Made by a program: the position numbers and the translations under genes
Shown here: one piece after another, positions 1 to 59,151 of the stretch
Layout: each line of letters starts with the position of its first letter
Numbering within the stretch: position 1 is the stretch's first letter
DNA from: Firmicutes bacterium UBA1393
Lineage (GTDB): Bacteria; Bacillota; DTU025
Direction: 5' to 3'
DNA: 59,151 nucleotides
Assembly: GCA_002305255.1 (NCBI GenBank)
Contig: DBQN01000083.1
Location: 28,642-87,792, forward strand
The notes under the pieces: generated by a model
Seen by the model: only the letters and a program-made list of their open reading frames with translations
Told to the model about the DNA's origin: nothing
Databases searched by the model: none

Positions 1-453
1 GTCGTGGTCATCCTCTGCCACAAGCGACCCGTCAATTCGAGTCGGATCCCACGCGCGCACCTTCTCATACGGCTCCCGGACGTAACCTGGCTCCGCGGCT
101 GCCTCTGACTCACACATGGCCTCTCCGGCGTCGTGGTCGTGAGCCTCGAAGTGATGGTCACCTGCTGGATCAGCCTCGTAATCCCACGCCGGCTCCTCCT
201 CTAGCTGGGCACCCTCTTCCGTCGACGATGCGCCCTCACCGTCGTCGCCTCTGTCGACGATGATCACAGGCCCTAGCTGCCGCCCTCCGCCCGCGGGCCA
301 CTGAGTGGGGAACCCGACCGGGGGAGACCCAACCCGGCGCCCTGCTCGCCTCGCCGCCTCCTGTTCTGCCCTGCGCAGCCCTCGGGATATGCCCCGCACG
401 ATAGAGGACACGAATACGGCCAGCCATATCAGCCCTATCAGGGCTTCTATCAT
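1..453 (-). CDS. hypothetical membrane-anchored acidic protein, truncated by the window edge (occupies the position of B. subtilis yqfB downstream of floA)
   Basis: Absent from the ORF track because it runs off the window. ATG at 453 is followed by 151 sense codons with no stop down to position 1. It begins MIEALIGLIWLAVFVSSIVRGI (one hydrophobic helix) and continues with a D/E-rich tail. The competing 236..487 frame is Arg/Gly/Pro-rich, as expected for GC-rich noise. Confidence 0.4.
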   Translation of the reverse strand, partial: MIEALIGLIWLAVFVSSIVRGISRGLRRAEQEAARRAGRRVGSPPVGFPTQWPAGGGRQLGPVIIVDRGDDGEGASSTEEGAQLEEEPAWDYEADPAGDHHFEAHDHDAGEAMCESEAAAEPGYVREPYEKVRAWDPTRIDGSLVAEDDHD

Positions 454-504
454 GTCCAAAGCTGCCGCCTCCCTTCAGAGCAGCCAACCCTCTGCTCGGC
501 GGTG

Positions 505-1518
505 CTACTTGCCACCCTGATCCATCGGCGCGTCATCAGAACCTCCCGTTTTGCCGGTTGCCCGGGAGATCGAGTCACGCATGCCGGTATCGGCCTTGAG
601 ATTCAGCAAGCTGTAATAGTCCATGACGCCCATGTGTCCACTTCTCAGCGCCTCAGCCAGGGCTCGCGGTACCTCGGCTTCTGCCTCGACCACCCTTGCC
701 CTCATCTCCTGCACCTTCGCCTTGTTCTCCTGCTCCAGCGCCAAGGCCGCGAAACGGCGCTCTGATGCCTTTGCCTGGGCGATGTTCTTGTCAGCCTCCG
801 CCTGGTCCATCTGGAGCCTGGCACCGATGTTCCGCCCGACGTCGACGTCAGCGATGTCGATCGACAGTATCTGGAACGCGGTACCATCGTCCAGCCCCTT
901 AGCGAGCACCGTGCGGGAGATCATGTCGGGATTCTCCAGTACGACTTTGTGACTCTCGGCCGAGCCCACTGTGGTCACGATGCCCTCGCCGACTCTCGCG
1001 ATGACCGTTGCCTCGCCGGCTCCTCCGACAAGTCTATCGATGTTGGCGCGCACCGTGACTCTTGCCTTCGCCCTGAGCTCGATGCCGTCCTTCGCCACGG
1101 CTGCCACCACCGGCGTTTCGATAACCTTCGGGTTGACGCTCATCTGCACGGCCTCGAGCACGTTCCGACCGGCGAGGTCAATGGCTGCGGCTCGTTCGAA
1201 CGACAGACTGATATCGGCTCGCTGCGCCGCGATCAGGGCGTCCACTACCCTGTCTACATTGCCTCCGGCCAGGTGATGCGCCTCAAGCTTGTCGACGGTC
1301 ATGTCGATGCCTGCCTTTACGGCCTTGACCATGGGCATGATGATGCGGGAAGGCACCACTCGGCGGAGCCTCATGCCTACCAGGGTGAGCAGGCCCACTC
1401 TGACTCCTGCGGCCAGAGCCGAGATCCACAGGCCGACCGGGATGAAGTTGAGAAGGATAATCAGCAGAACGATGACGAACAGCGGAAGGAACCACACCAA
1501 CGGCGCTAATAGATACAC
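505..1518 (-). CDS. floA: flotillin-like protein FloA (UPF0365/YqfA family)
   Basis: 337 aa with an N-terminal TM helix and an SPFH-like body followed by an Ala/Glu-rich coiled segment. It lies directly downstream of nfeD, as in B. subtilis yqeZ-yqfA. Confidence 0.9.
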
Positions 1519-1535
1519 TTCAAGCCCTCCACAAA

Positions 1536-2858
1536 TCAGAGTTCGGTCACTCTCACGAATACGTTGCTTCCCTCGACCCTGACTACACGTACTCTGGTGC
1601 CTGCAAGGATGAACCCACCCTCACTGATGGCCTGGATGTGTCGGCCATCGAGATCAACGGTGCCGACGGGCTTGAGAGCCGTGACCGCAACTCCCTCGGC
1701 GCCGTCGACGCCGGCCAGTCTCTCCACTGCAAGGTAACCCTTGTCAACCCTCTCCTCGTGACGGAGCACGATCCGCCCCGGACGACCCCGGAGCCTGCCT
1801 CCCCTCGTCAGCAGCCCCACGGTGAGGGCCGACAGGGCGGCGCCGCCAACCAGCGCCACAGCCAGGGCGCTCATGGCCTGGGCCGGCGTGGGATAGCTCA
1901 ACACCAGGCTCGCGAACACGCCGACGATTCCAAGGATGCCAGTGACTCCGAAACCGGGTATCAAGAACAGCTCAATCAGGAGCAACGCAAACCCAACGAG
2001 GAACACGGCCACAGCCTCCCAGCCGGCGAGCCCGCCCAGAAGCCTTCCGCCGAAGAACAAGCCCATGGATGTGAGACCGATGGCTCCGGGCACTCCGAAC
2101 CCGGGAGTGAGCGCCTCCACGGCCAGGCCCACCAGGCCTATCGTCAGCAGAACCTGCGAGACCGCGTCATTGGTCAGCCACCGAGCCACGCGCTCCGCTG
2201 TGGAGGACTGGACATCGACGATCTCTGCCTCGGCCAGGCCCAGCTTCTCCGCAAGCTCCTCAATGCCGGTGGCCACCTCATCGGCGAAACCTAGCTCAGT
2301 GGCCTTTGTAGCTGTAAGGGTCAGAATCTTGCCTCTGCTAACCAGGCCGGGTATCTCGATATCGGCATCCACCATCGCCCCTGCCAGTTGTGGATCGCGC
2401 CCGCGCAAACCGGCAGTGGCTTCGAACTCGGCACGCACTGCCGAGATGTACTTCTCCTCGTTCGGGCGAGTCTCAGCAGCTCCCATAGACCCGCCGGGGT
2501 TCATGACGAGCGTTTCGCACGCGATCGCGAGCAGCGCCCCTGCCGACCATGCCCTCGGGTTCACATACGCAATAGTGCGAACCTTAGAGGCGACGATGGC
2601 GTCACGCGCTCTCAGGGCCGCATTCACCAGGCCTCCGGGGGTGTCGATCGAGAGCACGACGGCGGATGCACCGGCCTCCTCGGCGCCACGGATCGCCCTG
2701 GCCACGAATGCTGCCAGTCCATAGTCGATGGTTCCGGTTACCGGTATCACGTGCAACTCAGCCGCAGCGGCACGGGGCGCAACAAACAGCGCCACAAGCA
2801 TCACTGCGGCCAGCATGCCCACCCGGGCTCCGGCATTCATCTTCGCACGAGCGTTCAC
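1536..2858 (-). CDS. NfeD-family membrane-bound ClpP-class serine protease (YqeZ-like)
   Basis: 440 aa with a signal/TM segment and a ClpP-like domain (VLSIDTPGG). The middle is multi-TM and the C-terminus looks like an NfeD OB-fold. The stop is 17 nt upstream of floA. Confidence 0.85.
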
Positions 2859-2926
2859 CAGGCTATCACACCCCTTGTGGCTATGATCCTTACTGCATCT
2901 ACATTATACCATTCGTGTTTCCGCCA

Positions 2927-4201
2927 TCATATGGCCTTATCCTCCGACAACGATCGGAGAATCTGCCCACGCCTGCGCCCAGCTACATTTACTATGACCT
3001 TGATGTTCAGTGACTGGAACAGGGTGTCCCACTCACCGCTGATCTTCTTCCAGTTCGAATGTGCCATACGCTGCCGAAACACCTCGCCTATGCCTATGAC
3101 GTCGGATCCGAGCTCAGTCTGGATTACCCTCAGCATGTCATCGGTATCCCGTTTCAGCCTAACCGATATGCTCTTGTTAAGCGCCACAACACCCTCTTCA
3201 GTCATGAACTGATCGTCAGATATCAGCTCTCGCATCCCCCACAAGCCATTGACCTTCACCTCTACTGTGCAACCTTCCACCTTCTCTGCATCGGCAAGGC
3301 ATTCGCGCGGTATCGAGACCTCGGCATGGGCACTCATCAGGTTCACACCGATGCTCTCGTCTCCGTCGGCTGATAGTTTGTGGATGAACTCATATCCCTG
3401 TATGCGGGAGTTGATGATGACCGCCGCAGCCGACTGCCGCGCATCCAGCCAACCTACCATTTTGTCGCCTTTGAACACAGCAGCACCGTTGAGCACGAAC
3501 ATATCCGACAGGTTCATGCTCGTACCGGATCCATCACCGCCGGAAGCGGAGCCCTGTGCTGCCCCGCCTTCGGCGCCGCCGCCACCACCGCCCGCAGACT
3601 CGGACTCCCTGGCCAGTCCAACCCTGGCGATCAGGGGCTGGACTCCCCTCTCCTCGATATGCGTCACCAGGTCGACAATGCGCGAGCTGGGCGCTCCGGC
3701 TCTCTGAGCCTCGCGCTGCATCAGGCTGCCTATGAACATGCCAGCCGGTTGGCCCGCTATGGATAGGCTTAGCACTTCCTCGACAGGATCCGGCGTCACC
3801 AACACCCATGCCTTGAGCCTCAGCGTGGCGTCGCGCATCAACGCATCGACAGCCTGCCTGAGGCCGGCTCGTGCCAGTCTCTCCCCAATCACGATTGTCC
3901 TCACATGCCCCAGGGTCAGGTTCCGAGAAGACCTGGTCTCGAGCTTGATGAATGCGTCATACAGCGTGTCGCCCTCAGTCGAAGCGAGTAACGTCTCTTG
4001 CTTCGCAAGGCTCTCCACCCCCATTCCGGGCTCGGCCACCTCCAGCCACAGTCTGACCTTCCCATCATCCTCACTGTCGACTCCGAGCGCCACAACGAAA
4101 CCCACGTCTTCCATGTCCACCGCGGTGCCACAACCTGACACCACAAGGCCAAGGCACACGAGAACGAGGCCCAGGCACGAGAGACTCAGCCATCGTGTCA
4201 T
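2927..4201 (-). CDS. spore germination receptor subunit C lipoprotein (Ger(x)C family)
   Basis: 424 aa with a lipobox LVVSGC after a signal peptide. It is the last gene of a three-gene gerA-type operon and overlaps the upstream permease gene by 4 nt. Confidence 0.85.
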   Translation of the reverse strand: MTRWLSLSCLGLVLVCLGLVVSGCGTAVDMEDVGFVVALGVDSEDDGKVRLWLEVAEPGMGVESLAKQETLLASTEGDTLYDAFIKLETRSSRNLTLGHVRTIVIGERLARAGLRQAVDALMRDATLRLKAWVLVTPDPVEEVLSLSIAGQPAGMFIGSLMQREAQRAGAPSSRIVDLVTHIEERGVQPLIARVGLARESESAGGGGGGAEGGAAQGSASGGDGSGTSMNLSDMFVLNGAAVFKGDKMVGWLDARQSAAAVIINSRIQGYEFIHKLSADGDESIGVNLMSAHAEVSIPRECLADAEKVEGCTVEVKVNGLWGMRELISDDQFMTEEGVVALNKSISVRLKRDTDDMLRVIQTELGSDVIGIGEVFRQRMAHSNWKKISGEWDTLFQSLNIKVIVNVAGRRRGQILRSLSEDKAI

Positions 4202-5310
4202 TCACGCCGTCTCCCTTCAGCAGGAACCGGCCTGAGGGCCGATGCAGTCAGCAGCAGCGCCGGAAGGGCCAGTGCGTACCAGGGCGTGTAGCGCTGGAAG
4301 AGCTTTAGGGAGTGCAGCACCGAGACGACCGTCGTGGGATACAGGCTCAGAATCACGCTCGCCACGATCAGAGGGATAAACACAGGAGTGCGCGTCCTGA
4401 GGCCGAGGGCATCCGCTATGGAAACGGTTGTTGCGTGAAACACCGCAGCCTGCTTAAGAAGGCCAACGCTGAACCATATCGCCAGCAGCAGCACTTCTGA
4501 CCTCTCCAGGAACTCGCCCGGCCCCACCAGCCGGGCGGCCTCAACTGCCGGGAACATCACGCGGGCCACACCCTGGGAGCCCAGGAGCATAGTGGCCACA
4601 GCCAATACCGCACTCATCAACGTCATTCCCACGAGCACTCCCCACGACATCGACCGGCCCGCCCGTGACGGTTCATTCAGATGTGAGACGAAGGCAAGTC
4701 CGACGATACACTCTGTGCCGTAAGCCGAAGTGATCAGTGCTGTCAGACCCAACTCCGGAAGACCGGCGCCGATGATCGGCAACAACCTGGCGGGATGAGC
4801 CACGGGAACTGACAGCCCGGCCAGCACGACGATCGATAGGAGCGCGATTGGAAAGAACACCATAGACGCCCGAGCAATGGCCTCGATACCCAGCGAAGCA
4901 CCGTACGCTATGATAGCCGATGCCACCAGCGCCAGCGTGAGAGGGGATGTAGACTCGAGAAATGGAATCCAGATCGCAATGATGAACTGGCGCGAACCTA
5001 TACCCAGGAGCCATGTGCAATACGCCGCGAAGCTAAGTGATGCCAGCTTCGACAGGGCCTTTGGCAGCACCGTGTCGGCGATGGCAGGCAGATTCATGCC
5101 AGGATACAGTCTCACCAATGTCCCACACAGCCAGGCAACGATCAGCCCGCCCGCTGCTCCCAGCAATGTGCCCAACCATGCCGCCGACTCCGAGATCGTG
5201 GCGATGACGCTGCCGACCGCCATAAACCCTGTAGAGAACACGATCTCTGCGACAAGTACTGCAAACTGCCCGGTCCTGATATGGTCATTCTCTGACCCGG
5301 TTCTCGCCAT
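4198..5310 (-). CDS. spore germination receptor subunit B (GerAB/spore permease family)
   Basis: 370 aa polytopic membrane protein (about 10 hydrophobic helices) lying between the GerA-type A and C subunits. Confidence 0.85.
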   Translation of the reverse strand: MARTGSENDHIRTGQFAVLVAEIVFSTGFMAVGSVIATISESAAWLGTLLGAAGGLIVAWLCGTLVRLYPGMNLPAIADTVLPKALSKLASLSFAAYCTWLLGIGSRQFIIAIWIPFLESTSPLTLALVASAIIAYGASLGIEAIARASMVFFPIALLSIVVLAGLSVPVAHPARLLPIIGAGLPELGLTALITSAYGTECIVGLAFVSHLNEPSRAGRSMSWGVLVGMTLMSAVLAVATMLLGSQGVARVMFPAVEAARLVGPGEFLERSEVLLLAIWFSVGLLKQAAVFHATTVSIADALGLRTRTPVFIPLIVASVILSLYPTTVVSVLHSLKLFQRYTPWYALALPALLLTASALRPVPAEGRRRE

Positions 5311-6949
5311 CGGCTCCCTCCTCCTTATCCTGGTCGTCGCGGGCCCACTGCCGATTGGATGAACCCTGCCTCACCCTGTCCTGAGGGCGTGGGAAGCCCG
5401 GTCGGAGACGGTGCTTGAACACAGGCGCTCGCCACAACACATCTTTGAACAGGTCGCCGGTGTGCAGTAGCGGTTGCAGGTAGGGCACGCCCAGGCTCGT
5501 CAGGCCGCTCAGGTGAAGCACGATGGCGACCAGTCCTGCCGTCAGCCCAAAGAGTCCGGTCCAGGAAGCCAATAGTAGAAGCGGAAACCTCAGCAGTCTC
5601 ACTGCCAGGCTCACCGAGTAGTGCGGAATGCTGAAGGACGCGAGACCGGTCACCGCAACTACGATGACCATTATCGGGCTCACCAGTCCGGCCGACACGG
5701 CTGCGTCTCCCAGAAGCAGTGCGCCGACGAAACCCATGGTTTGGCCCACCGGATCAGGCATTCGCACTGCCGATTCGCGTATTAGTTCGAGGGCCAGCTC
5801 CATCAGGAGGGCCTCGACGATCGTTGGAAAGGGCACCGACAGGTGCGAACCGGCGATGGCCAGGGCAAGCGACGTGGGCAGCATCTCCTGGTGGTGCGTG
5901 GCGATGGCGACGTAGAACGCGGGAAAGGTCAGAGCAAGCAGGCCTGCGACATACCTCAGTGAGCGCAGAGTGCCGGCAAAGGGGAAGCGGTCGTAGAAGT
6001 CCTCGGCCGACTGAAAGAACGTGGGAAGGTTCGCCGGCGCCATCAGCGCGAAGGGCGATGTGTCGACGATGATGCCTACCAGCCCCTCAGAGATCCCGGC
6101 ACAAAAGCGGTCGGGGCGCTCTGTGTACTGCATCTGCGGGAAGGGCGAAGCAGGTGAATCCTCAATGAACTCCTCAATGATCCCGGAGTCACCGGCGATA
6201 TCGGTGTCAATGGAGGCGATCCTCATCTTGACCTCTTCGACCAACTGCGGATCGGTGATGCCCTCGATGTAGACCACCACCACGTCGGTCTTGGACCTGA
6301 CGCCGACGCGAGTGCCGTCAAAGCGAAGATCAGGAGTCTTCAGGCGCCGCCTCACCAACGCCGTGTTTGTCCTCAGCACCTCGGTGAAGCTCTCCCGCGG
6401 ACCCCTCAGTGTCTTCTCTGTGCTTGGCTCACCGACAGTTCGATGTTCCCAGCCCTTGGCTTCAAACAGAATGGCCTGCCGCGTATCCTGGATGAAAAGG
6501 GCCGCCTCACCGGTGAGCACCTTCTCCACTACCTTGTTCAGGTCGTCAACAGCGCTGACCTGACCCGCCGGGAGCAAGTGACTGATGATGAGCTCAACGA
6601 GGAGTTTTGGGTCGCGCGGCAGCGGAGAGGTGACTGGACCGCGCTCACCGTGCATCAATGCTTCAAGGCCGAAGGCATTGATGGTGGCCCTGTCGGTGAG
6701 ACCCTCAATGTAGAACAGAAGCCCGTGAACCTCCGGGCAAGTCCACAGATCGACCCGGCGCATGATCACGTCGGAGTTGCGTTCGCCGAACAGCGACTTT
6801 ATCTCAGCCTCGATACTGTCAATGCGCGCCGGGATCTCGCGTTCACCCAGGCCGGAGCCTCTCGACGTCTCCTCGCTCCTGCGTGACCGCTTCCCGTCGG
6901 CTCCACGTCGCCCCCTCCCGAGCACCATCAGCTTGCGTAGCAGGCTCAA
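5285..6949 (-). CDS. spore germination receptor subunit A (GerAA family)
   Basis: 554 aa with a basic N-terminus, a large soluble domain and a C-terminal cluster of TM helices, typical of the GerA family. It is the first gene of the operon. Confidence 0.9.
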   Translation of the reverse strand: MSLLRKLMVLGRGRRGADGKRSRRSEETSRGSGLGEREIPARIDSIEAEIKSLFGERNSDVIMRRVDLWTCPEVHGLLFYIEGLTDRATINAFGLEALMHGERGPVTSPLPRDPKLLVELIISHLLPAGQVSAVDDLNKVVEKVLTGEAALFIQDTRQAILFEAKGWEHRTVGEPSTEKTLRGPRESFTEVLRTNTALVRRRLKTPDLRFDGTRVGVRSKTDVVVVYIEGITDPQLVEEVKMRIASIDTDIAGDSGIIEEFIEDSPASPFPQMQYTERPDRFCAGISEGLVGIIVDTSPFALMAPANLPTFFQSAEDFYDRFPFAGTLRSLRYVAGLLALTFPAFYVAIATHHQEMLPTSLALAIAGSHLSVPFPTIVEALLMELALELIRESAVRMPDPVGQTMGFVGALLLGDAAVSAGLVSPIMVIVVAVTGLASFSIPHYSVSLAVRLLRFPLLLLASWTGLFGLTAGLVAIVLHLSGLTSLGVPYLQPLLHTGDLFKDVLWRAPVFKHRLRPGFPRPQDRVRQGSSNRQWARDDQDKEEGADGENRVRE

Positions 6950-7076
6950 GCACGCACCTCCCGGGACCGCTGTGCCATTCGTCGCCCTACGGCGCCGTCG
7001 CGTTGTGTCACCATCGCATGATGCGGCACTGTTGTACTGTGCCCGGGTGTGGCTGCCTTATTCGGAAGGAGCACTC

Positions 7077-7111
7077 GGAAAAAGAACGAGGGAGAGGATC
7101 TCTCCTCTCCC
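7077..7111 (-). terminator. rho-independent terminator after rpsU
   Basis: Perfect 9 bp stem GGGAGAGGA/TCCTCTCCC (7090..7111) with a 4 nt loop. On the minus strand it is followed by UCGUUCUUUUUCC. Confidence 0.65.
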
Positions 7112-7156
7112 GCACTTCGCACGCTTATCACCCCGGGGGGCATGGCTGCAGCGGCA

Positions 7157-7333
7157 CTACCTGAACTTGCGCTTGCGAGCTGCCTCGGACTTCTTCTTTT
7201 TGCGCACGCTAGGCTTCTCGTAGTGCTCGCGCTTTCGAATCTCGGCTAACACACCTGACTGCGCGCACTGACGCTTGAAACGGCGAAGCGCGCTGTCAAG
7301 GGATTCATTCTTGCCAACCCTGACCTCTGACAT
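7157..7333 (-). CDS. rpsU: 30S ribosomal protein S21
   Basis: [58 protein letters not shown], 58 aa. The start was moved to the internal ATG at 7333, preceded by the SD GGAGAGGGGGG. Confidence 0.95.
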
Positions 7334-7426
7334 ACGGATACCCCCCTCTCCGTGCGAGAATCGTCGGAAATCGTTGCACGTATGTTCCGTGGATCCGTAT
7401 GGCGTTCCACGAGGTAATCTTGTCAG

Positions 7427-7456
7427 ATTATACTTCACACCCCATGGCTGTGTCAA
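7427..7456 (-). promoter_or_regulatory. sigma-A type promoter for rpsU
   Basis: Minus strand reads TTGACA (7456..7451), an 18 nt spacer, then TATAAT (7432..7427). This leaves a leader of about 90 nt before the rpsU ATG. Confidence 0.55.
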
Positions 7457-7537
7457 TTATCGGCTTGGCCCAGTATCGGACTTGCCCGACGCTGGTTCTG
7501 CCCGAAGTCGGGCCGGCTCCGGCAACCCGCTCCACGC

Positions 7538-7891
7538 TTAGCCCGCGGGCCACTCGAAGGCTCTACCTGCCATGACGTGCACATGCAGATGCTGCACCGA
7601 CTGCCCGGCATCGGGCCCGGAGTTGATGACGATCCTGTAGCCCGACTCACCGAACCCTCTCTCGGCGGCCAGCCTCGCGGCAAGGCGCATTGCCCTCCCC
7701 ACCAGGGCGTCATGTGCACTACTAAGGCTACCCACTCCTGACACGTGTTCGACAGGTATGATGAGCACGTGCATGGGTGCCTGGGGAGAGATGTCGTCAA
7801 ACGCCACAAGCTCCTCGTCGCTGTAGACCACCTTCGCCGGTATCTGTGATGCCGCTATCTTGCAGAACAGGCAGTCTCCCACTGCTCTCAC
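7538..7891 (-). CDS. HIT-family (Hint-like) nucleotide hydrolase
   Basis: 117 aa with the histidine triad HLHVHVMAG near the C-terminus. The start has an ATGA overlap with the mtaB stop. Confidence 0.9.
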   Translation of the reverse strand: MRAVGDCLFCKIAASQIPAKVVYSDEELVAFDDISPQAPMHVLIIPVEHVSGVGSLSSAHDALVGRAMRLAARLAAERGFGESGYRIVINSGPDAGQSVQHLHVHVMAGRAFEWPAG

Positions 7892-9228
7892 CTCGCCTTC
7901 ATCTTCGTTGTTTCCATGACGCCCGAGACGAATCCTGCCATCGCCCGGGTGATCTTTATGTCGACCAACTCGCCCGGCGCCATGTAGCCGGGTGCGGTCA
8001 CCCTAACGTAATCATCGGTGAGTCCGTTGATCTGCCCTGCCTGTGCCTGCTCGACCAGGACTGATACAGTCGAGCCCACCATGGCCCCATGGTAGCTCAG
8101 TGAGAGCTCCTCTCCCACCCTGATCAGCGCAGCGCTGCGTTCCTGCTTCACATTCTCAGGCACTTGATCGGGCATCGAAGCCGCCGGAGTGCCTGTGCGA
8201 CGCGAGTACGCAAAAACATGCATTCGGGCGAACCCGACTGCGCGGGCTAACTCAACGGTGTACTCGAAGTCCTCGTCTGTCTCCCCGGGAAAGCCCACAA
8301 TCACATCTGTGGTGATGGCGACGCGTCCGATCCGCCGCCGCGCCGACTCGACTACATCAAGATAGTCTGAGCGGGTGTAGTTGCGGTTCATCCGGCGAAG
8401 CACCTCATCTGAGCCTGATTGCAGGGGTATGTGCAGATGAGGGCAGACCTCCGCCGTCGTAGCCATGACCTCAATCAGCGAAGGCTTCACATCGCGGGGA
8501 TCCACGGAGCTCAACCGCACGCGCGCGACGCCGTCAACAGAAGCGCACGCGGCAAGCACATCCGCAAGATCCGGCGATCCGCCGAAATCGCGACCGTAGG
8601 CCCCAAGGTCGATGCCCGTAAGCACCAGCTCACGATAGCCCCTTGCTGCCAGAGCCTTCGCTTCGGCAACCACGTTGTCGATGCGGCGGCTGCGCACAGG
8701 GCCGCGCACGTACGGCACCTTGCAGTAGGCGCAGAAGTTCTCGCAGCCGTCTTCGATCTTGAGGAAGGCGCGAGTTCTCTCAGACCAACCCGAGGCAGGC
8801 AGTTCCTGATACTCGCGACAGGCCGCCACATCGGTCACTATGTTCATTGCGGGAGACTGCCTGCCCTCGTCGCGGGCGGCCAGGAGTCGGCACACGGCAT
8901 CAACCAGCTTGGAACGATCGGCAGAACCTGAGACCAGGGCCACGCCTTCTATCGCCGCGAGCTTGTCGGGGCTGGCCTGGGCATAGCATCCGGTGGCAAC
9001 CACCACGGCATCGGGGTGGGCCCCCACGGCCCTGCGCAACAGCTGGCGGCTCTTCTTGTCGCCGGTGGCCGTCACCGTGCACGTGTTGACGACATACACG
9101 TCGGCCTCGTCGCCAAAGCCCACGACGTCGAATCCCGACTCCCTGAACTTCTCTGCAAGGCCCTCAGAATCGCACTGGTTGACCTTGCACCCCAGTGTCG
9201 CAATGGCTACCCTCGGCACATGGTGCAC
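7888..9228 (-). CDS. mtaB: tRNA threonylcarbamoyladenosine methylthiotransferase MtaB (YqeV-like radical SAM MTTase)
   Basis: 446 aa with an N-terminal MTTase domain (ATLGCKVNQCDSE), a radical SAM motif CENFCAYC and a C-terminal TRAM-like region. It sits in the yqeV-equivalent position. Confidence 0.85.
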   Translation of the reverse strand: MHHVPRVAIATLGCKVNQCDSEGLAEKFRESGFDVVGFGDEADVYVVNTCTVTATGDKKSRQLLRRAVGAHPDAVVVATGCYAQASPDKLAAIEGVALVSGSADRSKLVDAVCRLLAARDEGRQSPAMNIVTDVAACREYQELPASGWSERTRAFLKIEDGCENFCAYCKVPYVRGPVRSRRIDNVVAEAKALAARGYRELVLTGIDLGAYGRDFGGSPDLADVLAACASVDGVARVRLSSVDPRDVKPSLIEVMATTAEVCPHLHIPLQSGSDEVLRRMNRNYTRSDYLDVVESARRRIGRVAITTDVIVGFPGETDEDFEYTVELARAVGFARMHVFAYSRRTGTPAASMPDQVPENVKQERSAALIRVGEELSLSYHGAMVGSTVSVLVEQAQAGQINGLTDDYVRVTAPGYMAPGELVDIKITRAMAGFVSGVMETTKMKAR

Positions 9229-9247
9229 TCCTTTTCCCTACGCAAGC

Positions 9248-9724
9248 TCATTGTATGAGACCCAGCCTCTCCATGGCGCGAATCAGCGGAAACCCCACGG
9301 CGAACACGGCGATGGCTTCGCCCAGGGCAACAGATACCATTGACACAGGCACAGTCCATGCATGGATCTCAAGACCGGCCACGAACGGCACATATGCACC
9401 TACCACAAGCCCGTTGACGATCACGGGCCACAGCGGCGCGATGCGTCGTCGCCGAGTGCGCCACGTGAGCCACGCCGCTAGCGCTGTGGCGGCCGACCCG
9501 AGTATAATGTCGACGATTCCGTACGGCCCGATAGCGTTGGCGATGAGCGCGCCCACCGCCAACCCCGGCACAGCCTCAGGCCACACCAGTGGAAGCAGCG
9601 TCAGGCCCTCTGCCACCCGCACCTGGACAACCCCGTATGATAGAGGCGCGAGCGCCAGACACAGCACGACATAGAGCCCGGCTGTGGCTGATGCCCGCGC
9701 GGCATACCTCACCTGAGGGTTCAT
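9248..9724 (-). CDS. queT: QueT-family queuosine-precursor transporter (ECF S-component like)
   Basis: 158 aa small protein of about 5 TM helices, recognised by its overall sequence pattern. No homology search was run. Confidence 0.6.
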   Translation of the reverse strand: MNPQVRYAARASATAGLYVVLCLALAPLSYGVVQVRVAEGLTLLPLVWPEAVPGLAVGALIANAIGPYGIVDIILGSAATALAAWLTWRTRRRRIAPLWPVIVNGLVVGAYVPFVAGLEIHAWTVPVSMVSVALGEAIAVFAVGFPLIRAMERLGLIQ

Positions 9725-9773
9725 ATGCTATGTGATCCATCCTTCCGTTGAGCCGAGTGACGCACCCCGACGC

Positions 9774-10265
9774 CTAGATAGTGTGCCACGTAAGGTCGAG
9801 AGTGCCGCCGCCTCTCAGGTTGTTCCTTGTGTCGAAGAACTCAATGGTCAGGCTAGACGGCAGAGGCGCAAGCAGCCACGCATCTGGCGGCAGGGTGCGG
9901 GCTTCCTCATCAAGGTGCTCGTGCAGCCACCCCATAGGGACAGGAATACCCGCCATGCCTGGCACGAGGTACGGCTCTTCCATCGGGACTATGTAAGGGT
10001 TCTCGAAGTCCAAACCGACCGGAATCATAATCGGGTCACCCGAGCTGTCCTTCAGTGTAAGCCGGACGCTGCTAAGCCGGAAAACGCCCACACCGTTCAA
10101 GGTCAGGGTGACAAACACGTCGAGCGGTTCATTAGGATAAACGTCAATCGGATTGGGGTCGAACTCCACGACCACGTTCACGGGCGCCATCGAACACCCT
10201 GCCAGCGATACTGTTGCGAGAAGCAGCGCCGCAACAACAAGCATGCGCCACACGTTGTGCTTCAT
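9774..10265 (-). CDS. hypothetical lipoprotein (paralogue of 10329..10790)
   Basis: The start was moved to MKHNVWRML, preceded by the SD GGAAGGA 8 nt upstream. It has a lipobox SLAGC and a beta-rich body. Confidence 0.6.
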   Translation of the reverse strand: MKHNVWRMLVVAALLLATVSLAGCSMAPVNVVVEFDPNPIDVYPNEPLDVFVTLTLNGVGVFRLSSVRLTLKDSSGDPIMIPVGLDFENPYIVPMEEPYLVPGMAGIPVPMGWLHEHLDEEARTLPPDAWLLAPLPSSLTIEFFDTRNNLRGGGTLDLTWHTI

Positions 10266-10328
10266 ATGTATCATCCTTCCCATTCGCTCGCCACATGTGT
10301 CTGGGTCGAACAGGCTCTGGGGTTGCGG

Positions 10329-10790
10329 TTAGTCCACCGGCACCGTTATCGACACAGGCGCGAGGCCAACACCCATGGGGGTGAAGGTAAACCTCACATC
10401 AGTCACTATGTAAGAGCCGTCGTCAAAGCAGTTGACTGACGGGATGACGCCATCGCCCACAGTTGCCAGATCAAGGACGCCCACTTTGTAGTTGCCCACC
10501 GGCAACAGCGTGACGTCTATGTCGAACTGATCCTCCTCACCCGGTTCAAGCGTGATGACATATCCGTCAGTGTCGAGCCACTCGACGAGCATCGACGTGT
10601 ACTTGCCGACTCCGAGGTAACCCGTAAGGGTAAACGTGAACTCACCTTCCAGCGGCACACCTGACTGGACGACGATGTAATCGGACTCGTACTCCACTGA
10701 TACGCTGGCCCTCAGGCACCCGGTGGTCATCGATGCAAGAACCAGGACTGCGATGATTAGCAGCCCGCGCACAATGTTCGATCTCTTCAT
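10329..10790 (-). CDS. hypothetical lipoprotein (paralogue of 9774..10265)
   Basis: 153 aa with SD GGGAGG and lipobox MTTGC. The N-terminal region after the Cys resembles its neighbour: VSVEYESDYIVV..FTFTLTGYLGVG versus VVVEFDPNPIDV..VFVTLTLNGVGV. Confidence 0.6.
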   Translation of the reverse strand: MKRSNIVRGLLIIAVLVLASMTTGCLRASVSVEYESDYIVVQSGVPLEGEFTFTLTGYLGVGKYTSMLVEWLDTDGYVITLEPGEEDQFDIDVTLLPVGNYKVGVLDLATVGDGVIPSVNCFDDGSYIVTDVRFTFTPMGVGLAPVSITVPVD

Positions 10791-10875
10791 GGTATCAACC
10801 TCCCACTCATGAATAATAATGAGATGTTCGCGCTGCGCTTCAGTATTCGACGGTTCACATGAAATCCCTGCTATT

Positions 10876-10918
10876 CAAGACAGAAACGCCCGTACCGGGT
10901 CGGAGCCGGTACGGGCGT
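10876..10918 (-). terminator. rho-independent terminator after trxA
   Basis: Perfect 13 bp stem ACGCCCGTACCGG/CCGGTACGGGCGT (10886..10918) with a 7 nt loop. On the minus strand it is followed by UUUCUGUCUU. Confidence 0.7.
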
Positions 10919-10951
10919 GTGCAACTGTGAACTTCGACCGCGTGGGGCGGC

Positions 10952-11290
10952 CTAAGCCTGCGCCCTCTGTATCCTGGCCTTCAGGGCTGCCAGCGGGGTG
11001 ACTCCCACCAGCTTATCGACGGCCTTCCCTGCCTTGAAGATGATCAGCGTGGGGATGCTCATCACACCAAACTTCTGCGCGGAGTCAGGGTTCTCGTCCA
11101 CATTCAGCTTTGCGACTTTCACTCCCGAATCAGCAAGGTCAGCCGCGAGTTGATCTATGATGGGACCTTGCATGCGGCAGGGGCCGCACCACGCTGCCCA
11201 GAAGTCCACAATCGATACGCCCTCAAAGGCGCCGACCTCCTGAGCGAAGTTGGCATCAGTTACCTCAACAGGCTTGTAGCCGGTTGCCAT
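10952..11290 (-). CDS. trxA: thioredoxin
   Basis: Contains the WCGPC active site. The start was moved to MATGYKPVEV (ATG at 11290), preceded by the SD AAGGAGGA. Length is 112 aa. Confidence 0.9.
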   Translation of the reverse strand: MATGYKPVEVTDANFAQEVGAFEGVSIVDFWAAWCGPCRMQGPIIDQLAADLADSGVKVAKLNVDENPDSAQKFGVMSIPTLIIFKAGKAVDKLVGVTPLAALKARIQRAQA

Positions 11291-11359
11291 TATTGCCTCA
11301 ATCCTCCTTATACAGCGGACCCTTGCCCCGAACAATACGGTAGGGGGGTATCCATCAAG

Positions 11360-11389
11360 AGTATATTCCGCGCCCGAAGCGGTTGTCAA
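11360..11389 (-). promoter_or_regulatory. sigma-A type promoter for trxA
   Basis: Minus strand reads TTGACA (11389..11384), an 18 nt spacer, then TATACT (11365..11360). Confidence 0.5.
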
Positions 11390-11406
11390 GCCATGTTGCC
11401 GACTGC

Positions 11407-12192
11407 CTACCCGAGTTCTCCAAGCTCATACATTACCACAGCGGCTACCACAAGCCCAGCGGTTTCGGTGCGCAGAATGCGCGTGCCGAGGCTCAGAGGG
11501 ATCCCCCCGGAGCCGATGATCTCGGCGGCCTCCTCGCCATCGAACCCGCCCTCTGGCCCTATCACCACTCCCAGTCGCTCGATGCCGCGAAGGTCGCAGC
11601 GGGTGAGCGCCTCGCGCAGCCCGGTGCCTGTGGCCAGCTCCCACGGGAACAGCAGGGCGGAACGGGCCTTAGAACGCATGCCGCCCCCTGCGGCGCCTCC
11701 GGCTGCGAACGCGGCCAGTGCATCGCTCAGGCTCAGTATGCCCTCTACCCTCGGCGCCCTACCCATGCCACACTGCTTGGCAGCCTCAGCCGCAATCCTG
11801 CTCCAGCGCTCGGCGCGCCTTCGCGCGGCATCGGGTTCGGGCCTTGCCACCGACCGTGCGGTGAGCACCGGCATGAACCGCGCCACGCCTAGTTCGGTGC
11901 CTTTCTGCACGATGAAGTCCATCTTGTCGCCTTTGGGCAACCCCTGGATGAGCACCAGCTCGATGCCGGGTAACGCCGCGCTGCGAGCGATCTCCGACGC
12001 AACGGTGCCAACCACGCGCGCATCACCCACGGAGTCGATCGCGATTCGGAACTCACGTCCAGAGCCATCTACAGCCTCGATGACATCCCCCTGTGCCAGC
12101 CTGAGCACTCTGGAGATGTGTCGGGCATCGGCACCGGTGATAGTCAGGCGCCCGTCGCCTCCGGGACCCTGCTCAACAAAGAAGCGCCTCAC
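11407..12192 (-). CDS. rsmE: 16S rRNA (uracil1498-N3)-methyltransferase RsmE (YqeU-like)
   Basis: 261 aa with an N-terminal PUA-like region (RRFFV...HISRVLRL) and a C-terminal SPOUT-like region (IGPEGGF). It overlaps the prmA stop by 4 nt, as in the conserved prmA-rsmE pair. Confidence 0.85.
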   Translation of the reverse strand: MRRFFVEQGPGGDGRLTITGADARHISRVLRLAQGDVIEAVDGSGREFRIAIDSVGDARVVGTVASEIARSAALPGIELVLIQGLPKGDKMDFIVQKGTELGVARFMPVLTARSVARPEPDAARRRAERWSRIAAEAAKQCGMGRAPRVEGILSLSDALAAFAAGGAAGGGMRSKARSALLFPWELATGTGLREALTRCDLRGIERLGVVIGPEGGFDGEEAAEIIGSGGIPLSLGTRILRTETAGLVVAAVVMYELGELG

Positions 12193-13151
12193 CGGCTACC
12201 ACCGCCTCCCTCGAGCGCAGGCGCTGATACCAGAGCGTCCCACTCGCCCTCCGTCAGATGGGCGATGACTGCGTGACCGATTGACTCCAGTGCGCTGGCA
12301 ACCCGGTGGACACTTTTGTGGACGTAGCCTGATGAGATGAACCTACCTCCGGGAGCCAGCAACCGGGGAACCTCCGGAGCCAGTTCGATGACTACATCAG
12401 CCAGTATGTTGGCCACAACGACGTCGAACCGACCGTTGACGCCTGACGTCAGGTCTCCTCGCCTCACGGCAATCACGTCGCCAACGCTATTCTCCGCTAC
12501 GTTGGCCTCTGCAGTCTCAACTGCCACGGGGTCGATGTCGATGGCCTCCACCGACGCAGCACCAAGCCTGGCCGCCGCTATGGCGAGCACGCCGGAACCT
12601 GTACCCACGTCGAGAACGCGGCAACCGGGCGTCACACAAGCCTCCAGGGCGCGCGCAGCCAGGCGCGTGGTCTCATGCTGACCCGTACCGAAAGCCTGCC
12701 CCGGGTCTAGCCTGACCACCAACTCATGGGGTTCAGGGGTGTAGTCGAGCCACGACGGCGCGATCACAATGCGCTGTCCCACATGCTCGACTCTGTAATG
12801 CTGCCGCCACGACTGCGACCAGTCCACAGGGTCGACCTGTGACACGTGGAGTTCAGTGCCTTCTCTGAAAGGCGGCGACGCGATGTGACGCCGCACGGCC
12901 TCGACGCGGCACTCGATATCGGCGGCGTCGTCAAGTGCAATATACGCCGTGACGCGCATAGGACCTTCAGGAGGGAGCATCTCCGGGAACATCAGCCCAC
13001 CGATTCCACCCTCTCCCCCACGCGCCGCCGCCTCGCGCATCAGCGACGGGCCGGAGAACGCAGCGCCACTCGCACCGGCTTCAATAAACGCATCAGCGAG
13101 CTCATCAGCGAGGTCCGGGGCGACTTCGGCCCATAGCTCAACCCATCTCAT
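12189..13151 (-). CDS. prmA: ribosomal protein L11 methyltransferase
   Basis: Contains the SAM-binding motif [15 protein letters not shown]. The start was moved to MRWVELW (13151), because the long N-terminal extension in the track overlaps dnaJ. Confidence 0.9.
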
Positions 13152-14388
13152 CGTGGGTCCTGTCGGCGCCGGCGGCATCATTGTCCTGCCCAAACAGGCC
13201 GAACAGGCCGCGCCTGGAGTTCTTGCCTCTCTTGTCCTTGCCCTTGCCTCTGCCTGCGCCAGCTGTACCCGCTCCGACTCCGGCGCCTGAACCGCGGGCG
13301 GCCGAGCGTGGCGGCTGACCGGTCTCGATGGCCAGAAGCTCCTCGTAAAGCTCTCGCTCCCTCGCACTCAATGACCTGGGCGTGCTTACCGACACTTCTG
13401 CGATTATGTCGCCCCGGCCATAGCCTCTGAACGCCGGCATCCCCTTGCCCTTTACCCTTACCTCATCGCCGTTCTGCACGCCGGGGCGGAGTCTCAGCCT
13501 TACGGACGAACCGTCGAGCGCCTCAAGCTCGAGTTCGGTACCGAGCGCCGCCTGCGCGAAGGACACAGAAACCTTGGCCCTTAGATCATTGCCGTCTCTG
13601 ACATAGAGACGATGCGGCTTTACGACGACATCGACATAGAGATCACCCGGGGATCCGCCCCTAAGGCCCGCATCGCCCTCGCCTCGCACTCTGAGCCTCA
13701 CGCCGGTGTCAACGCCTGCAGGGATTTCCACCTGTACGCTGGCGTGTTCCTCCCTGCGGCCCTCGCCGCCACAGGCGGGACACGGCTTCTCGATCACCCT
13801 GCCCTGCCCGCCACAGCGGGCACACTGCGTGACCCGGGTGAAGGTACCGAACGGAGTGCTGCTCACCGACTGGACCTTGCCCCTGCCTCCACATGCGGGG
13901 CACGTTACGCGGGACGTGCCGGGCGCAGTACCATAGCCCGAACACTCCTGGCAAGTGCCCATGCGCGAATAGCTGATAGACCGGCTCACGCCTGCGGCTG
14001 CCTCTGCAAGTTCCACGGCCACCGTGTACTTCAGATCGTGCCCCCGAATCGGACCGGCGGCCGGACTCTCCTGCCCAAAGCCTCCGCCGCCGAAAAACGT
14101 CTCGAATATGGTGCTGAATGGATCGAAGCCTCCGAAGTCAGTGGTCCAGCCTCCCTGCTCCGGCCCCGCCTCGGAGCCGTACGCGTCGTACCTTGCGCGC
14201 TTCTCCGGGTCAGACAACACTTGGTAGGCCTCGTTGATCTCCTTGAACTTCGACTCGGCATCTGCGTCGCCGGGGTTCACATCGGGATGGTACTTCCTCG
14301 CAAGGTTCCAGAAGGCCTTCTTGATCTCGGCCTCATCGGCGTTACGCTCCACGCCCAGAACCTGGTAGTAGTCACGGGTTGGGCTCAA
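13138..14388 (-). CDS. dnaJ: molecular chaperone DnaJ
   Basis: J-domain (DYYQVLGV...KYHPD), a G/F-rich region and four CxxCxGxG zinc-finger repeats. Confidence 0.95.
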
Positions 14389-14398
14389 ATATACCGCC

Positions 14399-15460
14399 TC
14401 ATTCAGTAGATTTGTGCATGTCGAGCCTGGTCAGGAGCTCCGAAAGGCGCTCGGCGACGAAGCCCACCAGCGCTGTGACCATTGAGTAGTCCATGCGTGT
14501 CGGCCCCACTACTGCAATGGCGCCGATCACGCGCCCTCCGGGACCATACGGGGCACTCACTATGCTGCAGTTGCGAAGTTCGTCACGGGAGTTCTCCGAA
14601 CCGATGCTGATCTCAGGGCGCCCGCCGCCCCCTCGCGACGAAGCGCTCAACTCGCTCAGCACCATCCCGTCGGACTCAAGGAACTCCAGTATCGGCCTAG
14701 CCTTCTCGATCTCCTTGAACTCAGGCTGCGCGAGCAGCTTCATCAGCCCGTCTATATGCACCCTGTCTTCATCTGACGAGCGCACAGCGTCTATGAGCAA
14801 CTCGAACATGTCTTCGAGGAATGACGCGTAGGCGCTCACCTCGATCTGCAAGTCGCGGAGGATCCTGCCCCTGATGTCGGCGAGGGTGCTCCCCCTGAGC
14901 CTGTCGTTGAGCACTGCCGACAACCTGTCGAGGTCGGCTGGTGTCATGGAATGCTCGATAGCGAGCAGTCGGTGCTCAACGAGGCCGGAGCTCGTCACAA
15001 CGACCACCAGCACGGAATCTGAACCCAGCGGCACCAGCTGGATATGGTGTATCCGGGCGCCCTTCACCGCGGGGCCGACTACTACCGACGCATACTGGCT
15101 CATCTCGCCCAGAACCTTCGCAGTGGCTCGAACGAGCGAACGTATCTCGTCGCGCCTGCGCCCGTACTCCGCCCGGATGCGCGACTTCTCAACCTCGCTG
15201 ATGCTGCGTCCGAGCATGAGAGCGTCTACGTAGAACCGGTAGCCCTTGTCAGACGGGATCCGGCCTGCCGACGCGTGCGGCTGCTCAAGATAACCCTCTT
15301 CCTCGAGGTCAGCCATTTCATTGCGGATGGTGGCCGGGCTGATCCCCATGTCATACTTGCGCGCGATGGTTCGGGAGCCTACCGGCTCTGCGGTGCTGAT
15401 GTAGTCGTCGGTCACGGCCCGAAGGATAGCCTGCTTCCTCTCGGCCATTGGCTCAGCCAC
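14399..15460 (-). CDS. hrcA: heat-inducible transcription repressor HrcA
   Basis: 353 aa with an N-terminal wHTH ([22 protein letters not shown]). A CIRCE operator lies immediately upstream. Confidence 0.95.
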
Positions 15461-15488
15461 TGGCTCACCTCACCCTCATTAAACGTGA

Positions 15489-15515
15489 TTAGCACTCTAG
15501 AGTCAGGAGTGCTAA
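15489..15515 (-). promoter_or_regulatory. CIRCE operator (HrcA binding site)
   Basis: Perfect TTAGCACTC-N9-GAGTGCTAA inverted repeat, located 29 nt upstream of the hrcA start. Confidence 0.9.
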
Positions 15516-15519
15516 TGAA

Positions 15520-15548
15520 AATCTAGCACTGCATGGCCCCGGTGTCAA
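15520..15548 (-). promoter_or_regulatory. sigma-A type promoter of the hrcA-dnaJ operon
   Basis: Minus strand reads TTGACA (15548..15543), a 17 nt spacer, then TAGATT (15525..15520). CIRCE starts 5 nt downstream of the -10 element. Confidence 0.6.
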
Positions 15549-15706
15549 GGAAGCCCGTCTCACCCACTCCAGGGCGACTCGCCGCGCTACGCTGCTCGGC
15601 GGCTGCAGCGATGGCCTCCCGAACCCATTGTCTCGATTTCGCCCACATAGTCTCGTCTCGCCCGGCGAGCTTGCGGCAGGCGACCGGGGCGCCCAAGAGG
15701 CGCGCG

Positions 15707-16921
15707 CTATCTGAGGCTGTCTACCAGCACCAGGTTGGAGATGAGCATGGCTTGCGGAGCGATTTTGACACGGGCGCCATCGATCTCCACAAGGCGCTGC
15801 GTCTGCCGCTCGCGCATGAGGGGCATGAGCGAAGCCGACAGGTCCGTGCCGCACTCTGCGTCGATCTCGTGAAGGTCCACCCCCGCCGCAGTGCGCAGCC
15901 CGAGCATCACCCTGTCACGTGCTTCGGCCTCTGCGTCGAGGGTTTCACGCCCATCCTCCGGGCTCTCCCTTGACATGACCTTGCGCACGTACTCCTGCGT
16001 GCTCGCTGTATTCCACGATCGCACCCAGCTGGGCATGGGTTCCGTCGCGGCAGCTGAGCCCAAGTCGAGGGTTGCCAGCGAACTCGGAAGATGTGAATGA
16101 GCGGCTGGGCCGAGGCCAACGTACATCCCGCCTCGCCAGTATCCCAGGTTGTGCACACACTCGCGCCCGCCAAGGGCGAAGTTCGATACCTCATACCTGG
16201 CGTAACCAGCCCTGCTCAGCGCTTCGACGACGACTTCGTACAACTTGGCAGTGTCATCGGCATCAGGCACCGTCGTCTCGCCCAAGCTGACGCTGCGCTC
16301 GAGAGGCGTGCCTGTCTCCAGTTGAAGGCAGTAAGCACTGACATGCTCGGGCGGTCGATCCAGGGCCAGGAAGCCCGCCAATGTACGTCTGAGGCTGTCG
16401 GGCGTCTGGCCAGGCGCACCCAGGATGAGATCGACACTGATGTTTTCGAATCCGGCGGCCCGGGCGTCGTCGACGGCGGAAAGTGCCTGCTCCGCTGTGT
16501 GCACCCGCCCAAGCACCGCAAGCTCGCGCGGATCGAGGCTCTGCACTCCGATGGAGAGCCTGTTGACGCCTGCTCTGCGAAGCCGGCTGAGGCCGGCGCG
16601 GCTGATTGTGGCGGGATTGGCCTCCACGGTGAACTCGATCTCACCCGTTGCCCCGGGGGCTTGCGCTGCGCTCTGCGCAAGCATGGCCACGAGCGACTCA
16701 AGCTCACGCAGGGGCAGGCAGGTCGGCGTGCCGCCGCCGATGAAGACGCTCGTGATAGGGGCTATCCCCCGAATGCGCGGGGCGGCCCGCTCGAGCTCGA
16801 GCTTGACGGCCTCAAGATAAGACGGCACCAGCCCGCCTGCGTCAGCGAGCGGGCTGGACACGAAATCGCAGTAGGCACACTTGCGCACGCAGAACGGCAC
16901 ATGCACGTAGATAGAGCCCAC
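15707..16921 (-). CDS. hemW: radical SAM heme chaperone HemW (HemN-like, oxygen-independent coproporphyrinogen oxidase family)
   Basis: Begins MGSIYVHVPFCVRKCAYCDF, giving the CxxxCxxC motif. It sits in the lepA-hemN-hrcA synteny. Confidence 0.9.
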   Translation of the reverse strand: MGSIYVHVPFCVRKCAYCDFVSSPLADAGGLVPSYLEAVKLELERAAPRIRGIAPITSVFIGGGTPTCLPLRELESLVAMLAQSAAQAPGATGEIEFTVEANPATISRAGLSRLRRAGVNRLSIGVQSLDPRELAVLGRVHTAEQALSAVDDARAAGFENISVDLILGAPGQTPDSLRRTLAGFLALDRPPEHVSAYCLQLETGTPLERSVSLGETTVPDADDTAKLYEVVVEALSRAGYARYEVSNFALGGRECVHNLGYWRGGMYVGLGPAAHSHLPSSLATLDLGSAAATEPMPSWVRSWNTASTQEYVRKVMSRESPEDGRETLDAEAEARDRVMLGLRTAAGVDLHEIDAECGTDLSASLMPLMRERQTQRLVEIDGARVKIAPQAMLISNLVLVDSLR

Positions 16922-16926
16922 CTCGG

Positions 16927-18729
16927 TCAGTCCTCGTCAGTCGCAAGTACCGCCATGAACGCCTCCTGCGGGATCTCCACCGATCCAAACTGCTTCATGC
17001 GGCGCTTGCCCTCTTTCTGCTTCTCAAGCAGTTTGCGCTTGCGCGAGACATCGCCACCGTAGCACTTGGCAAGCACGTCTTTGCGCACGGCCTTCACGGT
17101 CTCCCTGGCGACAACCTTGGCACCTATGGCGGCCTGGATCGGCACATCAAAGAGCTGCCTGGGTATGAGCTTGCGAAGCCTCTCCACCAGCACCCTGCCG
17201 CGCCTTTCAGAGAAGGAGCGATGTACGATGAACGACAGGGCGTCAACGGGCCTTCCGTTGACAAGGATATCGAGCTTCACCAGGTCGGCGGCGCGGTATT
17301 CGAGGAACTCGTAGTCGAGCGAGGCATAGCCCCTGGTGCGCGACTTGAGTTTGTCGAAGAAGTCGAAAAGGATCTCTGCAAGCGGTATGTCATAGATCGC
17401 CCTGACCCTCGTGGGCGTGGCGAACTGCAAGTCATGCAGGCTGCCCCTCCGCTCAGTGGCGAGGTCCATCACCTGCCCTACGTAGTCGCTGGGCACGAAC
17501 ACCGTGGCACGCACGTAGGGCTCCTCGATGACCTCGATCCTGTTCGTAGGCGGCAAGTTGGCGGGGTTATCTATGTCGAGCTGCTCCTGAGATGTGGTGA
17601 TCACCCTGTACACAACCGACGGCGCGGTAGTTATCAGCTCAAGACCGTATTCCCTCTCCAGCCTCTCCTGCACGATCTCCATGTGAAGCAGGCCCAGAAA
17701 GCCGCATCTGAAGCCGAAGCCCAAGGCGACGGAGGTTTCGGGCTCATAGAGTATCGAGGCGTCGTTCAGCTTCAGCTTGTCGAGGGCTTCCCTGAGGTCG
17801 GTGTAGGCAGATGTGTCCACCGGATACATGCCGCAATACACCATTGGTATGGCAGGCCTGTAGCCGGCCAGCGGCTCAGCCGCCCTGTTCGACACCTTCG
17901 TCACCGTGTCTCCCACAGATGCATCGGCCAGCTGCTTGATCTGCGCGGCCAGATAGCCGACCTCGCCCGCACCGAGCGAGGACACGGGCTGCATCCCAGG
18001 TGTGAACACGCCCAGCTCAGTCACGCCGTATTGCCGGCCGTTACTCATCATCACCGCCTCGTCGCCGACGGCGAGAGAGCCCTCGAACACCCTGATGTGG
18101 GCGATCACTCCCCGGTAGGGATCGAAGTTGGAGTCGAAGATGAGCGCCCTGAGCGGCCCACCAGAGTCGCCCGAAGGCGGCGGCACCTTGCGGACGATGG
18201 CGTCCAGCACAGTCTCAACACCCAGTCCTGTCTTGGCGCTAACCATGAGCACCTCATCGGGTTTGACGCCCAGCAAGTCCACGAGCTCGGCCCTGACCGC
18301 CTCAGGTTCTGCGTTGGGCAGGTCAACTTTGTTCACGACTGGGATTATCTCAAGGCCGTGATCTACCGCAAGATAGAGGTTGGCCAGGGTTTGGGCTTGC
18401 ACTCCTTGGGTGGCGTCGACGACGAGCACCGCGCCTTCACATGCGGCCAGCGAGCGCGACACTTCGTAAGTGAAATCCACATGGCCAGGCGTGTCTATGA
18501 GGTTGAGCACGTAGCGTTCGCCGTCAGTGTGGTCATAGTCGATCCTGACTGGCTTGAGCTTGATGGTTATGCCCCGTTCGCGCTCTAGGTCCATCCTGTC
18601 GAGCACCTGCTCGGTCATGGATCGGCGGTCTATGGCCCCTGTCATCTCGAGAATTCTGTCAGCCAGCGTTGACTTGCCGTGGTCTATGTGGGCGATGATG
18701 CAGAAGTTGCGGATCTTGCTTGTGTCCAT
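16927..18729 (-). CDS. lepA: translation elongation factor 4 (LepA)
   Basis: The start was moved to [25 protein letters not shown] (ATG at 18729, SD GAGGTG). Length is 600 aa, with the G1 motif AHIDHGKST. Confidence 0.95.
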
Positions 18730-18783
18730 GTTCACCTCAGGGCGTAGCTGGTGTGGTGCGCTATTACCTTCCGTAATTATAGC

Positions 18784-18808
18784 ACAAAGGCAGAGGGTCA
18801 CCTCTGCC
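18784..18808 (-). terminator. stem-loop/terminator upstream of the lepA promoter
   Basis: Stem GGCAGAGG/CCTCTGCC (18789..18808) with a 4 nt loop. On the minus strand it is followed by UUUGU and then an extended -10 element TGCTATAAT (18784..18776). Confidence 0.45.
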
Positions 18809-19025
18809 TCTGTTCGATGCGCACTTCGACGCGTGAGCCCCAGGCATTGAAACCGAATAACAGTCTCCCGCCGCCTGCGCCATCCGCACTTCCTTCCGTC
18901 CGCCGAGCTCGAGCCGCCACCCATGCCTCATTGCTGCCCACTCCGAGGGTCATCGACGACCGCATGTCAGCCGCGTCAATGGCCATCGCCACCACCGCGA
19001 GAGCCAGCATGCACGAGAGCCACAT
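18798..19025 (-). CDS. candidate small membrane protein in the spoIIP-lepA gap (positional analogue of B. subtilis yqxA)
   Basis: ATG lies 5 nt after the spoIIP stop. The product is [21 protein letters not shown]... (75 aa) with a hydrophobic N-terminus. There is no clear SD, and the stop lies in the terminator loop. Confidence 0.3.
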
Positions 19026-19029
19026 GGCG

Positions 19030-20541
19030 CTATAGAACAGCAGCGATCGCGCGAGCGACGTACCTGGCCGATCTTGTGGCCTCCTCAAGAGTGTTCGTTG
19101 TCCCCCCGATCTCCACGATGATCGCATGATCATGCATCTGCTGGTTGAACCTGCCGCCCTTGTGGATAGCGACTCCCCTGCTCAAGCCCGGAGCCACCTT
19201 GTCAAGCGCCGCGCTGACTTTGAGCGCGAACGCATAGTTCGCCCTCCAGTTAGGGTGTGCCAGACCAGAGCTTTCATTCGAGACGATGAATATCACCCTG
19301 GCGCACTTCTGCCCTGCTATGGTGACGGGTTTCAGCGACGCCGAGTCGGCAGGCACCGCGTCTCTGTGCACATCGATGATTGCCTGGATGTCTGGCGCGT
19401 CTTTCAGTATCGAACTGATCGTGGTCGCGGCCGAGGCGTAGCTCTTCGTCCAGTTCGGATAGTCATGCACCTTGGTGGAGTGTATGACCTCGACGCCGGC
19501 CTTCTTGAGCTCCTCAGCAAGTACGGCGCCTACCTGCACCACGCCGTCGGTCTTGCCCCAGCGATAGTCCGAGCCCTGCGATGCTCTATACGCCTCTGAG
19601 CTGTGCGTATGCAACACGGCCACCTGCGGCCCGGCCTGCGCCTTTGCCGCGCGCGTGGAAGACGTCGAGGTCGCCCGATTGCTGCCGGCAGCGGACGCCG
19701 TTGCCTGCTTTGCAGACACCGCTGAGGTCGCCGCCGCCGGCTCTGCAGCCGATATGGAGAGCTCGGCACTTCCCGCGGTTGACGCCGGTGACGCCGGCGA
19801 TACAGACTGGGCCGGCGGTACGACCGACGCAGGCGCTACGGGCGAAGTCGCCGCGGAAGCCGCCAACGCCGTAGAATTCGCCGACGGCGATTGCGCTGAT
19901 TGCGCGGCGGGCGCCGCTAATGACGTCGGCGCGCCAGACGCATCGCTCGTAGCTGCAACCCAGGGCTCTACCGGCACTGCCGACGCCTCAAGCAGGTCCT
20001 GGCGGCCACCTGATGCCACGGATCTCGCTGCAACAGCCCCTGCGCGAAGCGTACCCGACACAGCGGGGATCTCTGGCTCCATCAGCACAGGCAGCTCAGC
20101 GCGGATCATGGTGCGTGGATCCTCGGGGTCGAGGCCACCCATGGTGTCGAGGGCCGCTCTGATAAGCATGTCGCCGAAGGATCTCATCCTATCTTCGTCC
20201 GATGATGATGGAGCGCCTGTGTTCCTTGCCGAAGCAGGGCGCACAAGATCAAGCACGTGGTAGGCCGCATCTTTCAGGCGTTCCACAATGCTCAAGCGCC
20301 CACCGCCGGCGCCCTGGCTCCCGCCCTGGGCCGACGACGAGGTCGACGCAGGTACCGCGTTTTCCCGGTTCGCCCGCAATCCGATGACAACGACTCCCGC
20401 TGTCAGAGCCAAGGCCAGGTACACCGCAAAGAGCCGGCCCATCACCGGCGCCAGACCACCCCGCGCCCTCGCCCGCCGGCGCGCCGACCGGTTCCTCACC
20501 GTTCTCCTCTGCTGCACACGAGTCACCTCTCCGTGCAGCAT
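19030..20541 (-). CDS. spoIIP: stage II sporulation protein P (SpoIIP amidase/endopeptidase family)
   Basis: The C-terminal 230 aa match the SpoIIP pattern (VAVLHTHSSEAY...IIDVHRDAV...IVEIGG). The N-terminus has a TM helix and a long Ala/Ser-rich linker. It lies in gpr-spoIIP synteny. Confidence 0.9.
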   Translation of the reverse strand: MLHGEVTRVQQRRTVRNRSARRRARARGGLAPVMGRLFAVYLALALTAGVVVIGLRANRENAVPASTSSSAQGGSQGAGGGRLSIVERLKDAAYHVLDLVRPASARNTGAPSSSDEDRMRSFGDMLIRAALDTMGGLDPEDPRTMIRAELPVLMEPEIPAVSGTLRAGAVAARSVASGGRQDLLEASAVPVEPWVAATSDASGAPTSLAAPAAQSAQSPSANSTALAASAATSPVAPASVVPPAQSVSPASPASTAGSAELSISAAEPAAATSAVSAKQATASAAGSNRATSTSSTRAAKAQAGPQVAVLHTHSSEAYRASQGSDYRWGKTDGVVQVGAVLAEELKKAGVEVIHSTKVHDYPNWTKSYASAATTISSILKDAPDIQAIIDVHRDAVPADSASLKPVTIAGQKCARVIFIVSNESSGLAHPNWRANYAFALKVSAALDKVAPGLSRGVAIHKGGRFNQQMHDHAIIVEIGGTTNTLEEATRSARYVARAIAAVL

Positions 20542-20575
20542 ATGCCCTGCGGAAAGCGGCTATGACGAGGCGGCG

Positions 20576-21637
20576 TCATTGCAGATACTGGTAGATCTCC
20601 TCTTCGTCGATGGCAGGATGCAGTGCTAGATTGATCCCTCCTGCAACCACGTCGGCCAGTTCCTCAGAGAGCAGATCGACCTCTTTGGGCGTCACTATGA
20701 GACTGCCCAGGTATGGTTGGAGCGCCTCCTGCACTGCCCTGGGCAGCGGCGGCTCCCCCGGCTCCACCGCGGCCCCCATCGGACCGGGTGCCGCAGCGCG
20801 ACTTTGCGCCTGACGATTGCCCGCGCCTCCCACGATATTCAGAGCATCCTGGACTATTGTCATGGCATGCACCACCGTGGGAACGCCGACGGCAATGACA
20901 GGCACTCCCATGGTGTCGCGGGTGATGCCGAACCGCCTGTTGCCGACGCCCGATCCAGGCTGGATGCCTGAGTCGCCGAGCTGAATGGTGGTGCCCAGGC
21001 GTGATACCGACCTGGCCGCCAGCGCGTCGGCCACGATAATCAGGTCGGGTTTCAGCCGTTCCACAACGCCTGCGATGATCTCGGCCGTCTCTATGCCGGT
21101 GATCCCCAGTACTCCGGGTGAAAGCGCTGCCACCGACCGCAGGCCTCCTCGCTTCTCAGGCGGAGTCATGGAGTGGATATGCCTCGTCACCAGCACCTTC
21201 TCAGCCACCAGCGGCCCCACTGCGTCGGGCGTCGCGTTCCAGTTCCCCAGACCACATACGAGGGTGGTGAAGTTGGGAGCGCTGCGGAAGTCCGCCCCGT
21301 TGTAGGCACGCACAATCATGGCGATGAGTTCATCTGCCAGGGTCCCCGCAACCTCCTCTGACAGCACCTTGTCTCGCACGGGCAGGTCAGGGGCTTCAAT
21401 GGTGACATACGTGCCTACGCTCTTGCCGAGGGCCCGGGCGCCCTCAGTCGAACTGATCATCACGCGAGTCACTGAACCCCATTCAGTCTCTGATACTTGA
21501 GACGACACTCCCCGAATCGGTCCGCCCATGGCATTCTGAACTGCCTGATGCGCCTCGAGGGCGAGGTCTGTTCTGAGACTGCCGCCTCCCGCGCACGAAG
21601 AGCTTAGGTACGACTTGTTCCAGAGCCGCTTGCTCAA
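20576..21637 (-). CDS. gpr: germination protease GPR
   Basis: Contains RTDLALEAHQ, GLGNWNATPDAVGP, GITGIET, DALAARS, GSGVGN and VTPKEVD blocks, characteristic of the spore SASP endopeptidase. Confidence 0.9.
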   Translation of the reverse strand: MSKRLWNKSYLSSSCAGGGSLRTDLALEAHQAVQNAMGGPIRGVSSQVSETEWGSVTRVMISSTEGARALGKSVGTYVTIEAPDLPVRDKVLSEEVAGTLADELIAMIVRAYNGADFRSAPNFTTLVCGLGNWNATPDAVGPLVAEKVLVTRHIHSMTPPEKRGGLRSVAALSPGVLGITGIETAEIIAGVVERLKPDLIIVADALAARSVSRLGTTIQLGDSGIQPGSGVGNRRFGITRDTMGVPVIAVGVPTVVHAMTIVQDALNIVGGAGNRQAQSRAAAPGPMGAAVEPGEPPLPRAVQEALQPYLGSLIVTPKEVDLLSEELADVVAGGINLALHPAIDEEEIYQYLQ

Positions 21638-21745
21638 CTACAACCCTCCAGTTCAAGCTGATGGAGGTAGTGTGTCCAGATGAGCGGCGTTCTCGCAGGG
21701 CAGCCGCACCGGCTGCTGGCAACCTCAGCACAGGTGTGGATATGC

Positions 21746-21774
21746 TTGCATTGAGCAGATGGGCATGTTAGAAT
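21746..21774 (+). promoter_or_regulatory. sigma-A type promoter for rpsT
   Basis: TTGCAT (21746..21751), a 17 nt spacer, then TAGAAT (21769..21774). Confidence 0.55.
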
Positions 21775-21813
21775 ATCGAACGTGCAATACGGTGGCGGAG
21801 GAGGTGACGCAAG

Positions 21814-22083
21814 GTGCCAAACATCAAGTCAGCAAAGAAGAGAGTGGCCATCAGCAGGATGCGCATGCTCAGGAATGCTTCAGTTAAGTCCTCCGTCAAA
21901 ACTGCGATTCGCAGGTACAACGAAGCGCTGGCGAAGGCTGGTGCCGAGGCTTCAACGAAGGAGCTCGACAACGCTTTCAGCGCCATCGACAGGGCGGCGC
22001 GCAAGGGCGTGATCCATAAGAACCAGGCGGCAAGGCGCAAGTCTCGTCTGGCCAAGAAAGCCAACAAGGCGGCAGCTCTGTAA
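21814..22083 (+). CDS. rpsT: 30S ribosomal protein S20
   Basis: Begins MPNIKSAKKRVAISRMRMLRN..., 89 aa. GTG start preceded by the SD GGAGGAGGTGA. Confidence 0.95.
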   Translation: MPNIKSAKKRVAISRMRMLRNASVKSSVKTAIRRYNEALAKAGAEASTKELDNAFSAIDRAARKGVIHKNQAARRKSRLAKKANKAAAL

Positions 22084-22107
22084 AGGGCAGGTTTGAAGAG
22101 CACAACG

Positions 22108-22140
22108 CCCCGGCGATGTCATCGCGGGGGCTTTTGCTTT
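22108..22140 (+). terminator. rho-independent terminator after rpsT (overlaps the 3' end of convergent holA)
   Basis: CCCCGGCGAT-GTC-ATCGCGGGGG (one mismatch) followed by CTTTTGCTTT. Confidence 0.6.
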
Positions 22141-23153
22141 GCCTGCCGTGAGATCTCGCACAGGTCAGAAATGAGCAGATCCATGCACAGCTCATCGCCG
22201 ACTACTCCCGTCTTAAGCTCGCGGTCGGCGCGGGCAAGGCGGGATATCATCCTGGCTAGCGCGACCTGACTCATAGTCCTGGCCTGGTCGGCCGCCTTCT
22301 TCATTCGGTAGTTCTGCCCCCCTGGCGCAGGCAGGCCCTTGTCTAGTTGAGCGCGGGCATGCAGCACCAACCTGAACTGAGATGCCATGGTTCCCTGGAC
22401 AGACAGAGTGTGTCGTGCTCCCGTGTTCATTCTGGCAAGACAGGCGTGGGCCGACGCCGAATCGCCCACAATCACAGCGTCACACAGGTCCCACACAGAC
22501 TGGGTGGGGTTGGCTCCAACAGCCGCCCTGATGTCATCGGCAGTGACATTGCGTCGCCCAGGCCCCAGAAACAGCGCAAGCTTCTCTATCTCGCCGCCGA
22601 GGGCGCCGAGGTCGAATCCCACCAGATCTACGAGGGCCGTCACCGCCTGATACTCCATCATCAGCCCTGCTGCTCGCGCGGCGTTCCGAACGAACTCCAT
22701 GGCCTCGCGAGCGCGGGCCGGCCGGAACTCGAAGCATGCAACGTTAGCGCCTGCCGCCTCCACGACCTTCTTTGACACGCTCTTCGCCGCGGAGCTGATG
22801 ATGAGGGTCGTGTCAGGAGCCACGCCATGATCGTCCTTGCCCGGCCCGAACACCAGCGTGCCCAGAAAGCGTGCCTGCGCTTCCGCGCTCAACTCCTCGA
22901 ACTTGCTCACAGTGACGACACGGGCCCCTCCGAACATCGGCACCGTCATCACAGCCGAGACGATCTCCTCGATAGGCGCAACACCTACCTCGAAGCGGTT
23001 GATGTCGGCACCGCCCACAGCGGCAGCGGCCAGCGCCTGCGCCAGCTCTGCCGCGCAGTTCGTCCTTGAGTAGGCATCCTCCCCATACACCAGGTAGATC
23101 GGAGGCCGATCCTTCCTCTTCAGGGTTGCCGCCACATCAGCCCGCAAGCTCAT
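22119..23153 (-). CDS. holA: DNA polymerase III delta subunit
   Basis: 344 aa. The N-terminus (PIYLVYGEDAY) and overall pattern resemble the clamp-loader delta subunit. It occupies the conserved position between comEC and rpsT. Confidence 0.8.
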   Translation of the reverse strand: MSLRADVAATLKRKDRPPIYLVYGEDAYSRTNCAAELAQALAAAAVGGADINRFEVGVAPIEEIVSAVMTVPMFGGARVVTVSKFEELSAEAQARFLGTLVFGPGKDDHGVAPDTTLIISSAAKSVSKKVVEAAGANVACFEFRPARAREAMEFVRNAARAAGLMMEYQAVTALVDLVGFDLGALGGEIEKLALFLGPGRRNVTADDIRAAVGANPTQSVWDLCDAVIVGDSASAHACLARMNTGARHTLSVQGTMASQFRLVLHARAQLDKGLPAPGGQNYRMKKAADQARTMSQVALARMISRLARADRELKTGVVGDELCMDLLISDLCEISRQAKQKPPR

Positions 23154-23219
23154 GCCTCCTCATGTACCATGGTTGTGCAGCGACGCAAGGCGCCGCTGTC
23201 GCGGTTGCGGTTCTCGCCG

Positions 23220-24050
23220 TCAACTCTTCATCCCCGTGCGCGCGATCCCCTGTATGAACTGATTCTGCGCCACGAAGAAGATGATCAGGAGAGGGATTAT
23301 GGCTATGGTAGACGAGGCCATCAGCAGGTCGGGCTTCGTGCCGAACTCCTGGTTGAACTGCGACAGCCCGACCTGGATCGTTCGCAACCTGGGAGTGTTG
23401 GTGACTATCAGCGGCCACAGGAAGCTGTTCCAGCCCCCAATGAACGTGAACAGTCCATTAGTGACGAATATCGGGCGCGACAGCGGAATCATCACAGACC
23501 ACAGATACCTGAATCTGCTGCATCCGTCTATCTGCGCTGCGTCCCACAGCTCGATAGGTATCGTCTGAAAGAACTGTCTCATCATGAATATCCCGAACAC
23601 ACTGGCGGCGAAGGGCACGATGAGCGCCCGGTAGGTGTCGATCCAGCCCAATCTCGCGATGATGGCGTAGTTCGGCACCAGCGTGACCTGGCTCGGGATC
23701 ATCATTGTGCCAAGCAGAAGCATGAAGAGCGGCTCCTTGCCCCAGAAGTTGAAGCTGGAGAAGGCGTAGGCCGCAAGCGCAGATGTGAACAGCTGCAGTA
23801 GAGTGGTGACAGTCGCGATGAGTGCCGAGTTGACGAAGTAGCGCCCGAAGTAGGGTTCTGACTGCCATGCGGTCACGTAGTTCTTCCACACCAGACGCGA
23901 CGGTATCCACACCAACCTGTTCACGTAGATGTCTTCAGGCCCTTTCAGCGAGGTGCTGATCATGTAGTAGAACGGCATCAACATCATCAGAGCGCCCACA
24001 ACGAGTAGTACGAACGCTATGACGTCAGCCGGCTTGTTCTTGGCTTTCAT
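23220..24050 (-). CDS. carbohydrate ABC transporter permease (MalG-like)
   Basis: 276 aa with 6 TM helices and an EAA-loop region (DAAQIDGCSRFRYLWSVMIPLSRP). Confidence 0.9.
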   Translation of the reverse strand: MKAKNKPADVIAFVLLVVGALMMLMPFYYMISTSLKGPEDIYVNRLVWIPSRLVWKNYVTAWQSEPYFGRYFVNSALIATVTTLLQLFTSALAAYAFSSFNFWGKEPLFMLLLGTMMIPSQVTLVPNYAIIARLGWIDTYRALIVPFAASVFGIFMMRQFFQTIPIELWDAAQIDGCSRFRYLWSVMIPLSRPIFVTNGLFTFIGGWNSFLWPLIVTNTPRLRTIQVGLSQFNQEFGTKPDLLMASSTIAIIPLLIIFFVAQNQFIQGIARTGMKS

Positions 24051-24066
24051 GTAGTCGGCACCTCCC

Positions 24067-24984
24067 TTACTGGTAATGTACCCTGCTGCCGACGACCTTC
24101 CGCTGGATAAGGGTCAGCACGAAGATGATGGCGAACAGGGCGTAGCCTATGGCCGCAGCGTAACCGAACCTGAAGGAGTTCCAGCCCATCTCGTAGAGGT
24201 ATCTGACAACGACCTTCGTGGTGCCCAGAGGGCCTCCCAGAGACGACGGCCATAGCACGTATACCTGAGTGAACACCTGGAACGATCCGATCACTGACAT
24301 GATGGTAACGAAGTAGGTAGTCGGCGACAGCAACGGCCAAGTAATCTTCGTGAACACGGTCCAACCTCGGGCACCGTCGATCGCCGCAGCCTCGTAATAC
24401 TCATGCGGTATGTTCTGCAGCCCGGCGAGGAAGATGATCATGTTGTAGCCGAGGCTCTTCCACACAGTCATCAGGCACAGCGCGAACATGGCCCACTTTG
24501 GGTCAAGCAGCCACGCTTGCTCGCCGATGCCGAACCAGCCCAACATTGCATTGAGCAGGCCGGTAGCATCCTCCTTGTATATCCACGTCCACACAATGGA
24601 AATCGCCACAACCGGAGTGACATACGGCATGAAGTAAGCAGTTCGTAGGGCCGCCCTGGCCCGTAGGGGCCGGTTGAGCATCGCTGCGACTGCCAGGGAT
24701 ATGGCCATGCCCACGGGGACCGTGCCGAGCACGTATATCACCGTGTTGGCAAGGCTCTGAATGAAGTCGGAATCGCCCAAGAGTTCGCGGTAGTTCCGCA
24801 GCCCGATCCACTTCCAGCGGGATATGAGATTGGTATTGAAGAAGCTGATCCAGGCCGCGTAGAACGCCGGGAAAAAGTGGAACACCAGAAGTATCGCAAG
24901 GGCCGGCGCCAGGTACATGTACGCCTCCAGCGATTCCAGTGTTCGCTTGCGCCTGCTCTTGTCGGATCTCATCTGGCTGACCAC
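24067..24984 (-). CDS. carbohydrate ABC transporter permease (MalF-like)
   Basis: 305 aa with an EAA-loop region (EAAAIDGARGWTVFTKITWPLLSP). Confidence 0.9.
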   Translation of the reverse strand: MVSQMRSDKSRRKRTLESLEAYMYLAPALAILLVFHFFPAFYAAWISFFNTNLISRWKWIGLRNYRELLGDSDFIQSLANTVIYVLGTVPVGMAISLAVAAMLNRPLRARAALRTAYFMPYVTPVVAISIVWTWIYKEDATGLLNAMLGWFGIGEQAWLLDPKWAMFALCLMTVWKSLGYNMIIFLAGLQNIPHEYYEAAAIDGARGWTVFTKITWPLLSPTTYFVTIMSVIGSFQVFTQVYVLWPSSLGGPLGTTKVVVRYLYEMGWNSFRFGYAAAIGYALFAIIFVLTLIQRKVVGSRVHYQ

Positions 24985-27047
24985 TCCCCTCCGCAGAGCC
25001 AGTTGAACAGATTCAGTGTGAAGCGCGCGTTGGAGTATCCATCTCGGAACAGGTCGTAGTCGGAGAAGACCGGAGCACCCAGCACAGCCACGCGGCCCTC
25101 GCCCACCTTCTCTATAGTTGCGAAAACCGCTAGGTCGGCGTCGCCCGTGCCGCCCAGCTCAGCCACGACCCTCGCCGAGCTCCCGCTGATGCGAAGCGGT
25201 CTGACCTCTTCAGCTCTGAGACTGTCGGCGCCCCATGGGACGTCGACGATGTCAGACAAATCCGGTGAGCCGGCATCATCAGCGTCATACGAGACCGCCG
25301 CCCCGAGCAGACTCAGCACGTTGTTGAGGTCGCCCGGATCACGCGACCCGTCGTCAACAGCCGACCAACCGGCCAGCAGCAACGAGCCGCCGCCCAGCAC
25401 GAAGTCAGCCATTGCCCGAACCTCATCATCCGCAAAGTCAGTGGGGGTGAGCGCGAACCCCTGCTCCGGCATGTTCACCACCAGCACATCGGCCCTGTCA
25501 AGAAGGGCGCTGTCGATAGCGCCACTCGACAAAGCGGGATCGTAGCCGGCGTCGGCGAGCAGAGCCACCAGCCTGTTCATATAGCCGGAGTAGCGGTTGT
25601 TGTGCCCTTCGTCGATCATCACCCTGGGAATGCCGGCCGCTCGCACCGTCATGCCTGCACCGGGGAACACATCGGGCGCTTCTGCCCGCGATGCCACATG
25701 GAGCTCAAGTGCGCACCGGCCCACATGCGAGGGCGTGAACACGAACTCTACATCGGAGCTCCTGCCTGCCGGCAGATCGATCTCGACGGAGCCCACAGCT
25801 TCCTTGCCCCACTCACCAGAGGTGAAGAGCGTCACCACGCAGTCGTGCACAGGTGAGGCGTTCCTGTTCACTATCTCCGCCTTGACCCTTAGCTCTCGGC
25901 CCACCTGCGGCACGATGCTGGCTGGGACAATGTTGCACGCGTTGATCCCAGTGCCGGAAGTGATCCAGATCGGCGATGACACCACCAAGTCGCCGTCGGC
26001 CTGCCGGGCCCTCACGTAGAACCACGAGTAGCTCGATGATGGAGCCAACTTGGCAGAGGTCACATAACGGCCTGCGTCGAGCGGTTTATCGGCCCACACC
26101 ACGCTGCCATTTGACACTATCTCCACAGAAGCGAGACGGTCTTGCGAATCCGGATCATCAACGAAGATCGTGAACTCCATCGGAGCGGCTGATCCGTCAA
26201 CGCCCCTTACGATGTCGAGCGCCGAGCCCATGGCCTGGCCCTCGCATGCGAAGAACAGGCGCACATTGCCATCTTCAGTGGCGTATGTCCTCATGCTGCG
26301 GAGGGCATCAAGAATGTCCTCTCTCGTCAGCGCCCTGGCTACGGCCACCGTTCTGGTTGGTGCGACCGTGCCCCAGTTTGCCCTATGGTTATCCTGGTTG
26401 CTGGCGGCCCCCACAAACCAGCCCCGCTCCAGAGCGCGCTGATAGGCGCGTTCATTGGTGATGTTGTGAGTGTACGAACCGGAGCCGACCTCGATGAGGG
26501 CAACCTGCCTATCGGCGTCGCCCCTGTACTCGAAGTCGTTCCAGTTAGGCTGGATATCGTAGCTGGGATGGTTGAACACACCGATCCCATCATGGAGCAC
26601 CAGAAAGTCAATGAAAGCCTGCATATCGCGCTGGGTGTCGCGCGACGCGGCGACAGCGGTATCGAGCCCGTTCATGTGGCCGTCTGTGAAGGTCCATTCG
26701 AATCCGATCAACGTCACGAATCTGCCGGGCTCATACATGGCGTCGGCCTCTTCGTGCGCCTTGTACCACAGGTGCAGGTTAGTCGCCTCCTGCATGTAGT
26801 AGCCGTGATCTGTCACCGCCAGGAAGTCAAGCCGGGCCGCGTCTCTCGCGACTTGGAAGGCGTCGGACGGCGTGAGGACGCCGTCTGAGTAGGAGGTGTG
26901 ACTGTGAAGGTTTCCGAAGTAGAAGCCGTAGTCATCCCACGGCGCGTCTGCAACGGCACCAACTGGCACCGAAGCAATCACGGCCAGACCCACAACCATC
27001 GCCATCAGTGCCAGAAGGCACCGTCCATCACGCAGACGAAGCCTCAT
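24969..27047 (-). CDS. secreted PHP-domain (CehA/McbA-like) metallohydrolase with a large C-terminal extension
   Basis: Signal peptide, then the PHP motif GNLHSHTSYSDG...DFLAVTDH. The start was moved to ATG 27047 (SD GGAGGG 6 nt upstream). It is embedded between the SBP and permease genes. Confidence 0.7.
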   Translation of the reverse strand: MRLRLRDGRCLLALMAMVVGLAVIASVPVGAVADAPWDDYGFYFGNLHSHTSYSDGVLTPSDAFQVARDAARLDFLAVTDHGYYMQEATNLHLWYKAHEEADAMYEPGRFVTLIGFEWTFTDGHMNGLDTAVAASRDTQRDMQAFIDFLVLHDGIGVFNHPSYDIQPNWNDFEYRGDADRQVALIEVGSGSYTHNITNERAYQRALERGWFVGAASNQDNHRANWGTVAPTRTVAVARALTREDILDALRSMRTYATEDGNVRLFFACEGQAMGSALDIVRGVDGSAAPMEFTIFVDDPDSQDRLASVEIVSNGSVVWADKPLDAGRYVTSAKLAPSSSYSWFYVRARQADGDLVVSSPIWITSGTGINACNIVPASIVPQVGRELRVKAEIVNRNASPVHDCVVTLFTSGEWGKEAVGSVEIDLPAGRSSDVEFVFTPSHVGRCALELHVASRAEAPDVFPGAGMTVRAAGIPRVMIDEGHNNRYSGYMNRLVALLADAGYDPALSSGAIDSALLDRADVLVVNMPEQGFALTPTDFADDEVRAMADFVLGGGSLLLAGWSAVDDGSRDPGDLNNVLSLLGAAVSYDADDAGSPDLSDIVDVPWGADSLRAEEVRPLRISGSSARVVAELGGTGDADLAVFATIEKVGEGRVAVLGAPVFSDYDLFRDGYSNARFTLNLFNWLCGGEWSAR

Positions 27048-27147
27048 GCTCATCCCTCCGTGCAATCGAACCCGGGGAGGCCGGCGCAATGCCCGGCATC
27101 CCCGGGGTCAAGTGAATCAGATCATCAAGGGCGCACTGAGCCGGAAG

Positions 27148-28407
27148 CTACAGCCGTCCGTTACCCTTCACCGTTGCGGCGTCGAGGGCTTCTTTAGCCG
27201 TGGCCTTGCCCAGGAACACCTTTTCGACTGCCTCGGAGATGTCGTTACGAATGGTGGACCAGGCTGCGATGTTAGGATCGTACTTGATGTACCTCAGCTG
27301 CTGCAGGCTCTGCTCTTCTCTTGGATGCTCGCTGAACCAGTTCTTCATGGTTTCGAGGTACATGGCCGACTTCCTCACAGGAATGTAGCTCGTGCCAATT
27401 GCCCACTTAGCCGTCTGCCTGGGCTCGACCATCCACTTCACGAACTTCCACGCAGCCTGCTGCTCGGCTTCAGTGGCTCTGGAGAAGATGGCGAGATCGG
27501 TTCCTGCCACGGGGGTCGACTTGTACTTAGCCTCCGCATAAGGCAGGGGCGCGGCGCTCCAGTCGAACTTGCCGGCTACTGACTCAGCGGTGTAGCTGAG
27601 GCCGGGCGAAGTAGTCAGATACATCGCGACCTTGCCGGCGCCAAAGTCGGCGTCAAGGTAGCCGGGAACGTAGTAGGCGACCTTGTATTTGTTGAGCAGG
27701 TCGTTCATGAACTGCAGTGCCTTGATGCCGGCGGGGCTGTTCACGTTGACCTTGCCCTTGGCATCGAGCCACTCTCCACCCGCGTTGAAGAAGAACGTCG
27801 CGAAGATGTCTACGTTGGGCCTGAGACCTATTCCGTACCTGACGATCTTGTCGCCATCACGGATGGTGAGGGCGTTGGCCGCTGCCAGCAGCTCCTGCCA
27901 GTCGGTCGGAGGCTTCGTTATGCCGGCCTCTTCGAACGCATCCTTGTTGTACACGAGGACGTACACGCTCTTGTTGAAGGGCATCGTGTACCACACGCCG
28001 TCGAACACGCAGCCGGCGCGCAGGCCTTCCCAGATGTCCTCCACTTCGAGGGCTGACATGCCGTTCGGACCCTTGACGAACTTCTCCACTGGCACGAGCT
28101 CATTACCGTCTATGTACTCTGCTGCCCAGTTGCCGTAGACCTGAGCCACGGTGGGGGGCTTGCGGGCCACGAGGGCTCCAACCAGCTTCTGGCTGAGAGC
28201 ACCGTAGTTGCCCTGGTACTCTGCTTTGACGATCACGTCGGGACTCTGCGCATTGAACTCATTGACCAGCGACTCCAGTGTGGCGCCGAGCTGGGCACCC
28301 ATGGCGTGCCAGAATGTGATGGTGGTCTTGGTCGCCGCGAAGGACGGACCCACTGACAGGGCCACAAGGAGCAACACACTCAAGACGACGACGGCGAGCT
28401 TCTTCAA
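27148..28407 (-). CDS. carbohydrate ABC transporter substrate-binding protein
   Basis: 419 aa with a signal peptide and a family-1 extracellular SBP pattern. TTG start. Confidence 0.85.
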   Translation of the reverse strand: MKKLAVVVLSVLLLVALSVGPSFAATKTTITFWHAMGAQLGATLESLVNEFNAQSPDVIVKAEYQGNYGALSQKLVGALVARKPPTVAQVYGNWAAEYIDGNELVPVEKFVKGPNGMSALEVEDIWEGLRAGCVFDGVWYTMPFNKSVYVLVYNKDAFEEAGITKPPTDWQELLAAANALTIRDGDKIVRYGIGLRPNVDIFATFFFNAGGEWLDAKGKVNVNSPAGIKALQFMNDLLNKYKVAYYVPGYLDADFGAGKVAMYLTTSPGLSYTAESVAGKFDWSAAPLPYAEAKYKSTPVAGTDLAIFSRATEAEQQAAWKFVKWMVEPRQTAKWAIGTSYIPVRKSAMYLETMKNWFSEHPREEQSLQQLRYIKYDPNIAAWSTIRNDISEAVEKVFLGKATAKEALDAATVKGNGRL

Positions 28408-28510
28408 ATCGTTCCCCCGCTCCGCACAGGCAGGCGGGGCAACCCCCTTTCTTTATTGGCCTCGCACAGTCGTATTCGACGAGACGAATGCTACTCCTTC
28501 ACCCCCGGCC

Positions 28511-30883
28511 CTATTTCGTGATAGTTCGAAGCCTCCTGAACAACGGCATTTTGGCACGTCGATCACCATATGTCGTGACAATCGGCTTGCCAGACGGCCA
28601 CATCGTGGTCAGTTCTACGGCCCCGTTCACATCGGTCCTCAGCGCGACTGCGCCGGCCTCCGCCAGTCGGCCAACGGTCGCCTCCGATGGGTGTCCGTAG
28701 CTGTTTCGCCCCACAGATATCGCAGCCCAGCGCGGCGACACATGCTGCAGGAACTCAAGGCTGGAAGATGACGCCGAGGCGTGATGCGCCACCTTCAGCA
28801 AGTCGACATCCGTGGGCTCCGTAGCGGCCACGATCCATTCCTCGAAGCTCTTGCCGACGTCGGCGCACATCAAGCATGTGGCGCCTTTGCACTCCACGTG
28901 AAGTACCATGGATCTGGCGTTAGGATCGGGGAAGGGCAGTTGGTCGGGATGCATTACCTCCAAGCGGACATCGCGTACCTGTAGCGTCTGGCCACGTCCT
29001 ACTACGACCAGGGTGGGAGCCTTTCCACGGGTGGTCGCAGCTGCAAGCATCTCATTGACCTTCTGCTGCGGCACGCCATGCCCCACAGCCAGCGCGCCGA
29101 TACGCGCTGCCTGAGCCACTGCCGCCAGTCCTCCTGCATGATCAGCGTGCTCGTGCGTGACCACCACAAGATCGATACGGCGAATCCCCTGACGGGCTAG
29201 GAACGGAACCAGAACTTTGGAACCTGCATATTCCGTGCCCGTGTCCACGAGCACGCAGGCACCGCCCGGACTGCGTATCAGGGTCGCGTCGCCCTGGCCA
29301 ACACTGAGCACAGTGATACGAAGTGGCCCCGGCATGGCGAACGCCACGACTAGCACCACACCAGCCGCCACACACCTCCACCTGTGCCTCTTGGCGACCC
29401 GTATCAGCCTCGCCGCCCGCACTGGGTGTGAACCAGCGTACGCTGCGATTACCAGGCATGCATAGTAGAGTAGGGCTTCCATGGCCGACAGAGGCGCCAC
29501 CGAGACCTGGCTAAACGGCATCCCTGCGCTGAAGCGCACAAAGACCGTCAGGAGTGACGCAAGTATCCCTGCCCCACGCACGACAAAGGCGCCGGTCCAG
29601 GGAATGATCGCATAGATCAGAGAACCGACGAGCCCACCCACTAGCGCGAGCGTCGCCAGGGGGATGGCCACGATGTTGACAACGGGCCCAAGCAGGTTGA
29701 CCTTGCCGGCGAAGCCCACTGTAATAGGCCAGGTAACCAGAGACACCGCAGTGGATGAGATCACGGCGCCTGCGACACTCTGGGCTGCAGCACATCTGAA
29801 CAGCCTGGGCACTGTCACTACCGTGGAGAAGGCAGCGTAGGACAACCTGAACCCGGCATCCCACACGAGCACCGGCTGGGCGAGTACCTGTACGGATACG
29901 CCAAAGCACACGAGCTGCAACGGCGAAGGTGCGCGACCGACCAAGACTCCGACACTTGCCAAACAGGCCACGATGAGTGCGCGTACGATGGAAGCCTTTA
30001 GCCCCACCGCGCCTGCATACACCATCGATGCAACAAGGACAGGCAAGCAGACGGCCCACTTCGGCAGCCTTGAGCGCCGCAAGGCGGAGTCGACGATGGA
30101 GTATACCACGCCCAGATGGAGCCCTGACGCTGCCAGCAGATGGGCGACTCCGGCCGCAGTGAATGCATCGTCCACGTCAGGAGGGAGCTGGGATGAGTCA
30201 CCGAGCATCAGGCCACTGAGCACCCCAGCCTGCTCTTGGGGAAGGATGGCGACAGCCTGAGCCTGGACTGCCCTCAGCCAGTGGCTTGCGCGGAGTAGCA
30301 GTCCGCGCCCTGCGTTCCTGACGACGCGGACCGAACCCACCACGCGCCCTGACGCATGAACCCCGCGGGCGAGCATGGGAACGCTCCAGTCGGGATCCGA
30401 CGGGTTCATCTGCTTCGGTACAGGCCACAGCTCGACGAGAAGGTCGATGCGGTCACCCTCTGCCGGCGTGACACGAGCTGATGACTGCGCCTCTACTCTG
30501 CCAAGCCTCTCGCCGAACCCGACGACTCGAATCCGACCGAGCGTCAGCCTGACACCGTCGGAAGTCGGCGCAACGCGGATGACGTCAGCCTCGATCCGAA
30601 CGGTATCACCGGAGTGCGCGGCGATGGAGCTGACGGCCAGAGCATCGATGCGGGTTACGGCAACGGTTCCGGCGATGCCTCCCACAAGCATGAAGGTTGC
30701 CAGCCACCAAACCCTTCTGGCTCGCGGACTGACCATAAGAGTCCGCGCCCTGGCCCAGCCTATGAAGCACGCCGCGGCGCCGGCTGCCGTCCAGACGAAC
30801 CGCGGCATGCCCGCGCACTCAAGGACAATACCGACCAGCACACCGGCTACGAACGCCGGGAGCACGGCTCCTGCGATGGTCAA
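28511..30883 (-). CDS. comEC: DNA internalisation competence protein ComEC/Rec2 with C-terminal metallo-beta-lactamase domain
   Basis: 790 aa with a polytopic competence domain and a C-terminal HEHADHAGG (HxHxDH) motif. It immediately follows comEA. Confidence 0.9.
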   Translation of the reverse strand: MTIAGAVLPAFVAGVLVGIVLECAGMPRFVWTAAGAAACFIGWARARTLMVSPRARRVWWLATFMLVGGIAGTVAVTRIDALAVSSIAAHSGDTVRIEADVIRVAPTSDGVRLTLGRIRVVGFGERLGRVEAQSSARVTPAEGDRIDLLVELWPVPKQMNPSDPDWSVPMLARGVHASGRVVGSVRVVRNAGRGLLLRASHWLRAVQAQAVAILPQEQAGVLSGLMLGDSSQLPPDVDDAFTAAGVAHLLAASGLHLGVVYSIVDSALRRSRLPKWAVCLPVLVASMVYAGAVGLKASIVRALIVACLASVGVLVGRAPSPLQLVCFGVSVQVLAQPVLVWDAGFRLSYAAFSTVVTVPRLFRCAAAQSVAGAVISSTAVSLVTWPITVGFAGKVNLLGPVVNIVAIPLATLALVGGLVGSLIYAIIPWTGAFVVRGAGILASLLTVFVRFSAGMPFSQVSVAPLSAMEALLYYACLVIAAYAGSHPVRAARLIRVAKRHRWRCVAAGVVLVVAFAMPGPLRITVLSVGQGDATLIRSPGGACVLVDTGTEYAGSKVLVPFLARQGIRRIDLVVVTHEHADHAGGLAAVAQAARIGALAVGHGVPQQKVNEMLAAATTRGKAPTLVVVGRGQTLQVRDVRLEVMHPDQLPFPDPNARSMVLHVECKGATCLMCADVGKSFEEWIVAATEPTDVDLLKVAHHASASSSSLEFLQHVSPRWAAISVGRNSYGHPSEATVGRLAEAGAVALRTDVNGAVELTTMWPSGKPIVTTYGDRRAKMPLFRRLRTITK

Positions 30884-31699
30884 CTACCTGATGGCCGCAA
30901 CCGGCAGCAGTTTCGCCAGTTTAGCTTCGCCTATCCCCGACACGAGGATCAAGTCCTCTACACGCCCAAACGGCCCGTTCTTCGTGCGGTACTCGATGAT
31001 CCTCTGAGCCAACACCTGACCGATACCTGGCAACTCGCACAGCTCGTCCACCCCGGCCACGTTGATGTTCACCCGGGGCCGCGCATCGCCGCCGCCTACG
31101 GCAGACTCGCCTGGTGACGGCTCCGGCAGCGACACCGTAGTGTCGACGCGGCCGGGTACGGCAGGCTCAACCGGTGCCTTCTGAGGCGATGTCGATGTGT
31201 GAGAATCCGGAACCACCGCCGGCTTCTGCGGGATGAACACTTGCTGGCCATCTTGCAGGCGGAGCGCGAGGTTCACACTGTCGACGTCAGCGTCATCAGC
31301 CGCGCCTCCCGCCGCCTCCACCGCATGGGCGATCCTGGCGTCGGCGGGTAGCTGGTACACGCCAGGCGCGCGTACGGCACCGGCCACGTGCACGAGAATC
31401 GTGGCCGCGCGAACTGACGGTTGGTCCGCACCTCGTTCGAGCTCGTCCGCGACAGCATCGGCTACCGACGTGCCAGCGGCCTGAGATACATCTGTGCTCA
31501 ACGACTCGGAGTGCGCAGCCGGTGCCGCAGCTGATTCGCTGGCACCCATGCCCACGGTCGGCGCCGTGAGCTGCCCTTGGGCATCTTCGACCTGCACCGG
31601 CACGGCTTTCTGAGAGCTGGCGACGACCATGGCAGTCGCGCCGAGCAGCGCAATGCCGGCTATGAGCAGCCATAACCTGTTCCGCAATAGCCTGTTCAT
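30884..31699 (-). CDS. comEA: competence protein ComEA (SLBB plus helix-hairpin-helix DNA binding)
   Basis: The start was moved to MNRLLRNRLWLL (SD AAGGAGG). The C-terminus has the HhH motif NINVAGVDELCELPGIGQVLAQRII. Confidence 0.85.
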   Translation of the reverse strand: MNRLLRNRLWLLIAGIALLGATAMVVASSQKAVPVQVEDAQGQLTAPTVGMGASESAAAPAAHSESLSTDVSQAAGTSVADAVADELERGADQPSVRAATILVHVAGAVRAPGVYQLPADARIAHAVEAAGGAADDADVDSVNLALRLQDGQQVFIPQKPAVVPDSHTSTSPQKAPVEPAVPGRVDTTVSLPEPSPGESAVGGGDARPRVNINVAGVDELCELPGIGQVLAQRIIEYRTKNGPFGRVEDLILVSGIGEAKLAKLLPVAAIR

Positions 31700-31806
31700 G
31701 GCAACGCCTCCTTTCGGGGGCGCCTGCACAACCGCCTCGGCCTGCCTTGAGCGCCCGCCCCGGAGCACGTAGGGCAAGGCGACCAGGCCTGCTCCGGCAT
31801 ATGCAG

Positions 31807-31854
31807 GCGCCGGGCCCCGTGAGGAGATACTACCATCTCCAAGGGGCCCGGCGC
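31807..31854 (-). terminator. strong GC stem-loop downstream of leuS (possible terminator lacking a U-tract)
   Basis: 12 bp perfect stem GCGCCGGGCCCC/GGGGCCCGGCGC enclosing a second GGAGAT/ATCTCC hairpin. There is no T-run on either strand. Confidence 0.4.
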
Positions 31855-31891
31855 TTCGTCAGCCTTGGCTAGCCCGGCAGGTGATTTGCCG

Positions 31892-34387
31892 TTATCCCAC
31901 CACGATGCTCAGGAGCTTGCCCTGGACAAACACGGTCTTCCTCACGGCCTTGCCGGCCACAGCAGCGGCCACCTTCTCACTCATCAGGGCAGCTGCGAGT
32001 GCATCCTGCTCTGTAGCGCTCGCAGGCAACACGATCCTGTCTCTCACCTTGCCGTTAACCTGAACCGCCACCTCAACGGTGCTGGCCTCCAGGGCACTCT
32101 CGTCCACCTCGGGCCACGCCACCAGATGCACACTGCCATCGTGGCCGGTGTCTGCCCACAGCTCCTCAGCGATGTGAGGCGCAAAGGGCGCCAGCATCAG
32201 TATCAGCATCTCGATGGCCCCTCCAATGACCTTCTTGCCGCTCTCAGTGGCAATGACGTCGTCCTTCAAGCCATACAGCGAGTTCACGAACTCCATGATG
32301 GCCGCAATGGCGGTGTTCAGTGCGTGCCTATCACTGATGTCAGACGTGACCTTCTTGAGGGCAGTGTGTGCCGCGCGCCTCACAGCCCGCTCGCCTTCGG
32401 TGGCGCCACTCATTGCGGCACCGCGCACTCCGTCTGAGAACACGCCGGCGTTCACGCATTGCGCCACCAGTCTCCATACGCGCTGCAAGAAGCGCCAGCA
32501 GCCTTCGACTCCCTCTTCACTCCACTCGAGATCCCTTTCGGGTGGCGACGCGAACAGCGTGAACAGCCTGGCCGTGTCGGCACCGAACCTCTCCACTATC
32601 TCGTCGGGGTCCACCGTGTTCCCCTTTGACTTAGACATCTTCGACCCGCCCAGCAGTACCATTCCCTGCGTGAGCAGGCGGGTGAAAGGCTCCTCCACTC
32701 CTATCAGCCCGATGTCGTGCAGGGCCATGGTGAAGAAGCGCGCGTACATCAGGTGCAGCACTGCGTGCTCCACCCCTCCGATGTACTGATCCACCGGAAG
32801 CCAGTAGTCGGCCTTGCGTCGCGACCATGGTTCGGTATCGGATCCCGGCGAAGTGTATCTCGTGAAATACCACGAGGAGCAGACGAAAGTGTCCATGGTG
32901 TCAGTCTCTCTGCGCGCCGGACCGCCGCACGTTGGACAGGTTGTGTTGACAAACTCAGGGCAGTCTAGCAGGGGAGATTGACCCGTTGGCATGAACTTCA
33001 CGCCCTTCGGCAGCATCACGGGAAGACTGCTCTCGGGAACGGGGACCTCTCCGCACTTGTCGCAGTAGATGATGGGGATCGGGGCACCCCAAAACCGCTG
33101 CCGGGAGATGAGCCAGTCACGCAGGCGGTAGTGAACCGCCCTCTTGCCGTAACCCTTCTGCTCCAAGAACTCGGCCATGGCGGGCCTGGCCTGTTCGGAG
33201 CGCATGCCGTCGAACTGCGCCGAGTTGACTTGCACACCGGCTCCGGTGAACGCCGCACTTGGCGCGTCAAGTGCTTCACCCTCAGTGCCTTCGGGCGCGA
33301 TTACGACCTTGATGGGCAGACCGTACTTCTTCGCCAGGTCAAAGTCGCGCTGGTCGTGGGCGGGCACTCCCATGACGGCGCCGGTGCCGTACTCCATCAG
33401 CACGTAGTTGCCGATCCACACCGGGATCTTCTCTCCGGTGGCCGGGTTCACAGCGTAGGAGCCTGTGAACATGCCGATCTTTTCGGCCTCTTCGCTCGTT
33501 CGCTCCATGTCTTCCTGCGAGATCACGTCAGCCACAAACGCCCTGAGTTCTGCCTCGTTGGGCTTGCCCGCGATCAGGCGGTCTACCATGGGGTGCTCCG
33601 GAGCAATGACGAGGTAGGTCACTCCCCAGAGCGTGTCATGGCGCGTCGTGAACACCGTAAGCGAACCGTCAACGTCGACAAGGCGGAACTCGATGTCCAT
33701 GCCCTCGCTCCGGCCTATCCAGTTGTGCTGCATGGTCTTCACATGTTCCGGCCAGCCGCTGAGCTTCTCCAGATTGTCGAGGAGCTTCTGGGCGTAGTCA
33801 GTGATCTTGAAGAACCACTGCTCCAGGTTGCGCTTGTTCACCGACGTATCACACCGCTCGCACTTGCCGTCCACTACCTGCTCATTGGCGAGCACCGTCA
33901 TGCACGATGGGCACCAGTTGACCTTCTGCGCCTTCTTGTAGGCCAGGCCATTCTTGTGCAGCTGCAGGAAGAGCCACTGCGTCCACCTGTAATACTCCGG
34001 ACTGCTCGATGACAACTCGCGATCCCAGTCATAGCTGTACCCGAGGCGCTTGAGCTGCTTGCGCATGTATGCGATGTTGCTGTCGGTCCATTCCGCCGGG
34101 TCCTTGCCATGCTTTATTGCAGCGTTCTCGGCAGGCAACCCGAAGGAATCCCAGCCCATCGGGTGGAGCACGTTCCAGCCGCACATCCGCTTGTATCTGG
34201 CCATCACGTCGCCGATCGAGTAGTTCCTGACATGACCCATGTGAATGCGCCCGGATGGGTAGGGCAGCATCTCAAGCAAGTAGAACTTGGGCCTTTCCGA
34301 CTCCTCGCTCACCTTATAGATGCCATCTACTTCCCAGTTGCTCTGCCACTTCTCTTCAGTCTCCTGAGCGAAGTACTTCTCCTGCAC
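31892..34387 (-). CDS. leuS: leucine--tRNA ligase
   Basis: Contains HMGHVRNY (HIGH) and KMSKSKGN (KMSKS) motifs. The start was moved to GTG 34387, giving MQEKYFAQE as in the canonical LeuS N-terminus, with GGGGGTG 6 nt upstream. Confidence 0.95.
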
Positions 34388-34428
34388 GAATAGCACCCCC
34401 GACTAAGTTCATCATTGCCCCGAAATAG

Positions 34429-34788
<360 letters not shown>

Positions 34789-34794
34789 GGTTTC

Positions 34795-34823
34795 ATTATA
34801 CTTCGACCCCTGACAGGAGTCAA
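34795..34823 (-). promoter_or_regulatory. near-consensus sigma-A promoter driving the T-box leader / tRNA-Ala / leuS
   Basis: Minus strand reads TTGACT (34823..34818), a 17 nt spacer, then TATAAT (34800..34795). Confidence 0.7.
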
Positions 34824-34897
34824 GTCGATTTCGCAGCGATTTCGCCGCCGTGCTGCAGCCGATATCGCCAGAGTGTAGCTGGCGTCGGGGATGCCCC

Positions 34898-35311
34898 TCA
34901 TTCGAATAGCGGGGCTCCGTCCTCTCCCTCGACCAGCCTGCGCACAGGGGCATCTCCCCATAACCTGTCTAGCAGGTAGTAGTCTCGTTGCTCATCGCGG
35001 AACACATGAACGACTACGTCTCCCCAATCCAGCAACACCCAGCCCGACTCGTCAGTCCCTTCCCTACGGCGCAGAGGGAAAGCGGTCTCGTCCATGGCCT
35101 CCATCACCGACTGACGAACCGCGCGCGCGTGCGTGTCAGTGTGAACACTGCAGATGACGAAGTAGTCAGCCATTATGGAAATGCCTGACATATCGAGGAT
35201 CACGATGTTGTCGGCCTTCATCTCATATGCGGCCCGCGCGGCGGCTGCCGCGGCGGAATACGATGGCAGGTCTTCTCTGAACTTCGTAGACTTACCCGAC
35301 AGTGAACTCAC
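34898..35311 (-). CDS. rsfS: ribosome silencing factor RsfS (Iojap/YqeL)
   Basis: 137 aa, with ...DNIVILDMSGISIMADYFVICS...GWVLLDWGDVVVHVFRDEQRDYYLLDRLWGDA. Confidence 0.9.
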   Translation of the reverse strand: MSSLSGKSTKFREDLPSYSAAAAAARAAYEMKADNIVILDMSGISIMADYFVICSVHTDTHARAVRQSVMEAMDETAFPLRRREGTDESGWVLLDWGDVVVHVFRDEQRDYYLLDRLWGDAPVRRLVEGEDGAPLFE

Positions 35312-35912
35312 CAGCCTCTTGCGATTTCTTGATCTCCTCCACCAAGGCCCTCGAACGGGCTAGGGCCGCCGGATCGGCATCGGCCCCCCTGTGACTGACT
35401 ATGTAAGACATCGAGTCCTCCAGCGCAGCAGCCAGCGCAAAGTCGACGCCTTGCCCGGCCAGCTCCCTGAGGTGGCTGACTCCGGGGAAATCCCTTCCTG
35501 GCTCAATGAAGTCGGCGAGGCAGACTATTCGATCCTCAATGCTCATCCCCGGTGCCCCGGTGGTATGATGTTCAATAGCACTCAGTACACGAGGATCATC
35601 CACACCGAAATCGATGGCCGCGATCCTCGCACCCGCCCAACCGTGGAGCAAGACCGCATTGGGCGTGTCGGCGTCGATTCCGGAGCCCTTCGCCTCACGA
35701 GCCATGCGCCTCAGAGTGTGCTCGTCGAGGTCCCTGCCACAATCGTGTAGCAGGCCAGCGACGGCACAGACATACTCATCTGCACCGAACCGGCGAGCCA
35801 TGTCACGCGCTGTCATCTCCACCCCGACACTATGGGCAAACCTTGGCGCCGACAGCCTCGCTTTCAGCGCTTCCCGAATGCGGTCGAGTGCCATCTCCTG
35901 AGCGAGTTCCAC
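35292..35912 (-). CDS. yqeK: HD-domain bis(5'-nucleosyl)-tetraphosphatase YqeK
   Basis: HD motif (RFAHSVGV...AGLLHDCGRD) in the nadD-yqeK-rsfS synteny. The start is uncertain: GTG 35912 with AGGGGGTG 6 nt upstream was preferred, and ATG 35894 or 35993 are alternatives. Confidence 0.8.
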   Translation of the reverse strand: MELAQEMALDRIREALKARLSAPRFAHSVGVEMTARDMARRFGADEYVCAVAGLLHDCGRDLDEHTLRRMAREAKGSGIDADTPNAVLLHGWAGARIAAIDFGVDDPRVLSAIEHHTTGAPGMSIEDRIVCLADFIEPGRDFPGVSHLRELAGQGVDFALAAALEDSMSYIVSHRGADADPAALARSRALVEEIKKSQEAGEFTVG

Positions 35913-36003
35913 CCGCCGCACCCCCTGACCTCTGGTAGTCACATGATAGCACAACACCCCCGAGTCGAAAACACCGGGGGCATTGCGCCACAACAGACCA
36001 GAG

Positions 36004-36279
36004 CTACTGGCGGACGTTCTTGGCTTCGTTGACGGTGAGCTCTCTCCCTTCCACTAAAGCACCGTTCATCGACTCGATTACAGAACCGGCATCATGGGCG
36101 GCCACCTCAACGAATCCATACCCTCGCGACCTGCCCGTATCTCGATCTGTGATCACTCTAGCTGCCAGCACATCTCCGTGCGCCGAGAACACCTGCCTGA
36201 GCTGCGAGTCATCAACGCTCCACGGCAGATTCCCAACGTACAACGTCACACTGGGCTCGTTCCTGAATTCGCCCGGCAT
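36004..36279 (-). CDS. RRM (RNP-1/RNP-2) type RNA-binding protein
   Basis: RNP-2 LYVGNL and RNP-1 RGYGFVEV motifs, 91 aa. The start was moved to ATG 36279. Confidence 0.85.
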   Translation of the reverse strand: MPGEFRNEPSVTLYVGNLPWSVDDSQLRQVFSAHGDVLAARVITDRDTGRSRGYGFVEVAAHDAGSVIESMNGALVEGRELTVNEAKNVRQ

Positions 36280-36351
36280 CGCGCTCTTACCCCCTCGGAC
36301 CATAGCCTGATGACGGTATTCTCCCCCGGCGTTCGGCGCAACATGCGCCGG

Positions 36352-36960
36352 CTATCGCGAGCAGGTATAGAGCTTCGATGCGAATATGTAGTCAATCACC
36401 ACATCCGGAAGGAGGTATCTCACGGGCCTGCCCGACCGCACCCTTGCGCGGATGTCGGTAGATGATATGGCCAGTGCCGGCACTTCGAAGAAGTTGATTT
36501 TGGATGCATTCGGGCCGAACATTTGCGCGATTCTTTCGTGTTCCAGAACGTAGCCCGGCCTTGTGGCTGCAACGAACTCGCAGAGCTGCATGAGAACGTC
36601 GTAGTCCTTCCAGCCTGTCATCTGAAGCACTGCGTCTGCGCCTGTGATGAAGAGCAGATCGGTACCGGGCGGGTACAACTGCTTGAACTCTCGCACAGTG
36701 TCGATTGCATACGTAGGCCCCGGCCTGTCCACCTCGATGGAAGACACACCGAAATGAACGTTGCTCTGTGTTGCCAGTCTGGTCATGGTCAGCCTGTGCT
36801 CGGCTTCACTCACGTCTTTCTCCTGCTTGTGGGGCGGGCGCCCTGTGGGAACGAACACAACCCTGTCAAGGCCAAATGTAAACCTCGCCTGCTCAGCCGT
36901 GACGAGGTGTCCGTAGTGTATGGGGTCAAACGTGCCCCCCATGATGCCGATCCTCTGCAT
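36352..36960 (-). CDS. nadD: nicotinate-nucleotide adenylyltransferase
   Basis: The start was moved to MQRIGIMGGTFDPIHYGHL (SD AGGAGG 6 nt upstream). Length is 202 aa. Confidence 0.9.
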   Translation of the reverse strand: MQRIGIMGGTFDPIHYGHLVTAEQARFTFGLDRVVFVPTGRPPHKQEKDVSEAEHRLTMTRLATQSNVHFGVSSIEVDRPGPTYAIDTVREFKQLYPPGTDLLFITGADAVLQMTGWKDYDVLMQLCEFVAATRPGYVLEHERIAQMFGPNASKINFFEVPALAISSTDIRARVRSGRPVRYLLPDVVIDYIFASKLYTCSR

Positions 36961-36976
36961 ATGGTGCCTCCTGCTG

Positions 36977-38278
36977 CTACCCGCGGCCGATGGTGTACTC
37001 GTCACCGAACACGAACTCCTGATCTGCGATACGCAAGGTATCACCCGGCTCCATGCCCTGGTCTCTTAGGAGTTGGTATATCCCGGCCTTCTCGAGCATC
37101 CCTGAGAGTCTGGCCATAGCAGCTTCGTTGTTGGTATCCGTCCGCCTTAGCAGGTTCTCGACGCCTTCGCCGCTGACCACGTAGACCTGACCGTCGCGTG
37201 ATATGGTGACCTCCCTCAGCCGAGGACCTCGCGAGACATACTCCACAACATCCGCCTCTGGCTCAGCCAGGGGAGCCGGAGGGGGAAGCGTAGCGAGGGT
37301 TTCAGATATGGCATAGAGCAACTCTCCGATGCCATCGCCGGTGACGGCGGATATCATGTACACCTTCGTGCCCTTCGGCTGTAGAGCATCCCTCAGCGCT
37401 GCCGCCCGCGACGAAGAACCCGGCAGATCGCACTTGTTGGCGACCACTATCTCAGGCTTTGAGTCAAGCCCCGGATCGTAGAGTCGAAGCTCGTTGCGTA
37501 TGCTCTCCCAGTCATCAACGGGGGATCTACCGGAGTGCTCGGATACATCTACCACGTGAACCAGCAGACGAGTGCGCATGATGTGCCTGAGGAATTCGTG
37601 CCCCAGTCCCACGCCTTGCGATGCCCCCTCAATCAACCCAGGGATGTCAGCTGCCACGAAACTATCGTCGCCGACCTGCACGACGCCTAGCACAGGGCTG
37701 AGGGTAGTGAAGGGATAGTCGGCGATCTTGGGCCTGGCCGCCGAAATGCGCGATAGGAGTGTCGACTTGCCCGCGTTCGGGTAACCGATGAGGCCCACGT
37801 CTGCCAGAAGTCGCAGCTCCATGCCGATGCGTCGCTCCTGCCCGGGCTCGCCTTTCTCCGCAAACCGCGGCGTTCTCCTTACCGGCGTCGCGAACCTCGC
37901 GTTCCCGCGCCCCCCTGAACCGCCGCGCGCGACAACAACCTTCTGACCTGCCGTTGACAGGTCAGCAACGATCTCAGGGTTGGTGAGGTCACGAATGATG
38001 GTTCCCACGGGCACCTTGATGGTAAGGTCATCGCCGTCAGCCCCTGACTTGTTCGAGGTCTGGCCTGGCATACCGTTCTTCGCCCTTATGTGTTTCTGAT
38101 AGCGGAAGTCCATCAGCGTACGTACAGACTCGTCGGCGACAGCAATGACGCTTCCGCCGCGCCCGCCATCACCCCCGGATGGACCCCCTCTGGGCACATA
38201 CTTCTCACGTCTGAAGGCGACTGCCCCGTCGCCTCCATCGCCTGCCTTGACGTACACTTCGACCTGATCAACGAACAT
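36977..38278 (-). CDS. obg: GTPase Obg/CgtA
   Basis: Begins MFVDQVEVYVKAGDGGDGAVAFRREKYVPRGGPSGGDGGRGG (glycine-rich Obg fold), with the G-domain motif GYPNAGKST and a C-terminal OCT-like domain. Confidence 0.95.
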   Translation of the reverse strand: MFVDQVEVYVKAGDGGDGAVAFRREKYVPRGGPSGGDGGRGGSVIAVADESVRTLMDFRYQKHIRAKNGMPGQTSNKSGADGDDLTIKVPVGTIIRDLTNPEIVADLSTAGQKVVVARGGSGGRGNARFATPVRRTPRFAEKGEPGQERRIGMELRLLADVGLIGYPNAGKSTLLSRISAARPKIADYPFTTLSPVLGVVQVGDDSFVAADIPGLIEGASQGVGLGHEFLRHIMRTRLLVHVVDVSEHSGRSPVDDWESIRNELRLYDPGLDSKPEIVVANKCDLPGSSSRAAALRDALQPKGTKVYMISAVTGDGIGELLYAISETLATLPPPAPLAEPEADVVEYVSRGPRLREVTISRDGQVYVVSGEGVENLLRRTDTNNEAAMARLSGMLEKAGIYQLLRDQGMEPGDTLRIADQEFVFGDEYTIGRG

Positions 38279-38394
38279 GCTCATGAGCTCCTCAAGAGGC
38301 GGTGTGCCTTACTATCTGCCCCAGTCTCTGCAATCTCTCACTCTTATTCGCTTATCCACTCCTATTCTCCTGTTTTCCATTGAACCACGTGCAC

Positions 38395-39093
38395 TCAGCC
38401 GATCGCGGCGCCGCGGCTTGCCTCCGATCGCACCTCTTTCACCGCGGCGCGGTAGTTGAGGGCCCAGTGGACCATCCATGCGTAGACCAGCCCGTGCCGA
38501 GCCAAGACACCTAAGGCCGCCCCGGTTACCGTCGGCATGAGCATTGAGTAAGCCACCAATGCCCGCGGCGCTCCGGCCACCGCCATTGGCACGGCATGCA
38601 CTAGCCCGAAGACCACCGCCTGTAGCGGCACAGCCAGGGTCGGCCCTAAAACAACGGCAAGCCAACGCTGCAGGAGCCCTCTGAACAGGACCTCCTCTAG
38701 CAGCGCGCCTGAAGCGGTGAATGTCGCCGCCCTCATGCGGCGCAGCCGACGCGGGCTGTGCACCAGGGCCTGCCCTGCACCGCCGGCGCTCACCCCGGCA
38801 CGTTCCACCCACAGGCCGCACTCTCGCAGCAGCCCTGCTCGACAACGGTCGCCCGCCATCGACGCAACCACATAGACGGCGATTGCGCCCATCACCGCGC
38901 CAGCGTTCATCGGGCCGACAATGCCCAGTGCCACGACGGGGTCCCCTCGAGCCAGGGCCAACGCAACAAGTACTGACACAAGCAGCACGTCACCGATGTC
39001 GAACCCGGACGAGGCCCATCGCACCCATGTGTGCAGACGCACAAGCACGCTTATGGCCACTATAGATAGTACAACGACGGTTCCAGATCGCAT
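38395..39093 (-). CDS. CPBP-family intramembrane glutamic endopeptidase (CAAX protease/Abi family)
   Basis: Polytopic membrane protein with LEEVLFRGLLQ (EExxxR) and FGLVHA (FxxxH) motifs. The start was set to ATG 39093 (SD AAAGGA 9 nt upstream), which overlaps the rSAM stop by 34 nt. Confidence 0.8.
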   Translation of the reverse strand: MRSGTVVVLSIVAISVLVRLHTWVRWASSGFDIGDVLLVSVLVALALARGDPVVALGIVGPMNAGAVMGAIAVYVVASMAGDRCRAGLLRECGLWVERAGVSAGGAGQALVHSPRRLRRMRAATFTASGALLEEVLFRGLLQRWLAVVLGPTLAVPLQAVVFGLVHAVPMAVAGAPRALVAYSMLMPTVTGAALGVLARHGLVYAWMVHWALNYRAAVKEVRSEASRGAAIG

Positions 39094-40619
39094 CTGATAC
39101 GGTCCTTTGCTTTGGCGAAGTTCTCTTCCGCGCTGCACTCATCATCCCACGACCAGAGGATGCTCTGAAAGAACACGCGGTAACCGTTGCACCTTGGGTC
39201 CGGGCAGTTGATCCTGCCACTCGTCGAGAGGGCGGCGGCCCTGCAACCTCCCCCGCAGAAGTAGCGCACGGTGCACCGCCGGCATTGAGGCATCAGGTCG
39301 ACATCAGGAAGGGGCCACGGACTGAATACGCCCTGCTCCTCAAGGAGCCGCTTCGCCTTGTCGATGGTCAGCGGCAAGTGCGAATCCATTAGCAGGTGAC
39401 ACGGGTACACCAGTCTGCTTGCCGACACTGCCAACACCGCGCTTCCGGCCCCGCATCTGTCGCGGGGAACTACGAAGCCTACCTCATCAAGGCTGACGAT
39501 CTCCGGCGCTCCAGCCCGTCTCCAGCATGCCTCCATGTACTCTACCATTGAGAAGGCGAACCTATGCCCACTATCGACCTTGATGGGAGAGGCGGCGCCC
39601 GCACCGACGGGCTGAAACAGGCTGATGTGGCACTTCACTCCTAGAGACGAGCTGAACTCCCATATGGCCTCTGTATCATAAGTGTTCAACAGGCCAACTG
39701 TCGGCACCAACTCGACATTCGGCACACCTGCGCTGACAAGGTTTTGCACACCCTTTACAGCAGCGGCATGGGATCCAAGGCCTCGTATGCTGTCGTGCCG
39801 CTCTGGATCAGGCGACTCAATGCTCACCTGAACGTCACAGCCTAGTTTGGCAAGACGTTTCGCCAGGCGCCGGTCGATCCGTGTTCCGTTCGTTGCCAAC
39901 ACCACCCGCGTGCCGGGCACCGATACAATGCTGATCAGATCCAGCAGGTCTTCCCTCAGAGTGGGTTCACCGCCGGTGACCACGACTTCAGCCGGCTTGA
40001 TCGTTGCCACCCACTCAGCAGATGACCTTGCGTGCCATTTGTCAGCCTCCTCATGACAAAAATCGCGGTAGCAGGTTCTACACCTGAGATTGCAGCTCTC
40101 ACTCACAACAAAGTGGATCTTCTTCGGCCTGAATGGCCGGATTCCCTGACCTGCACACTGCGGGTCAACTGAGCCGTCGCCATGATCTGCTTGGATTTCA
40201 TCATCGCCGTAGTCGTCACAGCACTTCTCTCTGATCCTGCCCATCACGGCCTCTCTGATCCCTGCTGGCTGCACGTACTCCTCCAAGAGCTTCATCTCAC
40301 GCAGCCGCTCAAAGGTGTTCAGCATGTCGCTCACAGCCTCGCTGCCGTGTTCTGCCGCCAGCCTGTCGCACACGGTTCCTACGCTCACGCCCAGTGCGTC
40401 GCTGCAGTAGCGTCCCGCCTCCGAAGAGAGCCGCGCCCACGAGCCCTTCCCAGTGTTGATGATCAGCATGCCATCGTCATCCTGGATGAGCCGGGAACCG
40501 TTAGATAGCCTGTACACCGTTGATCTATCCGGCACTGGCACGGTATCACTCCTCCCCCAATACATGGCGAGGAACCAACCGCATTGCGATGGTTGGTTCC
40601 TCTCGAGGTCAACGCTCAT
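39060..40619 (-). CDS. radical SAM / SPASM-domain peptide-modifying enzyme with N-terminal PqqD-like RRE
   Basis: 519 aa with a CNLRCRTC (Cx3Cx2C) motif. The C-terminal Cys clusters (CGAGS..PCH, CRRCTVRYFCGGGCRAA, CPDPRC) are typical of SPASM. Residues about 35-125 (VYRLSNGSRLIQDDDGMLIINTGKGSWARLS...LLEE) look like a PqqD-type leader-recognition element. Confidence 0.85.
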   Translation of the reverse strand: MSVDLERNQPSQCGWFLAMYWGRSDTVPVPDRSTVYRLSNGSRLIQDDDGMLIINTGKGSWARLSSEAGRYCSDALGVSVGTVCDRLAAEHGSEAVSDMLNTFERLREMKLLEEYVQPAGIREAVMGRIREKCCDDYGDDEIQADHGDGSVDPQCAGQGIRPFRPKKIHFVVSESCNLRCRTCYRDFCHEEADKWHARSSAEWVATIKPAEVVVTGGEPTLREDLLDLISIVSVPGTRVVLATNGTRIDRRLAKRLAKLGCDVQVSIESPDPERHDSIRGLGSHAAAVKGVQNLVSAGVPNVELVPTVGLLNTYDTEAIWEFSSSLGVKCHISLFQPVGAGAASPIKVDSGHRFAFSMVEYMEACWRRAGAPEIVSLDEVGFVVPRDRCGAGSAVLAVSASRLVYPCHLLMDSHLPLTIDKAKRLLEEQGVFSPWPLPDVDLMPQCRRCTVRYFCGGGCRAAALSTSGRINCPDPRCNGYRVFFQSILWSWDDECSAEENFAKAKDRIRCDLEPSLYYL

Positions 40620-40717
40620 CCAATTGTGATGACATAGCCCCAGAACGGGAAGGAGACGCAGATGCCGTTGATGGACATGTTCGCTCTAGGGGCTCGGCCT
40701 GCCAGGATCCTGAACAC
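40616..40717 (-). CDS. candidate RiPP precursor peptide (33 aa; possibly 48 aa if it starts at ATG 40762)
   Basis: Not in the ORF track because it is shorter than 60 aa. SD GGAGGTGA lies 5 nt before GTG 40717 and the product is MFRILAGRAPRANMSINGICVSFPFWGYVITIG. The stop TGA overlaps the rSAM ATG (ATGA). The in-frame upstream ATG 40762 would add MICACRPHIIAEVIK but has no SD. Confidence 0.6.
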   Translation of the reverse strand: MFRILAGRAPRANMSINGICVSFPFWGYVITIG

Positions 40718-40789
40718 CTTGATCACCTCCGCAATGATGTGTGGCCTACACGCACAAATCATGGTCGCGCTTGCAGCCACATGTTACCA

Positions 40790-41188
40790 TCATTCGCGGC
40801 TTTCCTGCACCATCTGAATGGGCGAATTTGCTAGGTGAATCAAGGATTCTGACACGCCGATGAGGCCCGACGCAAAGGAATAGGTCACCGCCATGCTCCT
40901 GTTATTGACCCCCAGCTTACGGAAGATCGACCTGACGTGGGTCTTCACTGTGTTGACCGACACGAACAGCCTTGACGCGATGGCGGTATTGGACAGGCCC
41001 TGTGCCATCAACTCCATCACGCGCTGTTCACAACTGGACAGCTGAGGCACCGGCCCTTCGTGAGCCAGCAGCCTCGCCAGAGCCGCAACTGAGGACCGAC
41101 CGTCGCCCCTGGCCCCATCCCTGTTCATCGCAGCCAGAATGGGGCACATAATCGTTGCAGCGCTCTTGTCAGATGCTGATTCAGACAT
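40790..41188 (-). CDS. LuxR/GerE-family HTH transcriptional regulator
   Basis: 132 aa with the C-terminal region LSSCEQRVMELMAQGLSNTAIASRLFVSVNTVKTHVRSIFRKLGV, a classical GerE-type HTH. Confidence 0.85.
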   Translation of the reverse strand: MSESASDKSAATIMCPILAAMNRDGARGDGRSSVAALARLLAHEGPVPQLSSCEQRVMELMAQGLSNTAIASRLFVSVNTVKTHVRSIFRKLGVNNRSMAVTYSFASGLIGVSESLIHLANSPIQMVQESRE

Positions 41189-41221
41189 TGGCTTCCCCTC
41201 CAGCCATCAACTTCCAGAATC

Positions 41222-41250
41222 AGCATAACATTGAAGCCAGCCCCCGTCAA
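41222..41250 (-). promoter_or_regulatory. candidate promoter for the LuxR / peptide / rSAM / CPBP unit
   Basis: Minus strand reads TTGACG (41250..41245), a 17 nt spacer, then TATGCT (41227..41222). Confidence 0.45.
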
Positions 41251-41351
41251 CTCCCATACGTGTTGTTCCCCAGCGCATCCAGCGCCCGGCGGTATCGATG
41301 GGCTCCCATCTCCCATCTCACGCCTCACGACCGCCCATCATCCGCCAAACC

Positions 41352-43661
41352 CTACCCGACATCGCCACCCTCTGTTTGCGCCATGAGGATCACCTGCCTG
41401 GTGAGGCTGAGTCGCTTGAGAACCCGCCTGAATGCTGGTCGCTCTGCACCGCAAGGTGCCAGCACCACCAGGGGCCTGATCTTTGGCGTTCTCATCTCGG
41501 CTGTGGCAATGTTAACAGCTAGCATGCCCAACACCGCCAGATCACGATGGGGGATCCGTTCTGTGCTCGCCGCCGGTTCCGACACTGCGACCGCCACTTC
41601 CACCTGCTGACCGTCAATGGCACTGAGACCAATGCGGAGACACCTGTTCTCACACATGAACTGAAGCACCTCTGTGGCAGGCCCCTCAAGGCAGCTGCAG
41701 GCAGTCTCGACCATGTCGCGTACTGCCGCAGAAAGGCCGTCTCGGGCGAGCGTGAGGGCCGGCAACTCTGCGCGGAGGCGTTCGGCCTCTTCCTCTGCGG
41801 CAATCTGCCTGCTGGCGCACTCCCATACGTCCGTAGCCGCGACTTCCGCGCCCACTGTCTCCAATTGAGCCTCGATGAACCGCAGTTCATCTTGGAGCTG
41901 CTGCTGTTCTGTCAGCCTTGCCGCATGTTCAGCCGAGAGCACTTCAAGCTTCGAGCCGTCGACGACACGTGAGGTTAGGTCCGCTCTGATGGCTTCGGAT
42001 GCTAGGATCTCCTCTTGAAGCAGCTCCGGCATGATGCCCACGCTCCATCTCGACCTGCCTCCCAGTGCCCTGGAGACCTCAAGAGCCGCGCCCTCCAGAG
42101 CCTTCATGGCCCTGCCGCACTGCTCTGCCTGCGCGAGGAAGGCTTCGGGCGTACCGACGCCAACTGCATGGCATATCTCTGTGAGTCGCTCTCTTGCCCT
42201 GGTCATGGTCGTTCGCACATAGTCCACCTGATTCCTCAGCGACATGACTTGGCCGAGAGCTGCTGTCACCTCAGCGGCCCGCTCTTGTCGCTCAGCCTCG
42301 AGCTCGTCCTGGCGTGTCAGGGCTGCCAAGTAGTCCTCCAGATCGCGACCTCCTAGCAGCGTCCTGAGCTGCAACTGAGCCCAAGATTGCTGCCGTGTGA
42401 GATCCACCAGCTCGCTTTCGAGCCGCGTTCGCCTCTCGAATCCGGCCTGCACCTCCATGCCTTCCGCCAGGCCGAACACCGTGAGGAGTAGCCCTGCCGC
42501 GAGTCCCACGAGGAGTGCTGCCGGCAACGGGATGTGCAGCTCTCCCACAGTCACTGCGGCATCGGAGGGCACAAGCACGATGCCGATGAGGCATGCAATG
42601 GCCAGGGAGGCGCCAATGACGGTCATGGCCTTACCCAGTCTAAGGCTACTGCTGCGAGCAGGAAACGCCGTCACTTCGGCGGTGATGGCATCGATTCGAT
42701 GCTGCCGCTGCTCAATGCTGTGCGTCAGGCTGGCGGCCTGCACTGCCGCGCTTCTGTTGCAGCGGCGCGCATCTGCGGCTCCCAGTGCAGAGTCTACCCC
42801 CGTCAACGCCGCCTTGGCCGCGGCAAGTCGTGCCTGCGCCCTCGACTGCCGTGCCTCTGCGTCGATCGCCTGCTGCTCGGCATCGTTCAGCGTGGCCAGG
42901 AGAGCAGCGACCTCCTCGTCTACCTCCCAGCCCACGCGCGCGACCAGGTTGAGTAACGCCCCATCTGCCCCGGCACGCAGCTCCAGCTCCTCCGCTCTCT
43001 CCACAGCCCTCAGATCCGACGATGTCGCCGCATGATCCCTCTTCACATCGGCCGTGTAAGCGTCAAGATCTCTCAGTTCCGACCACGCCCTCATCAGGTC
43101 GTCGAACGCCCACAGCTTCTCCGATATGTAGCTCATACGCTCACGGATCCAGGCCGCGCGCCCGATGAGCTGCCTTTTCAGTCGCCGTGCCTCCTCGAGC
43201 CGATCTCTGTCGTGCTTGGCCGCGTCTGCCTCCGCCGTAGCGGCAACCAGGGCCTCAGCGCTCCGCTCGATGTTCGCAGCGGCAGCGGCGGCACGAGCAA
43301 CGTCTGGGCCGACCAGTCTCTCTGCAGGAATCCGCATCGTGAGCCCGTTGTGCGTATCGCACACGCTGTCGCAGTCTTCCAGAACGACGCAGTCCACCAC
43401 TGGCCGGGCCCCCGCCTCCGGCGCTCCGTCTCCCAGGCCGTCATACCGAATGAGCTCGCGCCCTCCATCCTCTCTTACCAGCGTCAGCTCTGCCCGGTAG
43501 GGAGGCCGGCCTGCCACACCATGGCCTTCCGCCATCAGCCGCATCGCGCTCACAAGGGCCTGCCAACGCGGGCCGGAATCGATCCTAATCTGGCTGAACT
43601 CTGGCCTGGGCGTCAGGTTCAGCGTTGGGCGGCCGTTTCTACCCCACACTGCGATCTTCAC
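41352..43661 (-). CDS. SbcC/YhaN-like long coiled-coil protein with degenerate ATPase motifs and a central TM hairpin
   Basis: 769 aa, Ala/Glu/Arg/Leu-rich and coiled-coil throughout. Two adjacent hydrophobic helices lie mid-protein (AMTVIGASLAIACLIGIVLV and LPAALLVGLAAGLLLTVFGLA). The start overlaps the phosphoesterase stop by 23 nt. No GxxxxGK[ST] motif is present at the N-terminus, and LVVLAPCG stands where Walker B hhhhDE is expected. Confidence 0.6.
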   Translation of the reverse strand: MKIAVWGRNGRPTLNLTPRPEFSQIRIDSGPRWQALVSAMRLMAEGHGVAGRPPYRAELTLVREDGGRELIRYDGLGDGAPEAGARPVVDCVVLEDCDSVCDTHNGLTMRIPAERLVGPDVARAAAAAANIERSAEALVAATAEADAAKHDRDRLEEARRLKRQLIGRAAWIRERMSYISEKLWAFDDLMRAWSELRDLDAYTADVKRDHAATSSDLRAVERAEELELRAGADGALLNLVARVGWEVDEEVAALLATLNDAEQQAIDAEARQSRAQARLAAAKAALTGVDSALGAADARRCNRSAAVQAASLTHSIEQRQHRIDAITAEVTAFPARSSSLRLGKAMTVIGASLAIACLIGIVLVPSDAAVTVGELHIPLPAALLVGLAAGLLLTVFGLAEGMEVQAGFERRTRLESELVDLTRQQSWAQLQLRTLLGGRDLEDYLAALTRQDELEAERQERAAEVTAALGQVMSLRNQVDYVRTTMTRARERLTEICHAVGVGTPEAFLAQAEQCGRAMKALEGAALEVSRALGGRSRWSVGIMPELLQEEILASEAIRADLTSRVVDGSKLEVLSAEHAARLTEQQQLQDELRFIEAQLETVGAEVAATDVWECASRQIAAEEEAERLRAELPALTLARDGLSAAVRDMVETACSCLEGPATEVLQFMCENRCLRIGLSAIDGQQVEVAVAVSEPAASTERIPHRDLAVLGMLAVNIATAEMRTPKIRPLVVLAPCGAERPAFRRVLKRLSLTRQVILMAQTEGGDVG

Positions 43662-44754
43662 GACGATCAGTGGACTTCACCTCCTCGAGGGCGGAAAAGG
43701 CGATGGCCAGGGCCTTTGTACGCAACCCACTGTCGGTTCCGATTCTTCTCGCCACAGCAGACTCCACACTGCCCCGGGGCGGCGCAGCTGCGGCAATGCG
43801 CGTGTTGTCGACCACGCTCAGGTGGAAGAAGCTCGACGCGAACTCCCTCTCGAGTCGCAGTGGCAGCCCCGATAGCGCCGGCGACAGCTCCCCCTCCAGC
43901 TGAACCATGAGGCAGTGCTCGCCATTGGCCAGGCCCGCTAGGCGGTGCCTGATGCTGTCGGCAGTCTTTCCTGTGACATCGATGACGATCACACGGTGTG
44001 ACCTTCCAGGAACGACCGTGCGCGACACTTCGACTCCGCTGTCTTCAATGGTGACTTTGAGCACGTGGCGTTCACCGCGGGTGGAGAAGTCATGGTGGGC
44101 AGGTGAGCCAGGGTACCAGCAGGTAGACGTGCCGGCTGAACAGTTCAGCACGGAGTGATAGTGCCCCAGAGCGAGGTAGGTCAGGCCCGACGCCGCGAGC
44201 TGGGCAGAAGTCACGGTGGCAAGGCCCCTCCGACCGACCGACCGACCGAGCGCCTCATCTTCAGTGGTCGCGTGCATCAGCCCGATGTGCACACCCGGCC
44301 CCTCATGCCGCAAGTTGCCAAGCACGGCGATGTCGGCGTTGCGGCCGGTGGTCCTGACACCCCATACACTCACCCCGGGGATGGGCTCTACGGCCGACCA
44401 CTCGTCTCCGGCGAAGAGGTGCACATTTGGCGCGGCCGCAAGTTCGAGCAGTGCCGCCATGCCGGCGTACTCCTCTGCCTCGCCCGGGACGCATACGACG
44501 GGGACTCCGGCGTCGCCCAGCCGAGCGAACCCCGCTGCCACGTGGGCCAGAGTAGAGTCTGACACACATCTTGCACAGATCAGATCGCCTGCAACCAGCA
44601 GGACGTCTACTCCGAACGACACGGCCTTGTCCACTATGAAGTCGAACGCCCGTATCAGTTCCGCCCTGCGTTCTCTCCGCGCCTCAAGGCCGTAGGCTGG
44701 GAGTGGATGATCAAGATGCAGGTCGGATATGTGCAACACGTGTATTGGCTTCAC
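43639..44754 (-). CDS. calcineurin-like metallophosphoesterase, SbcD/YhaO-type nuclease subunit
   Basis: The start was moved to GTG 44754 (SD GGAGGAA 6 nt upstream), giving MKPIHVLHISDLHLD. Further motifs are LLVAGDL and GHYH. Confidence 0.8.
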   Translation of the reverse strand: MKPIHVLHISDLHLDHPLPAYGLEARRERRAELIRAFDFIVDKAVSFGVDVLLVAGDLICARCVSDSTLAHVAAGFARLGDAGVPVVCVPGEAEEYAGMAALLELAAAPNVHLFAGDEWSAVEPIPGVSVWGVRTTGRNADIAVLGNLRHEGPGVHIGLMHATTEDEALGRSVGRRGLATVTSAQLAASGLTYLALGHYHSVLNCSAGTSTCWYPGSPAHHDFSTRGERHVLKVTIEDSGVEVSRTVVPGRSHRVIVIDVTGKTADSIRHRLAGLANGEHCLMVQLEGELSPALSGLPLRLEREFASSFFHLSVVDNTRIAAAAPPRGSVESAVARRIGTDSGLRTKALAIAFSALEEVKSTDRREDRSVG

Positions 44755-44877
44755 TGGATGTTCCTCCGCCGCGAAATCTGCCGACTGTTCACGATTTGCC
44801 CACAAAATGAAAAATGCGCCAGCTCAGTAGCTGACGCGAATCTATTCTGCGTGTCCGGCGTCTTCCCCTCCCCAGGG

Positions 44878-45876
44878 CTACGCGCCGTACCTAGCGAGAA
44901 CGAGGTCGATAGACTGCATCATGCTGCGACGAAGGCCTTCTGGCTTCAGTATCTCAGCCGATTCGCCGAAGGTCGCCACCCATGTACGGAACTCGTTCCA
45001 CCCAGGCATGATATCTCGATATATGACCGAGCCGTCGCCTTGAGGCGTGCGAGTTGCGTTCGGCCGATCAGCGGTGTCGGAGTACATCCTGGTCAACACG
45101 TTGTAGTCATCGGCGAACCTCACCACCACCTCTACCGGCTCCTCACTGCACTCCACGCCCCAGCACGCGGTAACGTGTGCGTCGACATCCTCATCGCACG
45201 GCGGTGTTATCTGGTGGGGCGAGGGCGCGAAGTTGACGATCCGCGACACTCGGTAGTGCCTGATCTCGCCATCTTCCCTGTATCCGTAGAGATACCACGC
45301 GCACGTTCTCCAATCGTACACGAGGGCAACCGGGCAGACATGCCGAACCGACTGGTCGCCATTGGCCTTCACATAGGTGATGACGAGCGGAGCGCGCTCT
45401 GCAAGGTAAGACTCCAGCTCAGCTATGCGCATCTCGTCCTGGCCCTCGCCGTAGATGGGACGCCCGGTGATCACAACGCGCCTCCCTCCGGCCTCGGTTC
45501 GCAGGTTCCGCCTGAGCCTTGCCCCCACTGCCTCACACTCACAGCTCGACTCCAGCATCTCCAGGAGCATCGTGGCCTCGCGGCGTGTCAGCGAGGTGAC
45601 CGGGAAAGCGAAGTCCCTGGAGGCGAGCGCCCATATCTCCTGCTCCGGCAGAAGCTGTGGCGAGTCACCGTCGAGGTCATCTGCCGAGCAGTACAGCGGT
45701 GCCCTGCCGTAGGTGCTGAGCGTGGTGAGATCAGCCCTGATCAGCTCGGGTGTGAACCCCGACTGCTCCGCCAGTGAAGCCAGGCTCATCCCGTCGGCGC
45801 CGGCAGCCAGAAGCAGATTGACCAGGCGAATCACCCGGCCGAACACCTCAGCCTTCAGCTCATCATCGCTCCTCAT
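44878..45876 (-). CDS. HTH-WYL-WCX transcriptional regulator (PafC-like partner)
   Basis: 332 aa with an N-terminal wHTH and a WYL-domain core (VRHVCPVALVYDWRTCAWYLYGY). It overlaps the upstream WYL gene by 14 nt. Confidence 0.8.
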   Translation of the reverse strand: MRSDDELKAEVFGRVIRLVNLLLAAGADGMSLASLAEQSGFTPELIRADLTTLSTYGRAPLYCSADDLDGDSPQLLPEQEIWALASRDFAFPVTSLTRREATMLLEMLESSCECEAVGARLRRNLRTEAGGRRVVITGRPIYGEGQDEMRIAELESYLAERAPLVITYVKANGDQSVRHVCPVALVYDWRTCAWYLYGYREDGEIRHYRVSRIVNFAPSPHQITPPCDEDVDAHVTACWGVECSEEPVEVVVRFADDYNVLTRMYSDTADRPNATRTPQGDGSVIYRDIMPGWNEFRTWVATFGESAEILKPEGLRRSMMQSIDLVLARYGA

Positions 45877-47107
45877 CGGCGTCCACCTGCCTCTCGTACA
45901 TCTGCTTCATCCGCTTCGCGCTGGAGATCAGCTCTTCACGCATGGTAGCAGGCTCTATGACCTCCGCTGAGCTGCCAAAAGACCTCAACCAGGCCCTGAA
46001 CTCAGGCTCGCCCAGAATCGTGTCGGTGTACTCCCACACACCTGGCTCAACCTGCCGCAACACCGCGCGCCTGCGATGGGCGGTTTCCGCCTTGACCCTG
46101 GAGATGACGTTGAACTCATCATAGAACCTCACGCGCACCGACACCGGATCGCCGCGGTACACGCCCCACTGCCCCTCGAGGTAGTCGTCAAGCTTGAACC
46201 CCTCAGGAGGCTCGAACCGTTCATCCGTCACTGCCATGCTCAGAATCCTGTCGGCCCTGAACAGCCTGACGTCTTGCGCCGTGCGGCAGCGGGCCACCAC
46301 ATACCACATATCGTGAACGGAGTAGTAAAGAACGCCAAGGGGCTCTATCACCCTGGGCCTCTTCACGCCCCGGGATCTTAAGCCCCTGTAGACTATCTCC
46401 ACCGTATGTTGTTCACACGCTGCCAGCTCCAGCACCTCGACTTTGCTCAAGAGAGATGAGCTGTTCTGCCTGGGCCTTCTGACCACGTGCCTTCTTCTTG
46501 AGACCAGGCTCACTCGGGTGAGATCAGGTGTAAGCCCGGCCATGAGCTTGCGACGTATGGACTCCGCTGCGGCCGGGTCGGCAAGGGCCTTCGGACTGGT
46601 GTCGAGGGCACGCATCACTGCCGCAAGCTGCGAGTATGGCAGCGTGAACCGGGGCATGAACGCTTCGGTCAACCCGTACACCGCCGAGTCGCCGGGCGCG
46701 CACCCCTGTTGCTGAATGTATCCCTCAAGCACCAGGAAACGGATGTCACGCCTCACGGTACGTTCGTCGACGCCAAACTCGGCGCTCTGGCTCAGCACGC
46801 CGTCAATGATCTGCTCTAGCGGGAGCGGCCCTTCACTGAGCAGACTCAGAATGGCCAGCCGCCGCATGGCCCACTCTGCCGCATGTAGCTGATAGTCGCC
46901 GCACTTCCAGATGATTCGCCCGGCGCTGATCGAGATGTCAACGCCAACCTTTCTGAGGCTCGCGACGTCTCGCATGAGAGTTCGCTCCGACACACCCAGG
47001 CATCGCACGGCATCAGCCGACGCGCAGCCATTCTGATCCTGCCTGGCCATGTCGAGAAGCGCCTGAAGTCGCCGTTTCTTGTCGGGCCGTTGCGGTATCT
47101 GACTCAA
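45863..47107 (-). CDS. HTH-WYL-WCX transcriptional regulator (PafB-like partner, duplicated N-terminal wHTH)
   Basis: 414 aa with two DeoR-like wHTH segments, then a WYL core (RVIEPLGVLYYSVHDMWYVVARC) and a C-terminal extension. Confidence 0.8.
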   Translation of the reverse strand: MSQIPQRPDKKRRLQALLDMARQDQNGCASADAVRCLGVSERTLMRDVASLRKVGVDISISAGRIIWKCGDYQLHAAEWAMRRLAILSLLSEGPLPLEQIIDGVLSQSAEFGVDERTVRRDIRFLVLEGYIQQQGCAPGDSAVYGLTEAFMPRFTLPYSQLAAVMRALDTSPKALADPAAAESIRRKLMAGLTPDLTRVSLVSRRRHVVRRPRQNSSSLLSKVEVLELAACEQHTVEIVYRGLRSRGVKRPRVIEPLGVLYYSVHDMWYVVARCRTAQDVRLFRADRILSMAVTDERFEPPEGFKLDDYLEGQWGVYRGDPVSVRVRFYDEFNVISRVKAETAHRRRAVLRQVEPGVWEYTDTILGEPEFRAWLRSFGSSAEVIEPATMREELISSAKRMKQMYERQVDADEER

Positions 47108-47135
47108 CTTCCATCACCGTGCGATGGATTCGACA

Positions 47136-47801
47136 TCAGGCGATATCATACCTCCACGGCTCGTGCTCGACCTTCTCCCTCAGTTTGCGCTTGCCGCGCG
47201 CCAGGGCGTTGTCGACGGCTTTCACCGACATCCCCATCTCCGCTGCGATCTGCTGGTATGTACCCCCCTCGCAATACACGCGCATCGCCCTGAACTCGAG
47301 GTCCGACAGGGCCGCTTCGGCGCACTTCCACAACTCACTCTTCGTCTCCTCGTCCATCGTCAGGCCAGAGGGATCCGGTGATGCGACATCGGCGATGGCA
47401 TCGATGGCGAGTGTGTCATCACCCCCGTCAGCATCTCGCCCAGAGACCGTGCCGAACAGCGGAACGACACACGCGGGCGGAACCTGCCTCGCCCTGAAGT
47501 AAGCCCTGATCACAGTTGCCAGACGACGCCGCACACACAGCTCGACAAAGCCATACAGCCCAGACTTGGCGGAATCCCAGTTCTTCACGGCCGCGAGAAA
47601 TCCCATGTCAGCCTCTTGCCTCAGATCCTCGGGGTCGAGCCAGCCGTAGCTTCTGCTGTAGGAGCGTGCCCACGATCGAAGCGCTCCTGAGTATCTCCGC
47701 ATCAGTTCCTCAAATGCCAGGTCTCGTTCATACTCGTCATCTGAATGCCTGTACACCAGGGCCAACTCCGCGTCACCAAGAAGCGCAAGGTTCTTCTCCA
47801 C
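47136..47801 (-). CDS. sigma-70 family sigma factor, SigH (sigma-30)-like
   Basis: 221 aa, GTG start with SD GGGAGGGTGA. Region 2 reads DLRQEADMGFLAAVKNWD. Region 4 (LSDLEFRAMRVYCEGGTYQQIAAEMGMSVKAVDNALARGKRKL) closely parallels my recollection of B. subtilis SigH region 4. Confidence 0.75.
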   Translation of the reverse strand: MEKNLALLGDAELALVYRHSDDEYERDLAFEELMRRYSGALRSWARSYSRSYGWLDPEDLRQEADMGFLAAVKNWDSAKSGLYGFVELCVRRRLATVIRAYFRARQVPPACVVPLFGTVSGRDADGGDDTLAIDAIADVASPDPSGLTMDEETKSELWKCAEAALSDLEFRAMRVYCEGGTYQQIAAEMGMSVKAVDNALARGKRKLREKVEHEPWRYDIA

Positions 47802-48039
47802 AGCCTCACCCTCCCGATGCAGATGTCGTCAGCGTCGACGCGAACAAATGTTACCACACACATCCGGCGCGGAACTGTCACGAACACGCTGTCGTCAGCT
47901 GGCGCCCCGCCGGCGCCGCCAGTGGCCAGGCAGCGCGGCGCGAACTGAACACCGCCGGCCCACGCCGCGGCTGCCCAGAACCTTCGCGTCTCGCGGCCTC
48001 GCCCCCAGGGGGATGAACCTGAGCATGGTACAGCACGAT

Positions 48040-48071
48040 ACAACGAAAGGGCCTGCCCCGCGGGGCAGACC
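48040..48071 (-). terminator. rho-independent terminator after the SCIFF maturase gene
   Basis: Minus strand reads GGUCUGCCCC-GC-GGGGCAGGCC (10 bp, one G-U pair), followed by CUUUCGUUGU. Confidence 0.65.
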
Positions 48072-48140
48072 CTCCATACCATGTTATGTTTCGCCCGCCG
48101 GCGCAACACTGCAGGGCGGCAGGGCGACAGGACTACATGA

Positions 48141-49565
48141 CTACAGGGCCATCAGCGCGAGCGCAGCCTCCAGACGCTTCTTGGTGATCGCGCATCCGAC
48201 GGCGTATGGCTCCGACAGCGTCCCCGACATCTCATGGGCGTTGGCGTGGCACCCTCCGGAGCACATGAACCTCGCCCAACACTGGGCGCACGCCGGCTTT
48301 GCGTAGATGTGTGCCTCCCCGAACTGCGCGCCTATCCCCGTATCCGTGATGCCGTCATTGACGTTCCCCATGTCAAAGCCAGGCCTTCCTACGAACTGGT
48401 GGCACGGATAGAGCCGTCCCTCAGGTGTCACTGCTGCATACTCCCTACCTGCCCCGCATCCCATGAGCCTCTTTGCCAGGCATGGCCCGTGAGCAACATC
48501 GAGGTCGAAATGGAAGAAGCGAAAACCGCGTCCGGCCCGTCTGCGGTTGGCCATCTCCTGCACCAGCCGGTCGTAGGCTGCGAACACCTGAGAAAGATCT
48601 TGCTCTCTGATGGAATAGGGCGACTGGGGCGAAGCCACCACAGGCTCGAAGGATATCGTCTCAAAGCCCATATCGGCCAGGAACAGCACGTCTTTGTCGA
48701 AGTCCAAATTGCGCCTCGTATACGTGCCCCGCACGTAGTACTCTCCGCCTCTGCGCGAGTTCACAAACTTCAGAGCATTCGCCGCCACCCGCGCGAAGGT
48801 TGGCCCGCCGTCAGCGCTGCGCCTCACGGCATCATGCACCCATGCACGCCCATCCAGGCTCAACACGACCGCGATGTTGTTGTCGTTAAGGAACTCACCC
48901 ACCTCATCGGTGAGCCCCAGTACGTTCGTTGTCAGGGTAAACTTCAGAGTCTTGCCTGAGCGCCGCTCAAGCTCCTGACCGTGGCTGACTATGCGCCGCA
49001 CCGCATCCATATTCATCAACGGTTCGCCGCCGAAGAAGTCCACCTCGAGATGGCCCACATGCCCGCTGGCCTTGAACAGCAGGTCCAGCGCAGCCATGCC
49101 CACTTCAGCCGGCATCAGCGCCCTGGCGCCACCGAATCCGCCTGTGCCCGCGAAGCAGTAGCCGCATCTCATGTCGCAGTCATGCGCCACATGCAGGCAC
49201 ATCGCCTTCAACACGCCGGGGCCCAGCTCGCCCACATCGGCATCCCGCTCGTCGGGGTACGAAAGCACGCCTTGGTCGATCAGCGTATCGAGATCTCGGA
49301 CTACCTCCTGCACCTGCCCGCCATCGAGCTCGACGCCGCCACCGGCACGGCTACCGCCATCCGCCCCTGCACCCATTGCCTCCAGAACCGCCCATGCCGC
49401 CTCGTCTATCGAGTGCAAGCTGCCAGACTGGACGTCCAAAAGCAAGCGGGCGCCCGCATCACCGAACCGGTGCCAGTTGCGCTGGATCCCGGCTCGCGAA
49501 GGACGCCCCCTCTTGAGACTGAGCTCTACGCCTACTTCTTGCACGCCTGGTTCCCAAGGGTGCAC
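48141..49565 (-). CDS. SCIFF peptide radical SAM maturase (thioether-forming, SPASM domain)
   Basis: Contains CDMRCGYC (Cx3Cx2C) and the C-terminal SPASM cysteines (CGAGREYAAVTPEGRLYPCH, CAQCWARFMCSGGCHA). It lies immediately downstream of a SCIFF peptide. The start is uncertain: the GTG at 49565 overlaps the peptide ORF by 34 nt, and no canonical start exists between the peptide stop and the conserved WHRF...LDV block. Confidence 0.85.
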   Translation of the reverse strand: MHPWEPGVQEVGVELSLKRGRPSRAGIQRNWHRFGDAGARLLLDVQSGSLHSIDEAAWAVLEAMGAGADGGSRAGGGVELDGGQVQEVVRDLDTLIDQGVLSYPDERDADVGELGPGVLKAMCLHVAHDCDMRCGYCFAGTGGFGGARALMPAEVGMAALDLLFKASGHVGHLEVDFFGGEPLMNMDAVRRIVSHGQELERRSGKTLKFTLTTNVLGLTDEVGEFLNDNNIAVVLSLDGRAWVHDAVRRSADGGPTFARVAANALKFVNSRRGGEYYVRGTYTRRNLDFDKDVLFLADMGFETISFEPVVASPQSPYSIREQDLSQVFAAYDRLVQEMANRRRAGRGFRFFHFDLDVAHGPCLAKRLMGCGAGREYAAVTPEGRLYPCHQFVGRPGFDMGNVNDGITDTGIGAQFGEAHIYAKPACAQCWARFMCSGGCHANAHEMSGTLSEPYAVGCAITKKRLEAALALMAL

Positions 49566-49684
49566 GAGGTCTTACATGCCGACTGACAGGAGGTCTGGCA
49601 CTCCCGGCAGCCGCCGCTTGACGCCGTGGCCTTGAGGTTTCCGACGGCGATGGTCCTCACGTGTACTGTGTTCTTCTCGTTCAT
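49532..49684 (-). CDS. SCIFF (six-cysteines-in-forty-five) ranthipeptide precursor
   Basis: Not in the ORF track (50 aa). SD GGAGG precedes ATG 49684 and the product is MNEKNTVHVRTIAVGNLKATASSGGCRECQTSCQSACKTSCTLGNQACKK. The block GGCxECQTSCQSACKTSCTxGNQxC is the family signature. Confidence 0.85.
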   Translation of the reverse strand: MNEKNTVHVRTIAVGNLKATASSGGCRECQTSCQSACKTSCTLGNQACKK

Positions 49685-49717
49685 GCTCAGTTGAGACCTC
49701 CGTTACCGCAATTACCT

Positions 49718-50746
49718 CTAGAGTATACCACCGCCTGCAGGTGATGCCAACTCATCCACGACTGCCGCCAGCAGGCTCACACACGCCTCGACGTCGCCGA
49801 TGTCGACAGTCTCGACCGGCGTATGCACATACCTGCAGGGGATCGAAATGGTGCCCGCAGGCACACCTTCCCGCGTGAGCTGGATCGCTCCCGCGTCAGT
49901 ACCTCCGCGCTCCAACACCTCGAGCTGGTACTTGATGCCCTGCCGCTCTGCCACATCAACCATCAGGCGCTTAAGCTTCGGATGAGCAATCAGGCTGGAG
50001 TCCTTGGCCTTGATAGCCGCACCTCCGCCCAGCACCACGTTGAACGGGGCGCACTCGGGAGTATCACCCCAGACCGTCACGTCAACCGCGATGCCCACCG
50101 ACGGATTCACTGCGTAAGCCGCCGCCTTCGCCCCGCGCAGCCCCAGCTCCTCCTGGGTCGTAAATACGTAGCAGACCTCATGCGCCACAGGCTTCGCCCT
50201 CTTCATCGCCTCGATCACCACCGCGCAGGCGATCCTGTCATCCATGGCCTTGCTGCTCACCCTGTTGCCGAGGTCGGAGAAGTCGCGGTGCATCACCGCC
50301 GCATCGCCAATGGCCACCTTCGCCTGAGCTTCGTCACGCGTGGCGGCTCCGATGTCGATGAACATCTTCTCGAACTTGAGCTCCTTGATGTCTTCTATGC
50401 GCTCGGTACCGAACACTCCGATGGTGCCGTTGCCGAACCGCACCTTCTGCCCCATGAGCACGTAGGGGTTGAGCCCGCCCACAGGCGAGAACCGGATGAA
50501 CCCCTTCTCGTCGATGTACGACACCACGATGCCGATCTCGTCCATATGCGCGGCCACCATTATGCGCTTCGGTTCTGCTCCGGCAGGCGGGGCCGACGGC
50601 TTGACGCGGCAGATCAGGCTGCCCATGACGTCGACATCGATCTGGTCGGCGTACGGTTCGACCTCCGCGCGGATCATCTCCCTCACCTGCTCCTCGGCGC
50701 CTGATGGGCCGTAGGCTTCAGTCAGTTTCTTGATGAGATCCTTCAT
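49718..50746 (-). CDS. M42-family (TET/FrvX/YsdC-like) aminopeptidase, paralogue 3
   Basis: 342 aa. Begins MKDLIKKLTEAYGPSGAEEQVR, with AAHMDEIG and DDR motifs. Confidence 0.85.
   Translation of the reverse strand: MKDLIKKLTEAYGPSGAEEQVREMIRAEVEPYADQIDVDVMGSLICRVKPSAPPAGAEPKRIMVAAHMDEIGIVVSYIDEKGFIRFSPVGGLNPYVLMGQKVRFGNGTIGVFGTERIEDIKELKFEKMFIDIGAATRDEAQAKVAIGDAAVMHRDFSDLGNRVSSKAMDDRIACAVVIEAMKRAKPVAHEVCYVFTTQEELGLRGAKAAAYAVNPSVGIAVDVTVWGDTPECAPFNVVLGGGAAIKAKDSSLIAHPKLKRLMVDVAERQGIKYQLEVLERGGTDAGAIQLTREGVPAGTISIPCRYVHTPVETVDIGDVEACVSLLAAVVDELASPAGGGIL
49722..49750 (-). promoter_or_regulatory. promoter for the SCIFF operon, inside the 3' end of the upstream M42 gene
   Basis: Minus strand reads TTGGCA (49750..49745), a 17 nt spacer, then TGG-TATACT (extended -10, 49727..49722). 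Confidence 0.55.
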
Positions 50747-51768
50747 ACAGGCAGACCCCTTTCGTCAAGGCTGTCGAGGAACAGCCCGGTGAGCTTGATG
50801 TAGTTGTTGAGGTCACTCTGGGCTATTACCGACACCGGCGAGTGTATGAACCTGCACGGCATCGACATCACGGCCACCGGCGTTCCCTGCTCCGTGAGGC
50901 CGATCTTCCCGGCATCAGTGCCGCCCGTTACCGTGCGCTTGAACTGGTATGGAATGTGCGCCGCCTCCGCGGTTTCCACCAGCCTCCGGATGATCCTCGG
51001 ATCGCCCACCCACGCCGTATCGCGGTGAACGATAACGGGGCCTGCACCAACCAGGCAAGACTGGCTGTGTTCCGGCGCCTTGGGCACATCATGCGCCGTC
51101 GTACCCTCCAGGACCAGCGCCATCTGCGGCTTCACACGATATGCCGCAACGCCCGCACCCCTGAGACCGACCTCCTCCTGCACAGTGAAGGCCGCGTAGA
51201 GATCGTAGTCTCGCTGAACCTTGAGGCTTTCGATCAGTGCCAGGCACCCGACCCTGTCATCGAAGGCCTTGCCCTTGTAATAGCCGGAGCCGAGCTCAGC
51301 GAAGTCAGTGGCGAAGGTAATCTGGTCTCCCAGCTTGACAAGCTTCTCCGCATCCTCGCGGCCGTTAGCGCCAATGTCGACGGTAAGCGCGTCGATTCCA
51401 AGGGCCTTCTCAAACTCCTCCGGCTTCATAAGGTGCACCGGCTTGGAGCCTATGACCCCGAGCCTAGACGAAGGCCCGACATACACGACCTTTGACACCA
51501 GCACCCTTGGGTCAACACCGCCGGAGGCTTCCACCTTGATGAGACCGTCGGAATCGAAACCCGCCACCATCAAGCCGACCTCGTCCATGTGGGCGGCAAT
51601 CATCACTCTCGTTCCGCCCTTGCGCCCGCGGCGAAGCGCGATAAGGTTGCCGATGGGGTCGACAGTGACCTCGTCTACAAACGACTCGATCTCCGACTTG
51701 ATGAGCTTCCTTACCTCAGCCTCCTGCCCGGAGATGCCCCGAGCCGACGTGAGCTTTTCTAGCAGCAT
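50743..51768 (-). CDS. M42-family aminopeptidase, paralogue 2
   Basis: 341 aa. Begins MLLEKLTSARGISGQEAEVR, with AAHMDEVG and DDRVG motifs. It has an ATGA overlap with the next gene. Confidence 0.85.
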   Translation of the reverse strand: MLLEKLTSARGISGQEAEVRKLIKSEIESFVDEVTVDPIGNLIALRRGRKGGTRVMIAAHMDEVGLMVAGFDSDGLIKVEASGGVDPRVLVSKVVYVGPSSRLGVIGSKPVHLMKPEEFEKALGIDALTVDIGANGREDAEKLVKLGDQITFATDFAELGSGYYKGKAFDDRVGCLALIESLKVQRDYDLYAAFTVQEEVGLRGAGVAAYRVKPQMALVLEGTTAHDVPKAPEHSQSCLVGAGPVIVHRDTAWVGDPRIIRRLVETAEAAHIPYQFKRTVTGGTDAGKIGLTEQGTPVAVMSMPCRFIHSPVSVIAQSDLNNYIKLTGLFLDSLDERGLPV

Positions 51769-52814
51769 GTCAACCCCTCCTTGAACTTGGCATCGACAGC
51801 CGCCGCGAAGTAGGCCAGTAGCTGCCCTGACTTCTTCACGTCGTCTACAGATAGGGTCTCCACCGAGGTATGCATGTATCTGAGGGGCACAGATATCAGG
51901 CCCGTGGCCACACCTGACCTCGTCACTTGCATGGCGTAGGCGTCGGTGCCACCCGGATGCGTCGTAGGCTCGACTTGATGGGTTATGTTCCGCTCCTCAG
52001 CAACTTGCTTAAGCTTCGTGTAGATCTCGGGATGCACGTGAGGGCCGAACGCAATGGCCGGTCCGCCCCCCATCTTGAGCACCTTGTGCTCCGGCAGGCC
52101 GGGCATGGACGCGTGACCCACGTCAATGGCGATGCCTATGTCGGGCATCACGCCGAAGGTCGCGGTGATCCCGCCGCCGTAGCCAACCTCCTCCTGTACC
52201 GTTGCGACGAAGTACACGTCGGCTGAGTGTTTGAGACGGGCAAGTTCGCGGGCGCACTCGTACATGACGGCCACCCCTGCCCGGTCGTCCATCGACTTGC
52301 CTGCCAGCTTGCCATTGGCCAGCTCAATGGACCGGCGATCGAAGCTTATGACGTCGCCAACCTGCACATCGCGGCGAAGCTCATCGCCCGACATTCCGCA
52401 GTCGACGACAAGATCCTCCCATTTCCAGGGCTTGTCCTTCTTCGACGGATCCTGCAGGTGCGGGGGCACCGACCCGATCACACCGTGGATGTCGCGACGG
52501 CCATGTACCGTCACTTCCATTGACGGAAGGATCCTTCGGTCGACTCCGCCCATCATCCATACCCGCAAGAACCCCTGATCCTCGATTCTCGATACTATCA
52601 TGCCTATCTCGTCCACATGGGCGGCGACCATGATCCGCGCCGACGGATGCGCCTCGCACCCACGCTTGAGCATTATCACACTGCCCAGGCTGTCGCGCTT
52701 CACATCGTCCACCAAGCCCGTGAACAATGACTCAACGACATCGGCTGCCGCGCCTTCATACCCTGTGACGCCGCGCGCATCAGCCAGGCTCTGTAGAGCC
52801 TGCTTCGTGTCCAT
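51759..52814 (-). CDS. M42-family aminopeptidase, paralogue 1
   Basis: The start was moved to MDTKQALQSLADARGVTGYEG (ATG 52814, SD AAAGGGGA). It carries AAHVDEIG and DDRAG motifs. Confidence 0.85.
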   Translation of the reverse strand: MDTKQALQSLADARGVTGYEGAAADVVESLFTGLVDDVKRDSLGSVIMLKRGCEAHPSARIMVAAHVDEIGMIVSRIEDQGFLRVWMMGGVDRRILPSMEVTVHGRRDIHGVIGSVPPHLQDPSKKDKPWKWEDLVVDCGMSGDELRRDVQVGDVISFDRRSIELANGKLAGKSMDDRAGVAVMYECARELARLKHSADVYFVATVQEEVGYGGGITATFGVMPDIGIAIDVGHASMPGLPEHKVLKMGGGPAIAFGPHVHPEIYTKLKQVAEERNITHQVEPTTHPGGTDAYAMQVTRSGVATGLISVPLRYMHTSVETLSVDDVKKSGQLLAYFAAAVDAKFKEGLTCC

Positions 52815-52918
52815 GACTCGTCCCCTTTCAACGCCACGACTGTGACCGCGCCAGATACACACCTGGCCGGCATCGAGCACATGCATATGGTATTCGCCGC
52901 CCAAGTTTTCCTTCCTGC

Positions 52919-53821
52919 CTAGGTCCGGCGGACGCGTGCGCGCAACCGCTTGAGCTTCAGGCTCCTCTGAATCTCCGGAATCGCGGCTCTGGCTGCGCGG
53001 CGCCCCTCCTCGATGTACTCCGGTATACTGTGTACGTCTGTGAGCACCGCCCCCTCGACCCTTGGGGCGATCACTACATGCGCGTACTCGTGAAGGACGT
53101 AATCTGACACCTCTTCGCCCAGAATGTCGAGGGACTGAGTGACGACTGTGGGCAGGTCCATGCTCTCAGGCGGCTCTTCCTTGGTGTATCCTAGGTCGAC
53201 GGCGATGATGAAGTCACATCCTGCATCCGCGAGCACGCGGGCGGGGACCGGCTCGCGCACTGCGCCGTCCACGAGCTGACGGCCTTGCCATTGCTTCCAG
53301 GCGAACACCCCCGGTATGGAGCACGATGCCCGCACTGCGTCGACCACTCTGGCATTGCAGTACACAGTCCGCTTGAACCTGGACGCGCTCACCGGGACAC
53401 TGGTGAACACCACTTTGTCGCCGTTGGCGGCGTCCACCGACACTACAGCACAGTCCATCAGAAGATCTGTCATGAGCGCGTTGCCAAATACCTTCTCCAG
53501 CAGGCCCTCGAACTTGACCCCCTTGATTAGGCCTTTGGGCAGGCGGCGCCGGGGCCCAAACAACAGCAGGAAGAGGGGCATCGCCAGCAGAGCGAGGGAT
53601 GAGTATATCGGGTCGATCATGTCCTTCGCGGTGACGCCTAGTGCAATCTTCTCCATCTCTCTCACTGTCAAACCCAGCGCGTACATGGTGGCGACTATGC
53701 TGCCGGCACTGGAGCCGGCAACCATGTCAGGGCGAATTCCAGCGCGCTCCAGCTCCATCAAGACGCCGATATGCGCGGCGCCCCGCAGCCCACCTGAACC
53801 AAGGGCAAGACCAACTCTCAT
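52919..53821 (-). CDS. patatin-like phospholipase
   Basis: The start was moved to MRVGLALGSGGLRGAAHIGV (oxyanion GGxRG). The nucleophile motif is GSSAG and a DGA/DGG motif lies later. Confidence 0.85.
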   Translation of the reverse strand: MRVGLALGSGGLRGAAHIGVLMELERAGIRPDMVAGSSAGSIVATMYALGLTVREMEKIALGVTAKDMIDPIYSSLALLAMPLFLLLFGPRRRLPKGLIKGVKFEGLLEKVFGNALMTDLLMDCAVVSVDAANGDKVVFTSVPVSASRFKRTVYCNARVVDAVRASCSIPGVFAWKQWQGRQLVDGAVREPVPARVLADAGCDFIIAVDLGYTKEEPPESMDLPTVVTQSLDILGEEVSDYVLHEYAHVVIAPRVEGAVLTDVHSIPEYIEEGRRAARAAIPEIQRSLKLKRLRARVRRT

Positions 53822-53982
53822 GACCAGTCCGCACCTCCGTGCTGCCCGCAACCAGCTCGCGGCATGGCGCACTTCGCGTCGCAGACCATCATATGCCGCA
53901 GGTGGCGATAGGTACATGGGCGGCGCGCCCGTGTCAGGCTGCCCGGCGCCACCAGGGGTCCGCTGTGTGCGGCCCGGACGAC

Positions 53983-54013
53983 AAAAAAGAAGGCAGCCAG
54001 TTCGGCTGCCTTC
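53983..54013 (-). terminator. rho-independent terminator after tRNA-Leu
   Basis: Stem GAAGGCAGCC/GGCTGCCTTC (53989..54013), followed on the minus strand by UUUUUU. An A-run on the other side makes it potentially bidirectional. Confidence 0.7.
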
Positions 54014-54021
54014 CGAAAAAG

Positions 54022-54106
54022 TGGTGCCCGGGACGAGACTTGAACTCGTATGGTGTTAACCACACGCCCCTCAAACGTGCGCGTCTGCCAGTTCCGCCAC
54101 CCGGGC
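54022..54106 (-). tRNA. tRNA-Leu (anticodon GAG), CCA encoded
   Basis: The 85 nt sequence GCCCGGGTGGCGGAACTGGCAGACGCGCACGTTTGAGGGGCGTGTGGTTAACACCATACGAGTTCAAGTCTCGTCCCGGGCACCA. It has a 7 bp acceptor stem, a long variable arm (GTGGT-TAAC-ACCAT) and the anticodon loop UUGAGGG. Confidence 0.9.
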
Positions 54107-54141
54107 ACACATCTGAAGCGATATTGCTCTGTGCATTTTGT

Positions 54142-54171
54142 ATTATAAGGCGGTCCCTGCGCCGATGTCAA
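54142..54171 (-). promoter_or_regulatory. consensus sigma-A promoter for tRNA-Leu
   Basis: Minus strand reads TTGACA (54171..54166), an 18 nt spacer, then TATAAT (54147..54142). Confidence 0.6.
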
Positions 54172-54237
54172 GCACCCTACGCTACAGCGTCGGCCTTCCT
54201 CCTCGCTGCTGGCAATATCACCTGTCCCAGTTACTGG

Positions 54238-54266
54238 TTTACAACTATTGCCTCTCTTGGTATGAT
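54238..54266 (+). promoter_or_regulatory. candidate promoter for the IS1595-like gene
   Basis: TTTACA (54238..54243), a 17 nt spacer, then TATGAT (54261..54266), divergent from the tRNA-Leu promoter. Confidence 0.45.
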
Positions 54267-54301
54267 CCAGTACAACGCTCGACCTGAAAGGACTGGTGTT
54301 A

Positions 54302-55363
54302 ATGCTCCCCGCATTGATGATCCAAGCCACCCTGAGGCCTCCCCCCGGCACACACAGGCCACCCGGTGAGAAGATCGCCGCTCTCAAAGAGACTCCCTCC
54401 GCGCAAGCACTCCAGTCCGCCGTCACCATTCCCGAACAGGCTCTCTACGTGGGAGAGGTCCGCGATGCCGTGATGCCACGAGGTCCGCTGTGCCCCCGTT
54501 GCGGCAGCACCGACATCGTCCGCTTCGGCAAGCGTCGCGGGGTACAGCGCTACAGGTGCAAGGCATGCGGGCGTACCTTCACCGACTTCACCGGCACCGT
54601 CCTGCACGGTCTGCGCCGCCGTGCCCTTTGGCTCGACTTCTGCAGGTGCCTGATGGAGGGACTGTCCGCCAGGGAAACCGCTGCTGAGCTTGGCATATCA
54701 AAGAACACTTCCTTCGCCTGGAGGCACCGGGCGATATCCGCCCTCGCCCACGCCGATTCGACGGTCGTGTGCAAGGGTATCGTCGAGCTGGGGCAGCTTC
54801 CCGTGCTACGTTCGTTCAAGGGATCCCAACCGCCGGCCGAGGCGCACATGTGGAGCGTGAAGTCATCTGTCCGCCGCTGCCACCGCGTCTACAGTCGCCT
54901 CATACCCCGATCGCGGCTCCTTACCCTGGTAGTCGCTGTCGACCGCTCCGGCCGGGCCCGGGCCGTGGTGGCCTCCCGCGGTGAGGTCCTGACGCCGACG
55001 CTGTCGGACATCGTTCAGAGCTCCGCAGAGCTTTGCGTCCCTCGCTTCGGGAGTCGCTTTCGCTTTGGAGCGGGCTGGACCGGGGGAATCAAGTGGATCG
55101 GCGCGTCAGGCGAAGCTGCCGCTCGGGCCAGCGGGGCCAAAAGTGGCCCGCTGTACCACGTGAGGAACGCGAACCGCCTCATCCACTACTTCATTGAGTG
55201 GATGAGGCGGTTCTGCGGCGTGGCCACAAAGTACCTGCTGAGGTATTTCGCCTGGTATCTTCGCTGGGCACCCCTTGCCGCGGTAAGCTCAAGAGTCGCT
55301 GCGAGACTCCTGTTCTTCGAAGTGTTGGGCAGCGGATCCATGACTATCCGTAAGGAAGGCTAG
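54302..55363 (+). CDS. IS1595/ISXO2-like transposase homologue, apparently degenerate in the catalytic region
   Basis: Zinc ribbon CPRCGSTDIVRFGKRRGVQRYRCKACGRTF, then an HTH (LSARETAAELGISKNTSFAWRHR), then a DDE-like body. ATG 54302 has the SD GAAAGGA 9 nt upstream. No terminal inverted repeats were identified by eye. Confidence 0.55.
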   Translation: MLPALMIQATLRPPPGTHRPPGEKIAALKETPSAQALQSAVTIPEQALYVGEVRDAVMPRGPLCPRCGSTDIVRFGKRRGVQRYRCKACGRTFTDFTGTVLHGLRRRALWLDFCRCLMEGLSARETAAELGISKNTSFAWRHRAISALAHADSTVVCKGIVELGQLPVLRSFKGSQPPAEAHMWSVKSSVRRCHRVYSRLIPRSRLLTLVVAVDRSGRARAVVASRGEVLTPTLSDIVQSSAELCVPRFGSRFRFGAGWTGGIKWIGASGEAAARASGAKSGPLYHVRNANRLIHYFIEWMRRFCGVATKYLLRYFAWYLRWAPLAAVSSRVAARLLFFEVLGSGSMTIRKEG

Positions 55364-55577
55364 GCCTCGCGCACCATACGACCATCAACCCTCAACTGCA
55401 ACAGGTGATACGGGCTCACGCACGGCGCGGGCACTCGCCGCGGGTCCGCCCTCCATCCGGCCCGACCGCCAAAGTGCCGCCATCGCAAGTACCGGTCAGA
55501 CCGCCCACTTTAGCAGGGAACAGGCAACCGATACAGAAGAACAACTGCACGGATCACATCGGAGGAGTGAACTGAAC

Positions 55578-56795
55578 ATGCAGACACCTGCCATGCACTG
55601 CGCCGGGCTTGTACGCCTCGATACGCCTACCGGAGTCGTAGACATCGACCGTCACGCTCTCCCAAAGGCGGCCGCATCGGTGTTCTTCTCCTCAGGCGCA
55701 GCCATCACCACGTTCCCGGCCGAAGTGAAGCGCATAGCAGCCGGCGGAGCCGTCATGCTCGTCGCCGGGGCCTCGAGTTCGCGCACTCCCGCCATCGCCC
55801 GGGCCATCGAGGCGCTGCGCGACGCGGTGTCACCGGCGTCCATTTATATGCTCCAAGGGGTCTCGGATGCCGGCGTCATCGCGCGCGGCGTCAAGCTCGC
55901 CCTGGATTACGACATAACGACGGTGGCGATGATCGGAGGCGGCACCACCATCGACGTTGGCAAAGCCATAGCGGCCCTTGCCCGCCAACCCGACTCCGCC
56001 CCCACTTCCGAGTCAGTATTGCGCTTCACCCTCGGCGAACTCACGATCGATCCCGGTGCCTCTCTGAGCTGGTGCGCGATGCCTACCACCACAGGCACCG
56101 GAAGCGAGAGCACCTGGAACTCCGTGCTCGAAGAGGGTGAGGTCAAGCTGAGCCTCAAGGGCGTGCCGCCGGCCTCACTCATAGTCACCGACCCCGACCT
56201 GCTGGAAGGGCTCGATCCCCGTCCCCGCAACGTAGCCGCGGCCGATGCCCTGTCTCAGGCGCTGGAGACCGTATGCTCGGGCCACACTTCTGAACCCGGG
56301 GTAGAACTGGCCATCTGCGCCGTGAACCACCTGTCTTACGGCATCAGAACCATGGACACCGATCCCGGCGTCTCCCGCCGCCATCTGGCCTGGGGCAGCT
56401 TGCTGATGGGAGTAGCGTTTGCCCATGGCCGTCTCGGACTCCCGCACGCCCTCAGCCACTACTGCCTGAAGTACGGGCTCAGCCATGGGAACATGGTTGG
56501 GGCGCTGACCGGGTCCGGCCTGAGGGTGCAGTCCAGGGATGCAGGCGTGCGGGCGCGCCTCGAACGCCTGGCACAGGCTGTGAATGTGCAGGATTGCGTC
56601 GCCTGGGCCGAGGCCCTCGTATCCGGCCTGTTCTCTGCCGTCGGTCTGCCTGCCACGTTGGCCGAGGCAGGCCTCACCACCGCCGACTTCGAGTGGATAG
56701 TGCCGCGTGAGATGGAGCTGGCGCCGCAGATAGGAGTGCCTCCACGCCTCGCCACGCCTGACGAGCTCATGGAGGCACTGGAAGGATCAAGATAG
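55578..56795 (+). CDS. iron-containing (group III) alcohol dehydrogenase family protein
   Basis: 405 aa with SD GGAGGAG and a GGGTTIDVGKA motif. The His-rich metal site region reads FAHGRLGLPHALSHY. Confidence 0.75.
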   Translation: MQTPAMHCAGLVRLDTPTGVVDIDRHALPKAAASVFFSSGAAITTFPAEVKRIAAGGAVMLVAGASSSRTPAIARAIEALRDAVSPASIYMLQGVSDAGVIARGVKLALDYDITTVAMIGGGTTIDVGKAIAALARQPDSAPTSESVLRFTLGELTIDPGASLSWCAMPTTTGTGSESTWNSVLEEGEVKLSLKGVPPASLIVTDPDLLEGLDPRPRNVAAADALSQALETVCSGHTSEPGVELAICAVNHLSYGIRTMDTDPGVSRRHLAWGSLLMGVAFAHGRLGLPHALSHYCLKYGLSHGNMVGALTGSGLRVQSRDAGVRARLERLAQAVNVQDCVAWAEALVSGLFSAVGLPATLAEAGLTTADFEWIVPREMELAPQIGVPPRLATPDELMEALEGSR

Positions 56796-57878
56796 GGCCT
56801 GTAACTTAGCGTTGGGTGTAATGCCGGGGATTCGCCCCCGCTTCGCGATGGGGCGACCCTCGATCTCCTTGATGTCCATAGTCATGTCAATGGGTGTTGC
56901 CCCAGAGATGTAGCTCCCCACGCCGAAGGAGTCGGCGCCGGCAGCTGCCAGAATCCCTATCCTCTCCGGGGTGACTCCGCCTGACACGAAGATCTTCACG
57001 TGGCTGTGGCCGGCCTGATCAAGCCTGGCCCGGATCTCTCTCACGAGGTCGGGCGTGACTCCCCCACGCTCTCCGGGAGTGTCGAGGCGTACTCCCTGGA
57101 GTCTCTTGCCCATGGCCTGGGCCAGGCGCAAGGTCTCTTCGGCCTCATCTTTGAACGTATCCACAAGCACTATTCTGGCATCTTCGGGTCCCATCAAAGC
57201 GTCGTATTCCTGGGCAACCCGCACTGTATCGCCGGCGATCAGGAACACCGCATGGGGCACCGTGCCCCTGGGCTCGAGGCCCGACAGCTTCGCTCCGAGG
57301 ATGCAGCTCGCCCCGTCAGCGCCACCCACCACGGCCGCGCGCTCCATCACAGGCGCCACCGCCGGGTGCACGTGACGTGCCCCGAAACATATGAAGGGCT
57401 TGTTCCCCGCCGCCTGTCTCACCTCGCGTGCGGCAGTCGCCCACCCGCAGGAACTAGCGAGGATGCCGAGGAGCGCGGTCTCGTAAACGCCGAACTCAGA
57501 ATACTTGCCGACAATCCTCATCAGAGGGTCTTTTGCCTCAAACGTGTCTCCCTCGCGTATTGCCCATATGCGGACTCCTGTCGGTTTGAGCAGGCCCAGG
57601 CACTCAGGCAACCCCGCGAACACACCGGGGCGTCGCGCGAAGATCTCGGCGGTGACTACGGTGTCAGCGAGTCCCATAGAGTCGAGGATCTCCCTGGTCT
57701 TCACGAAATACACATCAGTGGTGTAGCCCTGGATTATCTCGGCATGGGTCGCAGAATAGAGTATGCGGCCTGGCTCCACCTGAAAATCAGCTACTTGAGA
57801 CATCCTCGACAACTTGTACTTGGAGTTCAACAATGAGGCACCCCCATACCATTTCAAGACTACGCCGCCGGCGCTCAT
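56787..57878 (-). CDS. nicotinate phosphoribosyltransferase (archaeal/short type)
   Basis: Type II PRTase pattern (TDVYFVKTREIL...). The start was set to ATG 57878, which shares a TGATG overlap with the SLT stop. Confidence 0.75.
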   Translation of the reverse strand: MSAGGVVLKWYGGASLLNSKYKLSRMSQVADFQVEPGRILYSATHAEIIQGYTTDVYFVKTREILDSMGLADTVVTAEIFARRPGVFAGLPECLGLLKPTGVRIWAIREGDTFEAKDPLMRIVGKYSEFGVYETALLGILASSCGWATAAREVRQAAGNKPFICFGARHVHPAVAPVMERAAVVGGADGASCILGAKLSGLEPRGTVPHAVFLIAGDTVRVAQEYDALMGPEDARIVLVDTFKDEAEETLRLAQAMGKRLQGVRLDTPGERGGVTPDLVREIRARLDQAGHSHVKIFVSGGVTPERIGILAAAGADSFGVGSYISGATPIDMTMDIKEIEGRPIAKRGRIPGITPNAKLQALS

Positions 57879-58465
57879 CACTTGCCCGACGGAAAACGCC
57901 CCGCATAGATCGACACGTACGCGCGATGCGCCTGTGTAACTCGGCGCACATACTCGGCAGTCTCGGCAAACGGGATCGAACTCAGCTCGGAGAGCTTACC
58001 TGACCAGCGACCTTCTGAGAGCCACCGGTCTACATTGGACGGCCCTCCGTTGTACGCGGCGAGGGCGATTACCACGTCGCCCCTGTACTGGTCTATCAAC
58101 CGTCGCAGGTACCACGATCCGATTCGGATGTTTGTGGCGGGCTCCCTGAGCAGACTCTCGGAGTAAGGCTCTATCCCCAACTGCGCTGCGGCCCAGCGCC
58201 CGGTGTCGGGCATTATCTGCATCAGCCCCTGTGCGCCCCTGGATGACACCACACTCGGCCGAAACCGACTCTCAGTTCGTATCACCGCTGCGACTATGAA
58301 CGGATCCAGACCCTCCTGCTTCGCCGCAGTAGCGATCATGCCGGCGTAGTGTATCGGATAGAGCAGCTGCCGAAACCGACTCGACCCAAAGGCCACCCAC
58401 ACGACGACCGCCCACAAGGCCACAACAACAAGAAGCTTGATGAACTGCCAGCCCGCTCGGCGCAT
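57878..58465 (-). CDS. lytic transglycosylase (SLT domain), membrane anchored
   Basis: Contains IRTESRFRPSVVSSRGAQGLMQIMP and AAYNGGPSNV motifs. The start was set to ATG 58465, sharing a TGATG overlap with the coaE stop. Confidence 0.85.
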   Translation of the reverse strand: MRRAGWQFIKLLVVVALWAVVVWVAFGSSRFRQLLYPIHYAGMIATAAKQEGLDPFIVAAVIRTESRFRPSVVSSRGAQGLMQIMPDTGRWAAAQLGIEPYSESLLREPATNIRIGSWYLRRLIDQYRGDVVIALAAYNGGPSNVDRWLSEGRWSGKLSELSSIPFAETAEYVRRVTQAHRAYVSIYAGRFPSGK

Positions 58466-59106
58466 CACTTCACTCCGTGTCCGTTCATCATCTGATCCCA
58501 CACGACCCGCACCTGAGCCATGGTCTGGTCAAGCGAGTGCTCGGTGTGGACCACGAAGTCAGCTCTGTGCGCGATTGCCTCAGGATCAACCTGGGAATGC
58601 AGTCGAGCCGCGGCGGCCTCTGGAGTGATCTGATCCCTCTCCACGAGCCTCGCAACTGACACATCGTCACCGGCCACGACCAGGACCACATAGTCCACCA
58701 GTCTGTCGAGGCCCGCCTCGAAGAGCACTGCAGCGTCAATCACTGCCGCCGCCGGCTGCGGGCGCTCCGCCGCCACGCGGTCAAGCCACGCCCTGACCTG
58801 TTCTACGATGACCGGATGGGTGATGCTGTTGAGCCTGTGCAGCTGTGCTGGATCGGAAAACACCACGGCCCCGAGGCGTCGACGGTCAAGGCTGCCATCA
58901 GGCAGCATGTAGTCGGATCCGAACTCGGCGAACACGTGGCCCAACGTATCAGATCCCACCGACAACACCGCGCGCCCAACCTGGTCGACATCGAGAGTCA
59001 CGGCACCAAGCGACTCAAACATCTTGCTCACAGTGGTCTTGCCCACGCCGCTCCGGCCGACGATTCCGATGACGACCACGCGCCACACCCCCACACCGCT
59101 AATCAT
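58465..59106 (-). CDS. coaE: dephospho-CoA kinase
   Basis: P-loop IGIVGRSGVGKTT. The start is uncertain: ATG 59106 or TTG 59130. Confidence 0.85.
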   Translation of the reverse strand: MISGVGVWRVVVIGIVGRSGVGKTTVSKMFESLGAVTLDVDQVGRAVLSVGSDTLGHVFAEFGSDYMLPDGSLDRRRLGAVVFSDPAQLHRLNSITHPVIVEQVRAWLDRVAAERPQPAAAVIDAAVLFEAGLDRLVDYVVLVVAGDDVSVARLVERDQITPEAAAARLHSQVDPEAIAHRADFVVHTEHSLDQTMAQVRVVWDQMMNGHGVK

Positions 59107-59151
59107 AGCTGCACCGCGCCTTCGGCGCAATCGGGTAGGAGGGGGCGTCTC

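Follow-up and report, generated by a model that had tools for sequence, protein, structure and literature searches.

The skf operon of Bacillus subtilis (skfA-skfB-skfC-skfEF-skfGH), which specifies a sactipeptide, encodes a precursor, a radical SAM enzyme and SkfC, an Rce1-like putative protease, in that order (PMC8172795, PMC9415966). The same order of precursor, radical SAM enzyme and Rce1-like/CPBP protein is found in the cassette described here, and in both systems the radical SAM enzyme bears an N-terminal peptide-binding domain and the precursor ends exactly where its core ends. SKF carries a single Cys-to-C-alpha thioether; its core of 26 aa has three Cys and a disulfide and is cyclised head-to-tail, whereas the cassette peptide, of 33 aa with a single Cys, has no similarity to SKF in sequence. 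The skf operon is under Spo0A/AbrB control rather than that of an adjacent GerE regulator, and it includes the SkfH thioredoxin and SkfG, which are missing from the cassette. SkfB carries just one auxiliary cluster, in a twitch domain, while the cassette enzyme has a full 7-Cys SPASM motif.

The epeX-epeE-epeP(-epeAB) operon of B. subtilis likewise combines a short precursor and a radical SAM enzyme with a membrane-embedded protease, EpeP, which is thought to cleave and export the modified peptide (PMC10885120). Its epipeptide product is a small peptide acting at the membrane; EpeE is an epimerase of ~320 aa (solved structures), and EpeP is an M50 metalloprotease, in contrast to the CPBP protein of the cassette. 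The fused RRE-radical SAM-SPASM architecture is that of CteB, which acts on SCIFF and whose thioether arises from a Cys thiol, and of PapB-type ranthipeptide enzymes. SCIFF precursors, of ~45-50 aa, have a conserved tail that contains six Cys, unlike the one-Cys cassette peptide, and we know of no CPBP partner in CteB/SCIFF or PapB-type systems.

The sactipeptide enzymes StsB/BlaB form one similarity group with the mycofactocin enzyme MftC, and StsB makes Cys-to-Gly sactionines (PMC10288494). StsB links Cys to the C-alpha of Gly in StsA, a hairpin with three Cys and three Gly; the cassette peptide has an invariant Cys20 and a C-terminal Gly33. The RRE is a separate protein in both systems (StsC; MftB for MftC) and fused in the cassette enzyme. 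The mycofactocin precursor MftA ends in IDGXCGVY, the start of which recurs as I[D/N]GxC in the cassette peptide (PMC5264612), whereas the cassette has no GVY tail and no mftD, mftE or mftF genes, and the MftA model misses the peptide.

The window analysed here is a 59,151-nucleotide stretch from Firmicutes bacterium UBA1393. Within it, we put at roughly four in five the probability that the cassette is a vertically inherited operon for a radical SAM RiPP, a small hydrophobic peptide that is crosslinked after translation.

Gene content, distribution and descent of the operon

All cassette genes lie on the minus strand of the window: a GerE/LuxR-type transcription regulator of 132 aa (41188-40790; Pfam GerE 2.2e-18), a precursor peptide of 33 codons plus stop (40717-40616), an RRE-radical SAM-SPASM peptide maturase of 493 aa (40541-39060; Radical_SAM 4.2e-21; probable GTG start) and a CPBP (Rce1-like) glutamic intramembrane protease of 232 aa (39093-38395; Pfam Rce1-like 8.9e-10). 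This regulator-peptide-radical SAM-CPBP order recurs in 48 loci of uncultured Bacillota, which represent 26 distinct DNA versions and include 16 GTDB species-level genomes and ~20 metagenome contigs, with identity of the radical SAM enzyme to that of the window going as low as 29%. The four-gene operon for a small modified peptide is real, and every feature that the sequence-only reading had listed (the four-gene cassette, the short ORF, overlaps, motifs and neighbours) is present in the sequence. Comparative genomics strongly upholds its interpretation as a RiPP-type cassette of regulator, hidden precursor, RRE-radical SAM-SPASM maturase and CPBP protein.

The housekeeping gene obg lies 3′ of the cassette (38284-36977); on the 5′ side are genes for a Metallophos protein and for a protein of 769 aa without a Pfam match. 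The obg-nadD pair adjoins the cassette downstream in relatives as distant as 55% Obg identity, and the Obg and radical SAM identities to the window drop in parallel (90/70, 81/49, 77/44, ~67/35 and 55/29%). GC content of the cassette matches that of its flanks, with no anomaly. Because the cassette co-diverges with obg and lacks a GC anomaly, it is not a recent insertion, and the earlier suggestion that it looks like an insertion is not supported; on these comparisons, it is best described as an old, vertically inherited trait of the clade.

Directly after the CPBP gene, two lineages (L023 and L026) carry an ABC ATPase and an ABC-2 permease, a likeness to skfE and skfF; most family loci have no linked transporter or immunity gene. 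A SCIFF peptide gene is indeed present ~9 kb away (49684-49532), as had been read, and this SCIFF pair is unrelated in sequence to the cassette peptide. No named family among the NCBIfam models claims the peptide or the enzyme, and an undescribed class is possible, but the statement that the peptide resembles no radical SAM RiPP family was too broad: the skfA-skfB-skfC gene order and the IDGxC motif of the mycofactocin precursor are precedents.

The regulator, the precursor gene and the elements around them

The helix-turn-helix of the regulator spans residues 49-103, and the short N-terminal segment before it bears a conserved CP[IL]L-like motif. A GerE-domain gene adjoins the peptide on the upstream side in every family locus; in L026, the regulator is a REC+GerE response regulator. 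Before the regulator gene, a candidate sigma-70-like promoter, TTGACG-17-TATGCT with a TG-extended -10 (41250-41222, minus strand), is present as first read, but since the consensus scan finds two such sites in 3.4 kb against 0.8 expected, it counts only as a consensus match. Comparison of loci revealed a second, conserved non-coding element on the minus strand (40768..40829), part of which is the 3′-coding end of the regulator gene. It contains an inverted-repeat region at 40829-40806, a TGnTAnnnT extended -10-like motif, TGGTAACAT, at 40789-40781 and an invariant TGCAAGCG box at 40775-40768. The box lies 58-69 nt 5′ of the peptide start in all group 1-2 loci, and 165 nt in L011, and it falls in different frames among the group 1-2 loci; RNAalifold found no conserved RNA structure in the element. 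We infer a candidate peptide promoter and operator, on which the GerE-type regulator would act at and just past its own 3′ end.

A 72-nt gap separates the regulator from the peptide region, where the Shine-Dalgarno sequence GGAGGTG (40730-40724, minus strand) precedes the GTG start at 40717. This codon begins the 33-residue precursor (f)MFRILAGRAPRANMSINGICVSFPFWGYVITIG. The ORF occupies the same place in all 48 loci and 26 DNA versions, always with 33 codons and an ATG or GTG start, and GG[AG]GGTG (GGAGG in L023) lies 6-8 nt 5′ of the start codon in 48/48 loci. G7, C20, F23, W26, T31 and G33 are invariant, as nearly is a WG pair; the invariant residues are written with two to four synonymous codons across the 26 DNA versions, and codon position 3 is the most variable (31/32 sites). 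The proposal that a conserved short ORF precedes the radical SAM homologues held in all family loci for which upstream DNA was available, while neither the borderline relative L113 nor any non-family radical SAM locus that was fetched has the ORF. Judged by this comparison, its recurrence is far beyond chance and indicates a real coding gene that tracks the enzyme, with strong purifying selection acting on the whole peptide.

The gene is essentially unannotated. The peptide has no match among NCBIfam and Pfam models, nearly all gene callers overlook it, and the 1.84 billion representative proteins contain only six calls of it, all of them over-extended ORFs. Some contigs carry an antisense ORF call instead; the antisense frame is closed in 4/26 DNA versions, and the variability pattern agrees with the sense frame. 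The leader likely comprises residues 1 to ~18 and the core residues ~19-33. On this division, the leader is basic with the invariant G7, and the core is hydrophobic, rich in conserved Ile and Val and devoid of conserved Lys or Arg. The I[D/N]GxC motif occupies positions 16-20, at the leader/core junction; in the deepest subgroup, its sequence is exactly IDG[FY]C. Its C20 is the single, invariant Cys of an otherwise Cys-free peptide.

Between the peptide and radical SAM genes, an RNA stem-loop (40569..40602, minus strand) has a 12-bp stem (GAGGAACCAACC/GGTTGGTTCCTC), a 10-nt loop and no U-tract. It is kept in 12 distinct sequences (93% of cells paired versus 27-58% in slid controls), with compensatory changes at four pairs and many A-to-G changes that preserve G-U pairing; in the deepest subgroup, a different, GC-rich hairpin takes its place. 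The stem-loop would let the precursor transcript exceed the enzyme transcript, as in other RiPP operons.

The radical SAM maturase and the CPBP protease

The longest radical SAM ORF runs from ATG 40619 to 39060 (519 aa) and literally overlaps the peptide stop in ATGA. However, homologues start at the equivalent of residue 27 of the 519-aa model, and in its AF2 model (pLDDT 79) residues 1-27 have pLDDT <50. With GGAGGAG (40555-40549) as its SD, an in-frame GTG at 40541 yields a protein of 493 aa, as long as the closest homologue, P0002. As the start is probably this GTG, 3′ of the conserved hairpin, the overlap is probably an artefact of the longest ORF: the ATGA that had been read is there, but translational coupling does not follow, with the start probably 74 nt farther along.

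CX3CX2C (CNLRCRTC) and the full SPASM cysteine set (C389, C407, C446, C449, C455, C459 and C477) are present as reported and invariant in 17 homologues. The Pfam SPASM model detects only 2/17 members; what supports the assignment is the cysteine pattern, together with alignments to CteB, PqqE and anSME. The PqqD model likewise has no match in the window enzyme's own N-terminal domain, and the RRE is assigned from homologues and the predicted fold. At family level, the proposed PqqD-like leader-recognition segment is borne out: the PqqD model matches 6/13 family N-terminal domains (best 6e-9), the domain profile has its best PDB match in TfuB1, a lasso-peptide RRE (E=0.01), and the AF2 fold has strands followed by three helices.

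CteB, SuiB, SkfB, TigE and PqqE are the top structural and profile matches. The full-length fold search returned solely RRE-containing peptide maturases as its best matches (CteB 5.6e-16, SuiB, SkfB and TigE). In the PDB profile search, CteB ranked first (1.9e-26) and SkfB, also a top fold match, second (3.5e-22), although the latter match is limited to the radical SAM core and ends before the SPASM cysteines. The GCGxG...AV..G..YPCH and CxxCxxxxxCxxxC segments of CteB align closely with the cassette enzyme, where the first reads GCGaG...AV..G..YPCH and, like CteB, is without the extra upstream Cys of anSME. The two positions near the catalytic site that could be read (the Tyr that follows CX3CX2C; the His-Leu behind the PC motif) do not discriminate thioether formers from PqqE. 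Among the best 25 of 67 NCBIfam radical SAM matches, all far below their cutoffs, StsB (99 bits, cutoff 625), NirJ2 (98.6), MftC (94.6, third; cutoff 265) and AhbD (90.6) score nearly equally, WgkB reaches 81 bits, near the thioether-forming matches, and no SkfB- or SkfC-specific model appears; PapB scores 59.9 against a cutoff of 340.

The CPBP gene lies directly 3′ of the radical SAM gene in all family loci. Its start is likely ATG 39093, from which the ORF overlaps the radical SAM 3′ end by 34 nt, as in a 71%-identical relative; the overlap with the radical SAM stop was correctly read. The protein scores 39.2 bits with the Pfam Rce1-like model (cutoff 22.4), and the EExxxR and FxxxH motifs noted earlier, together with HxxxN, are invariant in 15 family members. 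These three motifs and the protease family are shared with the Myxosortase-type proteins MrtX, MrtJ and MrtS and with eukaryotic Rce1, although the MrtS and MrtJ models give the cassette CPBP only 28 bits (cutoff 130) and 19 bits (cutoff 75). Mrt substrates and the cassette peptide alike have an invariant Cys beside a hydrophobic segment and an Arg-rich cluster. Mrt signals are C-terminal tags of many large secreted proteins, in the order Cys motif, TM segment and Arg cluster, whereas the cassette peptide is free-standing, with 33 aa and an N-terminal basic cluster. For bacterial CPBP sorting proteases, the predicted site of action is beside an invariant, probably modified Cys, and Mrt cleavage is predicted to depend on earlier modification of that Cys; the main text of the Mrt paper does not mention a radical SAM partner (bioRxiv 10.1101/2023.06.07.544157).

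By analogy with SkfC and EpeP, the cassette CPBP protein would cut off the leader at the membrane; product release or head-to-tail cyclisation may be further functions of this protein. Such a release or cyclisation role would account for the absence of a transporter in most loci and for a C-terminus fixed at the invariant Gly. A point against a processing role is that CPBP proteins beside bacteriocin genes are often immunity proteins, not processing enzymes.

Crosslink chemistry, other products and biological role

The maturase would bind the leader through its N-terminal PqqD-like RRE and, with a 5′-deoxyadenosyl radical and two auxiliary Fe-S clusters, would install one intramolecular crosslink in the core. 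This would most likely be a thioether from the Cys20 sulfur to a carbon of a residue near the C-terminus (Gly33, Thr31 or Gly27). If the cassette is taken to be a RiPP system, a sactipeptide- or ranthipeptide-type thioether is a tentative assignment to which we give slightly less than even odds. The single invariant Cys, StsB as the top NCBIfam match and the CteB-like GCGaG...AV..G..YPCH segment all hint at it.

Invariance is no less strict at F23 and W26 than at C20, which makes a carbon-carbon, carbon-nitrogen or carbon-oxygen (ether) crosslink on Trp26 or Phe23 of the same RiPP a serious, if rather unlikely, alternative. It could be cyclophane/triceptide-like, streptide/tryglysin-like or darobactin-like, with Cys20 serving just for recognition or cluster binding. 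The near-invariant WG pair, the place of SuiB, which makes a Lys-Trp crosslink, among the top structural matches and the WgkB score all favour such chemistry, as does the IDGXC motif shared with the mycofactocin precursor, in which the Cys is not the modified residue. However, the core offers no conserved Lys or Arg as a streptide-, tryglysin- or WprB-type partner, the thioether-forming CteB is the top profile and fold match, a sactisynthase is the top NCBIfam match, and a donor residue typically appears as it does here, as the one invariant Cys of a peptide that has no other.

The shared motif also bears on a less probable proposal, in which an MftC-related enzyme acts on a precursor with the common IDGxC recognition motif and, with trimming by the CPBP protein, yields a peptide-derived housekeeping cofactor or membrane component, comparable to mycofactocin or PQQ, instead of a natural product for secretion. 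The resemblance of I[D/N]GxC, and of IDG[FY]C in the deepest subgroup, to the MftA tail is matched by the full-length coverage of the MftC hit, strictly vertical inheritance beside obg, purifying selection over the whole peptide and the lack of a transporter or immunity gene in most loci. Against this, the MftC score is far under its cutoff, the peptide lacks the GVY tail, the part that MftC modifies, and is missed by the MftA HMM, and neither MftD-, MftE- and MftF-type genes nor dependent dehydrogenases are linked to the cassette. The transporter genes of the two lineages suggest export, and it is more typically in signalling or bacteriocin loci that a dedicated transcription factor is encoded next door.

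Quite improbable is an epipeptide/proteusin-type epimerase that would convert some conserved Ile, Val or Thr residues to the D form, with cleavage and release by the membrane protease, as in epeX-epeE-epeP. The many conserved Ile and Val of the core and the parallel gene order with its cleaving and exporting EpeP would fit, and EpeE is among the fold matches (E ~1e-7), but it ranks far below CteB, SuiB, SkfB and TigE, its ~260-290 aligned columns leave the N-terminal RRE region uncovered, EpeP belongs to a different protease family, and epimerisation leaves the invariant Cys, Phe and Trp unexplained.

A regulatory upstream or chance ORF beside an enzyme acting on a tetrapyrrole (AhbD/NirJ-like) or a protein can practically be dismissed, despite NirJ2 and AhbD scores equal to those of peptide-maturase models and the failure of nearly all gene callers, given that those matches span the radical SAM/SPASM core only and fall far under their cutoffs, no haem-pathway genes are linked, the fused RRE is a peptide-binding domain, and the ORF shows protein-level conservation over 26 DNA versions with synonymous turnover, a fixed SD, start and stop, and a variability that fits the sense and not the antisense frame.

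As to the biology of the crosslinked peptide, its deep vertical conservation in the clade and the strong purifying selection on its sequence point to a role in signalling or membrane physiology, rather than to a fast-evolving bacteriocin.

A peptide gene within a compact cassette

The locus directly upstream of obg is, with a probability that we put at a little under four in five, a genuine peptide-modifying radical SAM (rSAM) cassette whose substrate is a peptide of 33 residues. The sequence-only reading had proposed a compact four-gene cassette with a hidden peptide, and all four genes are found on the minus strand, in an order that recurs in relatives. A GerE/LuxR regulator ORF (41188-40790, minus strand) is preceded by a TG-extended TTGACG-17-TATGCT site (41250-41222, minus strand), a candidate promoter by consensus match only. 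Exactly 72 nt separate the stop of the regulator from the GTG of the peptide gene (40717-40616, minus strand), which encodes (f)MFRILAGRAPRANMSINGICVSFPFWGYVITIG in 33 codons and follows the Shine-Dalgarno (SD) sequence GGAGGTG at 40730-40724 (minus strand). Next comes the rSAM gene, whose longest ORF of 519 aa (40619-39060, minus strand) carries CNLRCRTC and a complete SPASM Cys set, and then the CPBP protease gene (39093-38395, minus strand), whose ATG at 39093 gives a 34-nt overlap with the rSAM 3′ end. The profile checks suggested for three of these products all returned matches in Pfam, namely GerE (PF00196, 2.2e-18, residues 49-103), Radical_SAM (PF04055, 4.2e-21) and the Rce1-like CPBP family (PF02517, 39.2 bits against a cutoff of 22.4). 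A GerE-type domain is found by Pfam in every relative checked, and the order precursor, rSAM enzyme and CPBP-type membrane protease is present in the window and in all relatives.

The downstream flank is obg (38284-36977, minus strand). The upstream module (41352-44805, minus strand), previously described as DNA-repair-like, is present, but its content is a Metallophos protein (388 aa) and a 769-aa protein without a Pfam match. This pair is kept in the closest relatives alone (L001-L004) and is replaced by unrelated genes in the others, so the module is not part of the cassette. In relatives, a WYL-domain gene lies beyond the pair.

The family of rSAM relatives was defined as 17 protein clusters (E up to 1e-45, coverage mostly >90%), below which the search matches fall to generic SPASM enzymes. 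Neighbourhoods were retrieved for 6 of the 17 clusters, and GTDB species genomes and metagenome contigs were then scanned with the family alignment. A co-directional 33-codon ORF lies between the GerE and rSAM genes in all 48 family loci with upstream DNA (window included), which represent 26 distinct nucleotide versions. It starts with ATG or GTG, 6-8 nt past GG[AG]GGTG, and always ends in ...T-[IVL]-G-stop. The invariant residues G7, C20, F23, W26, T31 and G33 are each written with two to four synonymous codons, except Trp26, which has a single codon, and variable sites at codon positions 1, 2 and 3 number 25, 21 and 31 of 32, as is characteristic of a sense frame that is translated. An antisense ORF, sometimes reported by gene callers, is closed in 4 of the 26 versions. 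The proposed check for a conserved short ORF preceding rSAM homologues thus found it in each of the 48 family loci, and the non-family rSAM loci that were retrieved all lack it. One candidate relative (L113, rSAM identity 31%) has neither peptide, GerE gene nor CPBP gene and falls outside the family. Its codon pattern marks the 33-codon ORF as the gene of a translated and strongly constrained peptide.

The peptide family is invisible in protein databases because callers either annotate the antisense ORF or over-extend the sense ORF, which, where called, reaches 54-72 aa. An exhaustive phmmer search of 1.84 billion representatives yielded just six peptide ORF calls, all N-terminally over-extended, and a word-indexed protein search with the 54-aa ORF found nothing. 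The peptide matches no Pfam or NCBIfam model, and 19 peptide variants searched against NCBIfam with E up to 10 gave one spurious match only. An antisense ORF of 64-84 aa, without a Pfam match, is annotated over the peptide gene in two of the closest relatives, L001 (4727-4981, minus strand) and L004 (4732-4926, minus strand). So far, members of the family occur solely in uncultured Bacillota genomes and metagenome contigs, which we take to be mostly anaerobic-digester MAG series.

The rSAM enzyme, the CPBP protease and their control

The Cys residues of the CX3CX2C motif (C176, C180 and C183) are invariant in 17 homologues, as are seven SPASM Cys (C389, C407, C446, C449, C455, C459 and C477). 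Their arrangement, CX17C ... CX2CX5CX3C ... C with a Gly four residues ahead of the second Cys, conforms to the seven-Cys pattern CX9-15GX4C ... CX2CX5CX3C ... C, and this part of the enzyme can be aligned with the corresponding SPASM regions in CteB, PqqE and anSME. The full SPASM Cys set noticed earlier therefore holds across the 17 homologues, but the Pfam SPASM model recognizes no more than 2 of the 17 members. A similar division applies to the PqqD-like segment, which is supported by Pfam PqqD matches to 6 of 13 family N-terminal domains (best 6.1e-9) and by the predicted fold, but not by the window protein by itself, which has no PqqD match in Pfam. A profile of the N-terminal domain finds as its best PDB match the lasso-peptide RRE TfuB1 (E=0.01). 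In an AlphaFold (AF2) model made from the family alignment (pLDDT 79 overall), four strands and three helices are predicted at residues 34-108 (pLDDT about 90), followed by a disordered linker (120-161) and the rSAM barrel. The best fold matches of this model are the RRE-containing CteB, SuiB, SkfB and TigE, ahead of anSME, and profile searches score CteB at 1.9e-26, SkfB at 3.5e-22 and PqqE at 1.9e-20. From these alignments and the model, the enzyme is assigned an RRE-rSAM-SPASM architecture.

The NCBIfam matches listed all remain far below their cutoffs: StsB (99 bits against 625), NirJ2 (98.6 against 500), MftC (94.6 against 265), WgkB (81 against 650) and PapB (59.9 against 340). As no listed model reaches its cutoff, membership of a named thioether-maturase family, such as those of StsB or PapB, was rejected, and the enzyme appears by its profile scores to belong to no named family. 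Public names of members read ‘radical SAM protein’, with one ‘PqqE’ mislabel.

The rSAM start was initially placed in an ATGA overlap with the peptide stop. A later start is favoured by three observations: homologues start where the 519-aa ORF has residue 27, residues 1-27 are predicted to be disordered by AF2, and an SD GGAGGAG (40555-40549, minus strand) precedes an in-frame GTG at 40541. The rSAM start is thus probably GTG 40541, which yields 493 aa, the length of the closest homologue (P0002, 71% identity). The 74 nt from the peptide stop to this GTG hold a 12-bp stem-loop (40602-40569, minus strand), a fold kept in 12 distinct sequences, in which 93% of cells are paired, compared with 27-58% for a 3′ arm shifted out of register. 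Compensatory changes are seen at four pairs, and the 5′ arm has many A-to-G changes that retain G-U pairing, which fits a structure in the RNA better than a palindrome in the DNA. In the deepest subgroup of the family, a different, GC-rich hairpin occupies this position. Operons for ribosomally synthesized peptides (RiPPs) usually place a stem-loop between the genes for precursor and maturase, a device by which precursor is made in excess of enzyme. Rfam, run on the window and the intergenic regions, returned no family covering this hairpin or the conserved 5′ element described next.

This element (40829-40768, minus strand) lies between the 3′ end of the regulator gene and the peptide SD. It comprises an inverted-repeat region, which reads CCATtcagATGG in the window and ACCCgtttGGGTAaTACCC in more distant loci, a TGnTAnnnT motif, TGGTAACAT (40789-40781, minus strand), and an invariant box, TGCAAGCG (40775-40768, minus strand). 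All group 1-2 loci of the family carry it at a constant distance, the deepest subgroup lacks it, and the frame in which it is read differs from locus to locus. Folding the 5′ element with RNAalifold across 14 loci gave a consensus energy of only -2.55 kcal/mol, with no compensatory pair and no conserved RNA fold; the sole recurrent pairing, TCACC (about 110 nt upstream) with GGTGA of the SD, shows no compensatory changes. Since there is no RNA fold, the element is read at the DNA level, as a promoter or operator, and not as a riboswitch. We infer that it may combine the peptide promoter, of extended -10 type, with an operator for the adjacent regulator. A sigma-54 promoter, considered by eye, does not fit the spacing, and neither a sporulation-sigma promoter nor a GerE box is claimed by eye, the GerE and NarL consensus sequences being matched unevenly from one locus to another.

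The CPBP protease has EExxxR, FxxxH and HxxxN motifs that are invariant in 15 family members, and on these motifs it is predicted to be catalytically intact. It would most likely remove the leader in or at the membrane. Precedents include SkfC, the Rce1-like product and putative protease of the sactipeptide operon skf (PMC8172795, PMC9415966), and EpeP, a membrane protease to which both cleavage and export of an rSAM-modified peptide are attributed (PMC10885120). Haft has predicted that bacterial CPBP sorting proteases act beside an invariant, probably modified, Cys (bioRxiv 10.1101/2023.06.07.544157). A 2023 review on RiPP leader proteases never mentions CPBP or CAAX enzymes, and our literature searches returned no paper joining an rSAM RiPP enzyme to a CPBP protease, skf apart.

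Relation to known systems and candidate crosslink

The closest likeness in layout is to skf, in that the order precursor, rSAM, CPBP and, in some loci, ABC transporter equals skfABC(EF), with gene roles as described (PMC8172795, PMC9415966). The likeness does not extend to sequence-level orthology with SkfA, SkfB and SkfC: the SkfB match is confined to the rSAM core (profile positions 118-360), no SkfB or SkfC model is among the NCBIfam matches listed (the best 25 of 67 rSAM matches), and the peptide is unrelated to SKF as described in PMC8172795. Two deep members, L023 (5724-7644) and L026 (3713-5625), carry an ABC ATPase and an ABC-2-type permease directly after the CPBP gene, an arrangement that amounts to a more complete, skfABCEF-like version of the cassette. 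The regulator of L026 is a REC+GerE response regulator, and that of L023 has a long N-terminal extension with no receiver domain by Pfam.

Mycofactocin offers a second likeness, as the peptide motif I[D/N]GxC (positions 16-20), in the deepest branches strictly IDG[FY]C, coincides with the first residues of the MftA tail, IDGXCGVY (PMC5264612), and the MftC model is among the best NCBIfam matches. The two differ in that 13 other residues follow the motif and the GVY tail is absent. Membership was rejected on the score (TIGR03962, 94.6 against 265) and on the neighbourhood, since the window cassette adjoins GerE, CPBP and obg genes only, with no mftB, mftD, mftE or mftF. The claim that the peptide resembles no rSAM-RiPP family accordingly stands as far as listed NCBIfam models go, but not for the layout shared with skf or the IDGxC shared with mycofactocin.

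SCIFF membership was likewise dismissed, the peptide having one Cys and no similarity to the six-Cys region. The SCIFF pair noted near the cassette was recovered, with a canonical precursor, MNEKNTVHVRTIAVGNLKATASSGGCRECQTSCQSACKTSCTLGNQACKK (49684-49532, minus strand), and its rSAM maturase (49565-48141, minus strand), and the genome thus has two rSAM peptide systems, separate but within 10 kb of each other. Two relatives (L027 and L028) have, immediately before the GerE gene, an rSAM gene that shares the CDMRCAYCFAGQGGFGG motif of the SCIFF maturase, a likeness at motif level. Myxosortase-type sorting, in which multiple large proteins bear a tag of C-terminal Cys motif, TM segment and Arg cluster (bioRxiv 10.1101/2023.06.07.544157), was also rejected, as the substrate here is a stand-alone 33-aa peptide with the tag parts in reverse order; the NCBIfam MrtS and MrtJ models score 28 against a cutoff of 130 and 19 against 75. 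The cassette would thus operate in the manner of RiPP systems of sactipeptide or SKF type, but it lies outside every defined family.

In the proposed mechanism, the RRE would bind a leader formed by the N-terminal half of the peptide, which is basic and closes with a strand-like [VIL]-[SA]-[IV]-[DN]-G, and the enzyme would put one crosslink into the peptide, whose core would be the hydrophobic C-terminal 14-15 residues. Given a genuine cassette, a thioether from Cys20 falls somewhat short of even odds. It is favoured because Cys20 is the sole Cys of the peptide and invariant, because Gly33 and Thr31 are invariant, and because CteB leads both the structural and the profile matches. The GCGxG...YPCH segment of the enzyme points the same way, since it aligns with CteB and is without the extra Cys of anSME. 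Absence of that Cys leaves an open iron site, which in CteB binds the substrate thiol. Among the NCBIfam matches listed, the best is the sactisynthase StsB, which joins Cys to a Gly C-alpha (PMC10288494), and this too favours the thioether. The main rival is a crosslink built on Trp or Phe, for which F23 and W26, as invariant as C20, both speak. The preference for Cys20 is weak because of this equal invariance and because the scores do not discriminate. Nor do the catalytic-site-proximity positions readable in the enzyme under the scheme of PMC10288494 (position 1, Tyr; positions 5-6, His-Leu), as PqqE shares the His. A fixed C-terminus with an invariant Gly would fit a head-to-tail closure by analogy with SKF, which is speculation.

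Inheritance, genomic setting and significance

The cassette had been taken for an insertion, a view that the genomic setting contradicts. GerE, peptide, rSAM and CPBP genes immediately precede obg-nadD in relatives whose Obg identity reaches as low as 55%, and identities of Obg and rSAM to those of the window fall together (90/70, 81/49, 77/44, about 67/35 and 55/29%). The GC content of the cassette (0.575-0.64) is within the range of its flanks. The context upstream varies among relatives, and four deep members, including L023 and L026, do not adjoin obg. In L011, a Spo0B-like gene (SPOB_a + HATPase_c, 6259-6948) lies between the CPBP gene and obg, an arrangement that recalls the spo0B-obg operon of Bacillus; the cassette thus heads a sporulation-phosphorelay/obg locus in at least one lineage.

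Elsewhere in the window, a T-box leader (34452-34771, minus strand) precedes an 834-aa LeuRS-like gene (34396-31892) and carries in its Stem III loop a 111-nt insertion that is a complete tRNA-Ala(GGC) gene (34518-34593, minus strand), found by both Rfam (tRNA, 64 bits) and ARAGORN. A tRNA gene nested in a T-box riboswitch is unusual. The same nesting occurs in L005, a relative with 77% Obg identity (T-box 10530-10849, tRNA 10705-10780), and L027 and L028 have the same tRNA at the corresponding place, their locus sequence ending before the T-box region.

Deep vertical inheritance is unusual for RiPP loci, and its occurrence here beside obg hints at a physiological role, for example in signalling, envelope function or development. 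A more specific proposal, which we regard as unlikely, is a clade-wide, vertically inherited physiological system and not an antibiotic locus, in which the rSAM enzyme would modify the sole Cys of a membrane-inserting peptide, the CPBP protease would cut beside the modified Cys, and the GerE-type regulator would serve to sense the product, a cyclic and hydrophobic signal or membrane cofactor. If true, this would be a bacterial counterpart of eukaryotic CAAX processing, with the Cys-modifying enzyme identified for the first time. On this proposal, the crosslink might also belong to an undescribed type, such as a bond from Cys or Trp to the C-terminal Gly combined with head-to-tail closure.

Hundreds of uncharacterized rSAM RiPP families have already been catalogued, so that, without chemistry, the cassette is a good genome-mining lead and not a surprise. 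Its value lies in being a small, testable system with a precursor family missed by curated models and gene callers. The strict pairing of the rSAM enzyme with a CPBP protease, an unusual partner, makes it a tractable case for what bacterial Rce1-like proteases recognize, and it also bears on whether a modified Cys cues bacterial CPBP proteases, as proposed for myxosortases. Because the peptide offers a single Cys and no more than five further invariant residues, it should be easy to establish where the crosslink sits and what type it is, and a new linkage could come to light.

Follow-up and report, generated by a model that had tools for sequence, protein, structure and literature searches.

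The closest analogue in layout of the locus described here is the skf operon of Bacillus, which encodes the precursor SkfA, the radical SAM sactisynthase SkfB, the CPBP-type protease SkfC and the ABC transporter SkfEF. Its product, SKF, carries a single thioether, in which one Cys is the donor and a Met the acceptor, together with a disulfide and a head-to-tail cyclisation, and the one auxiliary cluster of SkfB sits in a twitch domain (PMC8172795). CteB, which makes the SCIFF thioether, and SuiB, which makes the Lys-Trp crosslink of streptide, share an N-terminal RRE domain, a radical SAM barrel and a SPASM domain with the enzyme studied here. The mycofactocin (MftA/MftC) and PQQ (PqqA/PqqE) systems likewise pair a very short, highly conserved and vertically inherited precursor with an RRE-dependent radical SAM/SPASM enzyme.

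The window (the whole analysed stretch of 59,151 nucleotides from Firmicutes bacterium UBA1393) contains a minus-strand cassette in which a 33-codon ORF precedes the genes for a radical SAM enzyme and a CPBP protease (Table 1). The ORF is present as the preliminary description had read it: the minus strand reads GGAGGTG-ATCAAG-GTG TTC AGG ... ATT GGA TGA, yielding (M/V)FRILAGRAPRANMSINGICVSFPFWGYVITIG with the stop codon at 40618-40616. The span first given, 40616-40762, is that of a 48-codon form, and the conserved gene is the shorter part within it. In-frame starts do occur upstream (an ATG 45 nt 5' and a GTG yielding 54 aa), and the 48- and 54-codon forms were both rejected, the upstream part not being conserved as protein. 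The distance to a conserved DNA block further upstream is 46-69 nt among loci and covers all three reading frames, so the indels are not multiples of three and the 48-codon extension is non-coding. The apparent "EV" residues of this spurious extension arise because the Shine-Dalgarno sequence is read as codons.

Table 1. Features of the peptide cassette; positions are those of the window
Feature	Position	Strand	Remarks
CPBP (Rce1-like) intramembrane glutamic protease, 232 aa	38395..39093	-	ATG start 39093
RRE-radical SAM-SPASM peptide maturase (putative), 493 aa	39060..40541	-	GTG start 40541
Stem-loop GAGGAACCAACC-(10 nt)-GGTTGGTTCCTC	40569..40602	-	between peptide and enzyme genes
Maturase Shine-Dalgarno GGGGGAGGAG	40548-40557	-	5' of GTG 40541
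33-codon putative precursor-peptide gene	40616..40717	-	GTG start, TGA stop; product (M)FRILAGRAPRANMSINGICVSFPFWGYVITIG
Shine-Dalgarno GGAGGTG	40724..40730	-	6 nt 5' of peptide GTG start
Conserved non-coding block	40763..40826	-	alignments; reading-frame-independent conservation
TGGCTGCAAGCGCGACC	40763-40779	-	within conserved block
Extended -10-like TGGTAACAT	40781-40789	-	within conserved block
Short palindrome CCATTCAGATGG	40810-40821	-	within conserved block
LuxR/GerE-type HTH regulator, 132 aa, no receiver domain	40790..41188	-	Pfam GerE E=2e-18

The enzyme matches Pfam Radical_SAM (E=4e-21), and the CxxxCxxC motif (C150, C154, C157) and seven C-terminal Cys residues of the SPASM region are invariant in its family, in contrast to the twitch domain of SkfB. 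PqqD/RRE was detected in 6 of 17 family members (best E=1e-7), not in the window's own enzyme when searched against Pfam, and SPASM in only 2 of the 17. In the AF2 model (pLDDT 82) the N-terminal domain, modelled at a pLDDT of about 90, consists of beta-strands and three helices. The top full-length Foldseek matches were CteB, SkfB, SuiB and TigE (E=1e-13 to 1e-16). Those to CteB and SuiB (E=7e-16 to 1e-13) go with sequence identities of 12-15%, and SkfB is both a top structural match and the best sequence match in the PDB, at 25% identity over the radical SAM core only. The architecture, with the CxxxCxxC motif, auxiliary-cluster Cys residues and a PqqD-like RRE, is that of leader-dependent peptide maturases. 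MftC and PqqE are also among the matches of the enzyme. Its scores nevertheless lie far below every curated NCBIfam cutoff (StsB, the best, 99 bits vs 625; MftC 95 vs 265; WgkB 81 vs 650; PapB 60 vs 340; PqqE 46 vs 381), and membership in any of these five families was rejected. Because the enzyme falls outside all characterised families, new crosslink chemistry is possible.

The start of the enzyme gene had been placed in an ATGA overlap with the peptide stop codon, as in translationally coupled pairs; this does not hold, because the ATG at 40619-40617 is not the conserved start. Homologous enzymes are 438-497 aa long (one call, extended at the N-terminus, reaches 528 aa), the closest of them (71% identity) has exactly 493 aa, and all align from GTG 40541, from which we infer that translation starts at this codon, which has a Shine-Dalgarno sequence of its own. 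With the start codon so corrected, 74 nt separate the peptide stop from the enzyme start in the window (72-330 nt in relatives).

The CPBP gene overlaps the 3' end of the enzyme gene by 34 nt, its start aligning at M16 of the longest ORF; the overlap is 4 to 34 nt in most relatives, and one of them (L096/L097) has a gap of ~100 nt instead. The protein matches Rce1-like in Pfam (E=9e-10), and its catalytic motifs EExxxR, FxxxH and HxxxN are unchanged across 9 homologues. The LuxR/GerE regulator gene lies directly upstream of the peptide in all annotated relatives, and in the window a sigma-70-like promoter with an extended -10 (41222-41250) is found 5' of it. The relatives of the cassette fall into subfamilies, of which subfamily B adds an ABC transporter and thereby shares with skf the order of short precursor, radical SAM enzyme, Rce1-like/CPBP protease and transporter (the skf order was checked directly on the Bacillus tequilensis locus). 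In contrast to skf, the cassettes of the window's subfamily lack an adjoining transporter of their own and keep a fixed chromosomal site by obg, and the window cassette lacks a thioredoxin-like gene. The proteins differ as well: SkfC and the window's CPBP protein show no significant pairwise similarity, and SkfA, with 55 aa and a long leader, has no detectable homology to the 33-aa window peptide and its family. The single invariant Cys of the peptide is comparable to the single thioether of SKF.

Two non-coding elements accompany the peptide gene. The conserved block upstream of it, which in the window's lineage extends into the 3' part of the regulator gene, is probably a promoter or operator of the peptide operon; no sigma-70 -35/-10 pair was called in it, and alignment of the 5' leader with the block gave no consensus RNA structure. 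All 18 non-redundant loci of subfamily A have the stem-loop between the peptide and enzyme genes, whereas none of the 12 from subfamilies B and C does; compensatory changes occur at 3 of its 11 predicted pairs. It matched no Rfam family (the best match in the region was a chance lncRNA match, E=0.19), and an intrinsic terminator was not supported on account of the missing U-tract. Its position relative to both genes varies; because of this and of the lacking U-tract any role given to it is a guess.

ORFs of this size occur by the dozen in the window's ORF listing (the setting is GC-rich and intergenic), so that the size of the peptide ORF is not beyond chance alone and the case for a real gene rests on conservation. 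We found the gene in 58 fetched loci (26 distinct peptides), all reached via the enzyme or via the peptide; in each it spans exactly 33 codons, without indels, from an ATG or GTG start. An SD-like G-rich element precedes the start in every locus at no more than ~10 nt (5-8 nt in most), as GGAGGTG in most loci and as GGGGGTG or GAGGAGG in a few. Of the six frames only the sense frame is open in all 18 loci, and its pN/pS is low (0.41); the other five have stops in 3 to 18 of these loci and values of 0.62-1.48. Codon positions 1, 2 and 3 have entropies of 0.78, 0.53 and 1.21, and the window differs from its relative L001 by 9 synonymous and 5 non-synonymous changes. As judged by these comparisons, the gene is under purifying selection, and its length, Shine-Dalgarno sequence and start have been kept across deep divergence. 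Gene callers do annotate the 33-aa peptide in several relatives. It might be objected that the frame is open by chance, over a non-coding DNA or RNA element that is itself conserved, given that spurious ORFs of similar size abound and that a conserved non-coding block lies just upstream, or that the antisense ORF is the real gene, having been picked by automatic annotation in the two relatives L001 (84 aa) and L005 (64 aa). The best antisense frame, however, has stops in 3 of the 18 loci and a pN/pS of 0.99, and a chance frame sits badly with the open sense frame, the third-position variability, the fixed 33 codons with conserved SD and start, and the gene calls in relatives. Both objections are largely refuted by the frame and pN/pS tests, and we regard them as extremely improbable. 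On comparative grounds the ORF is a real, unannotated gene conserved in many uncultured Bacillota of biogas reactors, and the proposal of a genuine short coding gene with a GTG start and SD is borne out, as is its expected conservation upstream of orthologous enzymes.

If the gene is real, its product could still do something other than serve as a substrate. It might be a regulatory leader peptide, an upstream ORF whose translation, together with the stem-loop, controls the enzyme gene; the conserved stem-loop of subfamily A lies between the two genes, and its 3' arm carries a CCUC that could pair with the enzyme SD. Yet the stem-loop lies 14 to about 160 nt from the peptide stop, without overlap with the ORF, subfamilies B and C keep the peptide without it, and purifying selection acts on the amino-acid sequence over its full length, behind a strong SD, all of which makes this role very unlikely. 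Somewhat less remote, and in our estimate still unlikely, is that the product is a small protein partner of the enzyme (for instance a toxin-like or membrane-associated peptide, or an accessory subunit rich in beta-structure), that enzyme and protease act elsewhere and that co-localisation reflects co-regulation only. Conservation over the whole length without indels is more like a folded mini-protein than a leader with a variable core, vertical inheritance by obg suggests a housekeeping role, and the window's peptide is hydrophobic in its C-terminal half. Against a partner role speak the RRE domain of the enzyme, RRE domains being known to bind precursor peptides, and the lack of any further conserved gene in the cassette that would be a candidate for the substrate. 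The C-terminal halves of the subfamily B and C peptides, moreover, contain R, H or E, and these peptides are more polar than a transmembrane helix would allow.

We therefore return to the reading as a substrate. In all 58 loci the peptide gene lies upstream of and co-oriented with a member of the enzyme family, and among the fetched loci its pattern occurs only beside full-length members; about 120 loci of other radical SAM/SPASM enzymes do not have it. In four comparisons the identity of the peptides exceeded that of the enzymes each time (85/71, 64/44, 52/34 and 42/30%). The cassette is inherited vertically, adjoining obg, and keeps this one chromosomal site while Obg has diverged to 55% identity. 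The close tie to an RRE-containing radical SAM/SPASM enzyme that had been proposed is thus found across the fetched loci, and an adjoining, co-oriented ORF that is co-conserved with a maturase is a plausible RiPP precursor. Vertical inheritance at a fixed site is atypical for bacteriocin-like RiPPs, and the conserved site beside obg hints at a physiological role rather than at warfare.

The invariant residues of the peptide are G7, C20, F23, W26, T31 and G33. Cys20 is the sole Cys of the window peptide and of most relatives, in agreement with the single Cys and aromatic C-terminal half noted earlier; of the FPFWGY core then proposed, F23, W26 and usually G27 are conserved and P24, F25 and Y28 vary. 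The first 12 residues are basic and predicted to be disordered, and residues 13-33 are strand-prone. AF2 of the peptide alone gave beta-strands at low confidence (pLDDT 60) and no helix, which does not agree with the amphipathic helical leader suggested for the extended form. Conservation spans the whole peptide, the presumed leader being short (about 12 residues), and neither the alignment nor the predicted structure revealed a recognisable cleavage motif or a clear boundary between leader and core.

A Cys donor as in sactipeptides is available in Cys20; the enzyme, however, belongs to no curated sactisynthase family by its StsB score and its core-only similarity to SkfB. Ranthipeptides and SCIFF, the product of CteB, differ by their multi-Cys pattern (one Cys here; the peptide has no Pfam or NCBIfam match and the enzyme falls short of the PapB cutoff). 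The Lys-Trp link of streptide and of the WGK type would need a Lys, and none is conserved in residues 13-33; the WgkB score is likewise too low. Mycofactocin and PQQ precursors have a GVY end or a Glu-X3-Tyr pair, whereas the window family ends in T-[IVL]-G without a Glu...Tyr pair; the MftC and PqqE scores fall short, and the cassette has none of the companion genes of these pathways but instead those for a CPBP protease and a LuxR regulator. In searches of Pfam and NCBIfam at E up to 10 the peptides had no meaningful match, the family had no meaningful name in a collection of 5.8 billion proteins, and the literature on RiPP systems with radical SAM and CPBP/CAAX proteins yielded no description of it. 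A profile of the peptide had 12 matches only among 1.84 billion representatives. Two long multi-repeat profile matches were discarded, P0140 being on inspection a translated tandem repeat and P0144 being set aside as spurious from its match pattern only. The sequence comparisons indicate that this is very probably a new peptide family within a known kind, the RiPPs of RRE-dependent radical SAM/SPASM maturases.

The 33-residue ORF thus very probably encodes the precursor of a new modified peptide, and we consider likely the fuller account in which this ribosomally made precursor is the first gene of a modifying operon (peptide, RRE-radical SAM-SPASM enzyme, CPBP membrane protease, with the LuxR/GerE gene just upstream). 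The first dozen residues, which are basic (MF-x-[IV]-x-[AG]-G-[RK]...), would be a short leader bound by the RRE domain, and the 5'-deoxyadenosyl radical and the auxiliary Fe-S clusters would modify the beta-strand-prone C-terminal 21 residues. The likeliest modification would be a crosslink at the invariant Cys20, e.g., a thioether to F23, W26 or T31, a carbon-carbon crosslink at W26 being less likely. The CPBP protease, whose translation is probably coupled to that of the enzyme, would then trim and/or release the product, or confer immunity. In subfamily A the stem-loop probably uncouples expression of peptide and enzyme by mRNA processing, stability or partial attenuation, which would allow the precursor to exceed the enzyme.

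A bolder version, to which we give little credence, would make the product a lineage-wide, vertically inherited peptide with a physiological role, rather than a strain-variable bacteriocin, that carries a crosslink undescribed for radical SAM enzymes, e.g., Cys20 to Trp26 or Phe23 in a three-stranded mini-sheet; it could then be a pheromone sensed by the receiver-less LuxR/GerE regulator, or a peptide-derived cofactor. The analysis defines a previously unnamed peptide family with a dedicated radical SAM enzyme, protease and regulator, and, consisting of just one enzyme, one protease and a substrate of 33 residues, the system is a clean, compact target for heterologous expression. Annotation often misses the peptide or replaces it by an antisense miscall. 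A scan of genome contigs with the enzyme as a single protein gave no matches; an alignment-based scan succeeded.

The minus-strand sequence as written in the preliminary description was confirmed on the window, and its 33-codon ORF translates as (M)FRILAGRAPRANMSINGICVSFPFWGYVITIG. Dozens of spurious ORFs occur in the window and the size of this one is unremarkable on its own, so that conservation was the deciding question. A protein search returned full-length relatives of the neighboring radical SAM (rSAM) enzyme at 29-71% identity, all from uncultured Bacillota/Clostridia, mostly of biogas and fermentation metagenomes. Their contigs carry this cassette too, with 250-550 nt between the GerE regulator gene and the rSAM gene and with the CPBP gene next, followed in most by obg, nadD, RRM protein, HD protein and rsfS genes; the minus-strand order in the window is regulator, small ORF, enzyme, Rce1-like/CPBP protease, obg and nadD. 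The same ORF was found in every regulator-enzyme gap of these contigs, and a pattern search of all fetched DNA yielded 58 loci with 26 distinct peptides and no match in about 120 loci with other rSAM/SPASM enzymes. The copies from fetched loci all comprise exactly 33 codons, a length imposed by the search pattern (two database relatives have 34 and 36 aa); the start codon is ATG or GTG, at one shared position, and an SD-like G-rich element, mostly GGAGGTG, lies at most about 10 nt upstream. Residues G7, C20, F23, W26, T31 and G33 are invariant, and G27 is kept in all subfamilies but one.

Features of the cassette and its surroundings (window positions)
Feature	Position	Strand	Details
Sigma-70-like promoter	41222-41250	minus	TTGACG-17-TATGCT with TG extension, 5' of regulator gene
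LuxR/GerE helix-turn-helix regulator	40790-41188	minus	Pfam GerE E=2e-18
SD	40730-40724	minus	GGAGGTG, six bases before GTG start
Small ORF	40717-40616	minus	start GTG 40717-40715, then 32 codons ending ATT GGA TGA, stop 40618-40616
Stem-loop	40602-40569	minus	perfect 12-bp stem GAGGAACCAACC / GGTTGGTTCCTC, 10-nt loop
rSAM enzyme	40541-39060	minus	Pfam Radical_SAM E=4e-21
Rce1-like/CPBP protease	39093-38395	minus	Pfam E=9e-10
T-box leader	34452-34771	minus	109 bits; 5' of 834-aa ORF
tRNA-Ala(GGC)	34518-34593		encoded CCA; Rfam 64 bits

The check proposed in the preliminary description, an alignment of short ORFs upstream of homologous rSAM genes, revealed a conserved peptide under purifying selection. 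Entropy at codon positions 1, 2 and 3 was 0.78, 0.53 and 1.21, and of the six frames only the sense frame was open in all 18 distinct sequences, with a pN/pS of 0.41 versus 0.62-1.48 in the other frames (the best antisense frame had 0.99, with stops in 3 loci). Between the window and its closest relative, the ORF shows 9 synonymous and 5 non-synonymous differences. The 33-aa gene was annotated by gene callers in several relatives; in two relatives an antisense ORF was called over it instead (84 aa at L001 4727-4981 and 64 aa at L005 4732-4926, each on the minus strand of its locus), and these ORFs were rejected as a real gene because their frames contain stops in other loci and lack purifying selection. 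No source gave the peptide a meaningful name, no Pfam or NCBIfam model matched it, and a profile run against 1.84 billion representative proteins returned just 12 matches (two of these spurious repeats); judged by that run, the family is narrow. A 58-aa database protein from one ENA contig (P0136), in which a frameshifted N-terminal half is fused to an intact RANVSINGICISFPLWGYIITIG, reflects either misassembly or pseudogenisation.

In-frame starts upstream of the 33-codon start would give 48 aa (ATG) or 54 aa (GTG), and the 48-codon form had been described as adding a helix-like leader. This longer frame was rejected: the protein sequence upstream of the 33-codon start is unrelated between lineages, and a conserved DNA block (TGCAAGCG) lies 46, 58, 59, 60, 63, 68 or 69 nt from the peptide start, i.e., in all three frames, so the extension is not real; its seemingly conserved “EV” residues are the SD. 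The helical leader did not hold either, since the low-confidence AlphaFold model of the peptide (pLDDT 60) contains no helix: its first dozen residues are disordered, and three short beta-strands follow at 13-15, 20-25 and 28-32. The supposed ATGA coupling to the enzyme gene relied on an ATG (40619-40617) that overlaps the small-ORF stop in the frame of the rSAM gene. The 26 residues read from this ATG are unique to the longest enzyme ORF of the window, and none of the 16 other family members (438-497 aa, except for one N-terminally extended 528-aa call) aligns to them. The closest relative's enzyme is exactly 493 aa, and the equivalent start in the window is GTG 40541, seven bases downstream of GGGGGAGGAG and 74 nt past the peptide stop (72-330 nt in relatives), which contradicts the coupling. 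In most loci translational coupling joins the enzyme to the protease rather than to the peptide, because their genes overlap by 4 to 34 nt in most relatives (one has a gap of ~100 nt) and by 34 nt in the window, where alignment places the protease start at ATG 39093. A public protein identical to the window enzyme (P0001) was annotated with 519 aa, beginning at the ATG that overlaps the peptide stop; homologues indicate that its true form would be 493 aa from GTG 40541, with 40542-40619 (minus) outside.

The DNA block upstream of the peptide gene is conserved irrespective of frame and comprises a short palindrome (CCATTCAGATGG in the window, ACCCGTTTGGGT in others), an extended -10-like element (TGnTAnnnT) and the sequence TGGnTGCAAGCG. 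It overlaps the last codons and stop of the regulator gene in the window's lineage, and no consensus RNA fold was found for it; we infer that it may be a promoter or operator. Downstream of the peptide gene, the stem of the stem-loop recurs with variable loops in all 18 non-redundant loci from the subfamily to which the window belongs and in none of the 12 loci from the other two, with compensatory double changes in 3 of 11 predicted pairs and several G-U wobble changes. Neither a U-tract after it nor an Rfam match was found, and its distance to the peptide and enzyme genes varies. Hairpins 3' of precursor genes uncouple precursor and enzyme expression in other RiPP operons, and we infer that this stem-loop might do so via processing, stability or attenuation.

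The peptides fall into three subfamilies: A (...AGR...WG[YFQV]xITIG), which includes the window, B (MYGKxGGK...DLAIDGxCFTFxLWGHRxTxG) and C (MF[KR]RxTGKY...WIFEITLG). Subfamilies A and C adjoin obg, which was absent beside the cassette in the B loci examined; in the annotated B loci (L095, L098-L100) the protease is followed by an ABC ATPase and an ABC-2 permease. In four relatives, identity to the window drops in step for Obg (90, 77, 69 and 55%), the enzyme (71, 44, 34 and 30%) and the peptide (85, 64, 52 and 42%), which shows vertical inheritance of the cassette at this site; the peptide is better conserved than its enzyme in all four comparisons. In one B locus (L101 2223-5454), the GerE-peptide cassette directly follows genes for a SCIFF precursor, for the radical SAM maturase of that precursor and for a ThiF-like protein, so that two rSAM-peptide systems are adjacent.

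The enzyme is by architecture a leader-dependent peptide maturase. The preliminary description was right that the small ORF is a gene, and right about the general class of that gene. CxxxCxxC and seven C-terminal cysteines are invariant in the alignment; Pfam recognized PqqD (RRE fold) in 6 of 17 members (best E=1e-7) and did not detect it in the window's own copy. The AF2 model (pLDDT 82) shows an N-terminal domain of four strands and three helices (pLDDT ~90), a disordered linker (residues 94-135), and rSAM and SPASM-like domains. Foldseek ranked CteB, SkfB, SuiB and TigE highest (full-length alignments), followed by anSME, PqqE and ChlB, and the best PDB match by sequence was SkfB (E=7e-7). 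The nearest NCBIfam models (StsB, NirJ2, MftC, ScmE, WgkB) all scored far below their curated cutoffs (StsB 99 bits versus 625); the enzyme is outside every characterised family. All nine protease homologues compared keep the motifs EExxxR, FxxxH and HxxxN unchanged.

Gene order in subfamily B equals that of the Bacillus skf operon (precursor, rSAM, CPBP protease, ABC transporter), which was checked on a B. tequilensis locus (SkfA, Radical_SAM+SPASM, Rce1-like, ABC_tran); in SKF, SkfB forms a single thioether, from Cys to Met (PMC8172795). The enzyme shares 25% identity with SkfB in the rSAM core only, and pairwise comparison of the CPBP protein with its skf counterpart gave no significant similarity. 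These proteins are distant relatives at best, and the two systems are alike in their logic without belonging to one family. Membership of the SCIFF/ranthipeptide, Lys-Trp (streptide, WGK), mycofactocin or PQQ groups is in every case contradicted by the peptide motifs and by enzyme scores below the curated cutoffs. The peptide is probably the substrate of the enzyme, and most likely a short-leader precursor: the RRE-rSAM-SPASM enzyme would modify it, most plausibly through the invariant Cys20, and the CPBP protease would then process or export the product. Our confidence in any specific modification chemistry is low. The peptide represents a new family inside a well-known kind of system.

The regulator and its homologues (132 to 237 aa among relatives) consist only of the GerE HTH and a short N-terminal region in which a hydrophobic-Cys-Pro-Leu/Ile-Leu-Ala motif is conserved, without a receiver domain. 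The -10 hexamer of the regulator promoter resembles the -10-like element before the peptide gene in several relatives. Further downstream, the 834-aa ORF behind the T-box leader is probably leuS, by synteny. In this leader, the stem before the antiterminator has a 111-nt insertion in its loop that is a complete tRNA-Ala(GGC), confirmed by ARAGORN, an unusual case of a tRNA nested within a riboswitch leader; one relative carries this tRNA between its rsfS and leuS genes (L006 10705-10780).

Follow-up and report, generated by a model that had tools for sequence, protein, structure and literature searches.

The five-gene cassette described here looks like a small, undescribed regulatory circuit and not like an ordinary DNA-repair operon. 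As judged from its sequence, it appears to consist of two linked transcription units. The cassette is found in Firmicutes bacterium UBA1393, an uncultured spore-forming sludge bacterium (GCA_002305255.1, contig DBQN01000083.1); the window, i.e. the whole stretch of DNA analysed, comprises 59,151 nt. All five open reading frames lie on the minus strand of the window and encode a sigma factor, two WYL-domain proteins (WYL1 and WYL2), a metallophosphoesterase (MPE) and a coiled-coil protein (CC). The sigma gene is separated from WYL1 by 28 nt, WYL1 and WYL2 overlap by 14 nt, WYL2 and MPE are 123 nt apart, and MPE and CC overlap by 23 nt, as given in an earlier note on this DNA. No arrangement in which a sigma gene is joined to a WYL pair was found in the literature.

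Both boundaries proposed in that note were recovered. A hairpin 3' of scfB (48040..48074, minus strand), with a GC-rich stem of 12 bp and the U-run UUUCGUUGU, resembles an intrinsic terminator and marks the upstream boundary; the 116-nt stretch that contains it has a fold z of -3.0. The downstream boundary is a sigma-70-like (σA-like) promoter (41222..41250, minus strand; TTGACG-17-TATGCT with TG) in front of the next gene beyond CC, which encodes a GerE/LuxR regulator of a RiPP-like cluster.

The cassette is not the single plain unit that the earlier note had described. Between WYL2 and MPE lie a σH-type promoter, which is conserved, and a hairpin that ends in a T-run. The promoter (44842..44871, minus strand) reads GGAGGGGAA-N-GCAGAATAG, i.e. 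AGGGAA-N15-GAAY, and matches the σH consensus RNAGGAWWW / RNNGAATWW (PMC8510167). The motif occurs once in the window, where 0.6 occurrences are expected; it is thus not significant there by itself, and its weight comes from conservation only. AGG(G)AA, with GAA 21-22 nt downstream, directly follows the WYL2 stop codon in every one of the 12 lineages in which this gap was read, and its position after WYL2 and its spacing are fixed among gap lengths of 73 to about 430 nt. The same type of motif precedes the following PALP operon in lineages L010, L011, L013, L017, L105 and L106. Directly 3' of the σH-type -10 element, a terminator scan and folding detected a 9 bp hairpin followed by AUUUUUCAUUUU (44804..44837, minus strand), which is also found in L001, L007 and L104. 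It may act as a partial terminator or attenuator, or as a 5' stem-loop. One metatranscriptome contig (44654-44896) spans the gap and reads through this hairpin. Together, the metatranscriptome contigs cover all five genes, at low expression; they are sparse and may contain DNA.

At least 13 lineages, all from a single uncultured clade of endospore-forming Bacillota, share the gene order sigma-WYL1-WYL2-MPE-CC at protein identities of 35-75%. The arrangement is not due to chance. The downstream flank varies among lineages while the five-gene order is kept. Synteny extends, however, to the upstream flank (three M42 peptidases, SCIFF and scfB) and to a PALP cluster that lies downstream in most lineages. 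Because this synteny includes housekeeping genes on the flanks, the shared order by itself is weak functional evidence and could reflect plain synteny within the clade. All five proteins diverge much faster than the flanks (28-54% identity vs 65-79% for the M42 peptidases and ScfB). The cassette is chromosomally fixed and lineage-specific: it occupies one position between housekeeping genes in every lineage, its G+C content is that of the surroundings, and no integrase or mobile-element genes are present at the locus. The five-gene set was not found independently in any distant lineage; all lineages belong to the one clade, outside of which WYL pairs and YhaO/YhaN pairs occur apart from each other.

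This fixed position and the absence of mobile-element genes speak against anti-phage defence, which the earlier note had named among several possible roles and in which a WYL pair such as BrxR or CapW would control SMC-like and nuclease effectors. SMC-like plus nuclease pairs are present in several defence systems, and the cassette proteins evolve fast. In a PADLOC search, the WYL proteins matched generic WYL models; MPE and CC had no match, and no strong PHROG matches were obtained. With both putative effectors also devoid of catalytic residues (see below), a role in defence is scarcely credible.

WYL1 (45863..47107, minus strand; 414 aa) is a PafB-like partner with two N-terminal wHTH domains followed by WYL and WCX, and it matches the Pfam families HTH_11, HTH_DeoR, WYL and WCX. 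Among solved structures, it is closest to PafC/PafB of 7p5x and to DriD (E 1e-5 to 1e-6). WYL2 (44878..45876, minus strand; 332 aa) carries a PafC-like HTH below threshold (HTH_PafC, 23.6 bits vs a Pfam cut-off of 32), again followed by WYL and WCX, and its PDB matches include the fused PafBC 6sj9. In lineage L105, WYL1 and WYL2 are fused into a single ORF of 797 aa. This fusion supports a PafBC-like heterodimer, in line with the pafB-pafC-like pair recognised earlier. Outlier WYL pairs of the same family adjoin an MPG DNA glycosylase, a neighbour that connects this family with DNA repair.

The promoter of the sigma-WYL1-WYL2 unit (47848..47881, minus strand) consists of GTGACA (47876-47881), the conserved element GCGCCGGAT (47862-47870, at about -29 to -20) and an extended -10 element, TGGTAACAT (47848-47856), without a -35 hexamer at 17 nt. 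This layout is repeated in 12 lineages, and the pattern GYGCCGGA-N8-10-TAMYAT is expected by chance 0.005 times per window. L001 lacks the -26-like element. PafBC hybrid promoters combine a -10 with a -26 element and have no -35 (PMC8635444), and the layout of the putative sigma promoter resembles them.

The sigma factor (47136..47801, minus strand; 221 aa) is a divergent member of the SigH family, as the earlier note had suggested. It contains Sigma70_r2 and r4_2 and has SigH as its best NCBIfam models, at 86-94 bits against cut-offs of 208-295. A word-indexed search with this protein returned three clusters, one of them the window's own, and a genome scan added nine further loci in the clade. 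Identity to the SigH of Lachnospiraceae, an Oscillospiraceae-like group and Metabacillus is 32-35%. It may be a dedicated paralogue, as had been proposed, or the clade's one ordinary sporulation/transition-state SigH, moved away from cysS-nusG. If it were the latter, adjacency to the WYL genes would be an accident kept by general synteny (which extends to the flanks), MPE-CC and the PALP operon would be two of many members of the SigH regulon, and the WYL pair would be an independent DNA-damage regulator. Since spoIIP, gpr and a gerA-type operon are present in the organism, a SigH is expected, and fast-evolving, relocated sigH-like genes are known (PMC3364868). The σH-type promoter in front of an unrelated metabolic operon is consistent with such a general role. 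Moreover, between Clostridia families the SigHs in the canonical context share just 36-46% identity, and a few of them (160 bits) do not reach the NCBIfam cut-off.

On the other hand, the sigma factors of the clade score 88-115 bits, well under the weakest of the canonical-context SigHs tested (160-222 bits). The cassette sigma lies outside the cysS-nusG locus and lacks the KHxPLN motif that is kept from Bacilli to Clostridia. Its identity within the clade is 35-50%, compared to 63-71% for SigH within Lachnospiraceae, and it is tightly joined to WYL1 behind a promoter with a PafBC-like layout. No second SigH-like locus was found in the clade genomes among the best 80 of 251 matches; as the scan patterns were taken from the cassette sigma itself, this does not establish the absence of a second copy. 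An ordinary, relocated SigH is, on balance, somewhat unlikely. A dedicated paralogue is a candidate reading, with the unusual location and the low scores in its favour and the spore-forming lifestyle and the wide divergence of canonical SigHs against it.

The second unit descends from a YhaO/YhaN (SbcF/SbcE) pair, and both of its proteins look catalytically dead in sequence. MPE (43639..44754, minus strand) is a YhaO/SbcF-type protein with Metallophos and SbcD/Mre11 matches; its GTG start is common to relatives, and the longest ORF begins at 44805. Motif III is degenerate, with VPGEAEE in place of GNHD, and a profile alignment places PGeae opposite PGNHD of T. maritima SbcD/Mre11. GE(A/D/S)(E/D)E is present in every MPE of the clade, whereas outgroups keep GNHD or, in one case, GTHD. 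Two outgroup MPEs had a readable neighbour (L099, L101), in both cases an AAA_27/YhaN ATPase with intact Walker A/B motifs and central hydrophobic segments. Given the loss of the motif III Asn-His, nuclease/ATPase activity of the clade's pair is improbable; of the SbcD/YhaO-like nuclease postulated earlier, the ancestry holds and the activity probably does not.

CC (41352..43661, minus strand; 769 aa) is a YhaN/SbcE-derived, Rad50-like coiled-coil protein without ATPase motifs, in agreement with its first description as a dead-ATPase membrane protein. Its N-terminus reads SGPRWQALVS where the outgroup partners have GPNE(V/A)GKS, i.e. Walker A is lost. The C-terminus matches the Rad50 C-lobe of P. 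furiosus (E 2e-5) and lacks LSGG, the Walker B acids and the H-loop His. No Pfam, NCBIfam or PADLOC match was obtained, and relatives form only 12 representative clusters among 1.84 billion proteins. A P-loop is absent from the three most remote relatives read (P0069, P0070, P0072) and from the aligned clade members. At the apex of the coiled coil, two hydrophobic helices (aa 342-402; 42456..42638, minus strand) form a predicted membrane hairpin with hydropathy peaks of 2.4-2.6, which is conserved in the clade. The AF2 model places helices at H338-363 and H379-436, with heads of low confidence. The counterpart of this hairpin in SbcE, a protein that works with SbcF in DSB repair and transformation, is a hydrophobic central domain (PMC2811018).

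The missing catalytic motifs and the low metatranscriptome expression would also fit ongoing pseudogenisation, with the cassette made up of three unrelated neighbours (sigma, WYL pair and a decaying yhaO/yhaN remnant) that occur separately outside the clade. Yet the ORFs remain intact and full-length at identities as low as 28%, across at least 13 lineages. Non-catalytic positions, the replaced motif III and the hydrophobic hairpin are conserved, as are the promoter 5' of MPE-CC and the MPE/CC overlap, and such decay is highly improbable.

We therefore favour, tentatively and at slightly less than an even chance, a circuit with the sigma operon under the control of the WYL pair and the dead MPE-CC pair driven by the sigma factor. 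Gene content, conserved order, the WYL fusion, the motif losses, the two promoter motifs and transcription in situ are shown; the assignment of proteins to promoters, the ligand and the function of MPE-CC are inferred. The first unit would comprise the divergent SigH-family sigma and a PafBC-like heterodimeric regulator, in which the reading of DNA probably falls to WYL1 and the contact with RNA polymerase to WYL2. By analogy to PafBC, the pair may respond to a nucleic-acid ligand such as ssDNA, and it would bind the -29 to -20 element, controlling its own operon and the sigma gene. The second unit, a putative membrane-anchored SbcF/SbcE derivative, would start at the σH-type promoter after WYL2 and be transcribed by the sigma factor of the first. 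In most relatives the next operon would be transcribed as well, because the same promoter type is found there. The dead pair may serve as a non-catalytic, membrane-tethered DNA-binding scaffold or sensor, not as a nuclease, in the context of DNA uptake, chromosome handling at sporulation, or damage. Against this model, a canonical SigH elsewhere in the genome could read the σH-type motif instead, and the -26-like element does not have the mycobacterial sequence.

Among known systems, the Firmicutes σH-like factors (B. subtilis SigH, staphylococcal SigH, L. sakei SigH, ComX) share with the cassette sigma the best-matching SigH models, clear regions 2 and 4 and an adjoining promoter close to the σH consensus. 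The cassette sigma differs from Firmicutes SigH in scores far under curated cut-offs, its location outside cysS-nusG, the lack of KHxPLN and its junction to a WYL pair.

The MPE-CC pair resembles SbcF/SbcE (YhaO/YhaN; distantly SbcCD and Mre11/Rad50) in the overlap of an MPE gene with a long coiled-coil, SMC-like gene, in the central hydrophobic domain of the coiled coil and in the Rad50 C-lobe similarity; closest to it are MPEs of the YhaO type that have an AAA_27 ATPase as partner. It differs in the loss of the motif III Asn-His and of Walker A, the signature motif, the Walker B acids and the H-loop. B. subtilis yhaONM belongs to the LexA regulon (PMC2731908), in line with the SOS membership given in the earlier note. 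The cassette, in contrast, lacks yhaM, its MPE promoter has no LexA box, and its control is apparently exerted via the σH-type promoter.

The WYL pair shares with PafBC (6sj9, 7p5x) two adjacent, overlapping genes that each encode HTH-WYL-WCX, a natural fusion in one lineage as in Arthrobacter PafBC, the best solved relatives, a promoter with a -10 and a -26-region element but no -35, and neighbours of the DNA-repair type. The similarity is weak (E 1e-4 to 1e-6) and about equal to that with DriD. In contrast to PafBC, the cassette pair is encoded in Bacillota and not in Actinobacteria, with no link to pafA or the proteasome. Its HTH_PafC does not reach the Pfam threshold, WYL1 carries one more wHTH at its N-terminus, the element GYGCCGGAYC is unlike the mycobacterial motif, and the pair is encoded together with a sigma factor.

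All five genes that the earlier note had described as a same-strand module were confirmed as ORFs on the minus strand. They encode a SigH-like sigma factor (47136-47801; regions 2 and 4 recognized by Pfam/NCBIfam), two WYL-domain regulators, WYL1 (45863-47107; WYL, WCX and two HTH regions) and WYL2 (44878-45876; WYL, WCX and HTH), an SbcD/Mre11-like metallophosphoesterase, MPE (43639-44754), with the same GTG start as its relatives, and a coiled-coil protein, CC (41352-43661), without a match in any library. The spacing is as described before: 28 nt between sigma and WYL1, a 14-nt overlap of WYL1 and WYL2, 123 nt between WYL2 and MPE, and a 23-nt overlap of MPE and CC. The two proposed boundaries were also found, namely a strong hairpin with a U-run 3' of scfB (~48040-48074) and a σA-like promoter ahead of the next gene downstream (41222-41250).

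The window has a G+C content of ~62% and belongs to an uncultured Bacillota organism of sludge and anaerobic digesters; the MPE shares 99% identity with a protein from 'Firmicutes bacterium ADurb.Bin506', and the origins of the sequencing runs agree with this. Since spoIIP, gpr and a gerA-type operon all lie within the window, the host is an endospore former. comEA and comEC are present as well, as claimed. Upstream, the cassette is flanked by the SCIFF peptide, the maturase ScfB and three M42 peptidases. The SCIFF precursor (49532-49684, minus strand; 50 aa, six Cys) is encoded upstream of scfB (48141-49565) and lies in the stretch most strongly represented in all four metatranscriptome runs. 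The scfB-sigma intergenic region measures 339 nt in the window versus about 80-190 nt in relatives, with an extra GC-rich ~160 nt (47882-48039, minus strand) separating the terminator of scfB from the promoter of the sigma gene. Within the cassette, the 5' half of WYL1 is the part best covered by metatranscriptome contigs; contigs from three independent runs stop at most 5 nt from its start codon (47107), at 47103-47108, which may reflect an internal 5' end, a processing site or an assembly break due to strain variation.

The downstream flank consists of a four-part RiPP-like cluster (38395-41188, minus strand), followed by obg. The cluster comprises a GerE/LuxR regulator (40790-41188), a small peptide ORF (about 40616-40717) that ends in ...NGICVSFPFWGYVITIG and is kept in the related loci L001 and L012, a radical-SAM/SPASM maturase (39060-40619) and a CPBP/Rce1-like protease (38395-39138), all on the minus strand. 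Elsewhere in the window, the T-box leader (34452-34771, minus strand) of leuS (31892-34396) contains a tRNA-Ala(GGC) call at 34518-34593, made by both ARAGORN and Rfam (64 bits), that is, a tRNA-like element inside a T-box leader of different amino-acid specificity.

Word-indexed protein searches gave three clusters each for sigma and CC, and a single-sequence-pattern sigma protein scan of GTDB genomes gave no match; relatives were instead recovered by alignment-based genome scans and contig look-ups. The order sigma-WYL1-WYL2-MPE-CC is kept in at least 13 lineages of one uncultured clade: L001/L009 (DTU025), L007, L010-L014, L015, L016 with L118 (UBA10085), L017 (UBA5389), L019, L104, L105 and L106. 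Repeating the WYL1 scan with a broader alignment contributed a single further lineage. The upstream flank is identical in gene content across all cassette lineages. Downstream, most of them carry a PALP/amidohydrolase/XdhC cluster, but the window lineage, L001 and L014 have the RiPP-like cluster on that side instead, at a distance of ~2 kb more in L014. The cassette thus persists when its neighbour changes. Much of the conservation of its order could be plain clade synteny, which is the main weakness of any claim of a module. The five proteins share a common fast evolutionary rate, being 28-54% identical where M42 and ScfB are 65-79% identical.

Outside the clade, the parts are found separately. 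YhaO-type MPEs with intact motifs adjoin AAA_27/YhaN ATPases, and WYL1-WYL2 pairs stand alone in L018, L020, L021 and L116. Downstream of two of these lone pairs (L116, 178-3621; L020, 5677-9099) come an unknown protein (227-250 aa) and then a methylpurine DNA glycosylase (MPG), with sigma, MPE and CC absent beside them; the neighbouring MPG links the WYL-pair family to DNA repair.

The elements of the σH consensus are spaced by 11-12 nt. In the WYL2-MPE gap, AGG(G)AA follows right after the WYL2 stop codon and GAA 21-22 nt further on in all 12 lineages whose gap was read, and the position of this motif is unchanged while the gap varies from 73 to about 430 nt. Its sequence agrees with the σH consensus RNAGGAWWW / RNNGAATWW (PMC8510167). 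The same motif precedes the PALP operon 3' of CC in six lineages. There, a near-perfect σH-type promoter (AGGGAATCGAGNTGAYRCGTTGAAT) lies 9 nt past the CC stop codon (L010, 15120-15144; L011, 16023-16047; L013, 10086-10110; L017, 15942-15966; also L105 and L106) and is followed by genes for a PALP enzyme, an amidohydrolase, a 2Fe-2S protein, a MobA-like protein and XdhC, which are possible further targets of the cassette sigma. A PWM scan of the window for more σH-type promoters yielded nothing above shuffles, and a search for a LexA box at the MPE promoter found none. A hairpin with a U-run lies 3' of the σH-type -10 element in the window (44816-44837), L001, L007 and L104, and one metatranscriptome contig crosses the entire WYL2-MPE gap. 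The five genes, adjacent as the earlier note had it, are therefore not the single unit that it assumed but two units with partial read-through.

The promoter of the sigma gene is of another kind. It has an extended -10 element (TGnTAcnAT) and no -35 element at 17 nt, and in 11 of 12 lineages carries GYGCCGGAYC at -29 to -20 and GTGACA at -40 to -35, a pattern with a chance expectation of 0.005 per window. Its layout is that of PafBC-dependent promoters (PMC8635444), a likeness in layout only; the RecA-NDp sequence as such is absent. A 5' hairpin after this promoter, strong in relatives, was rejected as part of the window feature, where it is absent. The Bacillus LexA (Cheo) box has the consensus CGAACRNRYGTTYC, and CGAACAAATGTTAC at 47841-47854 (plus strand), one mismatch away from it, overlaps the -10 element and the start site of the sigma promoter. 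By chance, a stretch of this length would contain about 0.8 such sites; in relatives, this one is absent and the 5' hairpin takes its place.

The comparison of the WYL genes with pafB-pafC holds for the adjacent, overlapping pair and its architecture but not for orthology. Both proteins combine an HTH and a WYL domain with the C-terminal extension WCX (Pfam). In L105, the two are one ORF of 797 aa with two WYL and two WCX domains and a linker of ~45 aa. This fusion is indirect evidence for a putative WYL1/WYL2 heterodimer, by analogy with the naturally fused PafBC of Arthrobacter. Among solved structures, the closest are PafC/PafB in the RNAP complex 7p5x, PafBC 6sj9 and DriD, with E-values of only 1e-4 to 1e-6. 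The pair is PafBC-like in architecture and no PafBC orthologue, since it lacks a link to pafA, is non-actinobacterial and stays below the Pfam gathering score of 32 for HTH_PafC (WYL2, 23.6; WYL1, 17.9).

For the sigma factor, the SigH-like assignment stands as far as the ranking of models goes: its five best NCBIfam matches are all SigH-type models (E 1e-22 to 1e-26), but it stays below the curated equivalog cut-offs (TIGR02859 / NF006148; 93.6 vs 208 and 91.9 vs 294.8 bits). SigH in canonical context scores 209-222 bits in Lachnospiraceae and 160 in an Oscillospiraceae-like lineage. A 347-bit copy in Metabacillus (L053 and L069, 7968-8615) lies beside an ORF whose sequence resembles an ArsR-type regulator and, on the L069 chromosome, well away from where sigH usually sits; it looks like a SigH paralogue of a Bacillaceae genus. 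In all lineages, the cassette sigma is encoded between scfB and WYL1 and not in the cysS-mrnC-rlmB-sigH-(rpmG-secE-nusG) locus, of which L030 shows the canonical cysS-mrnC-rlmB-sigH context. The conserved K-H-x-P-L-N segment after region 2 (KKHGPLN, GKHAPLN or QKHGPLN in canonical SigH) is missing, with RARQVPPA or RLKNCPPA in the cassette proteins.

Canonical SigH is required for entry into sporulation and is encoded by a single-copy gene. Whether the cassette encodes a dedicated SigH paralogue or the only SigH of the clade is undecided. The chief rival reading, in our view less likely than the model given below, takes it for the ordinary SigH of the clade, located within a block of conserved synteny. 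Against a dedicated paralogue, the host is a spore former, SigH proteins of different families are mutually only 36-46% identical, and no second copy was seen among the best 80 matches of the scan, all of them those most similar to the query, so that absence is not provable from such a scan; relocated σH-like genes are also known (PMC3364868). A dedicated paralogue is favoured by the SigH-model scores of the clade's cassette sigmas (88-115 bits, against 160-222 in canonical-context SigH of Clostridia), the missing K-H-x-P-L-N segment, the position outside cysS-nusG and the unusual variability within the clade.

The proposed SbcD/YhaO-like nuclease is SbcD/Mre11-like but has lost motif III. Of the five-motif set (DxH, GD, GNH(D/E), H, GHxH), it keeps motifs I, II, IV and V, and motif III is replaced by GEAE in the window and by GE(A/D/S)(E/D)E in every clade member, versus GNHD in 14 of the 15 outgroup relatives aligned and GTHD in the other. 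The MPE profile places PGeae opposite PGNHD of T. maritima SbcD/Mre11, and the score against the SbcD model TIGR00619 is 41.7 (cut-off 77.65). The MPE gene overlaps the CC gene, and those of outgroup MPEs overlap AAA_27 ATPase genes.

CC looks like the dead-ATPase coiled-coil membrane protein suspected earlier, with its ATPase motifs lost and a hydrophobic hairpin present. The Walker A motif GxxxxGK(S/T) is missing (SGPRWQALVS in the window vs GPNE(V/A)GKS in the outgroup partners), and no P-loop was found in the clade members aligned or in the remote family proteins P0069, P0070 and P0072. The C-terminus matches the C-lobe of P. furiosus Rad50 (E 2e-5); in this comparison, LSGG is missing, PLVVLAP stands for the Walker B LLILDEP, and LMAQ for VSHD, with loss of the H-loop His. 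Neither CC nor P0070 or P0072 had any Pfam match, AAA_27, AAA_23 and SMC_N included, all three of which match the outgroup partner in L099. When aligned with hhalign to individual YhaN-type partners, the CC profile matched only weakly and at the C-terminus (E 0.003-0.006). An exhaustive HMMER search with the CC profile found 12 representative family clusters among 1.84 billion proteins and no P-loop-bearing intermediates, and no genomic context was recovered for the remotest relatives, P0070 and P0072, in GTDB genomes or JGI metagenomes. Two hydrophobic helices (aa 342-402) lie at the apex of the coiled coil and correspond to the hydrophobic central domain of SbcE/YhaN (PMC2811018). The AF2 model, built from a three-sequence alignment, has confident long helices in the coiled coils and heads of pLDDT <50, with a β-β-α-β-β N-terminus. 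This model, the hydrophobic hairpin and the Rad50 C-lobe match fit the head-coil-hydrophobic centre-coil-head architecture of YhaN/SbcE and Rad50/SbcC ATPases. Decay of MPE and CC is unlikely in view of the intact ORFs, the conserved replacement motif and the conserved promoter.

In the reading that we find most likely, though hold tentatively, a PafBC-like WYL pair would gate the sigma operon; the σH-like sigma would drive expression of the membrane-anchored, catalytically dead SbcF/SbcE-like pair as well as, in the majority of relatives, of the adjoining operon; and the MPE/CC pair would act without catalysis on DNA at the membrane. A role in anti-phage defence, also raised by the earlier note, is unlikely: in PADLOC (PADLOC-DB 2.0), MPE and CC had no match and the regulators hit generic WYL models only, no strong PHROG match was obtained, and the cassette has a fixed chromosomal position without mobile-element genes. 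A further, decidedly speculative variant would make the WYL heterodimer a dedicated adaptor for the co-encoded sigma rather than for σA, with WYL2 docking on sigma region 4 and WYL1 reading DNA. In that case, these three co-evolving proteins would together make up a single ligand-gated device for transcription initiation, and the catalytically dead, membrane-anchored MPE/CC pair would sense or tether DNA ends or ssDNA at the membrane (e.g. at a DNA-uptake site or the sporulation septum) and signal back to the WYL domains.

If the preferred three-step reading is true, the two-step cascade from WYL pair to σH-like sigma to targets is new; we know of no previous description of such a cascade, and a search of the literature turned up no account of a sigma factor linked to a WYL pair. 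The MPE/CC pair would be a natural example of a Mre11/Rad50-family pair that, judging from its motifs, has lost both catalytic activities and has yet been retained by selection, membrane anchor included, which bears on the role of SbcE/SbcF (YhaN/YhaO) in Gram-positive bacteria. Despite the uncultured hosts, the predictions are testable with purified proteins and reporters.

PafBC is activated when its WYL domain binds ssDNA, and to our knowledge Actinobacteria are the only group in which WYL heterodimers of the PafBC type have been characterized. There, PafBC is tied to pafA and the Pup-proteasome genes, whereas the cassette belongs to Bacillota and its WYL pair neighbours scfB, sigma and MPE. 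PafBC promoters have a -10 and a -26 element and no -35; the sigma promoter differs in the sequence of its element. If the model is true, the cassette is a Bacillota counterpart of PafBC, wired to an alternative sigma factor. Its arrangement is new, and its component kinds are already known.
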